Below are positions 1-55,815 of a stretch of DNA of 55,815 nucleotides, piece after piece; positions within the stretch are counted from its first letter, which is position 1, and every line of letters starts with the position of its first letter. Under the pieces are notes generated by a model. That model ran no database searches. It was given only the letters and a program-made list of their open reading frames with translations, and had not been told where the DNA came from. The DNA comes from a virus (taxonomy: Duplodnaviria > Caudoviricetes), in IMG/VR virus record IMGVR_UViG_3300032291_001093, positions 1 to 55,815 of that record; one strand, given 5' to 3'. A program made the translations under genes and the position numbers.

Positions 1-123
1 CGCAACCTGCACGTCAGGGGCTACTACAACCTCATTAATGGAACCAACATTTTCAACCGCAGTTTTTGTTGTACCCGCTACAGAATCCGCTACAGCCTTA
101 GCTTCTTGGTCTGTTGCTCCAAG
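1..123. repeat. Terminal direct repeat, copy 1 (circular overlap)
   Basis: 1-123 is identical to 55693-55815 and an ORF reads in frame across the join. Confidence 0.97.
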
Positions 124-1695
124 GCTTTTAGCATCCACAAATGCGGTTGTAGATAAGTCACCAGATTTTTCTGTACCTGTTTTTGCTGTAGAGTTATTTA
201 GGCCAAGTGTTTGATTTAAGGATGCAGTAATTCCATATTCTTTATCAAGATCTTTTGCAAATTGTGTTCCCGCCGCTTTTCCTCCAGCCATGAATGCGTT
301 TTTCAAAGCTACATCACCACTTTGTCCGCTAGCAATGGACTGAGCATATGCTGTAGCAGAACTCATCAAAGCATTGCGCTGAACGGCTGTTAATGATGTG
401 TCCGTTAGATATTGATTGCCAATATTGGATATTGCACCCGACACGGCACCTACAGTAATACCTTTGCCAATATCTCTGCCAGATATACCCGCAGAAATAC
501 CCCCTAAAGATGCGTTTCTTGCTACATCTTGTAATAGCTTGCTGTCAATTGATTTAATCGCACTTGATAAACCTGTGTAATCAGCAATTCCGGCAGATAA
601 ATAGCTTGCTACCCCACCTTGGAGCACTTGCGCTGGCGTAGCCCCCCTAGCCAAATCTAACGCAGCTTTAGAAGCAAGTTGTACTGCGATTGATGAGCCA
701 CCAGTTGCAACAGCTAAAGCAATATCTGGAATAATACCAAACTGTCTTATGAATGCACCAAGACTATTGTCTCTTTCCGCCGCTACAGTTGGATTTGCAG
801 AACCATCTGCTCTCCAAGATGCATAAGCAACGGTATCTTTGGGTAATGCTGTTTTATAGCCCCCTTGACCATCTGGGACAAGCGGCCACACTTGAGTACC
901 AGTAAAGTTTAGAAGATTCCCATCTCTATCATAACGAGCATATATTCCATTGCCATTGCTAACATCAACGTTAGCATACGGCATCTGCTCCTCGCCAAAA
1001 TCTAAAGTGCTAGGATCAACTTTTTTAGGAGCCTTATCTAAAATATCTTTGCCCAAACCAAGTATAGATTCAATTTCCGACCTGTTGGATGAGTTTTGCA
1101 AAACTTTGGTGTAAGAATCTTGATCTAATTTTCCAGAATAAGCCAAATCCAGCGCAGTTTGTCGCCCAAAGTTACCGGGCGTCAACTCCCCGCTGGGCGT
1201 AATAGATTTAAATAAATTTAGATATGGTTTGTTTGGATCGTCATAGTCTGCCCCATATAGCTCTCGGCCCGCAGCCTCTTTAAATTGCGCCGCCTCGTTT
1301 GCATCAATAGTATTGCCAAATTGTTGCCGCCAATGCGCTAATCCCTCCGGGTCTGGCGCTCTTTTTAATACATCGTTATATAATTTAACTATTGGGTCTT
1401 CGCTTGAAGTAGCTGTATTTGAGGGTGTAATACCTTGCGTTGTGCTTGAAATTTGAGCAAGGGGTGCTGCACTTGAGGATGTTGTGTCAACCACGGAAGG
1501 AAGGGCGCTAGAGGGGGGTTTATAACCAGTTACAGCCAACTCTTTCGCTGCTTCTTGCCTAAACTGTTCTATTTCGTTTGCTTCAATGGTTGGGCCAAAC
1601 GCTTGTGCCCAGTTTTGAGCGCCCCCCACATCAGGCGCTCTACCCAATATTTTTTGATATAGGCTATCTATGTCTTTAATTGAGTTGTCGATCAT
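1..1695 (-). CDS. 5' part of a ~1233-aa putative internal virion/ejection protein, continuing across the origin into 55692..53686; N-terminal DUF4214-like repeats
   Basis: Absent from the ORF track because it runs off the end. ATG at 1695 (MIDNSIKDIDSLYQKILGRAPD) follows AAAGGT; read by eye, the frame is open to position 1 and joins ...VVVAPDVQVAGNYMPE of the 53686..55704 ORF. Confidence 0.88.
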   Translation of the reverse strand, partial: MIDNSIKDIDSLYQKILGRAPDVGGAQNWAQAFGPTIEANEIEQFRQEAAKELAVTGYKPPSSALPSVVDTTSSSAAPLAQISSTTQGITPSNTATSSEDPIVKLYNDVLKRAPDPEGLAHWRQQFGNTIDANEAAQFKEAAGRELYGADYDDPNKPYLNLFKSITPSGELTPGNFGRQTALDLAYSGKLDQDSYTKVLQNSSNRSEIESILGLGKDILDKAPKKVDPSTLDFGEEQMPYANVDVSNGNGIYARYDRDGNLLNFTGTQVWPLVPDGQGGYKTALPKDTVAYASWRADGSANPTVAAERDNSLGAFIRQFGIIPDIALAVATGGSSIAVQLASKAALDLARGATPAQVLQGGVASYLSAGIADYTGLSSAIKSIDSKLLQDVARNASLGGISAGISGRDIGKGITVGAVSGAISNIGNQYLTDTSLTAVQRNALMSSATAYAQSIASGQSGDVALKNAFMAGGKAAGTQFAKDLDKEYGITASLNQTLGLNNSTAKTGTEKSGDLSTTAFVDAKSLGATDQEAKAVADSVAGTTKTAVENVGSINEVVVAPDVQVA

Positions 1696-1728
1696 ATTAT
1701 TTACCTTTTTTAGACCAGCCCCACCAGG

Positions 1729-2622
1729 CTACCTTCCTAACACGTCTTTATATAGTTTATATATTGGGTCTTCAACTGGAAATCTGTTTGCCTTGGTAGT
1801 GGGGTATGCGCTAATATCGGGAATACCAATCAAGTCTATGATTGGATAAGGCGTAGGATTTAGGGGTAATAAATCCAACTCTGTTTTTGCGGCTTCCACA
1901 AATTGTGCTATTTCGTTTGGATCAATGGTATCTCCAAACTGTTGTTTCCAATATGCTAAACCAGCATCATCAGGGGCTCTACCCAATATTTGTTGAAATA
2001 GATCGTATACTGAGTTTATGTTTGTAGGGGCAGGCATTTTCGGATAATCAATCCTTTCCATTAATGGCCCCTGAAATCTGCTCGGATAATCGCGCCTTTC
2101 AGGGAAAGGATTTTGCAATCTGTCGTAGCCCGGATTTACAGGATTAATTGGAAAGAAATCCCTTTGCGGAGGAACACCTATTTCCCTTAATGGCTCCTCC
2201 TGTCCTTCGTATATGGGCATTGCAGAAACCAATTTTTCAGGGTAAGGCATAGGATTTAGAGGTAATAAAGCCAACTCAGGAGATGCGGCTTGTTTAAACT
2301 GCTCCATTTCGTTTGGGTCAATGGTGTCGCCAAATTGTTGTTTCCAATATTCTAAACCCCCTTCATCAGGAGCCCTTCCCAATATTTGTTGATACAAATC
2401 AGATACTGAGGTTTGATTATTAGGCGATAAAGAAGATAAGGGTGCCGCAGCATTTTTAGCAGCCAACTCTGGAGCAGCAGCTTGTCTAAACTGTTCTATT
2501 TCTGTTGGGTCAACAGTATTGCCAAATTGTTGTGACCAGTATTCTAAACCCCCTGTATCAGGTGCTCTTCCTAATATTTCTTGATATAGGCTATCTACGT
2601 CTTTAATTGAATTTTCGATCAT
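1729..2622 (-). CDS. DUF4214/S-layer-like repeat protein; paralog of the giant protein's N-terminus
   Basis: Three LYQxILGRAPDxxGLxYWxQQFGxTxDPxE repeats plus a truncated fourth; RBS AAGGGA. Confidence 0.8.
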   Translation of the reverse strand: MIENSIKDVDSLYQEILGRAPDTGGLEYWSQQFGNTVDPTEIEQFRQAAAPELAAKNAAAPLSSLSPNNQTSVSDLYQQILGRAPDEGGLEYWKQQFGDTIDPNEMEQFKQAASPELALLPLNPMPYPEKLVSAMPIYEGQEEPLREIGVPPQRDFFPINPVNPGYDRLQNPFPERRDYPSRFQGPLMERIDYPKMPAPTNINSVYDLFQQILGRAPDDAGLAYWKQQFGDTIDPNEIAQFVEAAKTELDLLPLNPTPYPIIDLIGIPDISAYPTTKANRFPVEDPIYKLYKDVLGR

Positions 2623-2634
2623 ATCATTTCCCTT

Positions 2635-2907
2635 CTATGTTCTAGATGCTACTGTATTGACAAGTGCTTCAGCCCATTCTTGCCAATCACTGTAATTGTC
2701 TGTCATTGGAATAGCCTCGTTTGCAAATACGTCAATTGCTCGTATGCCATTCCCCCACATTTTCCAATCTGTCTGCTCGTTTGGAATCTCTAATTGTTGT
2801 GCAGCATACAGCTCGCACATAAGGCTTGCCCAAGAATCAAATGTATGAAATCTTGGATCGTAAACTTGACCTGGGTTTGGGATGCTAGTAGCCACGTACA
2901 TCTCCAA
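2635..2907 (-). CDS. Small putative virion protein (Trp-rich)
   Basis: 90-aa ORF directly after the nozzle-like gene; true start may be a few codons later. Confidence 0.7.
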   Translation of the reverse strand: MEMYVATSIPNPGQVYDPRFHTFDSWASLMCELYAAQQLEIPNEQTDWKMWGNGIRAIDVFANEAIPMTDNYSDWQEWAEALVNTVASRT

Positions 2908-5086
2908 TGTCTGCGTTTAACAATATTCTTCCCAATTGGTAGTCTCCGCCCACTTGGTTAGATACAAGCTTTATCCTTAACTCCCTACGCTGCTCTTTCA
3001 TATCAATCTTGTTAGTAGTGGAGTCAAATACGTAAGGAACAGACTGTGCATCATCTGATTGTGCATAAGGACGGCCTGTGATGTAAAGGGTCATATTCCC
3101 CTCTAGCAAGAAATCAGGCTCTACCCTCTCTAGTCTAAGCCACTTGTTCATTCCCGTCATAGCGGGTTCTGAGGGGCCTCCAGAGACTAATCCAAGGTCA
3201 TTGGTCTCAAAGTAGCTTTCAATAGCTGTAACAGACTGTCCGTTGATGGCGTCTACCCCAAACTCATGTTGAAGAATCTCAATCCTATTTTGAGGTGTTG
3301 AGAACGTCAAAGATGTAGAAGCCGTTGCGGTAGCCGCAGCAGACATTTGGATGCCTTGTAGATACAAAGCTGTAACAGGAATAGAGAATCCTGCACCAGC
3401 TCCGCCAAGCTGTGTATTGGACGCACTTAAAACATCACCTACTTGATAACCTGCGCCTCTAGCTGTTAAGGTAACGGCGGTTACGGCACCACCAGAAACG
3501 GTCACAGTAGCCTTAGCTCCGGCACCGCTGCCTCCAGTAAGGTTGACGTTGGTGTAGGTTCCGTTTACGTATGCAGAGCCTCCAGTAATCGCACCAAGCG
3601 TTTTAATGTTGCTGGTTGTGATTGCGGTCACATAGTTGCCAACGGGAATTCCAGCCCCAGAAATAATCAATCCAAGCTCAACTTGAGTGTTGTAAGTGTC
3701 TAGATAAAGAAACGCACTTCCGTTAACCGTATTGAATGTGTCTATAAACACAGTCTCTTGTGCAAAGGTTTGCCAGTTGGCTTGTACGGGAAATCGAAAA
3801 ACTTGGGAGAAGTAACCAGCAGAGCGGCGAGCGCCTAGAGCTTCGCCAGCGTCATACCAAATGTTTTCTCGGACGTTATAGACAATAGCATCAGTGCATT
3901 CAGTAGCATCTCCGCGAGGATAGAACCACCAAATCTCCCCAAAACGCGGAACTTTAGTAACCCAAACTTTTTGACGTTGATCATAGTTCAGGTTGTCAAA
4001 AAAGTAGTTCTGATTCATGGTGTTGGGAATTTCCTTAACAACACCGTTGTACATCAAGAAACGATCAACCCCGCACCAATAGTAAATACCATCGTATTCA
4101 ATTGCAGACTGGCTAGACAGAATAGAAGACTGCGAGCTAATGATGTCATAACGCCAATACTGAACCGGAGTTCCTGTTCCGCCGATGTAAGACACGCGGA
4201 TTAGGCTATCAAGGCTCCAAAACAGCCCAGAAGGCGCATTTGATCCACCCCTGACGGGTAACCCTTGGACAATCTTTCCTGTAGCTACGTTGGTCGCATT
4301 AGCGTCTGCGGAAGTCCAATCCTGAGCGTTGCCAGCAGAGCAGTTCTGAATCAACCCATTATTTCCATAAACAAACACGTAAGGGTGCAGAGTCACCACA
4401 CCACCAGACACGCTGATGTTGTTGTTAAAGGTGGCTACAACTACTCCTGCGGGCACTACGTTGGACAGAGTTACATTGGTTGTGGAAACCGAAACCACCG
4501 TAGTGTTGGCTGGAATGCCTGTCCCTGTAATGGTTTGTCCAGCAGCAATCAGAGGATTGGAGGCTGGAATCGTAACTACAGCAACTCCAGTAGATGTAAT
4601 TGTGTCATTAAATGTTCCAATCTGTGACATGGTCAAGCCATTGATGTCACCAATTAAAACTGGAGTATTAAAGTCGCTGTCAATTGCGGCAAGGTTTTGC
4701 CCGGGGTGGGCAAGCAAAGACTGAACACCGGCCCCAGCAACGTCATAAAACCCATCAAATTGCCACAAATTTAGGTCTGACGCCGTAAAGTTTGACAATG
4801 CAAAGTTTCCAATTCCAGCACCAACGCCATTATCATCAATAGTGAGCACTTGCAAACCATTGTTATAACCGCTGAAGATGTAATTGAAAGAATTCTGAGC
4901 GTTAACCCAGATGCCTCTTGATGGTCCTGTCATTTGATCGGAAATCACACGATAGCCGCCCATTTTTCTAGGACGACCGCGTTGAAACCTTACCCAGCGG
5001 CCATCATTGTAAAATTGCTTATCAAAGATGGTTCCGTCCCTTTGGACGCCGGGCTTGGTATCAAGAGCAAAGACTTTCTGCGTCAT
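2885..5086 (-). CDS. Tail tubular protein B/nozzle-like protein with inserted beta-rich domains
   Basis: 733 aa; N-terminal WVRFQRGRPRKMGG, and FGEIWWFYP and VYNVRENIWY propeller-like segments; lies upstream of the ejection genes. Confidence 0.65.
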   Translation of the reverse strand: MTQKVFALDTKPGVQRDGTIFDKQFYNDGRWVRFQRGRPRKMGGYRVISDQMTGPSRGIWVNAQNSFNYIFSGYNNGLQVLTIDDNGVGAGIGNFALSNFTASDLNLWQFDGFYDVAGAGVQSLLAHPGQNLAAIDSDFNTPVLIGDINGLTMSQIGTFNDTITSTGVAVVTIPASNPLIAAGQTITGTGIPANTTVVSVSTTNVTLSNVVPAGVVVATFNNNISVSGGVVTLHPYVFVYGNNGLIQNCSAGNAQDWTSADANATNVATGKIVQGLPVRGGSNAPSGLFWSLDSLIRVSYIGGTGTPVQYWRYDIISSQSSILSSQSAIEYDGIYYWCGVDRFLMYNGVVKEIPNTMNQNYFFDNLNYDQRQKVWVTKVPRFGEIWWFYPRGDATECTDAIVYNVRENIWYDAGEALGARRSAGYFSQVFRFPVQANWQTFAQETVFIDTFNTVNGSAFLYLDTYNTQVELGLIISGAGIPVGNYVTAITTSNIKTLGAITGGSAYVNGTYTNVNLTGGSGAGAKATVTVSGGAVTAVTLTARGAGYQVGDVLSASNTQLGGAGAGFSIPVTALYLQGIQMSAAATATASTSLTFSTPQNRIEILQHEFGVDAINGQSVTAIESYFETNDLGLVSGGPSEPAMTGMNKWLRLERVEPDFLLEGNMTLYITGRPYAQSDDAQSVPYVFDSTTNKIDMKEQRRELRIKLVSNQVGGDYQLGRILLNADIGDVRGY

Positions 5087-6327
5087 TAGAACACTCCGCC
5101 GGAAATGCCGCCTGTAAAGGTTCCTGTGCCTGAAATTGTAAGTCCTGTTGCAGACAAATTAAACAAGTTGACGCCAAGAATGGCAATTCCAAACTCTCCA
5201 GAAGCGGGACGGTAAATACCGGTTGAATTTTCAGAAGCAAAGTTAAGAGAGGGTGCGCCAACGGTTCCAGAAACCAAAGAAATGTTATTGGCTCCAGCAG
5301 CAATCGTAGAGGCGTTTAAAAGGTTTACAGAGTCGCAAAGCAAGATAACTTGCTCGCCAGCAGGTACATTTGCGGTACCGCCGCCTCCGGCGCCTGTAGT
5401 AAAGGTTATGGTATATCCCGCACCAGTTCCGTTGGTTTGGTTGGTAATGTAGTAAACCTGAACGGTCTGAGGAAGAGTGACTGTGACGTTGCCGCTCAGA
5501 GTGCCCGTGTACTTCTGTACAACGTTTGCAGCCTCGGAAGAGGTTAGAGTGTAGCTGCCAGATGTAACAGCTTTGGTAAGCTGCGTAAAATTGAACTGAG
5601 TATTGCGTCCAAGGCCGACGGTGAAAAAAGCCACGCCAGAGCAGCAAATAATGCAGGAATCAGAAGGCTGTAGAGAAATGGAAGCAGCACCATTGATTAA
5701 ATTCCCTCCCGATGGGGCAACGACAAGCGTTCCAGTCCCGCCATTTCTTATTAACATGAACCAATCATTACCCAGCGTTGTCGCTGAAGTAAGGGTCAGT
5801 GTACCAGCCCCCGAAGTCCATACGTAAGAAGCGGCCCTATCAGAGGCTATAGCGGTGTAATCCGAAGAGAAGGTGGTGACACTATGGGCGGCGTTTAAAG
5901 TGTTGCTGAGGGCTTTTAAACCGTATCCAGCCAAGGCTCCAGCGTCTACGTTAGAAGACCCCACTCCAAAAGCGATGTTACCCCACGTACCCGCTATGGT
6001 GGCATTTGTGGTGATGTAGATGTAGCGTGAGGCACTTGGGGCCACGCTTGCAATAGAGTTGCCAGCAGCGTCTTTAACGGTAAAGGTGTTAGCCCCGATG
6101 TTACGAATCAGCGCATCTTGACCCACAGAGGCTTGGTTTGCGGGGGGCATAGACAAAGACAAACCAGCAGTAGTGGCTGTAACGTCCATGATTCGAGCAA
6201 CAACATTGTCTGTAACGCCACCGTTAATTGGCCAAAACAGATCAGTATTGGCGGAGAGCGTAACGGATCTGTAAGAAACAGAAGTTGGCTGGATTACGTT
6301 ATCCGTAAAAGGCGAAATAAAGCTCAT
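5086..6327 (-). CDS. Tail/fibre-attachment structural protein
   Basis: 413 aa, G/T/S/A-rich, in the tail operon, ends GISGGVF. Confidence 0.6.
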   Translation of the reverse strand: MSFISPFTDNVIQPTSVSYRSVTLSANTDLFWPINGGVTDNVVARIMDVTATTAGLSLSMPPANQASVGQDALIRNIGANTFTVKDAAGNSIASVAPSASRYIYITTNATIAGTWGNIAFGVGSSNVDAGALAGYGLKALSNTLNAAHSVTTFSSDYTAIASDRAASYVWTSGAGTLTLTSATTLGNDWFMLIRNGGTGTLVVAPSGGNLINGAASISLQPSDSCIICCSGVAFFTVGLGRNTQFNFTQLTKAVTSGSYTLTSSEAANVVQKYTGTLSGNVTVTLPQTVQVYYITNQTNGTGAGYTITFTTGAGGGGTANVPAGEQVILLCDSVNLLNASTIAAGANNISLVSGTVGAPSLNFASENSTGIYRPASGEFGIAILGVNLFNLSATGLTISGTGTFTGGISGGVF

Positions 6328-6953
6328 ATATCCCTCGCAATCGCTTGACGATCCCCAATTCGGGCAACGTCCTCAGTTTTCAGTACATTCATGATTTGTT
6401 CATATTGAGCTTGCCACATAGGAATGCGCTCATCATTCTTCAAGAACGGCATGGCTTGCAGGAGTGATCCATAAAGCAAAGCTTGGGGGGCGTATTCTGT
6501 GAACCAGTTGCTTTGATTGGTGGCGTCTAAAGGTTGGACACGCTCGTAATACAGCACCTCATAGGCATAATCGTCATCAGGTGTAGGTGCAATCATCCAA
6601 TGGGTGTAGTCATAATCACAATAGAAGAAAGGCACATCTTGCTGAGAAGGGTCTGGCCAATATTCTCTTAGGTATTCGTATTTTCTCAAGAATATGGGCT
6701 GGCGCACACCATTAACAGTCACGTTCATGGATACGGTTTTTCTCCAGCGAGCTGGTTTATCTATGACATTTTCGCCTTGAACCATGTTGCTTGTGGCTAC
6801 AGTTAAGTTGCCCAAGAACTTTAAGTCCGCAGCCATGACTTGTTCCGCCAACATAATAAATGTGGGGATTTTGTCGATGGTCGCTTGGTCAGTACGCTCC
6901 AAATATGATTGGATGTTCTCTACCAACGACGAATATGTCATTACGGAAGCCAT
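6324..6953 (-). CDS. Head-tail adaptor/tail tubular protein A-like
   Basis: 209 aa; IPTFIMLAE, IAPTPD, NWFTEYAPQALLYGSLLQA motifs typical of podovirus adaptors. Confidence 0.7.
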   Translation of the reverse strand: MASVMTYSSLVENIQSYLERTDQATIDKIPTFIMLAEQVMAADLKFLGNLTVATSNMVQGENVIDKPARWRKTVSMNVTVNGVRQPIFLRKYEYLREYWPDPSQQDVPFFYCDYDYTHWMIAPTPDDDYAYEVLYYERVQPLDATNQSNWFTEYAPQALLYGSLLQAMPFLKNDERIPMWQAQYEQIMNVLKTEDVARIGDRQAIARDI

Positions 6954-7120
6954 TACCAGTTACCTTTCTTTGCTCCGGCCATGTTGGCTACCAAAGATGG
7001 ATACTTAGTACCCGTGCGCTTTGCGAAAGCCTTTGCGGCTTTGATCTGGTTAGGGCTTAACTCTTTTGGCTTGCCAAGACTTTTAGGGCGGGTTTTTTCC
7101 CACACGGGCTTTGTTGACAT
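6953..7120 (-). CDS. Small basic protein
   Basis: Lys-rich, YPSLVANM; GGGAGG RBS favours the ATG at 7120. Confidence 0.65.
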   Translation of the reverse strand: MSTKPVWEKTRPKSLGKPKELSPNQIKAAKAFAKRTGTKYPSLVANMAGAKKGNW

Positions 7121-7153
7121 TTTAAACCTCCCATTCAAAATTGACAATGTTTA

Positions 7154-7594
7154 TTACATAAGAGCACATTCAGCTTGGCGTCTTTTTAACAAACCAGGTA
7201 ACACTTTACCCCCGCCTTTAGTCCAAAGCATCAATTGCTCTTTAGCTCCATCCCAGTCTTGGGCGTTAATTTTGCGCTTTAGGGTGCTGGTTTGAAGTCT
7301 GCCCACACCTAAGTTATAACAGAAGTCCACTATAGCATTGCATTTACGCTCATCTGTGGCTAGGACGGGGCAGTTTCTTAAAGCTCCAGGCAAGTATGTG
7401 TGCTGGAGTTCGTACATTAATAGATCATTAGCTGCTTTTTGGCTTATTGATGGATCATTAAGAGTGACTTTCTTGCCATCGGCGTAGTAAGTCGATCCGT
7501 AGCCAATAGTGGGGATTCCAGCAGGGCAAAGGTAGGGCTTCGCTTTGAAGCCCTCAAACCGCCTACAAAGCTCTGCGGCGATCTCTAGGTTCAT
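7154..7594 (-). CDS. Endolysin, GH24 phage lysozyme
   Basis: FEG...PYLCPAGIPTIGYGST catalytic region, FCYNLG, LPGLLKRRQAE. Confidence 0.95.
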   Translation of the reverse strand: MNLEIAAELCRRFEGFKAKPYLCPAGIPTIGYGSTYYADGKKVTLNDPSISQKAANDLLMYELQHTYLPGALRNCPVLATDERKCNAIVDFCYNLGVGRLQTSTLKRKINAQDWDGAKEQLMLWTKGGGKVLPGLLKRRQAECALM

Positions 7595-8088
7595 TACAAA
7601 CCTCGTTTAGCTAGTGTGCGGTCAAGTATCCAAAAATTTACGACACCAGAAAGCAACGCCATATCGTCCACAGTCCAGGCAGACTTTAGCAATTCTGGAA
7701 CGGGCTGACCACTAGCATAACCAATAGCGATTGTGGCGGTCTTAAACACGCCGTACAGCAGCAAAAGGTAGTAGGTCATTACAGGGCGCACAGAAGCCGA
7801 TAGAGAGGCTACCCAACCCCCAGTAGCCTTGACCATTTCGGTTTGTTGGTTGATGGCAGCATTGAAGGCATCCATCACACCCGAATCTACGGTGGCTTCT
7901 CTTTGTGCGTTAATTTCAGCTAGTTTCTGTGAGCCACGAACCTTTTCTAGTTCGCATTGTTTGTCGAACATAGATAGCTCATGAAAGCGCTCATTCTTCT
8001 TGTCAAGAAATTTAATAATTTCTGGAACTAAACGAAAAAGGCCCCCAAGAAGAGAGCCAACAATACCGCCACCCAGAAAGTCAAACAT
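7594..8088 (-). CDS. Holin-like membrane protein
   Basis: Hydrophobic segments, ASVRPVMTY and FWILDR, adjacent to the lysozyme. Confidence 0.7.
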   Translation of the reverse strand: MFDFLGGGIVGSLLGGLFRLVPEIIKFLDKKNERFHELSMFDKQCELEKVRGSQKLAEINAQREATVDSGVMDAFNAAINQQTEMVKATGGWVASLSASVRPVMTYYLLLLYGVFKTATIAIGYASGQPVPELLKSAWTVDDMALLSGVVNFWILDRTLAKRGL

Positions 8089-8103
8089 ACGTCACTCCTA
8101 ATT

Positions 8104-8253
8104 TTAGTTCTTCTTGTTATACAACTCAAACAAGACTTTTACCTTTTCCTCAAGGACTGCTACCCTGTTATCAAGCTTTGCAAGAACAATCACAAGAGTA
8201 ACAAAGGCTAATAATAGAGGCCAAAGTTTAGCAAGGATGTCTAAGGTGTCCAT
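8104..8253 (-). CDS. 49-aa single-TM coiled-coil protein (not in ORF track)
   Basis: MDTLDILAKLWPLLLAFVTLVIVLAKLDNRVAVLEEKVKSLFELYNKKN; TGATG overlap with the upstream gene. Confidence 0.75.
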   Translation of the reverse strand: MDTLDILAKLWPLLLAFVTLVIVLAKLDNRVAVLEEKVKVLFELYNKKN

Positions 8254-8486
8254 CATTTGTCTTGCTTGAGTTCAAGCTTGTCCATGATCTTATTGAACAT
8301 GTCTTTGATGTCACGCATGTCTTCGCGGTAGTCATCCCGCTGGACGTAGGCTTTTGGAATCTCTTCACGCAGCTTGGCAAGATCAGATTTTAAGTCTTTC
8401 ACGGCGGCCCAAAGCTCACGAGCAAACCATCCGCATACAGCCATGCAGACTCCGAGTCCAGCGTTAATGAGTGTTTGGGCGTCCAT
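8253..8486 (-). CDS. Single-TM coiled-coil protein, lysis-associated
   Basis: N-terminal hydrophobic helix followed by a charged heptad segment. Confidence 0.7.
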   Translation of the reverse strand: MDAQTLINAGLGVCMAVCGWFARELWAAVKDLKSDLAKLREEIPKAYVQRDDYREDMRDIKDMFNKIMDKLELKQDK

Positions 8487-8488
8487 GA

Positions 8489-8671
8489 TTATTTCTCTGA
8501 TAGGGGTTGAGTAGTTAAAGTGCGCAGATACGCCATCACCATCGACACGATCAGTAACAGAAATCCCGTATTAGATGCGCCGATCAAAGCGGTCAGCGCA
8601 CCTTGGGATTGCTCCAACACCCCGCATACAGCAAGGATGATGGAGAACCATATGGTTTTAGACTTAAGCAT
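8489..8671 (-). CDS. Small two-TM protein, possible holin
   Basis: KSKTIWF...LRTLTTQPL with two hydrophobic helices. Confidence 0.65.
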   Translation of the reverse strand: MLKSKTIWFSIILAVCGVLEQSQGALTALIGASNTGFLLLIVSMVMAYLRTLTTQPLSEK

Positions 8672-8673
8672 GA

Positions 8674-9126
8674 TTACTCAGGCTGAACAGGCCACTCAAC
8701 TTCCCAAGGAAAGCCAGCCTGATCAGGAACATCACGCAGTGCTTGACGATATGTTGCCCAACCAGCTTTTTGTGTGTTGCTCATAGGGGTGTCGTCTAGC
8801 TGCGTCCAATCGCAATCACGCAGTTTCTCTGTACGCTGTGTACGTACATTCTTAGCTTGCTCTTCGTCTTTAGATGCTTTAGCTTCATCGTCCATATCAG
8901 CTAAGGAATACTTAGTAAACCATTTGCCGTCGATTTGTTGAACGCCATCAGCAAAACCTACTTGATAGCGGGTAGGCTGAGCTTGTGGGCCTTCTAAAAC
9001 CACATCGTAGCCAAACTCGTTATAAGTCTGCTCTGTAATGTGAATAGGAAAACCTGTGCTGGGGAAGGCGGCACGGAACTCGCCATCCGTTACTACGGCT
9101 CCAGTTTGTTTATTACGTAAATTCAT
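8674..9126 (-). CDS. Tail fibre assembly chaperone-like protein
   Basis: C-terminal RTQRTEKLRDCDWTQL...WATYRQALRDVP...WP. Confidence 0.85.
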   Translation of the reverse strand: MNLRNKQTGAVVTDGEFRAAFPSTGFPIHITEQTYNEFGYDVVLEGPQAQPTRYQVGFADGVQQIDGKWFTKYSLADMDDEAKASKDEEQAKNVRTQRTEKLRDCDWTQLDDTPMSNTQKAGWATYRQALRDVPDQAGFPWEVEWPVQPE

Positions 9127-9145
9127 ATTTACTCCTGTTTAAAAT

Positions 9146-11095
9146 TTAAGCTATAGCTAAGAATATGTAAGAACCGCCCGATGCGTTGATAGCGGCCAAT
9201 ACGGCTGCATTCAGCGCAAAACCTGTTGATACCGTAGTAACAGAACCAAGCGTGGCAACCTCTGCCGCTGTGCTGTTCGCGCGCAAGTAAGGGTCTGTCA
9301 ATGCAGTCATGCCACGGGCTGTGTCGTAAACGTACCAATCTCCAGAAGCATCGGTACGCTTGATGAGGACAAACCTAGCGCCGCCAGTAAAGCCGCAATC
9401 AATGGTTTGGGTTGTGCCATTACCTGTGTAGCTTCCTACTTTGGAAACACCAGCGCAAGTTGCAAAAAGATAGGCAACGTAAGTATCTCCAGCATTGTTT
9501 ACATCGCCATCATTTCCAACGGTAAAAACAGTAGCTGTTGGTGATGTATTGTTCCAATAGGCCGAACTAGTGGTTTCAGCGGCAGTTGTATTGAGCCGAA
9601 TAACTTTTGTGTTTCCAGACGCTGCGTTATATACAGCCCAAGCAGCTCCAGCTTGATTTCTAATTTTTACAATCATTAGCTCAGGCGCTACACCCAAGTT
9701 ATGTGCAAACGTAGTTGCAGAACCCGTCCCCGTATAGCAAACCACATCAAAGAAGCTAGGCGCACGAGAAAAGGCATGCAGAATCTGTGAAGCTCCAGAT
9801 TCATTTACGGCGGCATCTGTACCAAAACCAACTGAATTTTGTTTGTCCCATTGGACAACCCAATCTAAGGTGGTGGCTTCTGCCTGCGTTCTTGGCGTAA
9901 ATAATGTACTTCTAGCGCCTTTTAATCTATCGCTAACCGTTCCATTATAAGTTTCAGAAGCAGTTCGTTTTGAAACCCGAACCATGTCAACAACAAAATT
10001 GCCAATTGTCGGTGTGAAATCATAATTACCGTCACCTGTATACGCAACAGGTTTAAACACCTTAGTCGCATCAGTAGGCACTTTCATCGGGCCACGGCGT
10101 ATGGCGATGTAGATGTAGGTGTTCCCGTTGGTGTTGACTGAGGCATCCGTGCTTAGAACACGAAACCCTGTTGCGGTGGGAGCAATAAGACCAGTCGTAG
10201 GAGATTCTGCGAGAGAATCGTTCGGGTATAGACGAGCCACGTTACCATCTGTTGTAAATCCCCGCATCGTGTCCAACGTGTACCAATTCTCCAGACCACC
10301 TGAAGCCCTCTTGACGATCAAAAATTGCGGCTCATAGCCAAGCGTCACCACCGGGCCTGTAGCGCTGCCGTTGCCCGTATAACTCCCACAACTAATCACA
10401 TTGTCCGTACCCGTCAGGCCAAAGCCTCCTGCGTCATGGGCGAATAGATAGGCTACGTAGGTGCGACCAGACCCGTTTGTGTCATTATCCGTCCCAACAG
10501 AAAACACTGTTGATGTTGGTGCAGTGCTATTCCAATAGCCGGATATGCTAAATTGGGATCCAGTAGTGTTTAGCTGCATGCCGAACGCAGCACTTGTAAG
10601 ACTCCTGTGGTAGACAGCCCAATCAGTCACATCGCTAGTGCATTTAACAAACATGCAACCGGGGGCAGAACCAAGGTTGTGAGCAATTGTTCTATTTGAA
10701 CCATTCCCCGTATAAGTCACAACATCAAAGAACTTAGGCTGCTTAGCAAATGTCCATGAGACAATAGCATCTGTGTTTGCATTTAATCCGGCAGAAGACC
10801 CAATAGAAAATCCAGTTGACAAAAAAGACTGTATCGCATTTGAATCATTTGCTAAAGCATCTGTAGTATTACTGTTAAGTTTTTTACCACTGCCGTTTAT
10901 TGTGTCCTGCAAAATGTGGCTAAATACACCGCTTGTTCTGTCTTTAAACCAAACCAAACCACCCTTGGTGGACAAATCAATACCATTGGTAATGGTCTGT
11001 GTAGAGCCGTTGCCTGTGTAAAGGTATGTGCCGAAACAGTCCTCAATATAATTTTCCGCAGCACTAGCTACCTGCGTTGCATTTGAGCTAAACAT
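9146..11095 (-). CDS. Distal tail fibre/receptor-binding protein with YTGNG repeats
   Basis: 649 aa; repeated YTGxG...HNLG/GxxP...VKR...W modules; directly upstream of the chaperone. Confidence 0.75.
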   Translation of the reverse strand: MFSSNATQVASAAENYIEDCFGTYLYTGNGSTQTITNGIDLSTKGGLVWFKDRTSGVFSHILQDTINGSGKKLNSNTTDALANDSNAIQSFLSTGFSIGSSAGLNANTDAIVSWTFAKQPKFFDVVTYTGNGSNRTIAHNLGSAPGCMFVKCTSDVTDWAVYHRSLTSAAFGMQLNTTGSQFSISGYWNSTAPTSTVFSVGTDNDTNGSGRTYVAYLFAHDAGGFGLTGTDNVISCGSYTGNGSATGPVVTLGYEPQFLIVKRASGGLENWYTLDTMRGFTTDGNVARLYPNDSLAESPTTGLIAPTATGFRVLSTDASVNTNGNTYIYIAIRRGPMKVPTDATKVFKPVAYTGDGNYDFTPTIGNFVVDMVRVSKRTASETYNGTVSDRLKGARSTLFTPRTQAEATTLDWVVQWDKQNSVGFGTDAAVNESGASQILHAFSRAPSFFDVVCYTGTGSATTFAHNLGVAPELMIVKIRNQAGAAWAVYNAASGNTKVIRLNTTAAETTSSAYWNNTSPTATVFTVGNDGDVNNAGDTYVAYLFATCAGVSKVGSYTGNGTTQTIDCGFTGGARFVLIKRTDASGDWYVYDTARGMTALTDPYLRANSTAAEVATLGSVTTVSTGFALNAAVLAAINASGGSYIFLAIA

Positions 11096-11105
11096 TAATT
11101 ACCCC

Positions 11106-11912
11106 TTATAGAGTATAGTTTTGGCCAGCATTTGATCCGACCCAAGAAGAGCCATCTGCCGTGAAAACATACTTGTCTGCTTTGCTTGCTGTTGCGGTAA
11201 TAGTTGGAGCAGTACCGCCGGGCCATTTCACTGATGCGGGCCAAGTCACGGTACGTGAGCCTGTAGCGTCTTGCTTCAAAAGCATTGTGAATGACTTACC
11301 TGCCGTAGCGGTAGGGAATGTAAATGTGCAGTTACCTGTCAGTGTCAGAATCTGCAATGTGCCGTTAGTGTTATCAATCGTGTAAGCGGTTGATGTGTTA
11401 GCGGTTACTGTAGTTTCTGTGTAATTGGTAACGGTTGGGTTGGTCAGAGTTGGAGTGTTGTTTAGTGCAACAACAGTTCCGCTTCCGCTGGTTGTATAGG
11501 ATGTGCCCCATGCAGAACCAGTAGAGTTAGCAATACCTGCGCCGGGATAGGTCATTCCAGCAGGTGATGACCATGTAGGAGCAGATGCACCATTGCTTGT
11601 CAGAACTTGACCTGCTGTGCCGGCTCCGGTAAATGCGTAAGCAGTTCCTGTTCCGTAAGAAACGCCGCCCGATGTGGGGGAGGCTGTTCCATTGGTTCCG
11701 CCGTTGGCGATTGGCAGTGTTCCAGTAACGGTGCTTAATGGAACATTCTTGTAAGCAATAGTCTGAACTACTCCGGCGCTGTCTTTATAGAACAATTTGC
11801 CATCGTTGTTGTTGATTGCCAGCTCACCTTGTGCAAGGTTTGCCGCCAAAGGAACGGCAGATGCTGTTGAGCTTGAGTAATTGAGGATGGGGGTAAATCC
11901 TGTGGCGGCCAT
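11106..11912 (-). CDS. Tail fibre connector with a T4 gp37-like N-terminus
   Basis: LAQGELAINNNDGKLFYKD resembles the LAEGELAIN...FTKD start of T4 gp37; C-terminal QDATGSRTVTWP...WPGGTAP domain. Confidence 0.7.
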   Translation of the reverse strand: MAATGFTPILNYSSSTASAVPLAANLAQGELAINNNDGKLFYKDSAGVVQTIAYKNVPLSTVTGTLPIANGGTNGTASPTSGGVSYGTGTAYAFTGAGTAGQVLTSNGASAPTWSSPAGMTYPGAGIANSTGSAWGTSYTTSGSGTVVALNNTPTLTNPTVTNYTETTVTANTSTAYTIDNTNGTLQILTLTGNCTFTFPTATAGKSFTMLLKQDATGSRTVTWPASVKWPGGTAPTITATASKADKYVFTADGSSWVGSNAGQNYTL

Positions 11913-11924
11913 GTTTAATACTCC

Positions 11925-13745
11925 TTAGAATGTTCCACCAGAGATGGAGGTAACTCCGTATCCCGATAGTGTAGTGGGTTTATTGGTTAAATCTGCAAAT
12001 GAACCAGAAAAAATTGTAGGCTTGTTTGTCAGATCATCGTAAGAACCGCTAGTAGCCACGGTAGCGAGGCTAGATGTATTAGCCTTACCAGAGATAGCTG
12101 TGGTTACATAAGACTCAGTAGCCAAGTTCACTTCTTGAGTGGTTGCACCAGCTTGCCATTTGCCCGCTGTTTCGTTCCAGATCAAGCGCTGACGAGCCAA
12201 ATCGCCACGGTCTACGTCAATACCAGCCACGTTCAAGGAAACGCCAGAACCAGCCTCTCCCTTGTTTACGGTGATGATGTTGTCTTTAACTACCAAGTTT
12301 GCAGTATTAACTGTTGTGGTGGTTCCAGAAACTGTCAAATTACCTGCAACAGTCAAGCCGCCGGAGACGGTCTGATCTCCAGCAACAGCCACGGTAGGAG
12401 CTGTCAAGGTTACTTGCGTAGCAGAGCTGATACGTGTCAAGCCGCCTGTTCCGGTGGACTGAATTACTACGTCAGCGTTAGCGCCAGTAGTTCCAATGGT
12501 TGTAGAGGCAGCAGAATCAAGCACCAAAGTACCAGAGCCGCTGGTAGCGATACGCATACCTTGGTTTGTATCAGCAGTAAACGTAATCGTGTTAGCGGTA
12601 GAACCCAGAACTGGAACTCCGTCCACGTACAGAGTGTTTGCATCAATGTGCATTTCTTCTGTGTAGATGGCGTTGAACTTCTTAGTGGGTGAGCCGATGT
12701 TAGAAGCGCCAGACACGGCAGGAAGAATGTCGCCAGTCAAAGAAGCTACGTTAGCAGGAGCAAAACCCAGAGCAGTCTGGATGGAGCTAGAAGTTACCGA
12801 TGCGTCAGAACCTGCTGGGCCTGTAGAACCTGTATCCCCCTTGTCGCCCTTGTCGCCTTTCAAGCCTTGGGGGCCTTGAGGGCCGTCAGCGCCAGTGTCA
12901 CCCTTAACACCTTGAGGGCCTTGAGCGCCTGTGGCTCCAGTAGTACCTTGGATACCTTGTGGGCCTTGTGCACCTGTTGCACCGGTAGCGCCGTTAGGGC
13001 CAGCGGGGCCTTGAGCACCAGTAGCTCCGGTATCGCCTTTGTCTCCCTTATCGCCCTTCAACTGAGCAACTACGCCAGCGGGAAGTGTGGTGACGTTAGA
13101 CAGGTCAGAATTGGCTTTATTGGAAACAGTCGTTGTCAATGCGGAAACAGCAGACTGGTCGTTAGCCAACTGAGCAGCGATCTCTTCCAATGTATTCAAA
13201 GCGGCGGGAGCAGCACCCACTACAGCGGCAATAGATGTATCAATCTGGCCTTGAATGTTGGCTGCGGTCAAAGCGGCAGAGCCGTTGATGTACACGCCTG
13301 AAGTGTTGATTTCAACAGCCTGACCCACTTGGATCAAGCTAGCCTTCAACAGGGGAACGTCCACTGTATCAGGAGCCACAACCATTACTGTTCCGCGAAC
13401 AGCGCTGGTAAATGTCAAACGGAAAGAGTTAACGTCGATGTCTTCTTTACCAACCGATAAGATGTTGCCAGTTTGGTCTTTAACCTGAATCCACAAGTTG
13501 GTGCTATTCAGATTGTGAGTCACAACCCACGTAGATGAATCTAAACCTTGGCTGTGAATGTACGAATTTGTCTTAGATGCAAAGGGATACCAAGTCTCTA
13601 GATCACCCACCTTGATGTAGGCAAACAGACACTTGTCCTTAATCATGATGGTGCCAATTTTGGGGTTGGCGGGAAAGCCAGACTCGTTGACTTCCATAAC
13701 CAAAGCACCGTACAGTGCTAGGTCGTTATAGATTCTTGATTCCAT
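11925..13745 (-). CDS. Collagen-like fibre protein
   Basis: 28 consecutive Gly-X-Y triplets; WVVTHNL domain; APAALNTLEEIAAQL fibre motif; ends ISGGTF. Confidence 0.8.
   Translation of the reverse strand: MESRIYNDLALYGALVMEVNESGFPANPKIGTIMIKDKCLFAYIKVGDLETWYPFASKTNSYIHSQGLDSSTWVVTHNLNSTNLWIQVKDQTGNILSVGKEDIDVNSFRLTFTSAVRGTVMVVAPDTVDVPLLKASLIQVGQAVEINTSGVYINGSAALTAANIQGQIDTSIAAVVGAAPAALNTLEEIAAQLANDQSAVSALTTTVSNKANSDLSNVTTLPAGVVAQLKGDKGDKGDTGATGAQGPAGPNGATGATGAQGPQGIQGTTGATGAQGPQGVKGDTGADGPQGPQGLKGDKGDKGDTGSTGPAGSDASVTSSSIQTALGFAPANVASLTGDILPAVSGASNIGSPTKKFNAIYTEEMHIDANTLYVDGVPVLGSTANTITFTADTNQGMRIATSGSGTLVLDSAASTTIGTTGANADVVIQSTGTGGLTRISSATQVTLTAPTVAVAGDQTVSGGLTVAGNLTVSGTTTTVNTANLVVKDNIITVNKGEAGSGVSLNVAGIDVDRGDLARQRLIWNETAGKWQAGATTQEVNLATESYVTTAISGKANTSSLATVATSGSYDDLTNKPTIFSGSFADLTNKPTTLSGYGVTSISGGTF
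12804..13055 (-). repeat. Collagen Gly-X-Y repeat (28 triplets)
   Basis: GDKGDKGDTGATGAQ...GSTGPAGSD. Confidence 0.95.
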
Positions 13746-13949
13746 TTAAATTCCTTTCGGGCTTATGCCCTTCATGTATGCCGTGCCATGAGCAACCTTT
13801 TTCATCACTAGGAGCGTGTCGTAAGACTGGCCTATAAAATCCAATAGTTCTTGTTTTTTGACGATACCGATTTTGTACATTTCAAACTTCTCTTGTACGT
13901 CATCAGCAACGCGGATTAGCCACTCACGAATTCTCTCAGCTTCGGTCAC
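13746..13949 (-). CDS. Hypothetical protein
   Basis: 67-aa ORF filling the operon gap. Confidence 0.6.
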   Translation of the reverse strand: MTEAERIREWLIRVADDVQEKFEMYKIGIVKKQELLDFIGQSYDTLLVMKKVAHGTAYMKGISPKGI

Positions 13950-14145
13950 TCTCTAATATCCTCTTCTCAGCAGTCTCGTAAAACCGCTTTACCCATTCGA
14001 TATTCTCAGACAACTGATCTCTGTCATCTTCCCCAAACGGGTCTTCAATCAAATCCGCTAGATCACGAATTTCGCTTTCAAGTTTTGAAAATGCGTCTTC
14101 CACGGTCTTTAGAGAATCAAAGTTAAAGTTTGGCAGAGCTTTCAT
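13936..14145 (-). CDS. Hypothetical acidic helical protein
   Basis: 69-aa ORF filling the operon gap. Confidence 0.6.
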   Translation of the reverse strand: MKALPNFNFDSLKTVEDAFSKLESEIRDLADLIEDPFGEDDRDQLSENIEWVKRFYETAEKRILESDRS

Positions 14146-14151
14146 AAGAAC

Positions 14152-14170
14152 GGGGGGTGATTAGCCCCCC
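14152..14170 (-). terminator. GC hairpin, possible weak terminator
   Basis: GGGGGG-7nt-CCCCCC then GTTCTT, just after the stop at 14178. Confidence 0.45.
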
Positions 14171-14177
14171 TCCTTAA

Positions 14178-15956
14178 TTACAGGCTAGCGGCGCTACGGC
14201 AGATCACTTTGACCTTGAGAGCGGTAGACAAGTACACCTTGATGGTGTTGTTGTCTTGCTCTTCAACGGACACGATGTCGTTGTAGTACTTGCCATTGGC
14301 ACGCTCAACTTGCACGCCCACGTCCACAAAACCGTTGTTCAGGTTGTGAGCGATGGTGTGCACGGTAGCGGCGGCAGATGCTTGGAATGTAAAGACTGTG
14401 TTGTTGTAGTCAGTACGGATCGCTGTGTCTGCGGCTGCACGAGCAGTAGCTTCGGCGGTTACAGCAGCTTGACGGTCAGAGATCTCTGTGGAGATGCGGC
14501 CATCCAAAGCGGTTTCAGCAGCTTGAGCGCGGCTGATTTCGCTGTTCAAGTCGCTACGCAGGGAAGCGTCAGCGGCAGAACGGGCAGATGCTTCGGCTGT
14601 ATCGGCAGCAGCGCGGGCTGTGGCTTCAGCAGTAACGGCAGCCTGACGGTCAGCAATCTCAGTGTTTAAGTCAGCACGAAGACCAGCCTCAACACCTTCT
14701 GCGCGAGTCTTTTCTGTAGCAATCGCAGTGGCGTTTGTTTGGTCGCCAGTTTGACGTGCAGAGATTTCTGTGTTCAGGTCAGAACGCAAAGACGAATCAG
14801 CAGCGATACGTGCAGACTCTTCAGCGGTAACAGCGGCTGCGCGAGCGGCAGACTCAGCAGTCAGATCGGAACGCAGACCAGCTTCTACGCCTTCGGCACG
14901 AGTTTTCTCAGTGGCGATTGCAGTAGTGTTGGCTTGCTCAGCAGCTTGTGCACGAGCAATTTCAGCGGTCAAATCGGTGCGGAGGCCAGCCTCAACGCCT
15001 TGAGCACGAGTTTCCTCGGCAGTGATGGCGGCTGCATTGGTTGCATCACCAGCGGCGCGAGCAGTAGCTTCAGCAGAGTCAGCGGCGGTACGTGCAGCAG
15101 TTTCAGCAGTCAGGTCTGTACGCAAGCCAGCTTCCACGCCAGTAGCGCGGGTAACTTCAGTAGCCAGGTCGGTAGTCAGGGTCTGCTCTGCGCCTTGAGC
15201 ACGAGCGATTTCGCTAGTCAGGCCAGAGTTAACTTCGTTGATAGCACCAACCAAGTCAGTCTTGTAGCTGGTGTTCAAGTTGCTCAGGTTACCGATCTTG
15301 CCGCTGGATTGTGCTTCCAAGCTGGTAATACGGCCATCCAAAGCTGTGTCAGCAGCGGCACGGGTAGTGGCTTCTGCGCTAACGGCGGCTTGGCGATCAG
15401 AAACTTCAGTAGTGATACGGCCAGACAGAGCGGCTTCAGCGGCAGCGGCACGGGTCTCTTCAGCGTCAACTTCAGCTTGAGTTGCGGCAATCATGCCTTC
15501 CAACACGTTAATGATGTTGGGGTCGTTTTCCAGAGCTTGAGCTAATTCGGTGATGGTGTCCAAAACCGAAGGAGGGATACCGCCGAGCAGGTCAGCTTTA
15601 GTCTGGTCAATTTTAGCGTCCAGAGCAGCTTCAGCAGCAGTAGCGCGTGTAATCTCAGCAGAGAGGTTAGAAGCGATAGTGCCTTCAGCAGACTGAGCAC
15701 GGGTTGTTTCAGCAGCGATAGATGCTTGAACAGCGGCCAACTCAGTAGCAGCAGACTCAGCGTCCTTGATGGTGCGAATCACCACGGCGCCAGAGCTGTT
15801 CAAAGAAGAATAGCGAACTACTTTGTCAGTAGAGTTGAACCATACGCGACCAGCAGCAACGGGGCTAGGGTCAGCAGATAAGATTTCGAGGTTGAGGTTT
15901 TCTACGTAGGCATTAGCCGCAAGGGTAATACCATGAAATACTGGGAAATTAGCCAT
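14178..15956 (-). CDS. Long Ala/Glu/Thr-rich coiled-coil fibre protein
   Basis: Many AExTRAxxAE/AEATARAAAD repeats; LDTITELAQALENDPN motif as in P2/Mu-type fibres; C-terminal IAHNL domain. Confidence 0.75.
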   Translation of the reverse strand: MANFPVFHGITLAANAYVENLNLEILSADPSPVAAGRVWFNSTDKVVRYSSLNSSGAVVIRTIKDAESAATELAAVQASIAAETTRAQSAEGTIASNLSAEITRATAAEAALDAKIDQTKADLLGGIPPSVLDTITELAQALENDPNIINVLEGMIAATQAEVDAEETRAAAAEAALSGRITTEVSDRQAAVSAEATTRAAADTALDGRITSLEAQSSGKIGNLSNLNTSYKTDLVGAINEVNSGLTSEIARAQGAEQTLTTDLATEVTRATGVEAGLRTDLTAETAARTAADSAEATARAAGDATNAAAITAEETRAQGVEAGLRTDLTAEIARAQAAEQANTTAIATEKTRAEGVEAGLRSDLTAESAARAAAVTAEESARIAADSSLRSDLNTEISARQTGDQTNATAIATEKTRAEGVEAGLRADLNTEIADRQAAVTAEATARAAADTAEASARSAADASLRSDLNSEISRAQAAETALDGRISTEISDRQAAVTAEATARAAADTAIRTDYNNTVFTFQASAAATVHTIAHNLNNGFVDVGVQVERANGKYYNDIVSVEEQDNNTIKVYLSTALKVKVICRSAASL

Positions 15957-16027
15957 GAGTCACTCCAAAATTAGGGAATTAGTTTTACAAGTTTTCTTTA
16001 CTCGACACGACTCACGCAGACGGAATC

Positions 16028-16234
16028 TTACTTCAGAAATCGACGAAGAACAAGAAGTTCTTGATCAACTCTCAAAGCATCAGACCCTGCGTGTTTGACT
16101 CGCCATTCAGTCTCAGAGACCTCGCTGCTAAAGTAAAATTTTTCATCACGATAGGTTTGAAGCACTGCGCCATGAGCTTTCATGTACGCAGCCAAGTGAA
16201 TATCACGTTTTAAAACAACAATGTCATAGGTCAT
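16028..16234 (-). CDS. Small hypothetical protein (DUF5659-like)
   Basis: DIHLAAYM..G..L...FYF pattern; ATGA coupling to the upstream gene. Confidence 0.55.
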   Translation of the reverse strand: MTYDIVVLKRDIHLAAYMKAHGAVLQTYRDEKFYFSSEVSETEWRVKHAGSDALRVDQELLVLRRFLK

Positions 16235-16506
16235 AGGGAAAACACTACGTTTACCGAGCCAGCAGTAGGCTCGGTCATATAAACAACAAATTGGTTAGGG
16301 CTAATTACTTTAACTCCAGCAAAAAATTGTTGATTTGCAGAATTAAATAAACTAGCAACAAAGTTATACGTCCCTAGGTTGTGCGTCACAGTCCAGCTTA
16401 ATTCAGGGGTGTTAAACGTGTAAACACGACCAACTGAAGTTAAACCTGCTGATGTAGCTCCCGTCCCGTAAACTTTGCCGTATGGACGCGCAAAGTAAGT
16501 GGCCAT
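16231..16506 (-). CDS. Small HNL-motif structural protein
   Basis: WTVTHNLG domain shared with both neighbouring fibre proteins. Confidence 0.65.
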   Translation of the reverse strand: MATYFARPYGKVYGTGATSAGLTSVGRVYTFNTPELSWTVTHNLGTYNFVASLFNSANQQFFAGVKVISPNQFVVYMTEPTAGSVNVVFSL

Positions 16507-16827
16507 TTAGATTCCTGCCTGTAACACCTTTAGAATAACGGAGCCAGATGTATATTCCGTGACACGAACACGCACCCCAGAAACTGGGTACGCATAATAT
16601 CCATCTGCATTAGCTGTTTGGTCTACGATAAAAGGAAACCAAGTAATATCATTTGGGTTATATGGAGACCACAAATCATGATATGTATGCTCAACGGTGT
16701 ATTTTAAAGTAGCACCAGGGCTTAACATTACGGCAACCGACACGTTTACAGGCGTTAAGTTAATATCCACACCCACCACGTCAGTTGATCCAAGACCAGT
16801 AATCTCGGTCTGAACTTGTCTCGACAT
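16507..16827 (-). CDS. Small beta-sandwich virion protein
   Basis: YTVEHTY...GYYAYPVSGVRV...LQAG. Confidence 0.65.
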   Translation of the reverse strand: MSRQVQTEITGLGSTDVVGVDINLTPVNVSVAVMLSPGATLKYTVEHTYHDLWSPYNPNDITWFPFIVDQTANADGYYAYPVSGVRVRVTEYTSGSVILKVLQAGI

Positions 16828-19109
16828 TAGAACGTCCCTCCAGAAATACCGCCAGTAGCGGTCACAGTTGTAAAGCTACCTGCGGCTGCGGTAGTGCCTC
16901 CAATGACGGTTCCATCAACCGTTCCACCAGTGATTGCTACGCTATTAGCGCTTTGGGTTGACATGGTGCCCAACCCTGTAATATCTGTATTTGGGATAGT
17001 GGCTGAAGCAGTTAAAGCAGATGTTCCAGAGCCTTTTACGTAGCCAGTTAAGGTTGTGGCCCCAGTTCCGCCGTAAGCAACGCCAATTGTGCTGGCATTC
17101 CATGTGCCAGTGGCGAGTGTTCCAACGCCAGTAATGTTTCCGTAAGCTCCCGAAATGTATGCTGATCCAACTGTTCCCGAGGTAATTTGATTGCCATCTA
17201 TTGCAATGTTGACATTAGATGCGCTGGTAATCTGACCTTGTGCATTAACAATGACTTGAGGTACGGCGCTCGCAGTTCCGTAGGTGTTTGCAGTAACGCC
17301 TGTGTTGCCAATATTAAATGTGTAAGTGGGGGACTCTGTTAAACCAGTTCCAGCAGAGTAGGTAATCCCTACGCCAAACTGCTGGAATACGATAGATGTA
17401 ATTCCAACGGTAATAGGAAGAGGAGTCTGCTGAACCCAAGACGTATTGGCATTAGCGGTTCCTGCGGTAATGAGGAAAAAGTCACCAGCATTAATTTGGT
17501 TGATACCTGTTCCTGGCGTATTAAAGTCTGTCGCCCGAGTCAGAATGTAGGGGGTTCCAGCGGATCCAACTTGCGTAACGGTGTACACACCATTGTTAGC
17601 TGGGGCTGCCTCATTCTTAACCAATATGCGATTACCAGCCACAGTTAGCGTACTGTCTACACTAAGAGCGCCGTTAGCATTAGCAGTTAAAGTTGCTCCA
17701 ACACCGAATGCGCCATTGTTGTAAGTGTTTGCCGGAAGTGCGGCGGTAGTTGCAAGGCGACAGGCTTCGTGGAAGCTCAATCCGCCAGCTAATCCATCAA
17801 CATAAGTCTTGTTAGGGATATCGTTACCCGAAACTGGAGTTGTGGTAATGGTTCCAGTAGTCAGCGCCACAGAACCCAATGTTCCCGATGAGGCGTTAAC
17901 CGTAGTAAACGTGCCAGCCGCAGGAGTAATTGCGCCTACGGTGGTTCCGTTAATTGCCCCGCCAGAGATGGCCACAAAGCTTGCGCTCTGAGTAGACATT
18001 GTTCCTAAACCCGTAATGTCGGTGTTAGGAATGGTTGCGGAGGCGGTTAAGGCGGAGGTTCCAGCTCCCTTGACATATCCAGTTAACGTAGCGGCACCCG
18101 TTCCACCAGAAGCCACAGCGATAGGAGCAGACAGTCCACTAATGGTTCCGCCCGTAATGGCTACGTTATTGGCACTCTGAGTGGACATTGTGCCCAAGCC
18201 AGTAATGTCTGTGCTCGGAATGGTTGCAACACCAGTAAAGGCGGATGTCCCATTACCCTTTAAGTATCCGTTTAAAGTAGTTGCGCCAGTTCCTCCGTTA
18301 GCAACCACTAACGTACCACCCAATGAAACAGCTCCATTTGTTGGCAAAACAGGCGTTAAACCAGTAGTTCCGCCGTCAAATGTAAGAACTCCATTACCTT
18401 GAGAAAAGGATAGCCATGTTCCAGCAGTAAAGCCTTCAAACAAACCGCTTGTGGTGTTGTATCTAATCTGCCCAGTAACGCCAGCAGGTTGTTGTCCAAC
18501 GGTTCCTTTGGGGATAGTCATGCCACCCGTGCCTGGGATTGTAGGATCGCTCACAATAGAGATTACAGGGCTATTGGAGCCATCACCATTCGCCACATTT
18601 ATCTGATTGGCGGTTCCAAGGATTTGACGACCAGCAATAGTGGTTCCGCCGACAATCGCAAGCATTCCCGTACCAGAAGCAGCCGCTACCGCTGCGGCAA
18701 CACCTGTGAGCTGGAAAGTGGGGTTACCCGAAACGCCATCACCATTTGTGACGCTTAGGCCCAAACCAGAGGTAGAAAGTGTCCTTGATGCTACGGTAGT
18801 GCCAGAAGTCTTGGCAATCATGCCCGTGGAGGCGGATTCTAGGCTCCCAGAAGCGCCGTTAAGGCTAAGACGTAGGAAAGACTGTGCGCCACCATCCGTG
18901 ATTGCCAAACCCGTATCGGTGGACAAATAACGGCTATTAGGAAGGCTAGGTTCTTGATTCTTGGTCAAGAAGGTCTGAGTTTGGCTAGGCGAGGCAGCAA
19001 TAGCGCCCGTAGTGGTTTGTACGGTTACGCCATTTTGGACAACGGGCACAAGCTCAGTGCCTGTAATAGCACCCGCTGCTGGCAGTTGAGAGATTTGTAC
19101 GTTTGCCAT
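16827..19109 (-). CDS. Proximal tail fibre protein
   Basis: ISQLPAA...ELVPVVQNG anchor; RILVKNE...NGVY...LTRATD domain; three ~45-aa internal repeats; ends ISGGTF. Confidence 0.8.
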   Translation of the reverse strand: MANVQISQLPAAGAITGTELVPVVQNGVTVQTTTGAIAASPSQTQTFLTKNQEPSLPNSRYLSTDTGLAITDGGAQSFLRLSLNGASGSLESASTGMIAKTSGTTVASRTLSTSGLGLSVTNGDGVSGNPTFQLTGVAAAVAAASGTGMLAIVGGTTIAGRQILGTANQINVANGDGSNSPVISIVSDPTIPGTGGMTIPKGTVGQQPAGVTGQIRYNTTSGLFEGFTAGTWLSFSQGNGVLTFDGGTTGLTPVLPTNGAVSLGGTLVVANGGTGATTLNGYLKGNGTSAFTGVATIPSTDITGLGTMSTQSANNVAITGGTISGLSAPIAVASGGTGAATLTGYVKGAGTSALTASATIPNTDITGLGTMSTQSASFVAISGGAINGTTVGAITPAAGTFTTVNASSGTLGSVALTTGTITTTPVSGNDIPNKTYVDGLAGGLSFHEACRLATTAALPANTYNNGAFGVGATLTANANGALSVDSTLTVAGNRILVKNEAAPANNGVYTVTQVGSAGTPYILTRATDFNTPGTGINQINAGDFFLITAGTANANTSWVQQTPLPITVGITSIVFQQFGVGITYSAGTGLTESPTYTFNIGNTGVTANTYGTASAVPQVIVNAQGQITSASNVNIAIDGNQITSGTVGSAYISGAYGNITGVGTLATGTWNASTIGVAYGGTGATTLTGYVKGSGTSALTASATIPNTDITGLGTMSTQSANSVAITGGTVDGTVIGGTTAAAGSFTTVTATGGISGGTF

Positions 19110-19111
19110 GA

Positions 19112-19453
19112 TTACGGACTCACATTCAGGTTATCAAGGTTCCCGTTATTTTCGGGCGTCTGTGTATTTTGCTCAGGTGATATTACATAATCGCCATATC
19201 CACCAGTTGTCAAAGAATTGTCTTGTACAGCCACGCTCTCATCAGGTCGTGGAAATCTTAGGTTAATTCTTTCCGTTTTTCTAGCCGCCAAACGGTACGG
19301 ATCAAAGTTGTCTTTACAACCCTCATCACAAACACGCAGACCGGGGAAGTTTGGGTCTGATTGTAATGATACAAACGGCCTTTTGAAGCGGCATCTATCA
19401 CAGATTGCAATTGCAACCGATGTAAGGCCAGATGTGTCAAGAAATGTAGGCAT
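19112..19453 (-). CDS. Small Cys-containing protein of the head-tail region
   Basis: AICDRC...RVC putative zinc site, LRFPRPD. Confidence 0.7.
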   Translation of the reverse strand: MPTFLDTSGLTSVAIAICDRCRFKRPFVSLQSDPNFPGLRVCDEGCKDNFDPYRLAARKTERINLRFPRPDESVAVQDNSLTTGGYGDYVISPEQNTQTPENNGNLDNLNVSP

Positions 19454-20526
19454 TACCGTGTGTAAACAGACACGTTAGGGGCAAAGTAGATGGGCGACTT
19501 ATCGCGTTCTTCTTGTTGCGCCTCAAACAGGTACTTATCAGCCATCTTTTCAAGATATTGGATGCGCCCAGCGTCAACTTGGGGCAATTCCATGCTCATT
19601 CTGTGCGCCAACATCATCTGAACAGCCTCATACCACCTTTGAGGGATCTCTAGCTCACCAGAAAGCGCTCCAACGTCCATAATTTGACGTTGATACCAGA
19701 CTGTCATCTGAATAAATGGGTCATTAGGCGTTGGCCATAGGTAAACAGTAGGCTGCGGGATGGTTCTATCAAACCAAAACTGAAACGGCTGGTTTGCTGT
19801 GAAGTTTTTATTGGGCAAATTGGTGTAATCATCACGATTTAGGCGTGACATTTGGATTTCACGGCTGTTATTGCCCACAAACCACTCGCGCAGAGCCAAT
19901 GTTGTGTTGTTATAAGCACGGATTCGGTAGTACATGACCGATTGACCGGGGTCAATGTCAGTCCACACCCACTGATTGTCAGTAACTTGTATGGCCCCAA
20001 GGTTGTTTAGGGTGTTCCATGTAACGCCATCAACCGAATACTCTAGCGTGATCGACCAAGTAGCCGATCCACCCCCAGCAACATAGGGTAAAAAGCCAAT
20101 AGAGCCAGCGTATATGGGATTATTGGTGCCGTAATTAATAGATATGTTGCCATTGGCGCTTGTTTGTTGACAAACTGTATCAATGTCGGAGTCGTAAACA
20201 TTTGCAATTACTCCACCAGCAGAGGTTGTGTATGACCCAGAAGGTCGGTTCATGGAGCGATACAGCACGTTCAGAACGTCTACACATCCCACGGGCATGG
20301 TATAGATGTATTGGTCAGCTTTTAGACCAAACACTTTTTTATTGATTGCCCAATAGTTGATGCCTTGATTGGCAAGATGCGACAGCAAGAAATATAAAGA
20401 CTGGCGAGCAGATACGATTTGCTCCGAGGTAAGCTCTTCGGCCAATTTGCCGCATCGACGAGCACCATGATCAATCAGATCTTGGACGCTGATAACGGTC
20501 TCTCCAACTGTGCCTGAATAAGCCAT
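19453..20526 (-). CDS. Head-tail adaptor-like protein with an inserted beta domain
   Basis: ARQSL...NQGINYW, RDDYTNLPNK, YLWPTP, EIPQRWYEA. Confidence 0.65.
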   Translation of the reverse strand: MAYSGTVGETVISVQDLIDHGARRCGKLAEELTSEQIVSARQSLYFLLSHLANQGINYWAINKKVFGLKADQYIYTMPVGCVDVLNVLYRSMNRPSGSYTTSAGGVIANVYDSDIDTVCQQTSANGNISINYGTNNPIYAGSIGFLPYVAGGGSATWSITLEYSVDGVTWNTLNNLGAIQVTDNQWVWTDIDPGQSVMYYRIRAYNNTTLALREWFVGNNSREIQMSRLNRDDYTNLPNKNFTANQPFQFWFDRTIPQPTVYLWPTPNDPFIQMTVWYQRQIMDVGALSGELEIPQRWYEAVQMMLAHRMSMELPQVDAGRIQYLEKMADKYLFEAQQEERDKSPIYFAPNVSVYTR

Positions 20527-20534
20527 TCGTTACC

Positions 20535-20918
20535 TCACCATCCTGGGCAATTCCAACGCTTCAAGGATGCTTTTGCCCTTGGAGCGTCACCTTTTGAATG
20601 CTCTACAACACCTGACATGCGGGCGCAGAACGAGTCCTTTCGAGCACCGCCTTGTGGTTGCGGAGCTTTTAAATTACTTCCTGTCTCACGATTGTACTTA
20701 GCCCTACCCTTGGCGGTCAATCCAGCACCCTTTTCTACGGACAGCTTTTCTCCGCGGCCAACTGCTAGGCTTGGGCCACCCTCTTTAAACTTTTTGCCTT
20801 TATCGGCAGCGGCAAAGTCTTTGCCCACTTTGGTAGGAATCCCAACTTTCTTTGCAAAGCTTGGGTTGTGCGCTACGGCTTCCATGAGCCTGTGTTGGGA
20901 TGCTGATTTGCTAGGCAT
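20535..20918 (-). CDS. Small basic protein, apparent two-domain fusion
   Basis: MPSKSASQHRLMEAVAHNP N-part plus GLTAKGRAKYN...SFCARM...RWNC C-part. Confidence 0.7.
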   Translation of the reverse strand: MPSKSASQHRLMEAVAHNPSFAKKVGIPTKVGKDFAAADKGKKFKEGGPSLAVGRGEKLSVEKGAGLTAKGRAKYNRETGSNLKAPQPQGGARKDSFCARMSGVVEHSKGDAPRAKASLKRWNCPGW

Positions 20919-20923
20919 GGCTG

Positions 20924-21685
20924 TCAATCTGGGTTTTTAATTAAGATGCCACCTGCATACATACTACAAGTCAATGGGCCACCAGAGCTAGACTTAACGC
21001 AAAATTGCATGTCTGTCTTTTCTGGGTGCGGGATTGGCGCAGTAAATGGTGTCTCTTGTTTTTGCACAAAAACAGTCTGGTGTGTTACTGTGATCAAGCC
21101 ATTATTTGTACCGGCATTAAACTTGTTGTATTCTTGACCCGTCATATAAGCGCTTGAAGTGAATCCAATTGCGGCGTCATATTGGGTGTAAGACAAGTAG
21201 AAAGTGTAACCAGCAGGAACGGTGTAAATCGACATCTGGGTCTGACCAACACCAGCATTGATTTTGGCGTACACGGTTGAGCTGATGGACGCCGTAATGT
21301 TGCCAGTGTTCGTGCTATTGAGCATTGACATACCATTGATTCGCAGGAAGGAATTGGTGGTAGTCACGCTAGTTGTTCCGTTTAACGCAATTGTCTCGGT
21401 CAAAGGAATAAAACCTGCGCCCAAGCCATCAATCACAACAGAGCGAGCAGTGTTGTCAGTTGCAGAATCACTTACCAAAACCAATGGCGCGGCAACGGAT
21501 GGATATACATACAAACCACCAGATTGGGTTTGACCTTCCCACATTGGGCCTTGGGCCGTGTTGGCAATATTTGGTGTGTAACCAAAAATCTCTATGCCTG
21601 TGTGACCATCAACTTGGCCACGAGCAACTTGCAGTTCAAAAGGCTCAAATGTGCCTTGACGCGTTGCGGAAGAATAAGTCCCCAT
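20924..21685 (-). CDS. Putative virion protein
   Basis: 253 aa; QVARGQV, GQTQMSIYTVPAG; AGGAG RBS. Confidence 0.7.
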   Translation of the reverse strand: MGTYSSATRQGTFEPFELQVARGQVDGHTGIEIFGYTPNIANTAQGPMWEGQTQSGGLYVYPSVAAPLVLVSDSATDNTARSVVIDGLGAGFIPLTETIALNGTTSVTTTNSFLRINGMSMLNSTNTGNITASISSTVYAKINAGVGQTQMSIYTVPAGYTFYLSYTQYDAAIGFTSSAYMTGQEYNKFNAGTNNGLITVTHQTVFVQKQETPFTAPIPHPEKTDMQFCVKSSSGGPLTCSMYAGGILIKNPD

Positions 21686-21697
21686 ATTTATCTCCTG

Positions 21698-21725
21698 AAA
21701 AAAGTAGGGGCCGAAGCCCCCACTC
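21698..21725 (-). terminator. Rho-independent terminator
   Basis: GGGGC-TTCG-GCCCC hairpin followed by TACTTTTTT. Confidence 0.85.
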
Positions 21726-22679
21726 TTAGCACTCTACAGAACCGCCACGCTTTTTAGCGGGGGAAACCGTCACAGACTTCTCGGTTTTAGTTACGCTGCC
21801 AGGTTTTTTCTCTGGGCTGGTAAAAAGTCCCTTTACGCCTTCATAAATGCGCTTGGGGAATCCAAGAATTGCTTCACGCGTAGCTTCGTTCTCTGCTTTC
21901 TCAGCAGCTTTCTCAGCTTCCATGCGCTTGGTTTCACGAGCGATGATGGGATCAACCGCACCGCCCGTGTCATACTTTTTTACTGAACCACCTTTTTTAT
22001 AGGTTCCAGAAAGTTGGTTAATGCTAACGGGACGTGCTGGACGCTTATTTCCCTGCGGCATTTCTACAGCCGCTCCATCGTCCTGAACTGCTCCGCCCCT
22101 AGCAAACTTTTTTGTGGCACCACCTTTTTTGTAGCCACCAGCATTGGACTTAGCAACGCCACCAGTAGCATAGCCACCGCCATTGCCTTCTTTCACTTTA
22201 CCAGTTTTAGCTGGAGAGTTATCAGGCTTGGCTGTGTGCATCTTGGTGTCGCGGTAAGCTCCACCTTGATTTTCGGTGTTGATGATGCCGCCATCTTTGT
22301 AGCCGCCTTGAGCGTTAGCAACGCCGCCAGTCTTCAAGCCTTTGTGAGCTTTGCTAGCAGGTTTGCCTTCGTGAGATTTTAACTCTTTCTCAATTTTACC
22401 CATCTTGGCCATCTCGGCTTTGTGGGTGGCTTTGGACTCCATTTCACCGCCTTTTTTCATCATAGCTGGAGGAACAGCCATGGCTTTACGGCGAGCTGCC
22501 AATGAGGGCTTGGCAGGACGAGCAGCGGGCATCATGCCGCCGCGTGCGGGCATAGCGGAAGGCAATACGGCTGGCATTGCACCACCCATAGCTTTTTTAA
22601 CTTCCCCGCCCTTTTTGAGCTTCAGCTCTACTGAAGGCTCGGTGGTCATCATTTTGACCATTGGTTTGAACTCGGCCAT
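21726..22679 (-). CDS. Lys/Gly-rich low-complexity protein with many xxxGG motifs
   Basis: 317 aa; LKKGG, MKKGG, YATGG, YKKGG, FARGG, YDTGG. Confidence 0.75.
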   Translation of the reverse strand: MAEFKPMVKMMTTEPSVELKLKKGGEVKKAMGGAMPAVLPSAMPARGGMMPAARPAKPSLAARRKAMAVPPAMMKKGGEMESKATHKAEMAKMGKIEKELKSHEGKPASKAHKGLKTGGVANAQGGYKDGGIINTENQGGAYRDTKMHTAKPDNSPAKTGKVKEGNGGGYATGGVAKSNAGGYKKGGATKKFARGGAVQDDGAAVEMPQGNKRPARPVSINQLSGTYKKGGSVKKYDTGGAVDPIIARETKRMEAEKAAEKAENEATREAILGFPKRIYEGVKGLFTSPEKKPGSVTKTEKSVTVSPAKKRGGSVEC

Positions 22680-22689
22680 GATTTACTCC

Positions 22690-23130
22690 TTAAACTTTCT
22701 GGGCGTAAACCACGGTCAGGCGGAACACGCCTTGAGTAGCTACGGTGCCATTAGGATCAGCAGTAAATACCACGCTTTGGTTTGCGCCAATGTCTGACAT
22801 TGCGGTCAGTTGGGCAGCAGTAAATGTCAAAGCAGTACGACCAGCAGCGCTAGCGTCAGTTGCAGACAAATACTGTGTACCAGCAGCAGCGGTTCCAATA
22901 GTTACTGGAACTTGTGTAGCAGTACCAAAGGAAGGAACGGTCACCATATCAACCAAGAAGTCGATAATTTGTGAGTTCGCAGGTAATGTGAGTGTGGAGC
23001 TAACGGCAGTGCCAGCAGCTACAGTCGTCACGGTAGTGGTTTGTGTAAGCACGACAAATCCACCGTCAACGGTGTCTGTCAATGTGCCCGACCCTGCACG
23101 CAGGGTAGAACCAAAATAGGTTTGTGCCAT
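22690..23130 (-). CDS. Putative capsid-associated protein
   Basis: 146 aa beta-rich, immediately after the MCP; AGGAG RBS. Confidence 0.65.
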   Translation of the reverse strand: MAQTYFGSTLRAGSGTLTDTVDGGFVVLTQTTTVTTVAAGTAVSSTLTLPANSQIIDFLVDMVTVPSFGTATQVPVTIGTAAAGTQYLSATDASAAGRTALTFTAAQLTAMSDIGANQSVVFTADPNGTVATQGVFRLTVVYAQKV

Positions 23131-23147
23131 TCTTTTCTCCTGTTGAA

Positions 23148-23171
23148 GAGGGGAGGACTAGCCTCCCCCAC
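23148..23171 (-). terminator. Hairpin downstream of the MCP
   Basis: GGGGAGG-5nt-CCTCCCC with only a short T tract. Confidence 0.5.
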
Positions 23172-23176
23172 TTTCT

Positions 23177-24091
23177 CTAAACGCCGGGCGTTCCGTACAT
23201 TGCACGCCAGTCGGTGAAACCAACTTGGTAACGCTCGGTAGCCTTGTAACGCATGGAGTCGGTTTCAAAGTCGCCTTCCATGGTTTTCTCAAGCTTACGA
23301 CGCATCAAGAGCTTCATGCCTTCTGGAGCATCAGTCTGAACCCACCATGCGGTTGGGTTGGTCAAACGTGACAGAACAGCAGCACCCTCATCCAGCAAAC
23401 CGATAGATTTGATGGGGTTGATGTCGTTGTTTGCATTACCAGCACGCAGAACAGACTTCAGCAAAACTTCAGCTTGGAACACGTTGCCAGGAGCAACCAC
23501 CAGTTGACGTGGCACCAAACGGATCTTCTTGCCGTTGTTGTCCACAGCCTGACGGATCTGGATCAACATTTGCTCAAGAGAGGTTTGTGACAAGTTAGCA
23601 GCAGTAGCCAACAAGTTACTTGCAGTGCCGTTCACGATGGGGTGTGAAGCGCTGTTCAGTTGCACGCCGTCGCCGCCTGGGTAAGCTGCGTTAAACGCAC
23701 GGTTCAACACGTTAGCAGACAGAGTTTCTTTGGTCTCAATCAAAGACTGAGCCAAGTGACGAGCGTAAACTTGACCGATGCGGATGTGGTCACCGTCCTC
23801 AACCAAAACTTTGGTCAAAGCGAATGCCAAACCAAAGACTTGGTAGACATAGCGCTGGAGGAACAACACGCCACCTTGTTGGTACGACACTGGGGTGCCG
23901 TCTGGCAACTGAGGTGCTGCACCGAAACCGTACAGGACGGGTTCTTCGTGGTAGTTACGTGGGATGCCTTCCTGCTCGCGGAACACACGGCTCCACTCAT
24001 CAGTGCGCTGATCATAAACGCCGTCGAAGCATTCGTTCAGGATAGGTTCAACAATCGAACGAAAGTCCGTACTTCTCATTGGAGCTGCCAT
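23177..24091 (-). CDS. Major capsid protein
   Basis: 304 aa; NVLNRAF...GGDG..L.SASHP, EGDFETDSMRYKATERY..GFTDWR..YGTPG; GGAGG RBS; biased codon use. Confidence 0.9.
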   Translation of the reverse strand: MAAPMRSTDFRSIVEPILNECFDGVYDQRTDEWSRVFREQEGIPRNYHEEPVLYGFGAAPQLPDGTPVSYQQGGVLFLQRYVYQVFGLAFALTKVLVEDGDHIRIGQVYARHLAQSLIETKETLSANVLNRAFNAAYPGGDGVQLNSASHPIVNGTASNLLATAANLSQTSLEQMLIQIRQAVDNNGKKIRLVPRQLVVAPGNVFQAEVLLKSVLRAGNANNDINPIKSIGLLDEGAAVLSRLTNPTAWWVQTDAPEGMKLLMRRKLEKTMEGDFETDSMRYKATERYQVGFTDWRAMYGTPGV

Positions 24092-24102
24092 GATTCGCCT
24101 CC

Positions 24103-24675
24103 TTAAACAGCGTTAGTGGATGCTTGGAACTGTGACTCATTGATCACAGCACGTACAACCGTATATGAATCGCCCCAAGCGTTATCTACGAGGGGAGCCA
24201 AGTCCACAATACGCATCTGTGCACTGTTGCCAGCGCCAACCAGAGTTGTGGAAAGTGTGCACTGAGACAAACCAGTGACATTGCTGCCAGCGGTGGTGTT
24301 GCTCAAGTCGGCCATGTCGCCAACAGAGGTTTGTGCCAAAGAACCGTCAGCTTGGATTTCGTACACGATGTTAGGATCGTTGTAGAAATAAGCAATGCAT
24401 GAACCAGTTTGGTATGCAGTGCTAGCGGGCCAGTAGTTAGACACGCGACGACGGCCAGTAGTGTCAGTCCACTCAACGCCAGCAAAGGCACCGAGGAACG
24501 AATCACCAGCAGCAGCGATTTGGATCACGCCAGTAGTAGCCAACTTTACGGGTTGACCTTTCAAGATGTCGCTGGAATAACCAGAGACGATACCGCCAGC
24601 AAGCGCTTGGGCACGATCCAGACCGGATGGGTGGAACGCAGGGCGCATACCGAACGGAGCATTTGTAGAAGACAT
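24103..24675 (-). CDS. Capsid decoration/cement-like protein
   Basis: APFGMRP, GAFAGVEWTD, DPNIVYEIQ; directly upstream of the MCP. Confidence 0.65.
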   Translation of the reverse strand: MSSTNAPFGMRPAFHPSGLDRAQALAGGIVSGYSSDILKGQPVKLATTGVIQIAAAGDSFLGAFAGVEWTDTTGRRRVSNYWPASTAYQTGSCIAYFYNDPNIVYEIQADGSLAQTSVGDMADLSNTTAGSNVTGLSQCTLSTTLVGAGNSAQMRIVDLAPLVDNAWGDSYTVVRAVINESQFQASTNAV

Positions 24676-24703
24676 AGTCTTACTCCTTTAAGTTCGATGT
24701 GTA

Positions 24704-25246
24704 TTAGCCATTAAAAATTGGGGCTTCTACACGTTGATCAATTTTGTCCAATCCTTCGCCTTCAATTCGACCCAACGCTTTACCGTTGCTATCGCGTCCA
24801 ACCTGCTGCTCCGCTTGAAGTCGAATCTTGTTCGCTTCCTCAAGTGGTGCATCGTGGTGAAAGTGCGCCATAATATCCTGATAGATATCCATCGGGATCT
24901 TGTGGAGCAACATCTCGTTGCACGCAATAAAACCAGTGTGTTCTCCAGCTTTTACGCGATAGTTCTCAAAGTTTGGAAATTCCTCGGCTTTAACGGGAAC
25001 ATAACCTATCCGAATACGCTTATCAATACTGTCGTAACTATTAGTTGTCGATAACCAGCAAAGATGCCATCCTTTTAACTCTGGCGTCTTGGGCAATGCG
25101 CTTTGTGTCCACTCATCACTCCACATCTTGCGACGTTCCTGAGACGACATGAACTTCTCTTCGGGGGCAGCGCGTTCTAGATCTTGCGAAGATCGGGTCT
25201 CACGACCACCAGCGGAGAGAGATTTCTTTAAACGAGATTCTGTCAT
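24704..25246 (-). CDS. Head-module hypothetical protein
   Basis: 180 aa between scaffold and capsid genes; W..W.S...GYVPVK. Confidence 0.7.
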   Translation of the reverse strand: MTESRLKKSLSAGGRETRSSQDLERAAPEEKFMSSQERRKMWSDEWTQSALPKTPELKGWHLCWLSTTNSYDSIDKRIRIGYVPVKAEEFPNFENYRVKAGEHTGFIACNEMLLHKIPMDIYQDIMAHFHHDAPLEEANKIRLQAEQQVGRDSNGKALGRIEGEGLDKIDQRVEAPIFNG

Positions 25247-25248
25247 TT

Positions 25249-26220
25249 TTAACTCCTATAACCTTGAGATTGTTTAGATTCAGTTGCGTAACGCTTAATC
25301 ATTCGTGCTCGCTTGTTTGGGTCATCCCAAAAGCCAGCATCTTTCATGGCTCTCACTTGCTCTGGGGATAGAGTAAATGAGTTTCTGCCGCCACTAGAGG
25401 CGATGTTTTCGCGTCCTGAACCCGTCACAATACTTCTCGGTTTGCGAGAAGACCTCTCGTCATGATTAACATTATATCTATGCGGTAACCGTTTTAGCAA
25501 GCGGTTATCTAACTCCTCCCAATATTCACTTGAATTGGGATCCCAACCTTCTTTAACTAATTTCTGATCTATAACTTTTGCTATTTCAGAATCTTCGTCA
25601 CTACCACTTGGGTCATACCAAGGGTTTCTATCCATCCAACGTGACGCTTGGCGTTGCATCTCTGCATTATCTTGTTGAATAGGACGGTTTTGAGTAGCTC
25701 TATTTGCTTGGGTTTTGAGGGTTTTTAATGCCTCAACTTGGCGGCGAGTTTCGTACCACATCTCCTGCGCTTTAGCCATTGCTTCACCATCTCCAGCACC
25801 TGTAGCTTCAGATAGTTTCATGCGGGCATATTGCAGTCTTAACTCTTGATCCTCGATTGCTTTATCAATTCGGGCAAGTTCAGAACTGTGGGTTTTTCGC
25901 TCAACCACTGACAAGCGTTCTTGTAACTCTTGGTTTTGACGAAGAAGGTTTTGTAACCGAATGTCTTTTTCTACATTCGCTTGTTTAATATATTCCTTCT
26001 TGGCTCGGCGGCGTGCACGGCGTGCGGCACGGATAGCCTCAGTATCATCAGGTTGGTCAGCATCATCATCTACTGCACCACCTTCAGAGGCTTCTACCCC
26101 CTCACGCTGCTCTTGTTCCTCTGATTGAGGAATATCAATATTATCTGGCAGGTCTACAGTTGCAGAGCCGTCAGAGCCTTCAGATACTTTAATGTCTAGG
26201 TTATCGTCTTTATCACTCAT
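25249..26220 (-). CDS. Putative scaffolding protein
   Basis: Acidic N-terminus, coiled coil, WMDRNPWY, C-terminal TLSPEQVRAM. Confidence 0.7.
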   Translation of the reverse strand: MSDKDDNLDIKVSEGSDGSATVDLPDNIDIPQSEEQEQREGVEASEGGAVDDDADQPDDTEAIRAARRARRRAKKEYIKQANVEKDIRLQNLLRQNQELQERLSVVERKTHSSELARIDKAIEDQELRLQYARMKLSEATGAGDGEAMAKAQEMWYETRRQVEALKTLKTQANRATQNRPIQQDNAEMQRQASRWMDRNPWYDPSGSDEDSEIAKVIDQKLVKEGWDPNSSEYWEELDNRLLKRLPHRYNVNHDERSSRKPRSIVTGSGRENIASSGGRNSFTLSPEQVRAMKDAGFWDDPNKRARMIKRYATESKQSQGYRS

Positions 26221-26228
26221 GTTTTACC

Positions 26229-26651
26229 TCACAAAAATGCTTTCATTGAAAGCGGGTCACCAGTTAACTTGGCAATAACTTCATGGTCGTTTAGAACCAT
26301 GAATAGCGCTGGGTCTTCAAATGCGTCCTCACCGGGCACTTGAACTTCCCAACGATCTCCGCCCCACTTAGGGACACGGATGTAATCACCCACTTCGCAC
26401 CAAGTGCCTTCTGGCCATGGTTGCATAGTGTCACGGTGCTTAAAGGCGATTGGGCCTATTGCCAATACCTTAGCCACCATGTTTTGCCATTTCTCTGTTT
26501 CTCTGGTCTCTTCGACCAAGATAATCCCAGAGCTGGTTGACTTCTTCTTTGTGCGGCGCAATTGCACCAAAATACGTCCACCAAGCGGCAATGCGCCTGG
26601 CTCTACTGCGGGGAAAGCCCACGCCAACTCATTATCTCGTTCACTCATCAT
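26229..26651 (-). CDS. groES: Co-chaperonin GroES (Cpn10)-like protein
   Basis: PLGGRILV...TSSGIIL mobile loop, KVLAIGP, EVGDYI, LNDHEVIA. Confidence 0.88.
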   Translation of the reverse strand: MMSERDNELAWAFPAVEPGALPLGGRILVQLRRTKKKSTSSGIILVEETRETEKWQNMVAKVLAIGPIAFKHRDTMQPWPEGTWCEVGDYIRVPKWGGDRWEVQVPGEDAFEDPALFMVLNDHEVIAKLTGDPLSMKAFL

Positions 26652-26823
26652 CGTCTTCCTTTAACAATTTATTTAAAATGTCTAAGGCTTGTTTTAAGCC
26701 ACTATGTTCACCTACAAGGCGTTGATACGTTTCCCAGTTAACAGCGTTTCCTGCTGCAAGGGATGCGGCTATTTCAGCCTGACGTAACTTGATCTCGCCT
26801 ATAAGATCCGAAATTGTGTTCAT
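26641..26823 (-). CDS. Small helical protein
   Basis: LAAG...WETYQRLVG...GL, between portal and GroES. Confidence 0.75.
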   Translation of the reverse strand: MNTISDLIGEIKLRQAEIAASLAAGNAVNWETYQRLVGEHSGLKQALDILNKLLKEDDDE

Positions 26824-26979
26824 TTACTTTTTCTTAGCTTGGCTGAGTCCTCCTTGTGGTTTTGAGCCGTTGGATTGGCCTTTAGGTTGCATGCTGCTGC
26901 CATCAAGCTTCTCGCCCATTGCGATACGCTTATGTTGTGGCACGTTAATGCTCTTTTGCTCTTGATCACTGGTAGCCAT
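26824..26979 (-). CDS. 51-aa basic protein (not in ORF track)
   Basis: MATSDQEQKSINVPQHKRIAMG...AKKK; AGGAGG RBS. Confidence 0.7.
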   Translation of the reverse strand: MATSDQEQKSINVPQHKRIAMGEKLDGSSMQPKGQSNGSKPQGGLSQAKKK

Positions 26980-29467
26980 AGGGGCCTCCTTGTTTGCTAG
27001 TTAAAGTAAGTGCAGTTTTGGTCTGCTCGTTTTGCAACTTGACGGCATCTCTGGTCAAGCGTGCAGATTCGATACGCTCTTTGGTTTCGTTGTCGCCTTG
27101 AGCAATAGCCATCTTGAGTTGCAATTCTTCTTGGGCAAGCGCCATGTCGTCTTGATGCTTTTGCATTTCGAGCTGGATATCTGCTTGATCTTTTTGTGCA
27201 CGGCGCTGGGTTTCCGCCATGCTGGTCTCCATCAGTACTTGAGCCTCTGGAGTCATTGGGGGCTTGGGTTGGAACTGCTGCATCTGCTGCATCATCTGTT
27301 GGATGATCGGCATGATCTGCTGGAAGGTCTGTACGCTGTCTTGGTTGACGTGCTGGCCAGCCAAGGCAAACAGCTTATCAATCTTGGGAGTAACATCTTC
27401 CACGTCGTAGTCTGTAACAGGCTTGCCAAGGGACTTGTTCACGTAGCCATTCATGCGGTTGAGATACCACAAGGTCAAGTGTTGCTTGATGTGCTCCATC
27501 ACTTGGGGGATGAATGCGGGGGCAATCATGGGGTTTGCGCCAAGGATTGGGTCTTTGGCGAAGTCCAAGTGGCTTTGGATATGGGCAAGGTGATCTTGCT
27601 CAATATAAGCAAAAGCAGGTTGTCCAATCGACATGGCCACGTTCTCATTAGCAGAATCCCGCTTCTCAGGATCAGGAACGCCCCGCATCAACTCATTGAC
27701 GCCTGGCACCTTAATCTGCTTCAAGAATCTTTCCACCACAGACTTGCGGTCAAACAGGTCGGGGTGCTTCTCCATAACCTGCATGACGGCCTGTATTTGG
27801 GCCATACGCTGCGTTTCAGAGAAGATGTGGGGGTCAGACACAGGAACTACGTCTGTGTTACGCATGAAGTCTTCACGGGTGATTTCTAGGTCTTCAACCA
27901 CGTCACCCTTCTGCATGTCGTCCAAGTACCAGCGGTTCAGCCTAGCAAGAACCTTGAGCACACGGCTTTGGCTTGCGTGGAGTCGGGCATGGATGGCGGA
28001 GAACACAGCAGCACCCTGCTCAATCAGGGCTTGGGTAGTTCCTACGGGAGCTTGTGAATTTACGTCAGCAATCTTCTCTTCCGCAGTAGTAATCACTCCC
28101 TTGGCGGCTTTTTCCAAGAATCCCATCAATTGGAACAATACGGGGCTAGGCGCATTAAAGGGCAGCGGCATGGCAATCTTGCGGACGTCATCCACACCGG
28201 GCGCACCTTCAATCTCCACCACTTGGGTGACCTCAACTTGTTGGCTCTGCCCGCTGATCTTGCCGCCTTTGAGCTTTAGCATGGTTGGGGCGTTGTTGAT
28301 ATGGGCTGAGTCTAATAAAGCCCTCAGAGAGCCTGTAAGGGCTGCTGCCAAGCCTCCAATAAGGTGGGGCAATCCAACAGCATACGCTCCACGCCATGGA
28401 ATGAATTTGAACTCAATCAGCCAATCCAGCTTGGACATGGTGTCATCACCATCTTCCCAGTTGCGGTACAGGCCAATGACTTTGCTCTCGATGTCGTCAA
28501 TCATCAAGATGTAGGGCGCAGACTCTCCCTTGGTGTAGGAGTCGTCTTCCAGCTCAAGCCATGTATATACGTGGTATATACGTCTTACGCCATCTTCATT
28601 CTCGTCAATCTTCTTACCTTCAATCTTGTCGGTAGCTTTCTCAGAGCGGGTTTGTTCCGGCTCCATAGTGGCGCGGATATAACTTGTGTCACGATATAGA
28701 CCTGAGCTGATGCGGCGTTTAAATTCCCAATCCGTGATGTCCATCACCTCGGTGACGCGCTGGGCTGTGTAGAAGTTTGCAGCGGAGAATGGGAGCAAGA
28801 TGTTGTCGATAGGAACAAACTCGGCGCAGGGACGCTTCTTGTTCTCGTCATACCAGATCTTCATGAATTGAGAGCCACCCAATGGCAGTTGGGTGAGCAG
28901 TTGCTCTTGCTCGTCACGGAACTCTTCAATCTGCTCGGTAAGTTGCCAGTTCATGAAGTCACGCTTACGCTCGGCAACCTCAGTTTTTTCCTTGTCCACG
29001 TCACCCAGAATCTTGGTGCGGGTTGGGCCATCTGGTGGGAACAGCTCTTTAATAGCGCGAGCAGCAAAGTCTACGCAAGCTTCAGCCATTACGGGGTGGA
29101 CTACCTTAGAAGCACCCATGAAGTTAGCACCGCCTGGTGCGTCATTGCCCATACCTGTGCGGCGGATGCCTTCTTCGTATTGCTTGTCGCGCTGTGAGCG
29201 GGCTTCTTTATCTTTGTCGATTAAGCCAAGATAGCGCAGGGAGATCTTGTCCAGCTCCCAAGGATCTATGTCTTCAGCAAGGTTTGAGTAGAAGTCTTCG
29301 TCCTCATCAGGGCCTTTGAAGTTATCCATAGTGACCACAGCAGAGCCATCAGGCAGTTCTTCTATGCTGGATTCTTCTAGGTCTAGATCCACCTCCATAC
29401 CTTGATCTTCAGGTGCGGGTGGTTCATTTCGACCAAACTCTGGGTCGATGGGGAATTCTGTTGCCAT
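26966..29467 (-). CDS. Portal protein
   Basis: 833 aa; VVHPVMAEA...KELFPPDGP, LPLGGSQFMK, APVGTTQALIEQG...SAIHARLH; between TerL and scaffold. Confidence 0.88.
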   Translation of the reverse strand: MATEFPIDPEFGRNEPPAPEDQGMEVDLDLEESSIEELPDGSAVVTMDNFKGPDEDEDFYSNLAEDIDPWELDKISLRYLGLIDKDKEARSQRDKQYEEGIRRTGMGNDAPGGANFMGASKVVHPVMAEACVDFAARAIKELFPPDGPTRTKILGDVDKEKTEVAERKRDFMNWQLTEQIEEFRDEQEQLLTQLPLGGSQFMKIWYDENKKRPCAEFVPIDNILLPFSAANFYTAQRVTEVMDITDWEFKRRISSGLYRDTSYIRATMEPEQTRSEKATDKIEGKKIDENEDGVRRIYHVYTWLELEDDSYTKGESAPYILMIDDIESKVIGLYRNWEDGDDTMSKLDWLIEFKFIPWRGAYAVGLPHLIGGLAAALTGSLRALLDSAHINNAPTMLKLKGGKISGQSQQVEVTQVVEIEGAPGVDDVRKIAMPLPFNAPSPVLFQLMGFLEKAAKGVITTAEEKIADVNSQAPVGTTQALIEQGAAVFSAIHARLHASQSRVLKVLARLNRWYLDDMQKGDVVEDLEITREDFMRNTDVVPVSDPHIFSETQRMAQIQAVMQVMEKHPDLFDRKSVVERFLKQIKVPGVNELMRGVPDPEKRDSANENVAMSIGQPAFAYIEQDHLAHIQSHLDFAKDPILGANPMIAPAFIPQVMEHIKQHLTLWYLNRMNGYVNKSLGKPVTDYDVEDVTPKIDKLFALAGQHVNQDSVQTFQQIMPIIQQMMQQMQQFQPKPPMTPEAQVLMETSMAETQRRAQKDQADIQLEMQKHQDDMALAQEELQLKMAIAQGDNETKERIESARLTRDAVKLQNEQTKTALTLTSKQGGPYGYQ

Positions 29468-29470
29468 TAT

Positions 29471-31639
29471 TTACTTCCTTCTAAACTTCGCGTCGTTCAC
29501 GGCCATATATATTGCATCTAGGTTAACATCGCCACCCTTTTTAAATGGTGCGCCTTCAATAATCCGCCCACCATCACTCATGTCAGGGTCTGTGTTGTAG
29601 ACAGCACCACCTTCAGCCATTTCAGGTTCTGGGTAGTTAATAGCCTTCCACTCTTCAAACGATAGAGGGTTTTGCTTCTGTGTCATGCCCTTTACTGCTT
29701 CGTTGTATTGGGGCATGAGGGCTTGCTTGGCAGCGCCCTTAGCGGCTGCTTCAGCACGTAGTACAGCTTGTTTCTCCAGCTCTCTTGTGGCTACGGCAGA
29801 CTTAACTGCTTTACCAGCCATTCCGCCTATGCCAAACTTTTGATCCTCTACTTCCATCATCATGGCGTCAAGGTTGTCGGAGACGAGTCCACCCGAACGG
29901 TATTCATGAGGCTTATTAAGCTCATTAATATAAGTGGTGTAATCATCCAAAAATTGTTGATCAATGGGTTGAGACACGGCCTCATTACGCTTCTCAATTG
30001 CGCCAATTGCAGCGTTGCGTAAAGATTCCTTGGTATAGGGTATTTTGTTTTCTCGCTGCATCAATTCTTGTTTGATGGGATTCATAGTGCGGTAAAACAA
30101 GGCCTCAACATCAACCAAGTCATTTAGGCGTCCAAGGTGTTCTCCGCTGAAGTCAGTGTCATATGGGAACTTCCAAGGCGATGGAGAGAGTTTCATGCCA
30201 GTGGGGGTGTTGCGGATGACCGATGAACCAATCACTCCTTTGCCAACTCCACGCAATGGCTCATAGGTGGTGGCATTCATCAAGTCCTCAGCATTAAACC
30301 CAAGTTTCTCTTGAGAACTTTTTTGCCAAATAAGCCTATCAGCAATCGCCTTACGCAGTTCGCCCGAAGGAACATTCATGCCTTCGCCAGTATATATTTG
30401 ATCTAAGCCCTCTGGATTTGTAAAACCCTTGAATTCAGCAAAAGGCTTTTGACCTTTGTATTTGGCAATCGGCGGGGTAAAGTTCCGCACCATATCGCTC
30501 AACTCATCAGCTTGTTTTTGAGTCAACTCACCAGTTATTAGCTTGTTGTTGATCATGTCAAAGACAAACTCGCTGTACGGCAAGGCGTAATCTTCGCCAC
30601 GAAAGCCCATAGTAATTGGGAAATGCAACACCTCACCAGTGCCGCTACGACCAAGGCTTTCTTGTGTGGCAACATCTGAACGAGTTTTAACTCGTTTGGC
30701 TATTTCTGAACCTGAAGCGCCAGCAATACCTTTTTTTACATGACCCGTATCAAAGGAATACGGGACGCCACCATGAGTCTTGCGGAATATTTGGTTAGGC
30801 AGATCAACGCCAGAAACTTGAGTGGTTTTAACATTTCGGCTTTGACTATCCCAAGGGAGCACCAAGGCGTTTGCGCCCTGAAACTTACTAATGTCAAATG
30901 GTTCATTAGGGTTCAATCCAGTAGCTTGCTCATTAACAAAACGCGTACCCACTAACGGGTCTGGATTCTTTTCTGTGGTCTTGCGATAGCCAACAGATGG
31001 CTGGGTCTGCGACGCTAGCTCTTTGCGTCTGCCCTCCGCCTCAAGAGCCGCCTGACGATTTGCCCTTGCTTGAGCGCCCAAACGCTTGGCAATATCCGGC
31101 TCTTCATCAATAAGATTTGAAACAATGATCCCAGGCTTATTAGAAGCAGGATTAACAACAGGAAGCGCCAACCCTTGCTTAAACATATAGTCTTCAAGGG
31201 CTTGGCCAACCACAGGCTTTGCGGCCTTAGCTGCTTGCTTGGTAGCTTGTTTGGCGGCTGGCCCCATTACGTTCTGCAAGGCAACAGCTTCAGGCAAAAC
31301 AGGAGGCAGTTTGTATTTGGTTTCTAGTTGCTCTAAGAAGTTACCCACATTACCAACGTAGTCCATTCCCTTCTCGGTAGTAGGGATGTACATGCGCTGG
31401 TTGATGTATTCTTGGGCGGCGTCTCCGCCTTTAATGGCTCTAGTAGGCAGCGATCCGACAGTAGCCAGTATGCCAGAGCCAAAGGTTCTAACCGCCTCTA
31501 AAGCAGCATGAGCTTTGTCTAGCGGCGATAGCTTGGCATCCCTAGCAGCCTTCTCACGAAGTTGCTCATCTATGAGTCTCTGGCCCTGCAAAAGGTTTGC
31601 GCGGGTCGGCACATCAAATGGGATGCCTTTATCGGCCAT
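29471..31639 (-). CDS. Large hypothetical protein (722 aa), possibly an internal virion protein
   Basis: GAGGT RBS supports ATG 31639 (MADKGIPF) over 31687; C-terminal xxxGG motifs. Confidence 0.7.
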   Translation of the reverse strand: MADKGIPFDVPTRANLLQGQRLIDEQLREKAARDAKLSPLDKAHAALEAVRTFGSGILATVGSLPTRAIKGGDAAQEYINQRMYIPTTEKGMDYVGNVGNFLEQLETKYKLPPVLPEAVALQNVMGPAAKQATKQAAKAAKPVVGQALEDYMFKQGLALPVVNPASNKPGIIVSNLIDEEPDIAKRLGAQARANRQAALEAEGRRKELASQTQPSVGYRKTTEKNPDPLVGTRFVNEQATGLNPNEPFDISKFQGANALVLPWDSQSRNVKTTQVSGVDLPNQIFRKTHGGVPYSFDTGHVKKGIAGASGSEIAKRVKTRSDVATQESLGRSGTGEVLHFPITMGFRGEDYALPYSEFVFDMINNKLITGELTQKQADELSDMVRNFTPPIAKYKGQKPFAEFKGFTNPEGLDQIYTGEGMNVPSGELRKAIADRLIWQKSSQEKLGFNAEDLMNATTYEPLRGVGKGVIGSSVIRNTPTGMKLSPSPWKFPYDTDFSGEHLGRLNDLVDVEALFYRTMNPIKQELMQRENKIPYTKESLRNAAIGAIEKRNEAVSQPIDQQFLDDYTTYINELNKPHEYRSGGLVSDNLDAMMMEVEDQKFGIGGMAGKAVKSAVATRELEKQAVLRAEAAAKGAAKQALMPQYNEAVKGMTQKQNPLSFEEWKAINYPEPEMAEGGAVYNTDPDMSDGGRIIEGAPFKKGGDVNLDAIYMAVNDAKFRRK

Positions 31640-31647
31640 GGTCAACC

Positions 31648-31827
31648 TCAATGTGTTTGTAGTACGCCGTTCTGGCGTTTGACACAAGCATCCAAGTCGT
31701 CTTGAATCAGCTTGATAATCTCTTCCGTCACGCGCAACACATACACATTTTGGTCATTCCCAATTGGCTCTTTGTAGAAGCGAAGTACAAATTCGTCAGC
31801 AACATTTAGTTCAATAAAGTTTTTCAT
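31648..31827 (-). CDS. 59-aa hypothetical protein (not in ORF track)
   Basis: MKNFIELNVADEFVLRFYKEP...QTH; AAAGGT upstream. Confidence 0.55.
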   Translation of the reverse strand: MKNFIELNVADEFVLRFYKEPIGNDQNVYVLRVTEEIIKLIQDDLDACVKRQNGVLQTH

Positions 31828-32136
31828 TGGGTTTTAACCTTTCAGGACTACATCATACTCTTTAAGTAAAGGTTTGGCTACTGATGTAGTTGTGTATCTT
31901 TTGACTGACCCATGGTGAATGTTGGAGCAAAGCACAGCCTTACCGTAATTAAATACTGGTTCGCTCTGTGCTTTAGATGTTTGACCCACGGAGCCATGCC
32001 ATCGCAATACACTATCCCAGACTATTCTCAACCACCGCGCTCTAGGAATTCGCCCACGCTCCCTGCTCTGGCTCGCTCGTGTAACAGGGTATCTCAGCAC
32101 CAACCATCGACGTACCGCATTGGGCTGTCCAAAAGC

Positions 32137-32294
32137 AAAAACCCCGCAAAATGCTCTGTGGTCTTGGCTCTTGGCGAGAGCAACAACAAGACGATTGACG
32201 TTACTCAAAAGACTCGCTTGCTGTACGACAAGACCACACAGAACTTTACGGGGTTTTTCTCAAGTAACGTCAACGCCTAGTTGCCACACTAGAC
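32137..32294 (-). ncRNA. Candidate structured RNA with C4/CI antisense-like architecture
   Basis: Nested inverted repeats form a closing stem and two hairpins; G-U pairs favour the minus strand; loops are complementary to 5' segments. Confidence 0.6.
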
Positions 32295-32300
32295 AACGCC

Positions 32301-32330
32301 ATTGTATATCGGCAAACAACAGAATGTCAA
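32301..32330 (-). promoter_or_regulatory. Sigma70-like promoter
   Basis: TTGACA-18nt-TACAAT directly upstream of the structured region. Confidence 0.75.
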
Positions 32331-32516
32331 TTAACCTATTAGGTTATCAATGTCCAACTGGCTGTCTATCCATGCTGACAGGCTCTCGCACAGTCTCTCA
32401 ATAGCTTCCCCACCGTCGATAGGATCGTTGAGCAGCTCTCTCAATGCTCTGTGGTCAGCCACTATCTCAAACCTGCCATCACATAAGTGAGTGGTCACTA
32501 TCTCATCATACTGCAT
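32331..32516 (-). CDS. Small acidic hypothetical protein
   Basis: Likely start MQYDEIV at 32516, overlapping the TerL stop. Confidence 0.55.
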   Translation of the reverse strand: MQYDEIVTTHLCDGRFEIVADHRALRELLNDPIDGGEAIERLCESLSAWIDSQLDIDNLIG

Positions 32517-34761
32517 AGGGGTTCTCTTTCCTCTTCGCCATTCCGCTGTCATAGTAATCTTCTTCGTCATAAGCCTCTGGGGCTGGGCCATCAATGTCAA
32601 TCCATCCAGCATCACGCAGGAAGCGCAGGGCTTGGGAGGTCGAGTCTACAAAGTCATCATGGGTTGTATCAGGAAACGCACAGAGCTGGCTCAGCAACGG
32701 CTCGACCCAATCCTTCACGTACCGTGGACGTTGGCTGCTCTCAGGCATCCAAACTCTGCCTCTAGCGAACAGCGAGGATATGACGTTCAAGCGCTGCATC
32801 TTGTCAGCCCGGCCAGGGTTGTACGCCCTTACAGGCAGATGCGCCCTCTGCAAGTCTTGGATCAAGCTGATACCTGCTGACTTGTCCTCGATCAAGATCA
32901 AGTCTACCCTCTTACGGTCTCGCCCCTCTCCATACACCACCTCGTACTCATCCAAGACCTTTGGGCGCAGATCAGGGTACTGTAGCCTGTCCTGCCAGCA
33001 GTCGATCAATAAAACGCTCATAGGGCCATCTAGAGGCTTGAATACGCCCCATGTGGATGCAGCAGTAGGGTCGTTAACCGTCTTCTCGCTAGTAGCCACA
33101 TCGTAGCTCTGCAAGATGTACTCAAACTTAGGAAACTCTTTGTTGTTGGGCCACAACCGGATCATGTCCCGCTTGATGATGCCAGACTCTTCAGGGTCGA
33201 TGATCTCAGCGTGGATCTCCTGCCGACCTAGCTTTGTACCTTCGTACTGGAGGATCTGCTTCTGAAAGCTTGGGGCAAGGTTGGCTAGATTGGTGTAGGT
33301 CGAGGCTGTAGTGACGCAGACATCGTCCCCATCTCTGCCTACAAGGTCTACGATCAGGTCTTTGGGTCGGGGGGTGGTTGTACACAGTATGCGGGTCTTC
33401 TTGCCTAGGCGCACGGAGAATTGGATCTGATCCCAAGCTTCTTGCAGGTAGTCCCAAGCGGCAAGCTCATCGCAATTATGAACAACTATGCCATTAGCAA
33501 TAAACTCATGCTCCCCCTCAACTGTCAGGTTGTATGTTAACGAGTTGGGCAAGCGTTCGGCGTGGAGTACCTCCATTTGCTTCAGTGCGATAGGTTCGTA
33601 CAGTTGACTTGCCATTACAAGCTCGGCAGCAATACTTTTGAAATCGTTTGACGGCTGTGTACTCTGATCCGCAGACAAGGCAGTTTCTTTGCTCTGGAAT
33701 GAATTTGTTATTTCTCCATTTCTCAGTGCAATCTTTTGAGCAAAACTTGCCAGCTTCTCCAGCAGAGCAAGAGATGAAGCCTTGGCCGCAATGAAGGCAC
33801 GTTGCAGACTTTGGCTTGCGAAGCGAAGCAAGGGTTTGGGCTGCTGCAAGCTTTTGCTTTTCTGATCCAGCTCGACCTGTTGAATGGAGGCTGTGATGGT
33901 CTCCCCTAGGCATTGCCACGAGATTGGACGGATCGTTATTGGTTTTATCTTCGTCTCTATGGTGCACAACCCATCCTTCGGGTATGGCTCCATGATGTTG
34001 CTCGTATATAACTCTGTGGGCATATTTGCCGTTAACGCGTTTGTAGCCACCCATACTTGATCACCAATCTTGATATCTCCAGCGGGAATCCACTGGTCTT
34101 CCACAAGTATCGGATGGTCTGAGGTAATTGTCAAGCTCGTAACACCACAATCCATTCGCACAAGATCATTTGTATTGCCAGAAACAGATGAGGCTAAGAC
34201 CTTGCGTGGCCCATGGCGAGTCATGACCATATCGCCAACAAAAATGTTCTCTATAGGTTTGGATGAACCGTCTGCCATCCATATCTTTGTGCCAGGGGTG
34301 CAACACCAAGCACCGTGCCATTGTCCACCACGGAAACGCTCAGGCTCGGATGCTGGGATGCCTTTAATAAGTGAGCCGTTCACCAGCCGTATCTCGTGGT
34401 AGCTCTTGTTGTAGTCTGCTATCAGCTCTTTGGGAATGACATTGAGCAGTCCTGAGTCACCCTCAAAGCATGTACCCCTTACGTCTGAGCTTGTGGGGGC
34501 AGCTACTAACCAGCGAGTGTTGGGCTGCTTCCATGCCCACCATCCAATCTGCTCAGCAGCAGTTCTAGTCTTACCGGCTCCGCGGCCCGCCAACAGTAGC
34601 CATATGCTGTACCAATCCCCATGGGGGAGGATCTGATGCTGGTGAGCCTGAGTCAACCACCTCATCCTCCATGCGCTTGCTATTTGCTCTTCTGTACTAA
34701 GCGTGGCAAACGCACTTTGGAACTTGGGGTCTTTCAGCGTCTCAATCAGTTGTTCCTGCAT
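32506..34761 (-). CDS. terL: Terminase large subunit containing an intein (751-aa precursor, ~474 aa spliced)
   Basis: Walker A AGRGAGKT, Walker B HGAW/CDE split by the insertion, TTTP motif III, nuclease SYD, IEDKSAG, HDDFVDS. Confidence 0.96.
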   Translation of the reverse strand: MQEQLIETLKDPKFQSAFATLSTEEQIASAWRMRWLTQAHQHQILPHGDWYSIWLLLAGRGAGKTRTAAEQIGWWAWKQPNTRWLVAAPTSSDVRGTCFEGDSGLLNVIPKELIADYNKSYHEIRLVNGSLIKGIPASEPERFRGGQWHGAWCCTPGTKIWMADGSSKPIENIFVGDMVMTRHGPRKVLASSVSGNTNDLVRMDCGVTSLTITSDHPILVEDQWIPAGDIKIGDQVWVATNALTANMPTELYTSNIMEPYPKDGLCTIETKIKPITIRPISWQCLGETITASIQQVELDQKSKSLQQPKPLLRFASQSLQRAFIAAKASSLALLEKLASFAQKIALRNGEITNSFQSKETALSADQSTQPSNDFKSIAAELVMASQLYEPIALKQMEVLHAERLPNSLTYNLTVEGEHEFIANGIVVHNCDELAAWDYLQEAWDQIQFSVRLGKKTRILCTTTPRPKDLIVDLVGRDGDDVCVTTASTYTNLANLAPSFQKQILQYEGTKLGRQEIHAEIIDPEESGIIKRDMIRLWPNNKEFPKFEYILQSYDVATSEKTVNDPTAASTWGVFKPLDGPMSVLLIDCWQDRLQYPDLRPKVLDEYEVVYGEGRDRKRVDLILIEDKSAGISLIQDLQRAHLPVRAYNPGRADKMQRLNVISSLFARGRVWMPESSQRPRYVKDWVEPLLSQLCAFPDTTHDDFVDSTSQALRFLRDAGWIDIDGPAPEAYDEEDYYDSGMAKRKENPYAV
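33475..34305 (-). mobile_element. Intein (277 aa, TerL residues 153-429)
   Basis: Block A CCTPGTKIWMADG, block B TSDHPI, block F TYNLTVEGEHEFIANG, block G VVHN followed by Cys+1. Confidence 0.95.
33518..34054 (-). CDS. HNH homing endonuclease with C-terminal zinc fingers, in an alternative frame inside the intein
   Basis: YAHRVIYE..HGAIPEGWVVHHRDEDKTNNDPSNL...HHSLH; CLHC/CSKDC and CLVC/CCRAC; SD GGTGA 6 nt before the ATG. Confidence 0.9.
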   Translation of the reverse strand: MGGYKRVNGKYAHRVIYEQHHGAIPEGWVVHHRDEDKTNNDPSNLVAMPRGDHHSLHSTGRAGSEKQKLAAAQTLASLRKPKSATCLHCGQGFISCSAGEAGKFCSKDCTEKWRNNKFIPEQRNCLVCGSEYTAVKRFQKYCCRACNGKSTVRTYRTEANGGTPRRTLAQLVNIQPDS

Positions 34762-35197
34762 TCTGTCGAGTGAGTTCGATGTTGTCTATCAGCGCGGAGA
34801 TAAGCCCCTGAGCCTCTACCTTCACCTCTACGGGGTTCTCTTTATCCCCACTGAGCTTGACGTTCTCTCTCCAGCTATCAGGGAAGCGTGCAGCCATTGA
34901 TCTGCCATACAGTGATGCGTTGATGTTGCCGCTGTCCTTAGTCCCTACAAGGTAAGTTTGGCCCTGATCTTCCCACCACATTTGTGAGTGAGTGTTCGCT
35001 AACTCTAAGGCGTGACAAAACTCTTCGTGCTCATCACGTAGTCTGCACAGTGTTCTGTAAGAAATGCCTAAGCTTCCCGCTATGTAGTGGAAGCTCTTAC
35101 CCTGCTTACCTAGCTCTATAGCTATGTCGCAGAATGATGGGTCGTACTTTGTGGGTCTGCCACCTAAGTTAGTGGTTACTTCTTTTGTCTTGGCCAT
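34742..35197 (-). CDS. terS: Terminase small subunit
   Basis: GRPTKYDP plus HTH, WWE, directly upstream of and overlapping terL. Confidence 0.8.
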   Translation of the reverse strand: MAKTKEVTTNLGGRPTKYDPSFCDIAIELGKQGKSFHYIAGSLGISYRTLCRLRDEHEEFCHALELANTHSQMWWEDQGQTYLVGTKDSGNINASLYGRSMAARFPDSWRENVKLSGDKENPVEVKVEAQGLISALIDNIELTRQNAGTTD

Positions 35198-35226
35198 ATG
35201 CTCTCAATGACTCCTTTGCGCTGATT

Positions 35227-35412
35227 TTAACCCATGTTGCGCTTAGTGTGTAGTCTTTTCTCGCCTCTGTTGGATAGCTTCCACTGTGTGTTGGCCCAGC
35301 TACCCTTACTCCTTGATTCGTCTAGAGCCTTGCTAGATCTCTGTGAAGTAATGGCGGATTTCTTGAGTTCCGGAGTGATTTGGCTTGGGCCTTTCCAATC
35401 GAATGCGCTCAT
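35227..35412 (-). CDS. Small basic hypothetical protein
   Basis: 61-aa ORF, MSAFDWK. Confidence 0.5.
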   Translation of the reverse strand: MSAFDWKGPSQITPELKKSAITSQRSSKALDESRSKGSWANTQWKLSNRGEKRLHTKRNMG

Positions 35413-35455
35413 TGTAACTTTCTCGTCTTAAAATGTGGTTAACTTTGGGGACATT

Positions 35456-35887
35456 ATGACAACAATCATTGCCGATTTAAAGCTGGGTCTAATGGTAGCT
35501 GATTCCTCCATTAGCGATGGCGACAGAATTTGGTTTGGTCAGAAGGTTTACCGTCATAAAGGTTTTCTCCTTGGCTTTGCAGGTGATGTGGATGAGTCCA
35601 TTGAGTTCCTTTCCTGGTGGAAAGTGGGCAAGAAGGGCAAGAATCCTCGCTTCTCTAACTCCGAGGCGCTTGTGATGGGGCCTGGCACGCTGGTATACTA
35701 CGCTAAGTCCTTGATTCCTATGCCTATTTCTCGCGGCATTGAGGCTATCGGCACTGGAGGCAAAGCTGCTATCTGTACTTATGAGGCCCTTGGTTGGGCT
35801 GATCCTGTTAAAGCTGTGAGGCTTGTGTGTAAGCATGATGCTGGCTCTCGCGCACCTGTTCGTACCTATAAACTGAAAGGTTCTTGA
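35456..35887 (+). CDS. Ntn-hydrolase, HslV/proteasome-beta-like peptidase
   Basis: Start MTTIIAD (Thr1 nucleophile), VADS, GFAGD, AIGTGG, HD. Confidence 0.75.
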   Translation: MTTIIADLKLGLMVADSSISDGDRIWFGQKVYRHKGFLLGFAGDVDESIEFLSWWKVGKKGKNPRFSNSEALVMGPGTLVYYAKSLIPMPISRGIEAIGTGGKAAICTYEALGWADPVKAVRLVCKHDAGSRAPVRTYKLKGS

Positions 35888-37044
35888 TGTATTCATCGCT
35901 ATACGAATTCTGTACCGTGCGTCAATTGGAATACTTGGAGGCTGTAGAGAAATATGGAAGCGTAAGAGGGGCAGCTAAACATTTAGGGGTCAACAAGAGC
36001 ACAATCACTGAGGCTATTACATCAGTCAAGAAAAAGGCTTCGTTCAGAGGCCACTCCCCTGATCACGACATGACCCACGTAGTACCAGAGGGCTACACAG
36101 TTAAAGGTGTTTCTACTTATTACGATCAAGATGGCAAGCCTAGAGGTCAATGGGTAAAGTCTACAGTAGACGCCGATAAGAAAGAAGAGCTTGTCAGAAT
36201 AGCTGTTGAGCAGCTTTCACAAGAAATTAAAGGACTATCGCCCATTCCTGAAGCGCCCAAGTATTCGCATGAAGATATTTTAACTGTTATCCCGATTGGC
36301 GATCCACACTTCGGGATGTATGCTTGGGCGGAAGAGGCTGGAGATGATTTCAATTCTGAGCTGGCTCGTGACTTGACTCTTGGTGCCGTTGACCGGCTCA
36401 TGAGCTGTACACCTGAAACAAAGACATGCGTGATTATACCACTTGGAGATGTGTTTCACGCTAACGACCAATCAAATATGACCCCAGCTCACAAGCATCA
36501 GCTTGATGTAGATAGCCGCTTTGTAAAAGTGTTGGGGATAGGTATAGAAGCTTATCGACACTCTATCCTGCGGGCTTTGGAGAAACATGAAGAGGTCATT
36601 GTCAGGTTCGTAGCCGGTAACCACGATCCTCAAGCCATTTGGGCACTTGCCTTCACTATCCAAGCCTACTTCTCCAACAATCCTAGGGTGACCGTAGACC
36701 TGTCTCCCGCTAGGTTCTGGTTCCATCGCTTTGGAAAGGTCTTAATCGGGGCTACACACGGCGATACGTGTAAGCATGACCAGTTACTAGGGGTGATGGC
36801 TTGTGATCGCGCTGAGGACTGGGGACAGACCAAGCACAGGTACTGGTATACAGGACACGTTCACCATCAATCTGTGAGAGAGTACCCTGGCGTTGTGTGT
36901 GAAAGCTTCAGAACCCTAGCAGCTAAGGATGCGTATGCTGCGGGGCATGGTTACCGTGCTGGGAGAGACATGGTGGCTATTATCCACCACCGTGACCACG
37001 GTGAGATCGAGCGTCACAGATGTGACCTCGGGATGCTCAAATAA
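35884..37044 (+). CDS. HTH plus calcineurin-like metallophosphoesterase
   Basis: GSVRGAAKHLGV HTH; GDPH, GDVFH, GNHD, HGD, GHVHH metal motifs. Confidence 0.85.
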   Translation: MMYSSLYEFCTVRQLEYLEAVEKYGSVRGAAKHLGVNKSTITEAITSVKKKASFRGHSPDHDMTHVVPEGYTVKGVSTYYDQDGKPRGQWVKSTVDADKKEELVRIAVEQLSQEIKGLSPIPEAPKYSHEDILTVIPIGDPHFGMYAWAEEAGDDFNSELARDLTLGAVDRLMSCTPETKTCVIIPLGDVFHANDQSNMTPAHKHQLDVDSRFVKVLGIGIEAYRHSILRALEKHEEVIVRFVAGNHDPQAIWALAFTIQAYFSNNPRVTVDLSPARFWFHRFGKVLIGATHGDTCKHDQLLGVMACDRAEDWGQTKHRYWYTGHVHHQSVREYPGVVCESFRTLAAKDAYAAGHGYRAGRDMVAIIHHRDHGEIERHRCDLGMLK

Positions 37045-37258
37045 GAGCTAAATGCCGCTCGGCAATTTCTAGATCAATTGATTGGCCAGTCAGGCTGTAA
37101 TTGATCAGATGGTTGGCAGCAATCAGGGCAGCTTGCTTGTCCAAGACTTTACGCTCGCTACTTTGCAGCAGGGGCATAAACTCTGCGTCCTTTGAGGGGA
37201 AGCCGAGAGCAACGAAGCCAGGCGAATAATCGTCCATGCAGGGGGCCATTCCAGTCAT
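37037..37258 (-). CDS. Hypothetical protein
   Basis: 73 aa, AAGGAG RBS. Confidence 0.55.
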   Translation of the reverse strand: MTGMAPCMDDYSPGFVALGFPSKDAEFMPLLQSSERKVLDKQAALIAANHLINYSLTGQSIDLEIAERHLALI

Positions 37259-37261
37259 AAC

Positions 37262-37420
37262 TCACTCCTTTAAGTAAATTTCAGAACGTAACACTTCAAT
37301 TTCATCTAACAAACGATTGATCACATCACATGCATCCAGTAGAAGGCTGTTAACGCCCTTCTCCTCCCATGCAATAAAGTCGTATTTGTTTCTCAAATAT
37401 TGAATCTGCTCATCAGTCAT
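37262..37420 (-). CDS. 52-aa hypothetical protein (not in ORF track)
   Basis: MTDEQIQYLRNKY...YLKE; ATGA coupling. Confidence 0.55.
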   Translation of the reverse strand: MTDEQIQYLRNKYDFIAWEEKGVNSLLLDACDVINRLLDEIEVLRSEIYLKE

Positions 37421-37542
37421 GTTTTTGCCTCACAAATTTTAGAAATCACGTTCATCACGTCTTTGTGAGCCATGTGCTCGCCAATTAAATATCCCATAAC
37501 GAATATTGCAATTGCAGCAATCATGACATCCGATCTGTTCAC
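37417..37542 (-). CDS. Small single-TM protein
   Basis: GTGA-coupled start at 37542; hydrophobic helix. Confidence 0.5.
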   Translation of the reverse strand: MNRSDVMIAAIAIFVMGYLIGEHMAHKDVMNVISKICEAKT

Positions 37543-37739
37543 TCTTCTATCCTTGATAGAGCGGTCTCTAGAACCTCTTTGATGTAGTTGAGTCCATCGT
37601 CCATCCGTCCACTGTCTATTCGACGCTGGGTCGAATTTAGCTCGTGGTAGGCCTCTCGGATAGCACTCCACGCCTCGTGAGCATAGTGGGCCTCGCGGAA
37701 CTCAAACTGGTCGTCATACGTCACTACTATCTGTTTCAT
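37539..37739 (-). CDS. Hypothetical protein
   Basis: 66 aa, AGGAG RBS. Confidence 0.6.
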   Translation of the reverse strand: MKQIVVTYDDQFEFREAHYAHEAWSAIREAYHELNSTQRRIDSGRMDDGLNYIKEVLETALSRIEE

Positions 37740-37941
37740 ACGTCACTCCTGGTGTATATAACTTACCTTCGGCTATTGCACTCTTCAGCATATTCACAAA
37801 CGCATAATTTAAAAGATACTCGATGGTTTTAGAGTCAATGTTCTTTAACAAGATATCGGCACTACCATCTTGATTCTCTTTTATAACTTCAAGTTCAATT
37901 TTAACATAGTCGGAGATACTTGTGCTAGTTTTTTCGCTCAT
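37714..37941 (-). CDS. Hypothetical protein
   Basis: IKENQDGSA motif; ATGA-coupled start. Confidence 0.6.
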   Translation of the reverse strand: MSEKTSTSISDYVKIELEVIKENQDGSADILLKNIDSKTIEYLLNYAFVNMLKSAIAEGKLYTPGVTYETDSSDV

Positions 37942-38081
37942 GATGTCATTTTCCATAGTCCGATGTTGCTAAATGCATAACCTGCGTAAGCGATGGCCAT
38001 GCCCATATTGCCCTTGTAGCCTTGCTCGATGGCCACAATCGTGTAAATCAAACCCGTGGTTGCAATCAGCCAGCCGCTCAT
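37938..38081 (-). CDS. 47-aa two-TM protein (not in ORF track)
   Basis: MSGWLIATTGLIY...YAGYAFSNIGLW; AGGAG RBS. Confidence 0.65.
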   Translation of the reverse strand: MSGWLIATTGLIYTIVAIEQGYKGNMGMAIAYAGYAFSNIGLWKMTS

Positions 38082-38205
38082 AATGGAATCTCCTGGCAGT
38101 AACCCAACATAAACAAAACAAGGACAAAAAGACTGAACATACCTATGTGAGCAAACACTAACCTAAAGTAGTGCACTACCCCATAGACTTGGGGCTGGTG
38201 TTGTT

Positions 38206-38409
38206 TTAACCATTTGAACATGACTTGTCCTTTAGCTCTTCTTCATCAGTAAGCCATTGACGCACATAAAACTGATCACCTAAGTCTTCAATCTCAGCTT
38301 GGGGATAGCCGTTAGCAACCAGCCATTCCCGCATATCACCATCTTTGGTGTCGTATTTTTTAGGGAATCCATACCTCCACCCAGCAGGTGGGTCAACCCA
38401 GATTTTCAT
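38206..38409 (-). CDS. Hypothetical protein
   Basis: VDPPAGWRYGFPK...WLVANGYP. Confidence 0.65.
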   Translation of the reverse strand: MKIWVDPPAGWRYGFPKKYDTKDGDMREWLVANGYPQAEIEDLGDQFYVRQWLTDEEELKDKSCSNG

Positions 38410-38626
38410 GTTTGTCCTTAAACATTCGTTGATGGCACATGTCTTCAAAGATATTCCATAGCTTCTCTTGCCTCAGAGCGTTGATAGTAATGAGTCCTAG
38501 CAAGGCGTTAGCCATGTCGTCTTGAGACAGCTCTGGCCCGTTGCATACACGATCAAAGAGCAGGTTTAAATCACCCTCTAAGTCCGTCTTCAAGATCGCC
38601 TGTTCTAAATCAAATCTATCGCTCAT
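38393..38626 (-). CDS. Hypothetical protein
   Basis: DRFDLEQAI...NALLGL...KLW. Confidence 0.65.
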   Translation of the reverse strand: MSDRFDLEQAILKTDLEGDLNLLFDRVCNGPELSQDDMANALLGLITINALRQEKLWNIFEDMCHQRMFKDKHENLG

Positions 38627-38787
38627 GCTTCACCTTTGTATATAGAAACCAGCAAATACAATAAACGCCATGAAACAAGCCACAGCAAACAGACCTTTAA
38701 CGATCTGCAAGTTCTGATGCCGTCTCCAGTTCTTCTCAAAGGTCAGTTCTGATTCTCTGAGCTTTGCTTTTAAGTCTGATTGGATAG

Positions 38788-38982
38788 TCATACCATTTCC
38801 CCATAGTAAGAGAGGATTTGTTTGTACGCGCCCTTCAATGCGCCGATGTGTTGCGCCTCAATCTCAGGTTCATGCGAAAAGACGGGGATAGTCTCTGTCT
38901 CCAGCATCTCAAGGTCTTCCCTTAATCGGTCAAGAAAGATGTCGTCTATAGTGTCGTTGGTTATTTCAATAGTCAGTTTCAT
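38788..38982 (-). CDS. Hypothetical acidic protein
   Basis: Likely start MKLTIEI. Confidence 0.55.
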   Translation of the reverse strand: MKLTIEITNDTIDDIFLDRLREDLEMLETETIPVFSHEPEIEAQHIGALKGAYKQILSYYGEMV

Positions 38983-38983
38983 G

Positions 38984-39622
38984 TTAGTCCGATAGTGCGT
39001 GAAAGTATTTGCCAAATAATCTGAGTCCATTTTTGTTCCGCAGCTCATGTGCGGCTAGGGCCACGTAGTCCGTCTCTCTTGTGTGGTTAGGGCCTTCTAC
39101 CAGCTTGTGGACTTTGCCAAACTCGTTTTCCACGGCAACGCTTTGGTAGTCGCACTCACCGGTGGAATATTGCTCTATCCATTTCCCATCCACCAAACAT
39201 TCAAACGCTTGGATCATTTCACCCAGCACGTAGTCCCAGCGCTTGAAATAGTTGTCGTCTGTGTCCCACTCGTTCTCTTTTGGCGGCGCAGAGGTTGATT
39301 TAAGCTCTTCTGGGACATCTTCATCATCAACAAATGGTGCTCCATGTTTATGCTCTTGAAGCTGCTTGAGCATAGGTAGGATGATGTGCGCCAAGGTGTG
39401 ATCAGCAGACCATGTGTCAAATTTATCTATCTTGACGTAAGTGATCTGAGGGTGCAGGAAATCCAATATTTTCTTCCAGCCCTCACAAAGCGGGTACATG
39501 AGTTCATGCAGCCGATCAATCTTTGGTTCGGAGTAATCTATCTCCCGCCAAAAGAATACTTTTTCGAGGATTGTGTAGGGAGAAATCCAATGATTTCTGT
39601 ATTGGCTTAAGTAGACTTTCAT
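38984..39622 (-). CDS. Hypothetical phage protein
   Basis: Likely start MKVYLSQY after AGGA; DTWSADHTLA.II.PMLKQL...HGAP, RWDYVL.EMI.AF. Confidence 0.75.
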   Translation of the reverse strand: MKVYLSQYRNHWISPYTILEKVFFWREIDYSEPKIDRLHELMYPLCEGWKKILDFLHPQITYVKIDKFDTWSADHTLAHIILPMLKQLQEHKHGAPFVDDEDVPEELKSTSAPPKENEWDTDDNYFKRWDYVLGEMIQAFECLVDGKWIEQYSTGECDYQSVAVENEFGKVHKLVEGPNHTRETDYVALAAHELRNKNGLRLFGKYFHALSD

Positions 39623-39710
39623 AGCTGTCCTAGTAAGTAGATGGTGCCAATAGTTATCAGGGGGCCTAGTGCCACCAAAAACATGATCAGATAGCACATT
39701 AAAAGTATGT

Positions 39711-39899
39711 TCATTTGTTCCAATCCTCATTCTCTTCAAAATCAAACCACTCGTAGATTTCATGCATGATGGCATCTCGGATTACAAACTTAATTTGATC
39801 ATCTGTCGGTTCATCCGTATGTTTGTAGGCACGAGCCATTCCGTAAGTAATACCGTTCTCGATGCACATCTCAAGCACCGCTTGTTCTTTAGGTTTCAT
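39711..39899 (-). CDS. Hypothetical protein
   Basis: 62 aa, ATGA-coupled. Confidence 0.6.
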   Translation of the reverse strand: MKPKEQAVLEMCIENGITYGMARAYKHTDEPTDDQIKFVIRDAIMHEIYEWFDFEENEDWNK

Positions 39900-40162
39900 G
39901 ATTTTTCAAACAGACCTTTCCAATTAGGTTTTCTCCAGCCCTCTTCATTTATCATTGGCTGATAAGAACTTAATTCATAATTTGACTCATCGCCATTAAC
40001 TTCAAAACAATACCCTGCGGTGTGGGCGCGCTTAATCTTTACAGAATAAGGATCAATGAATTCATCTATGGCCCAGAACAAACCCTCTTTATCTTCCGCC
40101 ATAGCAAATCCAATCCATCCGCTCCCGTCACCATTGTCAGCCTTATAGTAATAAGCTCTCAT
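39896..40162 (-). CDS. Hypothetical protein
   Basis: 88 aa, GGAG RBS, ATGA-coupled. Confidence 0.6.
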   Translation of the reverse strand: MRAYYYKADNGDGSGWIGFAMAEDKEGLFWAIDEFIDPYSVKIKRAHTAGYCFEVNGDESNYELSSYQPMINEEGWRKPNWKGLFEKS

Positions 40163-40326
40163 TTCTTATCTCCACTAATTCGTTCTTTCTCCAGCCGCTG
40201 CACCTCTAGGATGGCATCACGCTGTTTGGCCATGTGGTTTAGGAAGCATTCCTTGTGGGCGTACTTACCCAGGAAGGCTGACTCTTCGTTGTGTTCTACA
40301 GGCTTATCGCAAAGAAAACAGTTCAT
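40159..40326 (-). CDS. Small zinc-finger-like protein
   Basis: CFLC...HKEC; GGAG RBS before the ATG at 40326. Confidence 0.55.
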   Translation of the reverse strand: MNCFLCDKPVEHNEESAFLGKYAHKECFLNHMAKQRDAILEVQRLEKERISGDKK

Positions 40327-40358
40327 GTTTAACTCCAAGTTAAGCAATTAGAGCATGT

Positions 40359-40559
40359 TTATTTGACTTCTTCAACCGTGATGACGTAATTTTTTCCTTG
40401 CATATCCGTCACCTCGATGGTCTTCTTAGAGCTGACCATGCGTCCTTCGGCGTCTACGTCAAACTTGATGGAGCCAACCAGCTTGATAAGGCCCTCCTGG
40501 TCATGCTCCAGCAGGGCTTTCTTGGTTAGGTGGCTGATGTAGTCACAATAGGCAAACAT
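40359..40559 (-). CDS. Hypothetical protein
   Basis: 66 aa, AAGGAG RBS. Confidence 0.65.
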   Translation of the reverse strand: MFAYCDYISHLTKKALLEHDQEGLIKLVGSIKFDVDAEGRMVSSKKTIEVTDMQGKNYVITVEEVK

Positions 40560-40720
40560 GGTTTCTCCTTTTTAAAGTGGGCGTATTGGATTGGGTTGTG
40601 CAGGTACAAGGCTACCTCTGAAATGTCCTCAAACTGCACGTCAGCGGTGCTATTGATAATTTGGAGGGCCAACTCCAAACCAGCATCAAGCCCTCTTCTG
40701 TAGTCGGTTCTATTGTCCAT
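40526..40720 (-). CDS. Hypothetical protein
   Basis: Likely start MDNRTDY. Confidence 0.5.
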   Translation of the reverse strand: MDNRTDYRRGLDAGLELALQIINSTADVQFEDISEVALYLHNPIQYAHFKKEKPCLPIVTTSAT

Positions 40721-40721
40721 G

Positions 40722-41024
40722 TTAAGCCTTTGGTGATACGCGGATAGAAGCACCTTTGGTGGTGTACTTCGCAATTTGTTCAGGGGTAGCACCCAGCTCT
40801 GCTAGCAAAGCTTTGTAGTCTACGGTAGTGGTGTTGACCAAGCTTACGGCTACACCGTATTGCTCGCCACGGTGGTTGCCCTCACCCAGCTCATTAGCAA
40901 TTTGGTCTTTCAGCTCTTTGCACTTGGCAGTAAGGTCTTTGACCTGGCGGTCTAACACGGCCAAGGTGTCGATGGGGTTTGCCAAGCTAAGGGCAAGGGA
41001 TTCAGCGGAAGTAATTGCGTTCAT
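40722..41024 (-). CDS. Hypothetical early protein (coiled coil plus VDYKAL)
   Basis: 100 aa, preceded by the repeated leader element. Confidence 0.7.
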   Translation of the reverse strand: MNAITSAESLALSLANPIDTLAVLDRQVKDLTAKCKELKDQIANELGEGNHRGEQYGVAVSLVNTTTVDYKALLAELGATPEQIAKYTTKGASIRVSPKA

Positions 41025-41091
41025 ATCTGTCTCTCTATCGTTCCTGCAACATCGCAGTGGTTGTATCTTAACTTAAAATTAAAGGATTATT

Positions 41092-41241
41092 CTAGGTATT
41101 TTCCCTAGGTTCTTCCCAACGGCTACCTTCCCAGGTCTCAGGGTCACGGTCATAGCAAGCCGCCTCATAAGCCTCTTGCCTTGTAAGGTGGTACTTGATC
41201 TCTAGGAACTCTTGCCTGTCCACTAATTCGTTGTAGTTCAT
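41092..41241 (-). CDS. Small hypothetical protein
   Basis: GGAGGT RBS before MNYNEL. Confidence 0.55.
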   Translation of the reverse strand: MNYNELVDRQEFLEIKYHLTRQEAYEAACYDRDPETWEGSRWEEPRENT

Positions 41242-41242
41242 C

Positions 41243-41461
41243 TCAAACCTCCTTGGTGATGAGGTACTCGTGGGCGTAGTCCAAAGACTCCACGGCAGCA
41301 ATGATGTGATCTTGGTGCTTCATAGGGCTACGCATCAACTTGGCGGTCAGAGCCGCAATGATTGCAGCAGCAGCCTCTTCTGTAATTTGTGTAGCATCCA
41401 AGCCATTGATGGCGCGTAGGGCGTTAGCTGCCACCATAAAACCGTGTTCCATTGAGTCCAT
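41243..41461 (-). CDS. Hypothetical early protein
   Basis: 72 aa, AAGGA RBS, preceded by the repeated leader element. Confidence 0.65.
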   Translation of the reverse strand: MDSMEHGFMVAANALRAINGLDATQITEEAAAAIIAALTAKLMRSPMKHQDHIIAAVESLDYAHEYLITKEV

Positions 41462-41506
41462 TTTGCTTCCTTGTATCGTTACCTGCGACGTTGCAGTGAT
41501 AGGAAG

Positions 41507-41523
41507 TTTAACCGAAAGTTAAA
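41507..41523. promoter_or_regulatory. Palindromic operator TTTAAC-N5-GTTAAA in a leftward promoter region
   Basis: Perfect inverted repeat; related copies at 35427, 40328, 41067 and 46773. Confidence 0.65.
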
Positions 41524-41563
41524 GCAATACAAGTACTTTTGTAGGAATTTGCAAAATATTTTT

Positions 41564-41848
41564 CTAAGTGTTTACCCTAGCTAGCGTCCAGTCCAACAAT
41601 TCTTGCTGGGTGACGCCGTAGTGCTTCTCAAATCCTTTGGTTCCTAGACCGTGGATTCCTGTGTTGCCCCTATGGTGCTCTACGCAAAAGGGCATGACGG
41701 TCAGATAGTCTCCCTTGCCCCAGCCCCCAGTTCTAAGGTGGTGCAGCTCTACGGGGCCAGGCTCATGTGGCCCGTGTATGTGGTGGCATAGACAACATCC
41801 CAGCTCCGCTACAGCATTCATGTGCTGCTTTTCTTTGAGAGTTGTCAT
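41564..41848 (-). CDS. Ref-like (recombination enhancement function) HNH-type nuclease
   Basis: VAELGCCLC...ELHH.R.G...PFCVEHHRG..GIH. Confidence 0.75.
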   Translation of the reverse strand: MTTLKEKQHMNAVAELGCCLCHHIHGPHEPGPVELHHLRTGGWGKGDYLTVMPFCVEHHRGNTGIHGLGTKGFEKHYGVTQQELLDWTLARVNT

Positions 41849-41853
41849 TGTTT

Positions 41854-42117
41854 TTACGATTGGCTTTTGGCTAGACTAGACCAACTTGCACGTTTCTTTC
41901 TGCGCACATTCATTTTTTTTATGTCCTCATCTTTCATATAGGGCCACCATCGTTGTGTTTTTTCATCTGTAGGCCATTTAGTAAGTTCGTCAACAAAACG
42001 AACTATGTTAAACATTGGATATTTCTTTTTGTATAGCCATAAACGAATAATCAATTTATCTTTTATCCAATCTTCCGCCCATTCAAATTGGTTTTGATTT
42101 TCAAACTTGCTAATCAT
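41854..42117 (-). CDS. AT-rich hypothetical protein
   Basis: 87 aa, Lys/Trp-rich, visibly lower GC than its neighbours. Confidence 0.55.
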   Translation of the reverse strand: MISKFENQNQFEWAEDWIKDKLIIRLWLYKKKYPMFNIVRFVDELTKWPTDEKTQRWWPYMKDEDIKKMNVRRKKRASWSSLAKSQS

Positions 42118-42136
42118 TTAATTCTTTCTTCCTTGG

Positions 42137-42466
42137 TCACATCAATGACCTATCTTGTGCTCGATTGGAGGCTTCCATGGATCGCCACACTTCTATTCTT
42201 GCTTGTGCGGCTATCAGCATCCACCGCTCTTGCTCACATGCCCTTGTAGCCTCTTGTAGGTGCTCTAGGTGCGTTTTGTAGCGCGGGTGGGCATACGCCT
42301 CCCTCTCTTGGGATACGGCGCTTGTAAAGCCGTTGTGTTCGGCTTCTTGCATAAGCTCTGCTTTGACAGTCTTACGCATCTCTTCCATGTAGACAAGATC
42401 AGCTTTAGCTTGAGCGTAGATCTTGCTATGGGTAATTAGGTAATCAACGGCATCTTGAATGTTCAT
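42137..42466 (-). CDS. Helical phage protein
   Basis: QEREAYAHPRY...IEVWRS..AS.R. Confidence 0.7.
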   Translation of the reverse strand: MNIQDAVDYLITHSKIYAQAKADLVYMEEMRKTVKAELMQEAEHNGFTSAVSQEREAYAHPRYKTHLEHLQEATRACEQERWMLIAAQARIEVWRSMEASNRAQDRSLM

Positions 42467-42837
42467 CTGTAAAAGTACTCATCATTAACTCGGCTAGGCC
42501 ACTTGAGGTAATCATTAGCGCCAGGTCGGTGCACTTGGGTCTTAAGCTCTGCGCCGTCATAGGTTCCCGTCCCTCTAACCGTGCTTACAGACTTGAGTGG
42601 GATTTTTATCGGGCCAAGGTATTCCAGCCTCTCTTCACCCAGATCTGTGAGCTGGAGCAAGTTGTCTCTAATTTCAGCCATTCCATCAGAGATTAGCGGC
42701 TCCACCACAAACTCTTTGAATCGAGCTGTAGAGCTGTTGCTGATAGCTTTACGCAGATCATTAAGGTCATGCGGGTGTCGAGCAAGCCTGACCATTGCGT
42801 GATGGATCGTAGACCCACGGTTGTACTTTGACTTCAT
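42463..42837 (-). CDS. Hypothetical protein, possible winged helix
   Basis: LQLTDLG, RPGANDYLKWPSR; ATGA-coupled. Confidence 0.65.
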   Translation of the reverse strand: MKSKYNRGSTIHHAMVRLARHPHDLNDLRKAISNSSTARFKEFVVEPLISDGMAEIRDNLLQLTDLGEERLEYLGPIKIPLKSVSTVRGTGTYDGAELKTQVHRPGANDYLKWPSRVNDEYFYR

Positions 42838-43262
42838 TCAAGTTCCTCTCGAACTAATATGTCCACCCCAGGTACTGCGGAATAGAGCTTTTTAACATTA
42901 AGAAATATAACTTGCACATCATCTTTGTAAACAACATTATTCATGCTATCCAAAATTTGCTTGGCCACATTATCCACATCTGGCTTTTTCGTATGTTTTT
43001 CCTTGCCAGACAAACAGTCCTTAGTCCGTTGTTTGGAGTAAGACTTGGGCACAGAGAACCGAACGTAAAGAAACACGCTTAGAGGCGTTTCTAGAGGCTC
43101 TGACTCCCCCATAGCTCTAGTGGCAGCATCTTTGATTTGCTGTTCATAAGACTTTGTTTTGGCATCGGTGTAGGTCTGCACAAAGTTTTTGGTACGGCGG
43201 AATCTAGGTCTGCCCTTCCCCTTTGGCTCGCCCTCTACCGTGAAGCATACTTGCATGGTCAT
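42834..43262 (-). CDS. rusA: RusA-family Holliday junction resolvase
   Basis: GEPKGKGRPR, KKPDVDNVAK.ILDSMN.VVYKDD.QV. Confidence 0.92.
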   Translation of the reverse strand: MTMQVCFTVEGEPKGKGRPRFRRTKNFVQTYTDAKTKSYEQQIKDAATRAMGESEPLETPLSVFLYVRFSVPKSYSKQRTKDCLSGKEKHTKKPDVDNVAKQILDSMNNVVYKDDVQVIFLNVKKLYSAVPGVDILVREELE

Positions 43263-43537
43263 CTGAATTTATTCATTCTGTTGCGGAGATCTTGGATTGC
43301 CTTCTCCCCGCGGGTTTTACGAATCTTTTCGGACATATCGTCCCACCACTCTCTAGCACCCCCAAAGCCTCTTTCATCTTTCTTTTTCTTAAAGCGCTGT
43401 ATCCACTCTCTAGCTTCGCAGTCTCTCATGTGCTCAATAGTTTCAGGGCTGATTGTGACATTTGATGGTGCGAGTCTTTCCGTAGGTACAGCTTTTTCTC
43501 TTTTTTGAGGCTTCATTTTTTGCTTAAAATGTTCCAA
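43259..43537 (-). CDS. Hypothetical protein
   Basis: HMRDCEAREW...IRKTRG. Confidence 0.65.
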   Translation of the reverse strand: MEHFKQKMKPQKREKAVPTERLAPSNVTISPETIEHMRDCEAREWIQRFKKKKDERGFGGAREWWDDMSEKIRKTRGEKAIQDLRNRMNKFR

Positions 43538-44454
43538 GCTGTTGCGGCGCAGAGTGGTACTTGTCCATTTCCAATGGCTTTAAGTCTGTCCATCCTAGCG
43601 GCCACCCCATCAGCCACTCTACCCACGTTGGGTTCAGCTTCCCACTGGTCGGATGTACCGATTGACTCAGCATAATTTGCTTTCCTATTTCTACTCTGCG
43701 CTGAATTGATGGGTTGCTCATGTTTCCCCTGTCTCTGTTGTCTGATGCTTGCGGCGTGGGCCAGATGTTCTTCTTCGCCATCATTGCAAGTGTTGGGCGC
43801 TGATTTGAGCTGCCCACTGATGTATTGAATCTTCCCGTTCCAGCATCTATCGATACAAGAGTCGGAAATGTTTGTCGCTTTTTTAGCGCCCTCCTGCTGT
43901 TGCTCCCACCGTCTAATCCTGTTGTGTTGGGTGTGTGAAAGCTGTCCACGCCATTTGGCGACAATCCAGATTCTGTCCCTCTGATGGTTTGCTCCAACGT
44001 CCGCTGCTCCCAGCACTCCCCATTTCGCATCAAACCCCATTGAGGCCAAGTCTCCGAGAACTCGTCCAAGTCCCCTAGAAGTGAGCATTGGTGAGTTTTC
44101 CACGAAGACGAATCTGGGTCGTACTTCGTGAATGATGCGCGCCATTTCTCCCCACATTCCGCTTCGCTCTCCGTCAATTCCTGCGCCTTTTCCTGCTGCG
44201 CTGATGTCCTGGCACGGGAATCCTCCAGATACAACGTCAACAATTCCTCTCCAAGGCTTTCCGTCAAAGGTTTGAACGTCATCCCAAATCGGGAAAGGCG
44301 GGAGAAATCCGTCATTTTGTCTTGCGGCAAGTACGCTTGCTGGATAGGGTTCCCACTCAACTGCGCAGACGGTTCTCCATCCAAGCAGGTGTCCCCCAAG
44401 TATTCCTCCACCAGCGCCCGCGAAAAGAGCCAACTCATTTAAATTCTCCTTCAT
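43513..44454 (-). CDS. C5 cytosine DNA methyltransferase, alpha chain (motifs I-VIII and X)
   Basis: LFAGAGG (I), GGFPCQDIS (IV), VENS (VI), HQRDRIWI (VIII), RLKAIGNGQVP (X); no motif IX in this frame. Confidence 0.93.
   Translation of the reverse strand: MKENLNELALFAGAGGGILGGHLLGWRTVCAVEWEPYPASVLAARQNDGFLPPFPIWDDVQTFDGKPWRGIVDVVSGGFPCQDISAAGKGAGIDGERSGMWGEMARIIHEVRPRFVFVENSPMLTSRGLGRVLGDLASMGFDAKWGVLGAADVGANHQRDRIWIVAKWRGQLSHTQHNRIRRWEQQQEGAKKATNISDSCIDRCWNGKIQYISGQLKSAPNTCNDGEEEHLAHAASIRQQRQGKHEQPINSAQSRNRKANYAESIGTSDQWEAEPNVGRVADGVAARMDRLKAIGNGQVPLCAATAWNILSKK
43524..44438 (-). CDS. Overlapping +1-frame methyltransferase beta chain (TRD-like repeats plus motif IX)
   Basis: 304 open codons; SD AAGGAG 7 nt before the ATG; HTP/PTL/PTP repeats; LNPTWVEWLMGWPLGWT. 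Confidence 0.85.
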   Translation of the reverse strand: MSWLFSRALVEEYLGDTCLDGEPSAQLSGNPIQQAYLPQDKMTDFSRLSRFGMTFKPLTESLGEELLTLYLEDSRARTSAQQEKAQELTESEAECGEKWRASFTKYDPDSSSWKTHQCSLLGDLDEFSETWPQWGLMRNGECWEQRTLEQTIRGTESGLSPNGVDSFHTPNTTGLDGGSNSRRALKKRQTFPTLVSIDAGTGRFNTSVGSSNQRPTLAMMAKKNIWPTPQASDNRDRGNMSNPSIQRRVEIGKQIMLSQSVHPTSGKLNPTWVEWLMGWPLGWTDLKPLEMDKYHSAPQQLGTF

Positions 44455-45431
44455 GATGCCAAATGTGGATAGTTAATAAAAAACTGCGCCTCAGAGCCGT
44501 ACTCAGCAATGAATTGCCCAGCATCTCGATGCCTCCATAGGCTTACGATAGGTTCTCCGTCTGCTATGCCCTCGTAGTTCCTCTGCTTTCTGCACAGCAA
44601 GTAGCAGTCAGGTTCAGTCTGTCGGGTGCTCATAACGCCTTTGGCTCGGTAATCATCTTCCTTAGCCTTATTCCGCCAAACCATAAATAGGTTGTCCACT
44701 TGGTCGGTGATGGAGCCACTACCCTTGGTGTCATGCTTGTCGGGCATGTCGGTCTCTTTGGCGGGCTTTTTAAGATGATGCACAAGGTGGATGTGGATAT
44801 TGCAGTCTTTAGCCAATGCACAAAGTTGGTCAACAAATGCTTTCTGTCCGTTGTAGTCATCTTCATTCTTGACACATTTCATAAGAGAGTCAATAAACAC
44901 ATGAGTTATTTTAAGCTCTTGTGCACAATATTTAACCATGCCCAATACGGTTTCGGGGCGTGCGGTTCCTGTTTGGTCGTACAGCCACATCTTTTGCTTA
45001 GTCCAATAGCCAAAATCATCATAAAGCTCTTCTAGGGCAGTAATGCCTTCGTCAGTCTGATATTCGGGCGCATTGGGGTTTGTCCCCGAAAACATCCGGA
45101 TCAGCCTCTGAATGGTCACTAGGGGCTTCATCTCAAACGATGCTATGCAGACACGTTCGCCTTGCCCCAAGAGGGATAGAGCAATCTGGCTCGTCACGTC
45201 AGTCTTGCCGTGGCCATTCTGCCCAGCCCAAACCGTCACCTCAGACGGGCGGAAGTCGAAGCTCTCATTGGTCTTTGGCCAAGGCAGGAAAGTTTTGGGT
45301 TCGGATAACTTCTGTCGAAGTCTAGCCTTAGCATCATCCACAAAATCTGCTGCTGGCTTGACCTTTGTTTGAGCTTCTGTCTCTTGTAGGTATGCTTCAA
45401 AGTCAATGCTGTCATCTAAAAATTCAGGCAC
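44451..45431 (-). CDS. SF4 (DnaB/Twinkle-like) replicative helicase without a primase domain
   Basis: WAGQNGHGKT, SFEM, FIDSL, HLVHH, KGSGSITD, KQR. Confidence 0.88.
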   Translation of the reverse strand: MPEFLDDSIDFEAYLQETEAQTKVKPAADFVDDAKARLRQKLSEPKTFLPWPKTNESFDFRPSEVTVWAGQNGHGKTDVTSQIALSLLGQGERVCIASFEMKPLVTIQRLIRMFSGTNPNAPEYQTDEGITALEELYDDFGYWTKQKMWLYDQTGTARPETVLGMVKYCAQELKITHVFIDSLMKCVKNEDDYNGQKAFVDQLCALAKDCNIHIHLVHHLKKPAKETDMPDKHDTKGSGSITDQVDNLFMVWRNKAKEDDYRAKGVMSTRQTEPDCYLLCRKQRNYEGIADGEPIVSLWRHRDAGQFIAEYGSEAQFFINYPHLAS

Positions 45432-45738
45432 TATATCTCTCCATCCATCCAGTTTGTTTCCAAGAAGGTTTAGTTGGGTCTACAACAGAAGCAACCACTA
45501 ACTTGGGCTTGTTATCCACAGCCTTTTGGTACAAGGCCTTGACTCGTTTTTCATCCGTTCCAGTAATGCTGACATTTAGTCCAATCAAAAACCTCAAGTC
45601 AAGGTTTGCAATAGAGTCATTGTGTACACAAACGTCAAACCATTCTTTGGGAAGCTCGCACGGAAAGTCATTTACAAATACAATCTCAGGGATCATGCGC
45701 TGCTTGCGTAGGGCTATGATTTTGTCGTGACCTCTCAT
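45424..45738 (-). CDS. Hypothetical protein between initiator and helicase
   Basis: MRGH..II.LR, LDLRFL.GL.V. Confidence 0.65.
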   Translation of the reverse strand: MRGHDKIIALRKQRMIPEIVFVNDFPCELPKEWFDVCVHNDSIANLDLRFLIGLNVSITGTDEKRVKALYQKAVDNKPKLVVASVVDPTKPSWKQTGWMERYSA

Positions 45739-46397
45739 ATAGCCCCCGCAATGATGCCAGAAGAGGTTTTGGGGTAGCGATCAGTAGTCTGCTTTTCAGC
45801 AGCAAACTGGTTAGCTTTACGCATCCAGTTGCGCCACGTCCCAACCCAGTCACTCTTAGCAGCGGTAAATTCGTAATCGCGGAACACCTTTGTTTGCTCA
45901 GCAAAGTCAACCAATGGGCATTCGGACTTCACCCAGGTCTTCATGTCGTCAGTAACCTCAAAATCTTTGGGACACTTCTTGGCTGGCTTCTTTGCGGAAG
46001 ATGGTTCTTGTTTCTTGGTTATTGTTTCTTGTTTTATGTTTGGTTGAACGTCCGTTGCAACGACCGTTGAACGTTTGCTCAACCGCCGTTCAGCGGATGC
46101 TTTACCCGCCTTAGACGTCTGTTGAATTTTTGCCCTGTATTCCTCAATAACTAGGTCTGCTCGCTTGTTTACCCAGCCATCTTCTGTAAGCTTGAAAAAC
46201 TCTTCTAAGACGGTCTGGACTTCAATTTCATGCTCTCGCATTCCTATCTGACGTGCAACAGATGCTACGCCGCTGTTCAACGGACGTTCATGAAGGTAGT
46301 AAAGATCTAACAAGCGCCTGTAGGCAATGTCTTCAAGTAAAGACAAATGATTGGTATGGGACATATAGTCCCCAATGTTGAATTGGAAATAGTGCAT
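45735..46397 (-). CDS. DUF1376/YdaU-family replication initiator
   Basis: MHYFQFNIGDY...HLS..E..AYRRLLDLYY..E.P; C-terminal DW..TWRNW. Confidence 0.88.
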   Translation of the reverse strand: MHYFQFNIGDYMSHTNHLSLLEDIAYRRLLDLYYLHERPLNSGVASVARQIGMREHEIEVQTVLEEFFKLTEDGWVNKRADLVIEEYRAKIQQTSKAGKASAERRLSKRSTVVATDVQPNIKQETITKKQEPSSAKKPAKKCPKDFEVTDDMKTWVKSECPLVDFAEQTKVFRDYEFTAAKSDWVGTWRNWMRKANQFAAEKQTTDRYPKTSSGIIAGAI

Positions 46398-46410
46398 AAA
46401 TCATCCTCGC

Positions 46411-46487
46411 AAACCTCCTGAAAGAAACTAACGGCAGGGGGGAGGTTCCCTTTTCGGTTGGCTCATGACTTCCAACCTATCCGCGTT
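46411..46487 (-). promoter_or_regulatory. Candidate structured RNA leader of the replication gene
   Basis: GGTTGG/CCAACC hairpin, GAAAA linker, closing stem; AACCTCC can pair with GGAGGTT downstream. Confidence 0.5.
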
Positions 46488-46500
46488 ACAAAACATCATC

Positions 46501-46701
46501 TCATAGAACCAGATCGGGCCTCACGTCCGCCTTGGTGACCAGCCCCTGGGTAGCCTCTTCTATTGCCAAAGCCAGCTTGGGGGACGCCTTACGCTTGCCG
46601 TTAATCAATAGGCTAAACCACGTCAGGGATATGCCCAAATGGGTTGCCATCTCACTCTTTGCGCCTCGTGGCTCGTCTTTAAAGTAGTCTGTCAGTGTCA
46701 T
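46501..46701 (-). CDS. Cro/YdaS-like HTH regulator
   Basis: MATHLGIS..W.S....GKR...LA.AIEEAT.G.V....RPD; AAGGGA RBS before ATG 46701. Confidence 0.85.
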   Translation of the reverse strand: MTLTDYFKDEPRGAKSEMATHLGISLTWFSLLINGKRKASPKLALAIEEATQGLVTKADVRPDLVL

Positions 46702-46772
46702 AGTTGTCCCTTTCAGATCAGCAGTATGGCACAAACTTTTAGTTAAAACAACCCCAAGTTTTACTCAAGTAT

Positions 46773-46789
46773 TTTAACAGTTGGTTAAA
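46773..46789. promoter_or_regulatory. Palindromic operator in the divergent control region
   Basis: TTTAAC-AGTTG-GTTAAA; degenerate second site at 46731-46747. Confidence 0.65.
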
Positions 46790-46803
46790 TTGTGGTGTAA
46801 TGC

Positions 46804-47073
46804 ATGTACGCCGATACGGCGGTTATTAGGAGTGACGTGATGGATAAAGACGTGCGTAAGGTAGTTCCTTACACAACCCCCAAGGGCATCCAAATTGGAT
46901 CCCGCTACACCCCCCCGCAGCACCGCATAACGCCTGAAGAGGAAGCTGTTCAGTTGGCTATGTTGGGCATCAAAAAACCCATGAATCCACTTGCGCAAGT
47001 TGTCTTGCAGATGGTTGCCATTTGTTTTGGTGCCTTCTTGCTTATCCAGTTTGTTAAGTGGTTGGGGGTTTAA
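46804..47073 (+). CDS. Hypothetical protein with a C-terminal TM helix
   Basis: PYTT.KGIQIG..Y.PP; AGGAG suggests a start at 46837 or 46840. Confidence 0.65.
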   Translation: MYADTAVIRSDVMDKDVRKVVPYTTPKGIQIGSRYTPPQHRITPEEEAVQLAMLGIKKPMNPLAQVVLQMVAICFGAFLLIQFVKWLGV

Positions 47074-47238
47074 ATGAATCAAGAATACTACGAATGGCTA
47101 GAAGACCCTGTAGCCCAGCATGAGTACCGCAAGTTTTTACTTGAAGATGAAATGAAAAGGAGCCAACTACCCGACCCGTTTACCACCGATCCACAGGATT
47201 TCTTACAAACTTTACACAGGACTACATATGATCATTGA
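47074..47238 (+). CDS. 54-aa hypothetical protein (not in ORF track)
   Basis: MNQEYYEWLEDPVAQHEY...; abuts the upstream stop. Confidence 0.55.
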   Translation: MNQEYYEWLEDPVAQHEYRKFLLEDEMKRSQLPDPFTTDPQDFLQTLHRTTYDH

Positions 47239-47866
47239 AAACAAACCTAAATCTTCTTTTAAGCCCGTTCCTGCGGGTCTTCACTTAGCACGCTGCTACC
47301 GCATCATTGACTTGGGTACGCAAAAAAGCGAATTTGAGGGAAACGTCAAGTTTCTCCGTAAGCTCAAAGTTTGTTGGGAAATCTTTGGCGAGGACGACAA
47401 CGGTGACCCCCTTTGCACCGCCTCTGGTGAGCCTTTAATCATTACCAAGGACTACACCCTATCTTGGGCCGATAAAGCCACCCTACGCATTGATTTGCAG
47501 TCTTGGAGGGGCAAGCCCTTTACCGTGGAAGAACAGCGTCGATTTGACCTTAAAACCGTGCTGGACAAGTGGTGCATGTTGAATGTTGCCCATAAAGCCA
47601 AAAAGACAGGTGATGGCGTATATGCCAACATTGTGGCCATTACCCCTGTTCCTAATGCGGTTAAGTCTGCGGGACTTCCTGATGGCCATAACGCAGCCCA
47701 AATGTTCCAAATCAGCGATCCTGACATGGCGATGTTTGACACATTCTCAGACTTCTTAAAGAAACAAATCAGCGAGTCTCCAGAGTGGAAGGCCCAAAAC
47801 AAGAAGTCGGGTAGCGGGTTTGATGATATGCCCAATGATCTTGATGAAGAGGACTTGCCTTTTTAA
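47228..47866 (+). CDS. Putative single-stranded DNA-binding protein
   Basis: ARCYRIIDLGTQ, YANI, acidic tail ending DEEDLPF. Confidence 0.75.
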   Translation: MIIENKPKSSFKPVPAGLHLARCYRIIDLGTQKSEFEGNVKFLRKLKVCWEIFGEDDNGDPLCTASGEPLIITKDYTLSWADKATLRIDLQSWRGKPFTVEEQRRFDLKTVLDKWCMLNVAHKAKKTGDGVYANIVAITPVPNAVKSAGLPDGHNAAQMFQISDPDMAMFDTFSDFLKKQISESPEWKAQNKKSGSGFDDMPNDLDEEDLPF

Positions 47867-47868
47867 AA

Positions 47869-47877
47869 TGGTATAAT
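47869..47877 (+). promoter_or_regulatory. Extended -10 promoter
   Basis: TGGTATAAT (TGnTATAAT) upstream of the AAGGAG RBS of the HNH gene. Confidence 0.55.
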
Positions 47878-47904
47878 GGATACATACCTTTTTAAGGAGA
47901 AAGC

Positions 47905-48378
47905 ATGAAGGTGTGTAAAAGTTGTAGCATTGAAAAGCCTCTTTTAGATTTTTATAAAAATCACTCTATGTCAGATGGACATCTCAACCAATGTATTTCT
48001 TGTGTTAAAAGCCGCATAAAAAAACATAGAGAGGTTAATTTAGAAAAAATTAGAGAGTACGACAGAAAACGAGGAAAACAACCCCATCGCATTGAAGCTG
48101 TTATTCGGTATCAAAAAACTGAAGCCGGAAAAACAGTAAGAAGAAAATCACAAATTGCGTATCGTGAAAGATACCCAATGAAATATGCTGCTCATCTTAT
48201 TTTTAAGAAAGCAAAATGTGATGGATTGATTTCTAAAGTAAGCAATTGCTCAATTTGTAATTCAGACAAAAAAGTTGAAGGTCATCATGATGATTACACA
48301 AAACCATTGGATGTACGTTGGTTATGCAGAAAATGTCACGACGAATGGCATAGAAGCAATATTCCAATTTACAAGTAA
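47905..48378 (+). CDS. Free-standing zinc-finger/HNH-type endonuclease
   Basis: CKSC..EKPL.DFYK...CISC; CSIC...GHHDDYTKPLDVRWLCRKCH..WH; AT-rich. Confidence 0.8.
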   Translation: MKVCKSCSIEKPLLDFYKNHSMSDGHLNQCISCVKSRIKKHREVNLEKIREYDRKRGKQPHRIEAVIRYQKTEAGKTVRRKSQIAYRERYPMKYAAHLIFKKAKCDGLISKVSNCSICNSDKKVEGHHDDYTKPLDVRWLCRKCHDEWHRSNIPIYK

Positions 48379-48413
48379 ATGTTTATTTTTTGAAGGAAAA
48401 CTTAGGAGGCGGC

Positions 48414-49175
48414 ATGATCATCACTAGAGCAGAGGATTCTGGACACTGGTATCAGATAGATGGCACCCCAGCTTATTACGTTACCGCAAAGAGTGGCGAG
48501 CAACGCTCTACAACGCTGCGTGACGCTCGCAAGCTCAACTTGCTACCCTCGGTCACCACCATCATCAAATGTGCAGCCAGCCCCGGTTTAGAGGCTTGGA
48601 AGCTCAATCAGATGTTGTTGGCGGCTTTGACCTTGCCCAAGATTGATGGCGAGCCTGAAGAAAGCTTTGTTCAGAGGATTGTCAAAGATTCTAAAGAACA
48701 CGCCAAACAAGCTGCGGAGCGTGGTAGCGAGATCCATGCGGCTATTGAGACCTTCTACGAGGGCATCATGCTAGCCAACATGGCTGAATACCAAGTGGGC
48801 GTAGCACAAACGATAGAAGAGACTTTTGGCCGCTTAGACTTTAAGCCAGAGAAGTCTTTTGCCAGCAAGTACGGCTTTGGGGGTAAGGTAGATCTGCACG
48901 CAGAAAACGTGGTGATTGACCTTAAAACCAAAGAGTTTACAGACCCTAAAGACGTTAAGGGTTATCCAGAGAACATGATGCAGCTAGCGGCATATCGTGT
49001 TGGGCTGGGAATGCCTGATGCACGCTGCGCCAACGTGTTTGCATCGGTAACAGAGCCTGGCCTTTGCGTTTTACATGAGTGGTCTCAAGAAGAACTCAGT
49101 CAGGGCTGGCAGATGTTCAAAGGCTTGCTGGATTATTGGTACGCTAAAAATCAACTTGGAAAGGAAATATTATGA
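48414..49175 (+). CDS. PD-(D/E)XK (RecB/Cas4-like) exonuclease
   Basis: LPSVTTI, RGSEIH, E...GGKVDL...IDLKT, QLAAY; AGGAGG RBS before ATG 48414. Confidence 0.85.
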   Translation: MIITRAEDSGHWYQIDGTPAYYVTAKSGEQRSTTLRDARKLNLLPSVTTIIKCAASPGLEAWKLNQMLLAALTLPKIDGEPEESFVQRIVKDSKEHAKQAAERGSEIHAAIETFYEGIMLANMAEYQVGVAQTIEETFGRLDFKPEKSFASKYGFGGKVDLHAENVVIDLKTKEFTDPKDVKGYPENMMQLAAYRVGLGMPDARCANVFASVTEPGLCVLHEWSQEELSQGWQMFKGLLDYWYAKNQLGKEIL

Positions 49176-49441
49176 AATTTAAACTTGAAGTGTCTGCGGA
49201 AGACTTTAAAAAAATCATCTTTGCTCTGCAAGAGCTTCCATATAAAGAGTGCAGCGATCTGATGGAAGACATTGTTGCCCAAGGATTGGCTCAAAAAGAA
49301 GAGTACGAAATCTTTCAAAAGGACGTAGACCTCTTTATAGAGAACTGGGGAAAGCAAGTTGAGGAAGAGCTGGAGTTTGACTTCATTGAAGAAATCAAGA
49401 AGCCATCCAAATCCTCTAAAAACAAAAGGAGCAGCCGATGA
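49172..49441 (+). CDS. Hypothetical acidic protein
   Basis: ALQELPYK; AAGGA RBS. Confidence 0.6.
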   Translation: MKFKLEVSAEDFKKIIFALQELPYKECSDLMEDIVAQGLAQKEEYEIFQKDVDLFIENWGKQVEEELEFDFIEEIKKPSKSSKNKRSSR

Positions 49442-49674
49442 AAAACCCTTGGTTGACAGAAGATGACATCAAACAGATCTTTTTCCAAACTAACAATCAG
49501 AACCCCAAAGGCTTCTATGCAGGAGATTTGGACATCATGGAGTTTGCCGATAAGGTCATCTTGGTGGCTTCACACCGTATCGCACAGACTGAACGAGCTA
49601 TGTGTGTTCGCTTTGTTAACACCCTAAACACAAACGTGGGCAGGGCGTTAGAAGAGTACAGGGAGAATCTGTGA
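49438..49674 (+). CDS. Hypothetical protein
   Basis: 78 aa; AAGGAG RBS. Confidence 0.65.
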   Translation: MKNPWLTEDDIKQIFFQTNNQNPKGFYAGDLDIMEFADKVILVASHRIAQTERAMCVRFVNTLNTNVGRALEEYRENL

Positions 49675-49853
49675 AGATTTCATGGCACGATGACAACATG
49701 TTTGACTACTCGTCAATCCTTATAAAAATTGAGCGCTTAGAACATGACATACATCAAGCATTGCTGATTAAACGTCATGCTGAAGCATCAAGATTGGTTG
49801 AGGATCTGATCAAGCAGTCCATTGTCTTAAAGCAGTGGATTGATTACCAGTAA
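49671..49853 (+). CDS. Hypothetical protein
   Basis: 60 aa; GTGA-coupled. Confidence 0.55.
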   Translation: MKISWHDDNMFDYSSILIKIERLEHDIHQALLIKRHAEASRLVEDLIKQSIVLKQWIDYQ

Positions 49854-49878
49854 AAAAAAGCCCCCAGAGATGGGGGCT
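49852..49878 (-). terminator. Rho-independent terminator where the late and early-right operons converge
   Basis: AGCCCCC-6nt-GGGGGCT with a T8 tract on the minus strand. Confidence 0.8.
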
Positions 49879-49950
49879 AATTCCTTGAAGTGGCAACTGC
49901 AAGGTTGTGGGGTAATTGTAACCTATTACTGATCCAAAATGTTTTTTTAA

Positions 49951-51114
49951 TTAGGGACGTGCGTATTGAAAAGCGGGTTTTTGCGCTGCTTGCATCTCTT
50001 CTGGAGTTACTGGTTGTTGAGGTTGATCTTTCTTTCTCATGTTCTCTAAAACAGATAATGCAACAGGTGAGGCGGTAGAAAGCAATCCCCCAAGTAATTG
50101 AGTTGGAATGGTTGGAATCATTTGCAATCCACCACCCAAAGCTCCAGCACCAGCAATACTAGCGCCAAGCTTATCGCCAGCTTTGTACCTATCCATGGCT
50201 TCCATGCCACCAGCGGCAGCAGAAGCGCCTCCAAGCGCTCCAGAGAGCATAGGGTTCCTAGCCATAAATCCAGCAACTCCCCGCAATCCTGATGCGATTT
50301 GTTGCCCCTGAGTGGGTGGGACTATAGGTGGCTTGGCAACTTTAAACTCAGGCTTGTAAACAGTTCCAGTAGCAGGATTGCGAATGTTTGCGCCTTTGCG
50401 AGTGCCCTGTTCAGCTTCATGGGCTTGAGCAAAAGTTTTTGCGCCACGATCTTCATATCCCATAGCACCAGCCCACTTCTGTACGGCGCTTTTGGGGGCT
50501 GCTTCTACGGGAGCTGGGCCGCCGCCTAAAATAGCTCGTTTTGCAGAGATTCCTGCGCCAGTTGCCGCTCCAACACCGGCACCAGCAAGCATAGCTTTTT
50601 CTTTTCTAAAGTCTGCTTCTGATGCTGGCGTAATGGTTGGTTGTGTTTCGCTTAGGGGGGCCTCTTCAGGTACTTGTGATGGGGTTGGCTCAAATCCACC
50701 TAGTGCTTGTATGTTGTTTACATAGCCAAGGGTTGACTCAGGTGGAGATTGCGCTTTACCCGAAAAGAAAGGATGATCTGGCCCTGCGTTATAAGCCACA
50801 GCAGCAAGGATAGGATCATTGTTGTATCTATCCATGTTCTGTTTTAGGTACTTGAGACCCGCCTCAAGATTTTTGTCAGCATCCCTCAAATCTTCTTCTT
50901 TGTAGCCTAGCAATTTTCCCGTAGCTGGCATAACTTGCATGATGCCAATTTCTCCAGAGCCACCAGTTTTGTTTTGCCTTAAACCGCTTTCTACATAAGC
51001 TAAAGATAAGGCTAGGCGAGGATCAACCCCAAGCTCTTGAGCTTTGGTAATGACTTTATCAGCGTTTTGTAATTGCTCTTTATCGAGCTTATCTAAAAAA
51101 GAAAGATTTGCCAT
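49951..51114 (-). CDS. Putative ejection protein with an N-terminal SLT lytic transglycosylase
   Basis: AYVES, GIMQVMPATG, NLEAGLKYL, AYNAGP; Gly/Ala-rich hydrophobic C-terminus. Confidence 0.88.
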   Translation of the reverse strand: MANLSFLDKLDKEQLQNADKVITKAQELGVDPRLALSLAYVESGLRQNKTGGSGEIGIMQVMPATGKLLGYKEEDLRDADKNLEAGLKYLKQNMDRYNNDPILAAVAYNAGPDHPFFSGKAQSPPESTLGYVNNIQALGGFEPTPSQVPEEAPLSETQPTITPASEADFRKEKAMLAGAGVGAATGAGISAKRAILGGGPAPVEAAPKSAVQKWAGAMGYEDRGAKTFAQAHEAEQGTRKGANIRNPATGTVYKPEFKVAKPPIVPPTQGQQIASGLRGVAGFMARNPMLSGALGGASAAAGGMEAMDRYKAGDKLGASIAGAGALGGGLQMIPTIPTQLLGGLLSTASPVALSVLENMRKKDQPQQPVTPEEMQAAQKPAFQYARP

Positions 51115-51123
51115 GATTGCACC

Positions 51124-52623
51124 TTATTTGATACCAAGACGTTCTCTCAAAAAGCCTGATGTTATTGGGCCAGTGCTGGGCGCTGCGCCTTTGGGTATGC
51201 CTGTTGGGTAAGCAATATTCATTTGCTTTTCTCTGTAGCTATCAAACATTCTTTGAAATTCTTTAGTGTCTTCAAACTCATCGTAAGTCAACTTTGATTT
51301 ACGCAATGCACTAGAAAGACTTGATTCAAAGTTTGATTTCTCTTTCAAGAATTTCAGCTTTTGATTAAATGTTCGTAAAGTATCATCCAAATTAGGCCCC
51401 ATGGCATTGACCATCTGTTGCTCAAAGTTAGAGACAGATGTACCAGAACCTAAACCTTTGCGTTGTTCAAATTGGGTTATTGCAAGCAATTGACCAACCT
51501 CAGAAGCCCTATCAATAATTCTTTGATCAACACCAGATTCTGTCAAGATTTGTTTAATTGCAGGGACTCCAACGCTAAAGTTCCCAACTCGCAAGCTTTC
51601 ATTAAGCAAATTACCAATTCCAGACAATACATCACCGCGCTTTAAGACACCCATAACCTGATCCATGCCAGGCTCTTTAAGTAACTTTTCCGTTCTGTCA
51701 TAAATTGGCAATAAAGCTTTGGCTGATTTTCCAGAGGCCATAACTTCATCAGTACGATTTTGTTCGGACTTTGCGCCTTCTCTTGCAAGAGTTTTATTTC
51801 TTTCTTCTTGTATGTCTTGTTGTCTTTTTAACTCCGCTGGAGTTTGTGCGATTTTTGTTCCCTTAACTAGCTCTGCTGTTGCTTGTAACGCTTCTTGAGT
51901 TGGTTCAGGAAGAGATGTAGTGTTTCTCTTAACAACATCCCAATAGGTTTTTGCATCACCTTTGGTTCGCGCTTGGTCAAACTCTATGGCATCGGCTTCC
52001 GACATTGGAACAGTCATGGCTTGGCGACCAGCTTTTGGATCGCCCGGAACAAATCTTTCCACAGTAGTTTTTCCACCAAAAGGTGTATATTCTTTAGCTA
52101 GTTTATTAGCAAATCCACCGGGTTGCACAGATACAGAATCCAACATCAACTTGTATTCAGTTTCCAAAGCCTCACCAAGCTCTTTATTTCTATATTTAAT
52201 AGCGGCAATTTTTGCTGGACTCATGGGTTGACCACGAACATTTAAGGTCGGACCAGATTCTTGGTTATCTTGAACCCTGCTATCAAGCATTTCCAAGCCT
52301 TTTTGCTTCATTGCTTGCTCCCTTTGAGCTTGAGCAAGTTGCAGACGCATTTGGGCAAGATCCATTTGCTCTTTTTCTTGTTGAGCTTGCACTCCGCGAA
52401 CAGCTTTAGCAGCTTGTCCCAAGCCCTCACCAAAAGATCCCGTAGGAGTTGGTGACAACAATCCCTCAGCAATAGCTAGAAGAGTGTTGCCAGATCCTCG
52501 GTTCTGACGAGCTTCTAGTGTAGACATCAGTTGCTGCATAGCGGTGCTATAAGCCTCATCCGCAGAGGGTGACTCTGTTGCGCCTACTGGTTTAAGAGCG
52601 GCTTGTAGTGGAGATGTTGCCAT
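51124..52623 (-). CDS. Putative ejection protein
   Basis: 499 aa helical; GLLSPTPTGSFGE.LG, GTSVSNFE. Confidence 0.6.
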   Translation of the reverse strand: MATSPLQAALKPVGATESPSADEAYSTAMQQLMSTLEARQNRGSGNTLLAIAEGLLSPTPTGSFGEGLGQAAKAVRGVQAQQEKEQMDLAQMRLQLAQAQREQAMKQKGLEMLDSRVQDNQESGPTLNVRGQPMSPAKIAAIKYRNKELGEALETEYKLMLDSVSVQPGGFANKLAKEYTPFGGKTTVERFVPGDPKAGRQAMTVPMSEADAIEFDQARTKGDAKTYWDVVKRNTTSLPEPTQEALQATAELVKGTKIAQTPAELKRQQDIQEERNKTLAREGAKSEQNRTDEVMASGKSAKALLPIYDRTEKLLKEPGMDQVMGVLKRGDVLSGIGNLLNESLRVGNFSVGVPAIKQILTESGVDQRIIDRASEVGQLLAITQFEQRKGLGSGTSVSNFEQQMVNAMGPNLDDTLRTFNQKLKFLKEKSNFESSLSSALRKSKLTYDEFEDTKEFQRMFDSYREKQMNIAYPTGIPKGAAPSTGPITSGFLRERLGIK

Positions 52624-52644
52624 GATGTTTATTTCCCCAAAACT

Positions 52645-53622
52645 TTAAATAATTCCAGCATTTTCTTCAGCACTATTTCCGCTAACGCCAGTTGTATATG
52701 CATCATTTATTGCTGAATTATTTCCAAAATAACCAGATATATCGCTAACTGATGGAAGATTGCTGAAAATGTTCTTGAGCCAAGGATTCTTTGGATCCGT
52801 GCCACTTCCAACTATTGCGCCCAATCCAGCAATCTGAGACAGCGGAGAAGCCCCATAAACGCCTGACATAGGCCCTTTATAGGTCTCTGTAGTAGACATG
52901 GGATAGGTGTAACCCTTAAGCAGATTGGACACGTTAGTAGCTTGTGTCAAGGGAGCATTGATCTTGGCTTGCTCAAAAGCTTGCTGCTCTGCGCCAGCCT
53001 TAGTCATGGCTCCAGCACCAGCTAATCCCAACGTCTGCGCTTGTGCGCCTAGGTTGCCTTGTAGTTGTGCTGCTTGGGTTTGCATTTGCCCTTCATTAAT
53101 AGCGGCTTGCAGGGCTTGGGCATATCCTTGTTGTAAGGCTCCGGTTTGAGCGCCCAACAGATTAGCTTGCATGTCAGCAGCAGACTGTCCTAGAGCGTTT
53201 GCGTAGCGTTGGCTACCCAATCCACCACTACCCACAAAACCAGCCTTCAATTGAGGCATCAGGTTACGCTGGATGTTCTGCTGTTGCAGACGCTCCATCT
53301 CATTCACCACGCCTGTAGTGTAAGGATTCATTAAGGATTGAATCCTCTGAGGGGTCAACCCTTGAGCAACGCCCGAAGCAGTCTGTTGGGCTGCCGCAAG
53401 GCCTGGCTGATACGCTGTAGCGGCTCCAGGTACGGCGGCATAACCTTGCTGTTGCATGGCCGTCATAGGGGCTACAAGCTCTCCAGCAGGACGGTTCAAA
53501 GCAGCAGTACCTGCACCAGCTAATCCACTCAGGTAGTCCGTGTAATATTGTGGCGCTGTAGATGTAGATGTTTTGGTTGTGTTGACATCTGGCGCAATCG
53601 TACCTTGAAATAAGTTAGCCAT
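52645..53622 (-). CDS. Putative ejection/DNA-transfer protein
   Basis: Gln/Ala/Gly-rich; MNPYT..V, G.LGSQR, SPLSQIAG. Confidence 0.65.
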   Translation of the reverse strand: MANLFQGTIAPDVNTTKTSTSTAPQYYTDYLSGLAGAGTAALNRPAGELVAPMTAMQQQGYAAVPGAATAYQPGLAAAQQTASGVAQGLTPQRIQSLMNPYTTGVVNEMERLQQQNIQRNLMPQLKAGFVGSGGLGSQRYANALGQSAADMQANLLGAQTGALQQGYAQALQAAINEGQMQTQAAQLQGNLGAQAQTLGLAGAGAMTKAGAEQQAFEQAKINAPLTQATNVSNLLKGYTYPMSTTETYKGPMSGVYGASPLSQIAGLGAIVGSGTDPKNPWLKNIFSNLPSVSDISGYFGNNSAINDAYTTGVSGNSAEENAGII

Positions 53623-53689
53623 GATTTTTCCTTGACTTTAAGTAATCTAGTGGTGATTTTAACGCAGTCGCATATTTTTTAGAATTCAT
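53615..53689 (-). pseudogene. 24-aa mini-ORF resembling the upstream protein's C-terminus
   Basis: MNSKKYATALKSPLDYLKSRKNHG versus KSKSPLQYL; overlaps both neighbouring genes. Confidence 0.5.
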
Positions 53690-55692
53690 TTTTTATCCAG
53701 CTTTTTTTTAGCATCAGACAAGTATTGCAGGGGACTTTTTGACTTTGGGGGTATTGAGTTAATTGACCCTGATCTTTTGTGGGTGCGAATTTCTTGTCTA
53801 AACTTGTCAAGCAATTTCGATCCAGCTTTTGTAGAGCCATTTCCAAGAGCAGCAACAATTTCGGAATCCAGGACATACTCCCCGTCGGCAAGCATTGCTG
53901 GAATATCGTCACTCTGTCCATCCCCAGGCCCCGCCACATGCGCTCCATGCCTAAAGTCACCACGCATTTTGCCGCCGTGGTTCATCAGTGGAACTGATAA
54001 GCCGCCTTGTGCATACTTTTGTGCTCTCACAGAACCACCAGCCGCCATTAGGGGAGGTACAAGTCCACCCTTCTTTGCAGCATAAGGCACATTCAACAAA
54101 TTATCAATAGCACTTTGGTAAACGGAACTATCCCGAGATTCGTCATCCTTTTTTCCTAAGCCTAGAATGTCATCTATAGACTCTGCTTTACCATAATTAT
54201 AGTATTTGTCCAAAGGATCGCTTGGCATTTGTGGGCTAATTTGTTGCATTGGAATACCTTCTGCGGCCGCTACGTTTCTATACAAAGAAAGAGGATCTAT
54301 AAATTGTTTTTGATTTTCTTTAGTCTTTAAAAACTGTGGGCCTAAAAATGACATAGCACCAATAGCTTGTGCAGCGTCTGATAAACCAACAAAACTAGGT
54401 TGTTTTGCAGTAGATGGCGTAGCTGCTTTGGCAGTTGTGGGCTTGGCTGTAGTAGTTGTAGTTGGTGTGGTTGGTGTGGTTGTAGTTGTGGTTGGTGTAC
54501 TTACCACCGCACCCGTATTTACATCAATTTTCTTGTCATCAATAACTACAGTACTGCTGTCAACAACTTGTACATTTTCGCCAGTTGTTTCTACTGCAAC
54601 AATTTCATCAGTAATGGGGTCTCTTGTAATTACTGCGCCGCTACCTGAAACTGTATCTGTAACGGTAGTTGTTGTTGTGCTTGCGCCGCCGCCAGAAGAT
54701 GTGCTAGTTGTAATTCCTGTATCATTATTTACATTTGTTGTAGTTTCTGTCTTGCCATCTGTTTGAGTTGTTGTAACAGTATTATTATTTGCATTAGTGG
54801 TGGTAACTGATGTTGCGCCTGTTTGAGGATCAACACTGGTTTCAACATTAATGTTTGGGTCTGCTTTAGAAACTTCTTGAGCAACAGTTGCTGGATTTTC
54901 CCCAGAATTTGTGGCATCAATTACTGTTTGATTGATGTCTTGATTGGTATTTGTCGAAACACCTTCTGATGACCCAGAAATAAAAGAATTGTCCAATATG
55001 TCAGCATTCACTTGCTCAACATTTTTTGACGTAACGTCAACTGGAGTTAATTCTGAACGATGAGCATAATTGTAAGAAGGCGTGCCAGGAACGTAGTCCC
55101 CAGTCATGCTTTTATAAAGTTCATTCAGATAGCGGGTATCTTCATCATCTCGGCTTGGATATTGACTAAGTTGATCAAAAATATCTTTTGCAAAACCTTG
55201 ATCCATTGCTTTTTTAGCAATATCAGCAATTTCAGGAACAGCAAGTGCACCACCTATCTCAACAGCATCTAAACCACCAACTTTAGAAATAATGTCTTTA
55301 AGAAGAGTGCTACTTGACTTTGCCGCAGGAACTTCTTTTGCTTCAACGTCTATAGTGGTTGTAGGCTTTGCCGCAGAGTCTTTAACTCCAAAAGCTTTGT
55401 TGAAAGCATCAAGGTCTCCAGATGTGGCATACATTTTTTCAGCCATTTTCAAGTACTCAGATGGATTTGTTTTAGCAAACAATCTCTCATATTGTTCTTG
55501 AGTTAGGTTTTGCGGTTTTCCATTAACCTCATAGCTGTAGCCTGATGTTTGATCTCCAGTAATTGGCGCAGCAACCAATTGACCCTTTCCGCTAGAGTCA
55601 TAAGAAATAACGCCAATAGATATGGGACGACCCGTTGAGTCAACCATTAATTGACCAGCTTTGGGTTGTGGAATTTCTGGCATGTAATTACC
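53686..55692 (-). CDS. 3' part of the ~1233-aa origin-spanning virion protein
   Basis: Thr-rich linker and C-terminal GPGDGQSDDIPAMLADGEYV...LGNGS..AG domain; in frame with 1695..1. Confidence 0.88.
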   Translation of the reverse strand, partial: GNYMPEIPQPKAGQLMVDSTGRPISIGVISYDSSGKGQLVAAPITGDQTSGYSYEVNGKPQNLTQEQYERLFAKTNPSEYLKMAEKMYATSGDLDAFNKAFGVKDSAAKPTTTIDVEAKEVPAAKSSSTLLKDIISKVGGLDAVEIGGALAVPEIADIAKKAMDQGFAKDIFDQLSQYPSRDDEDTRYLNELYKSMTGDYVPGTPSYNYAHRSELTPVDVTSKNVEQVNADILDNSFISGSSEGVSTNTNQDINQTVIDATNSGENPATVAQEVSKADPNINVETSVDPQTGATSVTTTNANNNTVTTTQTDGKTETTTNVNNDTGITTSTSSGGGASTTTTTVTDTVSGSGAVITRDPITDEIVAVETTGENVQVVDSSTVVIDDKKIDVNTGAVVSTPTTTTTTPTTPTTTTTAKPTTAKAATPSTAKQPSFVGLSDAAQAIGAMSFLGPQFLKTKENQKQFIDPLSLYRNVAAAEGIPMQQISPQMPSDPLDKYYNYGKAESIDDILGLGKKDDESRDSSVYQSAIDNLLNVPYAAKKGGLVPPLMAAGGSVRAQKYAQGGLSVPLMNHGGKMRGDFRHGAHVAGPGDGQSDDIPAMLADGEYVLDSEIVAALGNGSTKAGSKLLDKFRQEIRTHKRSGSINSIPPKSKSPLQYLSDAKKKLDKK

Positions 55693-55815
55693 CGCAACCT
55701 GCACGTCAGGGGCTACTACAACCTCATTAATGGAACCAACATTTTCAACCGCAGTTTTTGTTGTACCCGCTACAGAATCCGCTACAGCCTTAGCTTCTTG
55801 GTCTGTTGCTCCAAG
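55693..55815. repeat. Terminal direct repeat, copy 2 (circular overlap)
   Basis: Identical to 1-123. Confidence 0.97.

What the first reader, a model, noticed from the sequence alone, without database searches (positions are those of the whole stretch)
33475..34305. Terminase intein with its homing endonuclease overprinted in a different reading frame
Seen in the sequence: TerL is interrupted just before the Cys of Walker B (HGAW|CDE) by a 277-aa intein with intact blocks A, B, F and G. Between blocks B and F, where inteins normally carry an in-frame LAGLIDADG or HNH domain, the intein frame is ~170 stop-free but motif-less codons. The -1 frame (34054..33518) encodes a complete 178-aa HNH nuclease (AHRVIYE...VVHHRDEDKTNNDPSNL...H) with two four-Cys zinc clusters. 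It has its own SD (GGTGA-6nt-ATG). An in-frame TGA lies three codons upstream, which argues for independent initiation rather than frameshifting, and its stop falls inside block F. Established knowledge: inteins spread by endonuclease-driven homing into conserved ATPase motifs. Inference: a free-standing HNH gene invaded a mini-intein and both frames are now kept open, decoupling nuclease expression from splicing. I recall similar architectures being mentioned for some actinobacteriophage inteins, so this is rare rather than certainly unprecedented.
Basis: partly seen in the sequence, partly recalled or inferred. Interest (0 to 1): 0.92.

Follow-up and report, generated by a model that had tools for sequence, protein, structure and literature searches.

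The report
Terminase intein with out-of-frame HNH nuclease
A phage DNA-packaging gene carries a self-splicing protein insert whose middle part encodes, in a second reading frame, a separate HNH nuclease; this layout is real and kept by selection, but it was described in 2025-2026 preprints and turns out to be common in phages.

Summary
TerL (32506..34761, minus strand, 751 aa) is interrupted at Walker B (HGAW|CDE) by a 277-aa intein (33475..34305). A 178-aa HNH_3 nuclease ORF (33518..34054) lies inside the intein at frame offset +2.

Both frames are real:
- In 13 of 13 close IMG/VR relatives both frames are open.
- The wobble position follows the TerL frame in exteins and splicing lobes, and the HNH frame in the overlap.
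- The TerL frame has 0 stops in 10 of 10 sequences, against 2.5-6.5 expected.
- The ATG and an SD-like GGNGA are conserved.
- Independent contigs show no indels inside the intein.

Intein-free alleles are the majority: 77 of the 80 nearest TerL lack it. Contigs that skip exactly 831 nt occur in 3 of 4 runs laid. A 146-aa mini-intein exists.

The layout is not rare. Of the best 80 IMG/VR loci of this HNH family, 55 show it and 0 are in frame. It is also unannotated in four GenBank phages that I checked.

The kind is already in print: Gosselin et al. 2025 and Phillips et al. 2026 (bioRxiv). I file this as a new variant, because the nuclease is HNH_3 and the hosts are environmental phages. Splicing, nuclease activity and homing are inferred, not shown.

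The parts
32506..34761 (-). TerL precursor CDS, 751 aa (stop included)
   Evidence: ORF. Terminase_6N 3.2e-15 and Terminase_6C 1.7e-07. phrog_38 1.4e-30.
34306..34761 (-). N-extein (152 aa), ending ...QWHGAW
   Evidence: Boundary. Intein-free relatives read GGQWHGAW|CDELAAWD.
33475..34305 (-). Intein, 277 aa, from Cys1 (CCTPGT...) to ...IVVHN
   Evidence: Three runs hold contigs that skip exactly 831 nt here.
34039..34305 (-). N-terminal splicing lobe (intein residues 1-89; blocks A and B, T-S-D-H)
   Evidence: pLDDT 82-94. Wobble position is TerL position 3. Foldseek match to RecA and gp41-1 inteins.
33598..34038 (-). Intein-frame linker (residues 90-236): stop-free shadow translation of the HNH gene
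   Evidence: pLDDT 26-62. Mean amino-acid identity 0.42 against 0.66 for the HNH frame, with most change at TerL codon position 2. About 130 aa of it are deleted in the natural mini-intein L046.
33475..33597 (-). C-terminal splicing lobe (residues 237-277; blocks F and G, terminal HN)
   Evidence: pLDDT 85-93. 96% amino-acid identity after the HNH stop.
33518..34054 (-). HNH nuclease CDS, 178 aa plus TGA, at offset +2 relative to TerL
   Evidence: HNH_3 2.5e-18. phrog_15471 2e-29. Wobble at its own third position. AF2 mean pLDDT 74.9, residues 1-152 folded. Best PDB fold match is I-HmuI.
33896..34027 (-). HNH_3 catalytic core (residues 10-53: HH.D....NN...NL........H...H)
   Evidence: H31, H32, D34, N39, N40, N44, H53 and H57 are invariant, also in the distant members.
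33728..33799 (-). First four-Cys cluster (C86, C89, C105, C109)
   Evidence: Invariant in 10 of 10. Strand-strand-helix in the model.
33617..33682 (-). Second four-Cys cluster (C125, C128, C142, C146)
   Evidence: Invariant in 10 of 10 close relatives and in the 10-row distant alignment.
34052..34065 (-). Internal initiation region: GGTGA (34061..34065, the Gly-Asp codons of intein ...IGDQVW), 6-nt spacer, ATG (34052..34054, overlapping the Trp codon). An HNH-frame TGA sits at 34061..34063.
   Evidence: Read. The ATG is at the same place in 10 of 10 relatives. GGNGA(T) lies 6-7 nt upstream in 9 of 10 (GGCGAC in L006).
33472..33477 (-). C-terminal splice junction, HN|C (+1 Cys of Walker B CDE)
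34742..35197 (-). Upstream ORF (151 aa) overlapping the TerL start by 20 nt. By position it may be the small terminase subunit; not tested.
   Evidence: ORF list only. No profile search was run on it.

Best explanation
This is a composite mobile element in the large terminase gene of a complete 55.8-kb environmental phage. It is a class-1-type intein at the Walker B motif, with a separate HNH_3/zinc-ribbon homing endonuclease gene nested inside it on the same strand at frame offset +2.

Shown by the data:
- The two frames are both conserved.
- The overlap evolves under purifying selection on the HNH frame, while the TerL frame is kept only free of stops.
- The element is present or absent among near-identical terminase alleles.
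- Hint and HNH diverge together across many phages and several insertion sites.

Inferred mechanism:
1. Ribosomes translating terL read through the HNH gene in the other frame. This makes a 751-aa precursor whose intein holds a linker of about 147 aa with low fold confidence between the two Hint lobes.
2. The Hint domain splices itself out and joins GAW to CDE. This restores Walker B and yields a 474-aa terminase.
3. Other ribosomes start at the internal ATG, behind an SD built from the intein's own Gly-Asp codons, and make the free 178-aa nuclease.
4. That nuclease nicks or cuts intein-free terL alleles of co-infecting relatives. Repair from the intein-bearing copy spreads the intein and HNH as one unit.

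The two-frame layout separates nuclease dosage from the abundantly made terminase. It most likely dates from one old capture of a free-standing HNH gene by a mini-intein.
For: Anatomy.

Conservation of both frames:
- 13 of 13 close IMG/VR loci (HNH identity 52-95%) have the TerL precursor and the HNH ORF open at offset +2.

Selection. I used 10 sequences. The copies L009, L012, L016 and L017 were dropped as duplicates or near-duplicates of L008, L011 and L015.
- Mean pairwise change at TerL positions 1/2/3 is 0.21/0.14/0.55 in the N-extein, 0.21/0.19/0.53 in the N lobe and 0.21/0.14/0.51 in the C-extein.
- In the overlap it is 0.22/0.50/0.28, so the wobble sits at HNH position 3.
- The frame switches back at about HNH residue 166.

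Stop avoidance: 0 stops in the TerL frame in 10 of 10, against 2.5-6.5 expected under extein codon usage (P(0) from 0.000 to 0.040 each). The third frame has 6-14 stops.

Own start: the ATG is conserved in 10 of 10, SD-like GGNGA is present in 9 of 10, an HNH-frame stop lies 1-2 codons upstream in 7 of 10, and a slippery X_XXY_YYZ occurs in 1 of 10.

Folds:
- Hint lobes have pLDDT 82-94 and the linker 26-62.
- Foldseek matches the Mtu RecA intein at E=6.8e-07 and the gp41-1 intein with TMt 0.84.
- The HNH model folds over residues 1-152, and its top PDB match is the homing nickase I-HmuI (E=0.011, probability 0.98).

Mobility:
- Of the 80 nearest TerL loci, 34 read W-C-DE without an intein, including 7 at 97-99% C-extein identity. 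Another 43 read W-L/A-DE without an intein, 2 carry the full element and 1 carries a 146-aa mini-intein.
- Contigs skipping exactly 831 nt occur in 3 of 4 runs laid, alongside intein-bearing contigs.
- Intein nucleotide identity exceeds extein identity in close pairs. For window-L005 it is 0.919 against 0.824 and 0.870.
- Intein-free L034-L040 have exteins closer to the window than intein-bearing L005 does.

The HNH is dispensable for packaging: 0 of 5 complete intein-free relatives hold any HNH_3, and the window holds one, in the intein.

Family-wide picture:
- Of the best 80 IMG/VR loci of the HNH family, 55 are at offset +2 in a contiguous Hint ORF and 0 are in frame.
- 13 of the 14 loci where only the N lobe was detected also keep the Hint frame open past the HNH at +2.
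- The element sits at Walker B in 31 of the 55 loci and at other sites in 24.
- Hint and HNH identity matrices correlate: Mantel r=0.905, reached by 0 of 2000 permutations.
Against: - No experiment supports any functional step. Splicing, internal initiation, nuclease activity, target site and homing are all inferred.
- The within-gene synonymous shuffle is a weaker test than the extein-usage one. Its P(0) is only 0.009-0.46 per sequence, because codon choice in the gene is already adapted. The 10 sequences are also related, so their P values do not multiply.
- Higher intein than extein identity could partly reflect the double constraint rather than transfer.
- The Mantel correlation could arise from shared phage ancestry alone.
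- Three of 10 relatives have 14-22 open HNH-frame codons upstream of the ATG, and one of those has a slippery heptamer, so a minor frameshift product is not excluded there.
- The PDB fold match for the HNH is weak (TM 0.26, E=0.011), and a profile search of PDB sequences found nothing.
- Intein_splicing and Hom_end_hint score just below Pfam's cut-offs.
- The censuses cover the best 80 of at least 488 (HNH) and at least 594 (TerL) stretches, not all of them.
Confidence: 0.75

Rival explanations
1. The HNH ORF is a decaying relic. The intein still splices, but the nuclease is no longer made or no longer active, and the element is now inherited only vertically and lost by deletion.
For: Homing-cycle theory predicts this stage. 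A mini-intein that has lost the HNH core exists at the same site (L046). No RNA or protein evidence for expression exists.
Against: The HNH frame shows clear purifying selection down to 52% identity, with wobble at its own third position. Catalytic and Zn-binding residues are invariant. The ATG and SD are conserved. No stops occur in 13 of 13 close relatives. Intein identity exceeds extein identity in close pairs.
Confidence: 0.1
2. The HNH has been recruited by the phage, for example as a terminase-associated HNH helping DNA packaging, as described for HK97-like phages, or as a weapon against competing phages. It would not serve intein homing alone.
For: Free-standing homologues sit directly beside terminase genes, for example upstream of terS in Acinetobacter phage BP10 and near the genome start of PAE1 and CL2. 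That HK97-type phages need an HNH for packaging is recalled, and is mentioned in the abstract of PMC3592412 (search listing).
Against: 0 of 5 complete intein-free relatives (56-60 kb, CheckV 100%) have any HNH_3. The nearest TerL alleles (97-99% identical) lack the intein and the HNH. The mini-intein allele lacks the HNH core. The HNH travels with the Hint domain into different insertion sites.
Confidence: 0.08
3. The nuclease is made by programmed -1 ribosomal frameshifting from the TerL frame, as a fusion of N-extein, N-lobe and HNH, not by independent initiation.
For: The HNH frame is exactly the -1 frame of TerL. Three of 10 relatives have 14-22 open codons upstream of the ATG, and L006 has AAAGGGC there.
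Against: In 7 of 10, including the window, an HNH-frame stop lies 1-2 codons before the ATG and no slippery heptamer is present. The ATG and SD-like motif are conserved.
Confidence: 0.03
4. Assembly or sequencing artefact: two compensating indels put an in-frame HNH domain out of frame.
For: None beyond the general possibility in metagenome assemblies.
Against: The same offset occurs in 13 of 13 close loci from other assemblies, in 55 of 80 family loci and in four isolate phage genomes. Independent contigs from three other runs cover the intein with 0 gaps, and no indel is listed inside 33475..34305. Codon periodicity switches frame at conserved points.
Confidence: 0.01

Closest known systems
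[quoted passage not shown]
   Same: Same strand and same frame relation (frame 3 equals offset +2). The HEN sits between the splicing blocks. The extein and intein frame is open but unstructured there. Terminase large subunit is among the hosts. The authors also propose capture of a free-standing HEN by an intein.
   Different: Their HEN is assigned to InterPro IPR004211 (endonuclease VII). Here it is Pfam HNH_3 with two Zn ribbons, and Endonuclease_7 is not listed at E<=0.1. No Gordonia or Microbacterium record was among the listed rows or the named top genera of the tblastn searches with the window's or TJE1's HNH. The hosts here are uncultured freshwater-type phages and Acinetobacter, Clostridium, Rhodobacteraceae and Tetrasphaera phages. 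In the parts I read I saw no start-site, stop-avoidance or codon-position analysis.
Cyanobacterial dnaX intein with an out-of-frame (+2 ORF) LAGLIDADG homing endonuclease (Phillips, DeSimone, Gogarten, bioRxiv 10.64898/2026.09.14.751524; I read the abstract and sections 14 and 17). It cites Gorbalenya 1998 for the first proposal; I did not see that paper.
   Same: A +2 ORF inside the intein. Selection is frame-dependent: low omega in the HE frame, relaxed in the extein frame. Mini-inteins and intein-free alleles coexist in populations. The authors prefer secondary invasion of a mini-intein.
   Different: The HE family is LAGLIDADG, not HNH_3. The host is a cellular gene (dnaX), not a phage terminase. 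It involves one gene in one phylum, whereas here the unit occupies at least two terL sites and other contexts.
Hidden out-of-frame HNH in the ShiLan insertion of a mycobacteriophage DNA methylase (Arsenault et al., Genes 2025, PMC11855218; I read the abstract and Discussion)
   Same: An HNH ORF is hidden in an alternate frame of an insertion that stays stop-free in the host gene's frame. The distribution is sporadic and homing-like.
   Different: The ShiLan insertion has no splicing domain and is thought to stay in the protein. The authors found no RBS and invoke leaderless initiation from GTG. Here there are intact Hint lobes, an ATG and an SD-like motif.
Fractured genes: split inteins with a free-standing HEG between the halves (Dassa et al. 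2009, PMC2677866; I read passages)
   Same: A free-standing endonuclease gene sits inside an intein, and the end of the HEG overlaps the C-terminal intein part by 6-69 bp. Members of the present HNH family also occur in this split form: Vibrio phage 1.238.B and 7 of 80 IMG/VR loci.
   Different: In fractured genes the host gene is broken into two ORFs and spliced in trans, and the HEGs are GIY-YIG or Vsr-like. In the window the intein ORF is contiguous.
I-HmuI-type HNH homing nickases of phage group I introns (PDB 1u3e)
   Same: Best structural match of the HNH model. Both have an HNH_3-type ββα-metal core at the N-terminus followed by DNA-binding modules.
   Different: I-HmuI is intron-encoded and has no Cys4 ribbons. 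The match is weak (E=0.011, TM 0.26), and a profile search found no PDB sequence relative.

Membership tests
Intein (Hint domain, Cys1/Asn/Cys+1 type) | N-terminal Cys/Ser, block B TxxH, C-terminal His-Asn, and +1 Cys/Ser/Thr | tested here: met
   C1, T61-S-D-H64, H276-N277 and +1 Cys. These columns are invariant in 13 of 13.
Intein (Hint domain, Cys1/Asn/Cys+1 type) | Hint fold | tested here: met
   AF2 lobes 1-89 and 237-277 have pLDDT 82-94. Foldseek matches the Mtu RecA intein at 6.8e-07 and gp41-1 with TMt 0.84. Pfam Vint is above its cut-off; Intein_splicing and Hom_end_hint are just below theirs.
Intein (Hint domain, Cys1/Asn/Cys+1 type) | In-frame insertion in a conserved host-protein motif, with homologues that lack it precisely | tested here: met
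   77 of the 80 nearest TerL lack it and read ...HGAW[C/L/A]DE.... Contigs skip 831 nt in 3 runs.
Intein (Hint domain, Cys1/Asn/Cys+1 type) | Protein splicing activity | not testable with these tools
   Inferred from intact motifs and from the essential role of TerL.
HNH_3 (PF13392) homing endonuclease | Profile match above the curated cut-off, with a conserved His-Me finger core | tested here: met
   65.9 bits against 24.8. H31, H32, D34, N39, N40, N44, H53 and H57 are invariant in the close and distant alignments.
HNH_3 (PF13392) homing endonuclease | Sporadic presence at a fixed site among close alleles, and co-inheritance with the self-splicing element | tested here: met
HNH_3 (PF13392) homing endonuclease | Site-specific cleavage or nicking of the empty allele | not testable with these tools
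Non-canonical intein with same-strand out-of-frame HEN (Gosselin et al. 2025; Phillips et al. 2026) | A complete HEN ORF between the splicing blocks, on the same strand in another frame, while the extein/intein frame stays open | tested here: met
Non-canonical intein with same-strand out-of-frame HEN (Gosselin et al. 2025; Phillips et al. 2026) | Purifying selection on the HEN frame and relaxed selection on the intein frame in the overlap | tested here: met
   Codon-position counts. No formal dN/dS model was run.
Non-canonical intein with same-strand out-of-frame HEN (Gosselin et al. 2025; Phillips et al. 2026) | HEN of the endonuclease VII-like (IPR004211) or LAGLIDADG type, as in the described cases | tested here: not met
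   Pfam gives HNH_3 only for the window and for five further HNH ORFs scanned (L001-L004, L015). I therefore file it as a variant, not as the same family.
Fractured gene / split intein (Dassa et al. 2009) | Host gene broken into two ORFs, with intein halves on separate polypeptides | tested here: not met
   A single 751-aa ORF. Split relatives do exist elsewhere.
Programmed -1 frameshift product | A slippery heptamer in the zero frame, with the -1 frame open upstream of the shifted domain | tested here: not met
   No heptamer, and a TGA two codons before the ATG in the window. Across relatives, 1 of 10 has a heptamer.

The most novel reading that the evidence does not exclude
The HNH_3-Hint unit would be an old, single-origin class of mobile element that is obligately two-frame and never fused in frame. 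It would be widespread in tailed phages and able to hop between terminase motifs and other genes.

On this reading the overlap itself is adaptive rather than a frozen accident:
- The SD and ATG are built from conserved intein codons (Gly-Asp ... Trp).
- Ribosomes translating terL would occlude or unfold the internal start.
- Nuclease output would then be tied inversely, or in time, to terminase translation.
- The intein frame sits in the one alternative frame of the HNH gene that is cheapest to keep stop-free: 2.5-6.5 expected stops against 5-12 in the other frame.

This would make it a natural model for how overlapping frames regulate a selfish nuclease.
Probability: 0.25. Interest if true: 0.75.

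Novelty: new variant of a known kind. Interest (0 to 1): 0.55.

Why it matters
Inteins are normally taught as one polypeptide: two splicing lobes with an in-frame endonuclease domain between them. The literature I read calls the out-of-frame layout a rarity (Phillips et al. 2026, abstract) and 'rare' (Gosselin et al. 2025, section 8).

For one HNH_3/Zn-ribbon family it is instead the standard layout. It appears in 55 of the best 80 IMG/VR loci, with 0 in frame. It also goes unannotated inside terL of isolate phages, including Clostridium phage phiCDHM19, Tetrasphaera phage TJE1 and Acinetobacter phage Highwayman.

Why this is useful:
- Annotation: a nuclease gene is being missed, and the terminase is reported about 280 aa too long.
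- Intein evolution: it supports 'splicing domain first, nuclease captured later'. All stages are on view in one family: free-standing, nested, split and deleted.
- Overlapping genes: it is a clean natural case. One frame needs only to avoid stops, and a sharp, mappable switch of constraint occurs at both ends.
- Engineering: the natural 146-aa mini-intein and the dispensable linker mark where cargo is tolerated.

Tried and rejected
- Assembly artefact: rejected, see the rival explanations.
- -1 frameshifting: rejected as the general route.
- Packaging-cofactor HNH: disfavoured.
- Link to the preprint's endonuclease VII-like inteins. A tblastn search with the N-lobe found Gordonia MuF inteins, but Nordenberg carries an antisense LAGLIDADG-like ORF, not a frame-3 HEN. 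The Caulobacter CcrRogue intein shows no HNH in another frame. A search with TJE1's HNH listed no PhagesDB-type actinophages among its 60 rows or named top genera. I therefore could not compare directly. The supplementary tables that name those phages were closed.
- PDB sequence search with the HNH profile: 0 hits.
- RNA evidence: no RNA holder was listed, so nothing can be said about expression.
- Read laying used contigs only, so depth, transcript ends and rare variants cannot be read from it. Two of the three 831-nt joints have sides under 30 letters (X2 30, X4 27, X6 37).
- A formal dN/dS model for overlapping frames was not run. I used codon-position counts instead.
- The Hint C-lobe HMM missed 14 loci at E<=1e-3. 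I checked frame openness instead.
- Literature on whether an HNH_3 out-of-frame intein is in print: searches found only the papers cited. Subscription journals are not covered.

Full report
WHAT IS THERE. The window is a complete virus record of 55,815 bp with direct terminal repeats. On the minus strand, 32506..34761 encodes a 751-aa large terminase precursor. Pfam gives Terminase_6N 3.2e-15 and Terminase_6C 1.7e-07.

The protein reads ...QWHGAW | CCTPGT...GIVVHN | CDELAAW.... The insert is 277 aa (33475..34305). It has Cys1, T-S-D-H, NLTVEGEHEF and a terminal His-Asn before a +1 Cys. Pfam Vint passes its cut-off; Intein_splicing and Hom_end_hint fall just short of theirs.

Inside the intein, 33518..34054 is a 178-aa ORF. 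It starts 707 nt after the TerL start, so it lies at offset +2, the -1 frame. It matches HNH_3 at 2.5e-18 and PHROG 15471, annotated HNH endonuclease, at 2e-29.

The start region reads GGTGA, six nucleotides, ATG. A TGA in the HNH frame lies three codons upstream. The HNH stop falls in the Val-Glu codons of block F, 43 nt before the intein end.

BOTH FRAMES ARE REAL. A scan of IMG/VR with the HNH protein gave 28 loci, 13 of them with 52-95% identity over the whole protein. In 13 of 13, a TerL precursor of about 750-1080 aa and the HNH ORF are both open at offset +2. All carry the intein at the same Walker B site.

For the counts below I used 10 sequences: the window plus L005, L006, L007, L008, L010, L011, L013, L014 and L015. 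I dropped L009, L012, L016 and L017 as duplicates or near-duplicates of L008, L011 and L015.

Mean pairwise change at TerL codon positions 1/2/3:
- N-extein: 0.21/0.14/0.55
- N-terminal splicing lobe: 0.21/0.19/0.53
- C-extein: 0.21/0.14/0.51
- overlap: 0.22/0.50/0.28

In the overlap the wobble position is therefore the third position of the HNH frame. Amino-acid identity there is 0.66 in the HNH frame and 0.42 in the intein frame. The constraint returns to the TerL frame at about HNH residue 166, where the C-terminal splicing lobe begins to matter.

The intein frame nevertheless has no stop in 10 of 10 sequences. Resampling synonymous codons of each HNH protein with that phage's extein codon usage expects 2.5-6.5 stops, with P(0) between 0.000 and 0.040. 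The third frame has 6-14 stops. The weaker within-gene shuffle gives P(0) of 0.009-0.46. The sequences are related, so these values are not independent.

Contigs of three other runs cover the intein without gaps, and no indel is listed inside it. An assembly artefact is excluded as far as sequence data allow.

HOW THE NUCLEASE IS PROBABLY MADE. The ATG is at the same place in 10 of 10 relatives. It overlaps the conserved Trp codon of the intein motif G-D-x-[VLI]-W (xxA TGG). The Gly-Asp codons supply GGNGA(T) 6-7 nt upstream in 9 of 10; L006 has GGCGAC.

In 7 of 10 an HNH-frame stop lies one or two codons before the ATG, and only 1 of 10 has a slippery heptamer in range. Independent internal initiation is thus the simplest reading. 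It remains inferred, and no RNA run was available.

STRUCTURE. With 13 aligned inteins, AlphaFold2 gives pLDDT 82-94 for residues 1-89 and 237-277, and 26-62 for the linker 90-236. The confident part matches intein splicing domains: Mtu RecA intein at E=6.8e-07 and gp41-1 with TMt 0.84.

The HNH model has mean pLDDT 74.9. Residues 1-152 are folded as an HNH core plus two strand-strand-helix Cys4 modules; residues 153-178 are below 50. Its best PDB match is the homing nickase I-HmuI, weakly (E=0.011, probability 0.98, TM 0.26). A profile search of PDB sequences found nothing.

Catalytic-core residues and all eight cysteines are invariant in the close set. The core residues and the second cluster are also invariant in the distant set, and the first cluster is nearly so.

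IS IT MOBILE? I examined the 80 nearest TerL loci, the best 80 of at least 594:
- 34 read W-C-DE with no intein. Seven of them have C-exteins 97-99% identical to the window's.
- 43 read W-L-DE or W-A-DE with no intein.
- 2 carry the full element.
- 1 (L046) carries a 146-aa mini-intein, in which about 130 residues spanning the HNH core are deleted.

At the DNA level, the intein-free L034-L040 are closer to the window's exteins than intein-bearing L005 is: 402-429 of 456 and 883-896 of 966 positions, against 377 of 456 and 840 of 966. Yet the window and L005 inteins are 91.9% identical.

In 3 of the 4 runs laid, a contig joins 33471 to 34303 and so skips exactly 831 nt, while other contigs of the same runs carry the intein. 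The joint sides are short, 27-37 letters.

Five complete intein-free relatives have no HNH_3 anywhere (0 of 5). The window has one, in the intein. The nuclease is therefore not needed for packaging in this phage group. This pattern is what a homing element would produce. Loss by precise deletion could also contribute.

NOT A ONE-OFF. tblastn against GenBank phages placed relatives of the HNH under single long terL CDSs in four phages:
- Acinetobacter phage Highwayman
- Tetrasphaera phage TJE1
- Rhodobacteraceae phage LS06-2018-MD07
- Clostridium phage phiCDHM19

In all four the offset is +2 and the HNH is unannotated. The phiCDHM19 offset is my arithmetic's coordinates. Vibrio phage 1.238.B has the split form, with the HNH gene between two Hint halves. 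Acinetobacter phage BP10 has a free-standing homologue just upstream of terS. The ORFs tested are all HNH_3.

A profile-guided scan of IMG/VR kept the best 80 of at least 488 loci. Using HMMs of the two Hint lobes built from this family, I classed them as follows:
- 55: HNH at +2 inside one contiguous Hint ORF (44 distinct sequences)
- 0: in frame
- 14: only the N lobe detected
- 7: split
- 4: no Hint nearby

In 13 of the 14 N-lobe-only loci the Hint frame stays open past the HNH at +2.

Among the 55, 31 sit at W|CDE and 24 elsewhere. By my reading of the flanks, about 15 of those 24 are at a D/H-rich motif like the one hosting the Highwayman, TJE1 and LS06 inteins. I ran no profile test on these flanks.

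Hint and HNH identities correlate: Mantel r=0.905, reached by 0 of 2000 permutations, and r=0.71 among pairs with Hint identity below 0.6. This fits inheritance as one unit, although shared phage ancestry could also produce it.

The intein frame is the alternative frame of the HNH gene that expects fewer stops, 2.5-6.5 against 5-12. That may explain why this offset is the one seen.

WHAT IS KNOWN.
- Gosselin, Arsenault and Gogarten (bioRxiv 10.1101/2025.01.02.630785; abstract, sections 8 and 15, and passages read) report 63 non-canonical HENs among 784 actinobacteriophage inteins. [quoted passage not shown] Terminase is among the four host proteins of the non-canonical HENs. They propose capture of free-standing HENs.
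- Phillips et al. (bioRxiv 10.64898/2026.09.14.751524; abstract and sections 14 and 17 read) show a +2-ORF LAGLIDADG in the cyanobacterial dnaX intein, with frame-dependent selection. They credit Gorbalenya 1998, which I did not see.
- Arsenault et al. 2025 (PMC11855218; abstract and Discussion read) describe a hidden HNH in a methylase insertion without splicing domains.
- Dassa et al. 2009 (PMC2677866; passages read) describe the split form.

What I did not find in those texts, or in three full-text searches:
- an HNH_3/Zn-ribbon nuclease in this role
- its presence outside actinophages and cyanobacteria
- the finding that for one family the out-of-frame state is the rule
- the start-site anatomy

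The supplementary tables were closed and could bear on the first two points.

VERDICT. The feature is real, under selection, and most likely an active or recently active homing unit. It is a new variant of a known kind. Interest is moderate (0.55). A specialist would not be astonished by the architecture, but would probably be surprised by how common and uniform it is. All functional steps still need experiments.

Noticed in passing
L014:1165-4398 (IMG/VR locus; TerL of 1078 aa): This one terL carries two inteins. One is the Walker B intein. The second is 305 aa, near the C-terminus (DDF|C...HN|CDAFSQ). Each has an HNH-like ORF at offset +2. In the second the open frame is 207 aa with an HH.D...NN..NL motif.
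   Followed up: partly
L046:209-646: A natural 146-aa mini-intein sits at the same Walker B site. About 130 residues covering the HNH core are deleted, while the ATG region and the C-terminal overlap remain. It shows the linker is dispensable and marks a later stage of the homing cycle.
   Followed up: partly
L034-L113 (80 TerL loci), Walker B position +1: The residue after ...HGAW is polymorphic: Cys in 37, Leu in 41 and Ala in 2 of 80. Leu and Ala alleles may be refractory to productive invasion, or Cys may be carried in with the intein.
   Followed up: no
L001 (OZ038341.1), L002 (HQ225832.1), L003 (OP947163.1), L196 (LK985322.1): Four deposited phage genomes annotate terL as one CDS of roughly 680-800 aa and do not annotate the HNH_3 ORF nested at +2. 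The intein itself is not annotated in these records either.
   Followed up: partly
L004 (MG592604.1) 1-3377: The Vibrio phage 1.238.B terminase region holds an in-frame LAGLIDADG-like intein further upstream, by my reading of the translation. It also holds a split Hint pair, with a 236-aa HNH_3 gene that has three Cys clusters between the halves and overlaps both.
   Followed up: no
L194 (MH976514.1) 1912-2622, minus strand: The MuF-like minor capsid intein of Gordonia phage Nordenberg has a 236-aa antisense ORF with a LAGLIDADG-like motif (FIDGEGT). This matches the antisense type reported in the 2025 preprint.
   Followed up: no
window 33518-33600 (HNH residues 151-178): The HNH tail RTYRTEANGGTPRR is almost invariant yet predicted disordered (pLDDT below 50). 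Up to residue 165 the wobble still follows the HNH frame; after that it follows the intein frame. It is unclear whether the tail is conserved for the nuclease, for the intein's C lobe, or for both.
   Followed up: partly
window 34742-35197 (-): A 151-aa ORF ends 20 nt inside the terL start. By position it may be the small terminase subunit. I ran no profile search on it.
   Followed up: no

What the first reader, a model, noticed from the sequence alone, without database searches (positions are those of the whole stretch)
43513..44454. Two-frame cytosine methyltransferase: a 304-aa beta chain nested inside the 313-aa alpha chain
Seen in the sequence: frame 1 has motifs I, IV, VI and VIII, then ~110 uninformative residues, then motif X (RLKAIGNGQVP), but no motif IX. 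The +1 frame is open for 915 of the 942 nt and ends in a motif IX-like LNPTWVEWLMGWPLGWT. Alpha is ATGA-coupled to the helicase stop, and its codons 2-3 (AAG GAG) form a perfect SD 7 nt before the beta ATG, so each frame has its own initiation route. Established knowledge: M.EcoHK31I is a heterodimer whose beta chain, carrying motif IX, is read from an alternative frame within the alpha gene. Inference: the same logic applies here with a near full-length overlap, and the information-bearing frame switches alpha to beta to alpha. Gene callers would drop one chain.
Basis: partly seen in the sequence, partly recalled or inferred. Interest (0 to 1): 0.8.

Follow-up and report, generated by a model that had tools for sequence, protein, structure and literature searches.

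The report
Two-frame phage cytosine methyltransferase gene
One phage gene appears to be read in two overlapping frames that together supply the parts of a single DNA cytosine methyltransferase, and hundreds of related phages and prophages keep the same layout although annotation normally records only one of the two proteins.

Summary
On the minus strand, alpha (43513-44454, 313 aa) and beta (43524-44438, 304 aa, +1 frame) are both open.

This is neither chance nor an assembly error. In 148 of 159 complete homologous loci, one open +1 stretch covers at least 95% of alpha. The +2 frame averages 16 stops. Synonymous shuffling predicts about 4.6 stops in the +1 frame.

Substitution periodicity shows that the constrained frame switches from alpha (motifs I-VIII) to beta (target-recognition region and a motif IX-like segment) and back to alpha (motif X).

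The beta start ATG depends on an Asn codon that is AAT in 132 of 132 loci. A Shine-Dalgarno-like site usually lies 7-9 nt upstream of it.

A co-fold of alpha with beta scored ipSAE 0.89, against 0.00 for the best control. The middle of alpha is predicted to be disordered. Parts of beta's N-terminal half show extra synonymous-site constraint and are predicted to touch alpha.

A more distant branch (75 of 75 complete loci) keeps a shorter nested beta of about 243 codons, which resembles what is published for M.EcoHK31I. Some mycobacteriophages carry a split form with motifs IX and X in one chain.

Verdict: this is a real two-chain enzyme of the EcoHK31I kind, in a variant with near-total overlap. 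It is family-wide and largely missed by annotation. No protein or activity data exist yet.

The parts
43513..44454 (-). alpha ORF, 313 aa: C5-methyltransferase motifs I-VIII, a long linker, then motif X
   Evidence: ORF list. Pfam PF00145 E 2.3e-33. phrog_363 E 5.1e-71. AF2 pLDDT above 90 for residues 1-170. Foldseek best match M.HhaI 2uz4_A, E 1.1e-14, 171 aligned columns.
43524..44438 (-). beta ORF, 304 aa, +1 frame relative to alpha: N-terminal half overlapping alpha motifs I-VIII, then the target-recognition region and a motif IX-like segment
   Evidence: ORF list. phrog_1008 'DNA methyltransferase' E 1.3e-29 over 63-287 and phrog_26627 E 3.5e-15 over 258-297. 7998 of 8000 scored database candidates at E<=0.001; the 120 listed cover 95-100% of beta's length.
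44451..44454 (-). ATGA: the alpha start codon overlaps the stop codon of the helicase ORF 44451..45431
   Evidence: Sequence. ORFs. Helicase matches phrog_239 / phrog_19.
44446..44451 (-). AAGGAG (alpha codons 2-3), a Shine-Dalgarno-like site 7 nt upstream of the beta ATG
   Evidence: Sequence. In relatives a GGAG/GAGG/AGGA site lies within 20 nt upstream of the beta ATG in 91 of 134 loci, with a modal spacing of 8 nt.
44436..44441 (-). TAA stop in beta's frame followed directly by the beta start ATG, which is formed by alpha's Asn-Glu codons AAT GAG
   Evidence: Sequence. This Asn codon is AAT in 132 of 132 loci, while other Asn codons in the same genes are AAT in 544 of 1406 cases.
43951..44454 (-). 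alpha residues 1-168: catalytic domain, the stretch where alpha is the main constrained frame
   Evidence: Alpha pairwise identity 0.60-0.95 per 10-residue window. Differences fall mostly on alpha codon position 3. AF2 pLDDT above 90.
44004..44123 (-). beta residues 106-145 (predicted hairpin module around SWKTHQCSLL ... TWPQWGLMRNG): part of beta's N-terminal half with extra constraint
   Evidence: Alpha synonymous-codon identity is 0.50-0.65 against 0.27-0.38 under a null that already keeps the +1 frame open. The alpha position-3 share of differences drops to 0.47. Beta 106-113 and 130-145 are in the predicted interface. The homologous stretch is kept at the start of the separate second gene of mycobacteriophages RedBird and Refuge.
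43645..43947 (-). alpha residues 170-270: linker with no conserved sequence; it is the alpha-frame reading of beta's target-recognition region and is kept open
   Evidence: Alpha identity 0.09-0.20. The A3 consensus has almost no conserved residue here. AF2 pLDDT is below 50 for 198-267. There are 0 alpha-frame stops in 107 loci where beta-synonymous shuffling predicts 3.16 per locus.
43653..43976 (-). beta residues 155-262: variable target-recognition region with conserved WPTP-type motifs
   Evidence: A4 consensus. hhalign of A4 against Refuge gene 2: probability 96.8%, E 2.8e-10, over this start region. Differences fall on beta position 3 with share 0.59, but only 8 pairs were usable.
43587..43637 (-). 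beta 268-284, LNPTWVEWLMGWPLGWT (motif IX-like); the same bases read in alpha give residues 273-289, a 'shadow' segment
   Evidence: Alpha synonymous-codon identity 0.87/0.83 against an expected 0.32-0.34. Differences fall on beta position 3. The lowest-error contacts of the co-fold are here. BLASTP to RedBird gene 2, E 3e-5.
43555..43587 (-). alpha 290-300, RLKAIGNGQVP (motif X)
   Evidence: G295, N296 and Q298 are invariant in 89 sequences. Differences fall on alpha position 3 with share 0.56. AF2 pLDDT 95 for the block of residues 301-310, in a helix spanning 298-312.
43513..43516 (-). ATGA: the alpha stop overlaps an ATG of the next ORF (ORF listing gives that ORF as 43259..43537 from an upstream TTG)
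   Evidence: Sequence. ORF list.

Best explanation
The gene encodes a two-chain DNA (cytosine-5) methyltransferase.

Ribosomes start at two neighbouring sites. One start gives alpha, which holds the AdoMet-binding and catalytic domain (motifs I-VIII), then a roughly 100-residue unstructured linker, then the motif X helix. The other start, 16 nt downstream in the +1 frame and with its own Shine-Dalgarno-like site, gives beta. Beta's C-terminal half holds the target-recognition region and a motif IX-like segment. Parts of beta's N-terminal half (about residues 1-15, 46-65 and 106-145) pack against alpha.

Alpha and beta are proposed to assemble into one enzyme with the usual large and small domains.

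Shown here: both ORFs, their family-wide conservation, the switch of the constrained frame, the conserved beta start, and a co-fold that beats its controls.

Inferred: that both chains are made, that they bind, and that both are needed for methylation.
For: ORFs and start signals.

Family-wide openness. One open +1 stretch covers at least 95% of alpha in 148 of 159 complete loci and at least 90% in 156 of 159. The observed +2 frame carries a mean of 16.3 stops. Synonymous shuffling of alpha predicts 4.57 +1-frame stops per gene, and a mean of 0.011 of shuffles are stop-free.

By region, in 107 loci below 75% identity. Alpha residues 8-166: 0 observed +1-frame stops against 2.94 expected (median P(0) 0.02). 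The region between motif VIII and the motif IX segment: 0 observed alpha-frame stops against 3.16 expected after beta-synonymous shuffling (median P(0) 0.023).

Substitution periodicity shows alpha, then beta, then alpha as the constrained frame.

The excess of identical synonymous codons in alpha is strongest at the motif IX segment (0.87 against 0.34). It is present at alpha 1-20, 51-70 and 111-150, and is near background at 91-100 and 151-160. This holds even against a null that keeps the +1 frame open.

The beta ATG is conserved through AAT in 132 of 132 loci, and a Shine-Dalgarno-like site has a modal spacing of 8 nt.

Alpha folded alone has pLDDT above 90 for 1-170, below 50 for 198-267, and 95 for the block 301-310.

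The co-fold gave ipSAE 0.89, 0.89 and 0.88, with 0.00 for the best of 3 controls. That mark was reached by 58 of 80 solved complexes and 2 of 110 mismatched pairs. The runs agree in at least 69% of contacts, and the partner's pLDDT is at least 62.

A distant branch shows the same nesting in 75 of 75 complete loci.

In mycobacteriophages RedBird and Refuge, the same motif IX-like segment is followed in the same chain by a GNGV motif X-like segment.

Published precedent (PMC2836561, passages): M.EcoHK31I needs an alpha chain and a beta chain, with beta encoded in another frame inside alpha, and N-terminal deletions of beta progressively weaken the association of the two chains.
Against: There are no protein, ribosome-profiling or methylation data for this gene or any of the relatives examined.

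No profile library recognises beta. Pfam gives 0 families for beta and PF00145 for 0 of 89 relatives. NCBIfam gives none, PADLOC none, and there is no meaningful PDB sequence hit. 'Motif IX' is therefore assigned by pattern, position and the co-fold only.

Beta folded alone is poor (mean pLDDT 56.6).

The co-fold may pass through likeness to solved single-chain C5 methyltransferases, and my own alignments were used, so the calibration holds only roughly.

Exceptions among loci. In 11 of 159 the open +1 stretch covers less than 95% of alpha. L084 has one TGA in beta. L094, L115 and L155 have one stop in alpha just after motif VIII. L156 has one stop inside alpha's catalytic part. L135 has a mid-gene frame change.

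The loci are related, so z-scores and products of P values overstate independence.

No Shine-Dalgarno-like site precedes the window's alpha ATG, so alpha's initiation route (coupling to the helicase stop) is inferred.
Confidence: 0.8

Rival explanations
1. One conventional chain is made by two programmed frame changes, +1 after motif VIII and -1 after motif IX. On this view the long second ORF is a by-product.
For: The order of informative segments (I-VIII in alpha, target-recognition region and IX in beta, X in alpha) is the order found in a single-chain enzyme.
Against: The parts a frameshifting ribosome would never read are nevertheless kept open. Beta's first roughly 160 codons show 0 stops against 2.94 expected, and alpha's linker shows 0 against 3.16 expected, in 107 loci. 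A canonical X_XXY_YYZ heptamer after motif IX occurs in 1 of 88 loci. Runs of 5 or more identical bases near the first switch are rare: A in 8, T in 3 and G/C in 6 of 78 loci. Alpha has no stop at the first switch that could drive a prfB-type +1 shift. The beta ATG is conserved in 132 of 132 loci.
Confidence: 0.04
2. Only a short C-terminal piece of beta (target-recognition region and motif IX) is functional. Beta's N-terminal half is a passenger, kept open only so that ribosomes starting at the 5' end can reach the useful part, or else beta really starts at an internal Met.
For: Beta alone is mostly low-confidence, with pLDDT below 50 for 21-55 and 81-99. Synonymous-site constraint is near background at alpha 81-110 and 151-160. 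In the distant branch the first 50 or so alpha codons carry 9.8 +1-frame stops per 100 codons, so that part of beta is dispensable there. Published beta deletions of M.EcoHK31I retain some activity (PMC2836561, passages).
Against: There is extra synonymous constraint at alpha 51-70 and 111-150 (0.50-0.65 against 0.27-0.38) under a null that already keeps the frame open. The same segments lie in the predicted interface. The stretch homologous to beta 106-145 is retained at the start of the separate second gene in RedBird and Refuge. In the distant branch the open frame begins a median of 17 codons before PCQ, not at the target-recognition region. In M.EcoHK31I, N-terminal deletions of beta weaken binding to alpha (PMC2836561, passages).
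Confidence: 0.12
3. The two frames result from an assembly or sequencing artefact, or from a decaying gene: indels split one conventional methyltransferase.
For: The window is a metagenome-derived virus record. Logan contigs of the best-holding run do not cover 43922-44291 without differences.
Against: The same layout occurs in isolated, independently sequenced phages of Acinetobacter, Salmonella, Vibrio, Mycobacterium, Lacticaseibacillus, Synechococcus and Sulfitobacter and in 148 of 159 loci. In run X1, contigs with 0 differences cover 43300-43588, 43608-43921, 44292-44416 and 44410-44700. The only indels listed are compensating pairs within 5 nt, in contigs of X4 and X15.
Confidence: 0.01

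Closest known systems
M.EcoHK31I (E. coli HK31, YGGCCR), two-polypeptide C5 methyltransferase
   Same: [quoted passage not shown] Both chains are needed, and N-terminal deletions of beta weaken binding to alpha (PMC2836561 passages; PMC3404938 passages). The distant branch found here, with a nested beta of about 243 codons starting about 17 codons before PCQ, looks like that layout.
   Different: Here beta spans 97% of alpha and starts 16 nt after alpha's start (4 nt in most relatives). The target-recognition region lies in beta, whereas the papers place a predicted one in alpha. This gene is an orphan phage gene in a replication module, not part of a restriction-modification pair. I could not compare sequences: no M.EcoHK31I sequence was at hand and the 1995 paper is not held. 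The beta size of about 23 kDa is only my inference from the plasmid names pET3a-M38 and pET3a-C23.
M.AquI-type split C5 methyltransferase (two adjacent genes)
   Same: The enzyme is divided within or near the variable region into two chains that must assemble (PMC3404938 passages). Mycobacteriophages Refuge and RedBird, relatives of this family, have gene 1 (motifs I-VIII) and, in the +1 frame, gene 2 (target-recognition region, then the motif IX-like and motif X-like segments), overlapping by 101 and 197 nt.
   Different: In the window motif X stays in alpha, and beta is nested rather than following alpha.
Single-chain bacterial C5 methyltransferases (M.HhaI, M.HaeIII; Pfam PF00145)
   Same: Alpha 1-170 has the catalytic fold and motifs.
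   Different: Only about 171 columns align to M.HhaI. The Pfam match stops at profile position 252 of 324. TIGR00675 scores 85.2 bits, below its cut-off of 100.65. The small domain is supplied by a second chain.
Long same-strand overlapping genes of phages and viruses (overprinting)
   Same: Two proteins are read from one DNA stretch, with mutual constraint at shared bases.
   Different: Here the two products are parts of one enzyme, and the overlap of about 900 nt is conserved across hosts from many phyla. Across six full-text searches, the only paper found that describes a two-frame cytosine methyltransferase concerns M.EcoHK31I alone; none describes a family of them.

Membership tests
C5 cytosine DNA methyltransferase (Pfam PF00145) | Catalytic-domain motifs I (FxGxG), IV (PCQ), VI (ENV-like) and VIII (QxRxR) | tested here: met
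   Alpha has FAGAGGG, GFPCQD, ENS and QRDR. PF00145 E 2.3e-33. phmmer to M.HhaI E 2.5e-13. Foldseek to M.HhaI E 1.1e-14.
C5 cytosine DNA methyltransferase (Pfam PF00145) | Target-recognition domain, motif IX and motif X in the same chain as motifs I-VIII | tested here: not met
   The alpha Pfam match ends at profile position 252 of 324. TIGR00675 scores 85.2, below its cut-off of 100.65. Alpha 198-267 has pLDDT below 50. The conserved WPTP motifs and the motif IX-like segment are in the +1 frame.
EcoHK31I-type two-polypeptide methyltransferase | Beta chain encoded in another frame within the alpha gene | tested here: met
   ORFs. Conserved in 148 of 159 loci and in 75 of 75 loci of the distant branch.
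EcoHK31I-type two-polypeptide methyltransferase | Alpha carries motifs I-VIII and X | tested here: met
   Pfam for I-VIII. For motif X: invariant G295, N296 and Q298, alpha-frame periodicity and a confident helix. The motif X label itself is by pattern.
EcoHK31I-type two-polypeptide methyltransferase | Beta carries motif IX | tested here: inconclusive
   The pattern LNPTWVEWLMGWPLGWT is the most constrained segment and contacts the motif X helix in the co-fold. A homologous segment in RedBird gene 2 (BLASTP E 3e-5) is followed in the same chain by GNGV. However, no HMM or PDB sequence match supports the label.
EcoHK31I-type two-polypeptide methyltransferase | Target-recognition domain in alpha, as the literature states for M.EcoHK31I | tested here: not met
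   Alpha's variable region has identity 0.09-0.20 and is predicted to be disordered. In the beta frame, differences fall on position 3 with share 0.59 (8 pairs) and conserved WPTP motifs are present.
EcoHK31I-type two-polypeptide methyltransferase | Both chains required for methylation; sequence homology to M.EcoHK31I itself | not testable with these tools
   No activity assay was possible.
AquI-type split methyltransferase | Second chain carries part of the variable region plus motifs IX and X | tested here: not met
   In the window motif X is in alpha's frame. The feature is met in mycobacteriophages Refuge and RedBird.
Programmed ribosomal frameshift gene | Conserved slippery site or stop-driven shift at the frame junctions | tested here: not met
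   A slippery heptamer occurs in 1 of 88 loci, and homopolymer runs are rare. The unread parts of both frames are kept open.

The most novel reading that the evidence does not exclude
A very large clade of phage and prophage C5 methyltransferases is obligately two-framed. There were at least 7998 hits for beta and 8000 for alpha among the 8000 candidates scored for each frame (clusters at 90% identity).

Its most derived form, seen in this window, is a conserved same-strand overlap of about 900 nt. In it, beta's N-terminal half would be an overprinted 'clamp' domain that binds the alpha surface encoded by nearly the same nucleotides: alpha W145 is predicted to touch beta G135, whose codons lie 14 nt apart.

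If this is right, three things follow. The published assignment of the M.EcoHK31I target-recognition domain to alpha would need revising. Families such as phrog_1008 and phrog_26627, and thousands of 'hypothetical proteins', would be second chains of methyltransferases. Codon-optimised synthetic copies of these genes would be inactive.
Probability: 0.4. Interest if true: 0.85.

Novelty: new variant of a known kind. Interest (0 to 1): 0.72.

Why it matters
Annotation: one of the two chains is systematically lost or labelled 'hypothetical'. This distorts phage gene catalogues, protein families and methyltransferase inventories.

Practice: recoding or codon-optimising such a gene, or cloning only the annotated ORF, would silently destroy the second chain. 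Specificity prediction would look for the target-recognition domain in the wrong protein.

Evolution: the family offers hundreds of independent examples of two long proteins constrained by the same bases. It also shows apparent stages: a split form, a nested form and a near-total overlap. It is a natural test bed for how overlapping genes arise and persist, and for how two start codons 4 nt apart set the ratio of two subunits.

Tried and rejected
Chance: rejected, using other ORFs of the window as controls and shuffles.

Stop-avoidance as the sole cause of synonymous constraint: rejected by a null of synonymous permutations that keep the +1 frame open.

Frameshifting signals: none found.

Profile recognition of beta, or of the mycobacteriophage second genes, gave nothing: Pfam, NCBIfam, PADLOC, PDB sequences. 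The two weak PDB hits (E 0.34 and 0.98) were ignored as chance.

The ESM Atlas gave only 'hypothetical protein' clusters, mostly viral. This is a lead only.

Alpha hits of 376-438 aa with 60-62% coverage (P0185, P0217, P0221) were checked as possible single-chain forms. They are the same layout with a longer linker.

I did not find a conventional single-chain close relative. All 75 complete loci of the second scan were two-framed, so that scan gave no natural control group.

Reads: contigs of four runs were laid. The gene is fragmented in Logan contigs, and conserved parts have very high summed depth from relatives. The many 'joints' skipping 110-459 nt between about 43581-43645 and 43756-44080 are read as relatives with other variable regions, and were not pursued. 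The RNA run X15 holds only relatives' conserved parts as contigs, so it does not show expression.

The window's phage has no close relative among deposited phages apart from the methyltransferase itself.

Literature: across six full-text searches, the only paper found that describes a two-frame cytosine methyltransferase was PMC2836561 on M.EcoHK31I; none describes a family of them. PMC3711429 was read by passages and had nothing relevant. What I recall of Lee et al. 1995 beyond what PMC2836561 and PMC3404938 quote is unverified.

Rows dropped. One search analysed 163 of 164 loci (L073 gave no start candidate). One search dropped 5 loci cut by contig ends. One search kept 143 of 159 (at least 95% coverage and alpha 225-375 aa) and 107 non-redundant loci, so searches are conditioned on an open frame. 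Alignments A3 and A4 used the window plus 88 of 103 eligible non-redundant loci; 15 with doubtful start calls were left out. One search used the 75 of 80 loci not cut by contig ends.
Full report
WHAT IS THERE. On the minus strand two ORFs overlap almost completely: alpha 43513..44454 (313 aa) and beta 43524..44438 (304 aa), with beta in the +1 frame of alpha. Alpha's ATG overlaps the TGA of the upstream DnaB-like helicase ORF as ATGA. Alpha codons 2-3 are AAGGAG, followed by 7 nt and then beta's ATG, and a TAA in beta's frame lies directly before that ATG. Alpha's TGA also overlaps an ATG of the next ORF. The window is a complete virus record of 55,815 bases with direct terminal repeats. The gene sits in a replication module between a primosomal-type protein and helicase on one side and a RusA-like resolvase on the other. 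Apart from the methyltransferase gene, no deposited phage is close to it.

WHAT THE TWO FRAMES LOOK LIKE.
- Alpha matches Pfam PF00145 (E 2.3e-33), but only up to profile position 252 of 324. It scores below the TIGR00675 cut-off (85.2 against 100.65 bits).
- Alpha matches M.HhaI only over its first roughly 170 residues.
- Folded alone with 89 sequences, alpha has pLDDT above 90 for residues 1-170, below 50 for 198-267, and 95 for the block 301-310 at the C-terminal helix.
- Beta matches no Pfam, NCBIfam or PADLOC model and no solved structure by sequence.
- Beta does match PHROG families: phrog_1008, named 'DNA methyltransferase' (E 1.3e-29, residues 63-287), and phrog_26627, a 71-position family of unknown function (E 3.5e-15, residues 258-297).
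- Both frames have thousands of full-length relatives among called proteins: 7998 of 8000 scored candidates for beta and 8000 of 8000 for alpha. Beta relatives are named 'hypothetical protein' or, now and then, 'DNA (cytosine-5)-methyltransferase 1', and carry no Pfam domain.
- For this genome the collection holds alpha (P0121, 100% identity) but no beta (best hit 83%).

IS IT CONSERVED? Four deposited phages, of Acinetobacter, Salmonella, Vibrio and Mycobacterium, have the same two open frames. In the Vibrio phage the depositors annotated the beta frame only.

I then fetched 80 viral and 80 genomic loci with an alpha alignment. The genomic loci come from many phyla by their record titles. The results were:
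- Of 159 complete loci (the window included), one open +1 stretch covers at least 95% of alpha in 148, at least 90% in 156, and at least 50% in all 159.
- The +2 frame has 5-33 stops per gene, with a mean of 16.3.
- Synonymous shuffling of alpha predicts 4.57 +1-frame stops per gene, and a mean of only 0.011 of shuffles are stop-free.
- In the window, the other 29 ORFs of at least 200 aa have 4.89 +1-frame stops per 100 codons, and no open +1 run covers more than 0.33 of an ORF.
- Split by region, in 107 loci below 75% identity: the part of beta that overlaps alpha motifs I-VIII has 0 stops where 2.94 are expected. The part of alpha that overlaps beta's variable region has 0 stops where 3.16 are expected after beta-synonymous shuffling.

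That set was chosen for an open frame (143 of 159 loci passed the filter), so these figures describe the majority and not every locus.

WHICH FRAME CARRIES THE INFORMATION WHERE? Differences between relatives fall mainly on:
- alpha codon position 3 in alpha 21-50, 81-110 and 151-166 (share 0.60-0.61);
- alpha position 1, which is beta position 3, at alpha 272-290 (share 0.55);
- alpha position 3 again at alpha 291-312 (share 0.56);
- beta position 3 in beta's variable region (share 0.59, but only 8 usable pairs).

Alpha's consensus is blank between motif VIII and 'WW..EP.VGRV', while beta's consensus there holds two WPTP motifs and GG.LNP.WVEWLMGWPLGWTDLKPLE.

IS BETA'S N-TERMINAL HALF MORE THAN AN OPEN FRAME? 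I measured how often relatives use the identical codon at alpha positions where they share the same amino acid, in windows of ten residues.
- At alpha 271-290 this identity is 0.87/0.83, against 0.32-0.34 expected.
- At alpha 1-20, 51-70 and 111-140 it is 0.55-0.65, against 0.25-0.38 expected (0.50 against 0.33-0.34 at 141-150).
- At 91-100 and 151-160 it is only 0.38-0.40, against 0.31-0.37 expected.

The null already forbids +1-frame stops, so stop avoidance does not explain the excess. The z-scores ignore relatedness; the contrast between windows of the same genes is the sounder evidence.

The constrained windows correspond to beta residues about 1-15, 46-65 and 106-145. Folded alone, beta is poor (mean pLDDT 56.6), but it shows a helix at 60-77 and short strands at 104-115 and 135-143.

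START SIGNALS. In 118 of 159 loci beta's ATG lies 4 nt after alpha's start codon, which is ATG in 60, GTG in 40 and TTG in 18. The motif reads NTGAATGAG, and where annotation is available the TGA is the stop of the upstream gene. The Asn codon that supplies the AT of beta's ATG is AAT in 132 of 132 loci, while the other Asn codons of the same genes are AAT in 544 of 1406 cases. A GGAG/GAGG/AGGA site lies within 20 nt upstream in 91 of 134 loci, most often 7-9 nt from beta's ATG and hence 3-5 nt from alpha's start. The window belongs to a small variant, with L007 and L043, in which alpha starts 12-15 nt further upstream and its own codons form the site.

DO THE CHAINS FIT TOGETHER? A co-fold of full-length alpha and beta, each with an 89-row alignment, gave ipSAE 0.89, 0.89 and 0.88, against 0.00 for the best of three controls. 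That mark was reached by 58 of 80 solved complexes and 2 of 110 mismatched pairs. The runs agree in at least 69% of contacts, and the partner's pLDDT is at least 62. The lowest-error contacts join beta 270-286 to alpha 290-301 and alpha 40-45. The interface also lists beta 1-9, 31-35, 44-53, 66-81, 106-113 and 130-145 against alpha 122-162. This supports binding but does not show it. Because single-chain C5 methyltransferases are solved, the motif IX / motif X part may pass by likeness to them. The calibration holds only roughly, since my own alignments were used.

WIDER FAMILY. Distant phages of Lacticaseibacillus, Synechococcus and Sulfitobacter, phage C72C1 and Mycobacterium phage Spikelee have the +1 frame open from 76-169 nt after alpha's start to 20-86 nt before its end.

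A second scan with their alignment gave 80 viral loci, 75 of them complete.
- In 75 of 75 the +1 stretch through the PCQ motif covers at least 0.6 of alpha.
- It averages 243 codons, where 6.24 stops are expected, and the median fraction of stop-free shuffles is 0.000.
- The alpha codons upstream of it carry 9.8 +1-frame stops per 100 codons.
- Its first Met lies a median of 17 codons before PCQ (interquartile range 16-23).
- A strict motif IX pattern is found in 64 of 75.

This shorter nested beta resembles what the papers say of M.EcoHK31I.

In mycobacteriophages Refuge and RedBird the depositors annotated two overlapping 'DNA methylase' genes. Gene 1 holds motifs I-VIII and stops. Gene 2, in the +1 frame and overlapping gene 1 by 101 or 197 nt, starts with the stretch homologous to beta 106-145 or its end. 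It then carries the variable region, a segment like the window's motif IX-like segment (BLASTP E 3e-5), and, 22-24 residues later in the same chain, a GNGV motif. That in-chain order is my best support for calling the beta segment motif IX.

The three layouts (split, nested, near-total overlap) look like stages of one series. I did not build a tree, so the order is not established.

RIVALS.
- Two programmed frameshifts making one chain would not need the unread halves of each frame to be open, yet they are. No slippery heptamer (1 of 88 loci) or frequent homopolymer run marks the junctions.
- A passenger N-terminal half of beta remains possible for the weakly constrained parts. It fits poorly with the constrained windows, the predicted contacts, the retention of the hairpin stretch in the split form, and the published effect of N-terminal beta deletions on binding.
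- An artefact is excluded by the isolated phages and by contigs identical to the window over most of the gene. The only indels seen in laid contigs are compensating pairs in relatives.

EXCEPTIONS AND LIMITS.
- In 11 of 159 loci the open +1 stretch covers less than 95% of alpha.
- L084 has one TGA in beta. L094, L115 and L155 have one stop in alpha shortly after motif VIII. L156 has one inside the catalytic part. L135 changes frame mid-gene. L152 differs in its second half. These may be decayed copies, assembly errors in MAGs, or split variants; I did not resolve them.
- There is no evidence at the protein or activity level.

COMPARISON WITH WHAT IS KNOWN. M.EcoHK31I is the one described enzyme with a beta chain nested in another frame of alpha (PMC2836561 and PMC3404938, passages). 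M.AquI is the described split form (PMC3404938, passages). The window's gene works like M.EcoHK31I by every feature I could test, except that the target-recognition region is in beta. Membership by sequence could not be tested. Across six full-text searches, the only paper found that describes a two-frame cytosine methyltransferase concerns M.EcoHK31I alone; none describes a family of them. The library lacks most subscription journals and REBASE notes, so this is not proof of novelty.

VERDICT. This is a real, conserved, two-frame methyltransferase gene. It is a new variant, with near-total overlap and adjacent start codons, of a known but little-noticed kind, and it belongs to a very large clade that annotation handles wrongly. 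Confidence in the two-chain reading is 0.8. Interest is 0.72.

Noticed in passing
L250:832-1834 (Mycobacterium phage Refuge), L251:832-1909 (Mycobacterium phage RedBird): The depositors annotated two overlapping 'DNA methylase' genes. Gene 1 holds motifs I-VIII. Gene 2, in the +1 frame with 101 or 197 nt of overlap, holds the variable region plus the motif IX-like and motif X-like segments in one chain. Many other mycobacteriophage records list two methylase features under the alpha match.
   Followed up: partly
L094, L115, L155 (alpha-frame stop just after motif VIII); L156 (stop inside motif VII-VIII); L084 (TGA in beta); L135 (mid-gene frame change): Single nonsense codons or one indel in otherwise intact two-frame genes. 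They may be decayed copies, MAG errors, or a further split form in which motif X would have to be made separately.
   Followed up: partly
window 43535-43628 and 44005-44427: In four metagenome or metatranscriptome runs the conserved parts of the gene have summed contig depths of hundreds to thousands, against about 17-98 for the flanks. Many contigs 'skip' the variable region. Relatives of this methyltransferase with other variable regions are therefore abundant in those aquatic samples.
   Followed up: no
window 43513-43516 and 43259-43537: Alpha's stop overlaps an ATG of the next ORF (ATGA). The helicase, alpha and the following small ORF are therefore chained by overlapping stop/start codons, and beta's TAA lies 8 nt before that ATG. 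The small ORF (92 aa from TTG) has no PHROG match.
   Followed up: no
alpha residues 141-147 / beta residues 130-140 (window about 44019-44049): In the co-fold, alpha W145 touches beta G135 (expected error 0.6 A). The contacting residues of the two chains are encoded by nearly the same bases.
   Followed up: no
window 14739-15545 (+) inside 14178-15956 (-); 27032-27889 (+) and 27633-28514 (+) inside 26966-29467 (-): Long antisense ORFs (268-293 aa) lie inside large minus-strand genes. They were not examined and may be chance.
   Followed up: no
PADLOC model PDLC03286 (185 positions): A 'Type II methyltransferase' model only 185 positions long matches alpha 8-172 end to end. This suggests that short chains holding only motifs I-VIII are already present in curated sets.
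   Followed up: no
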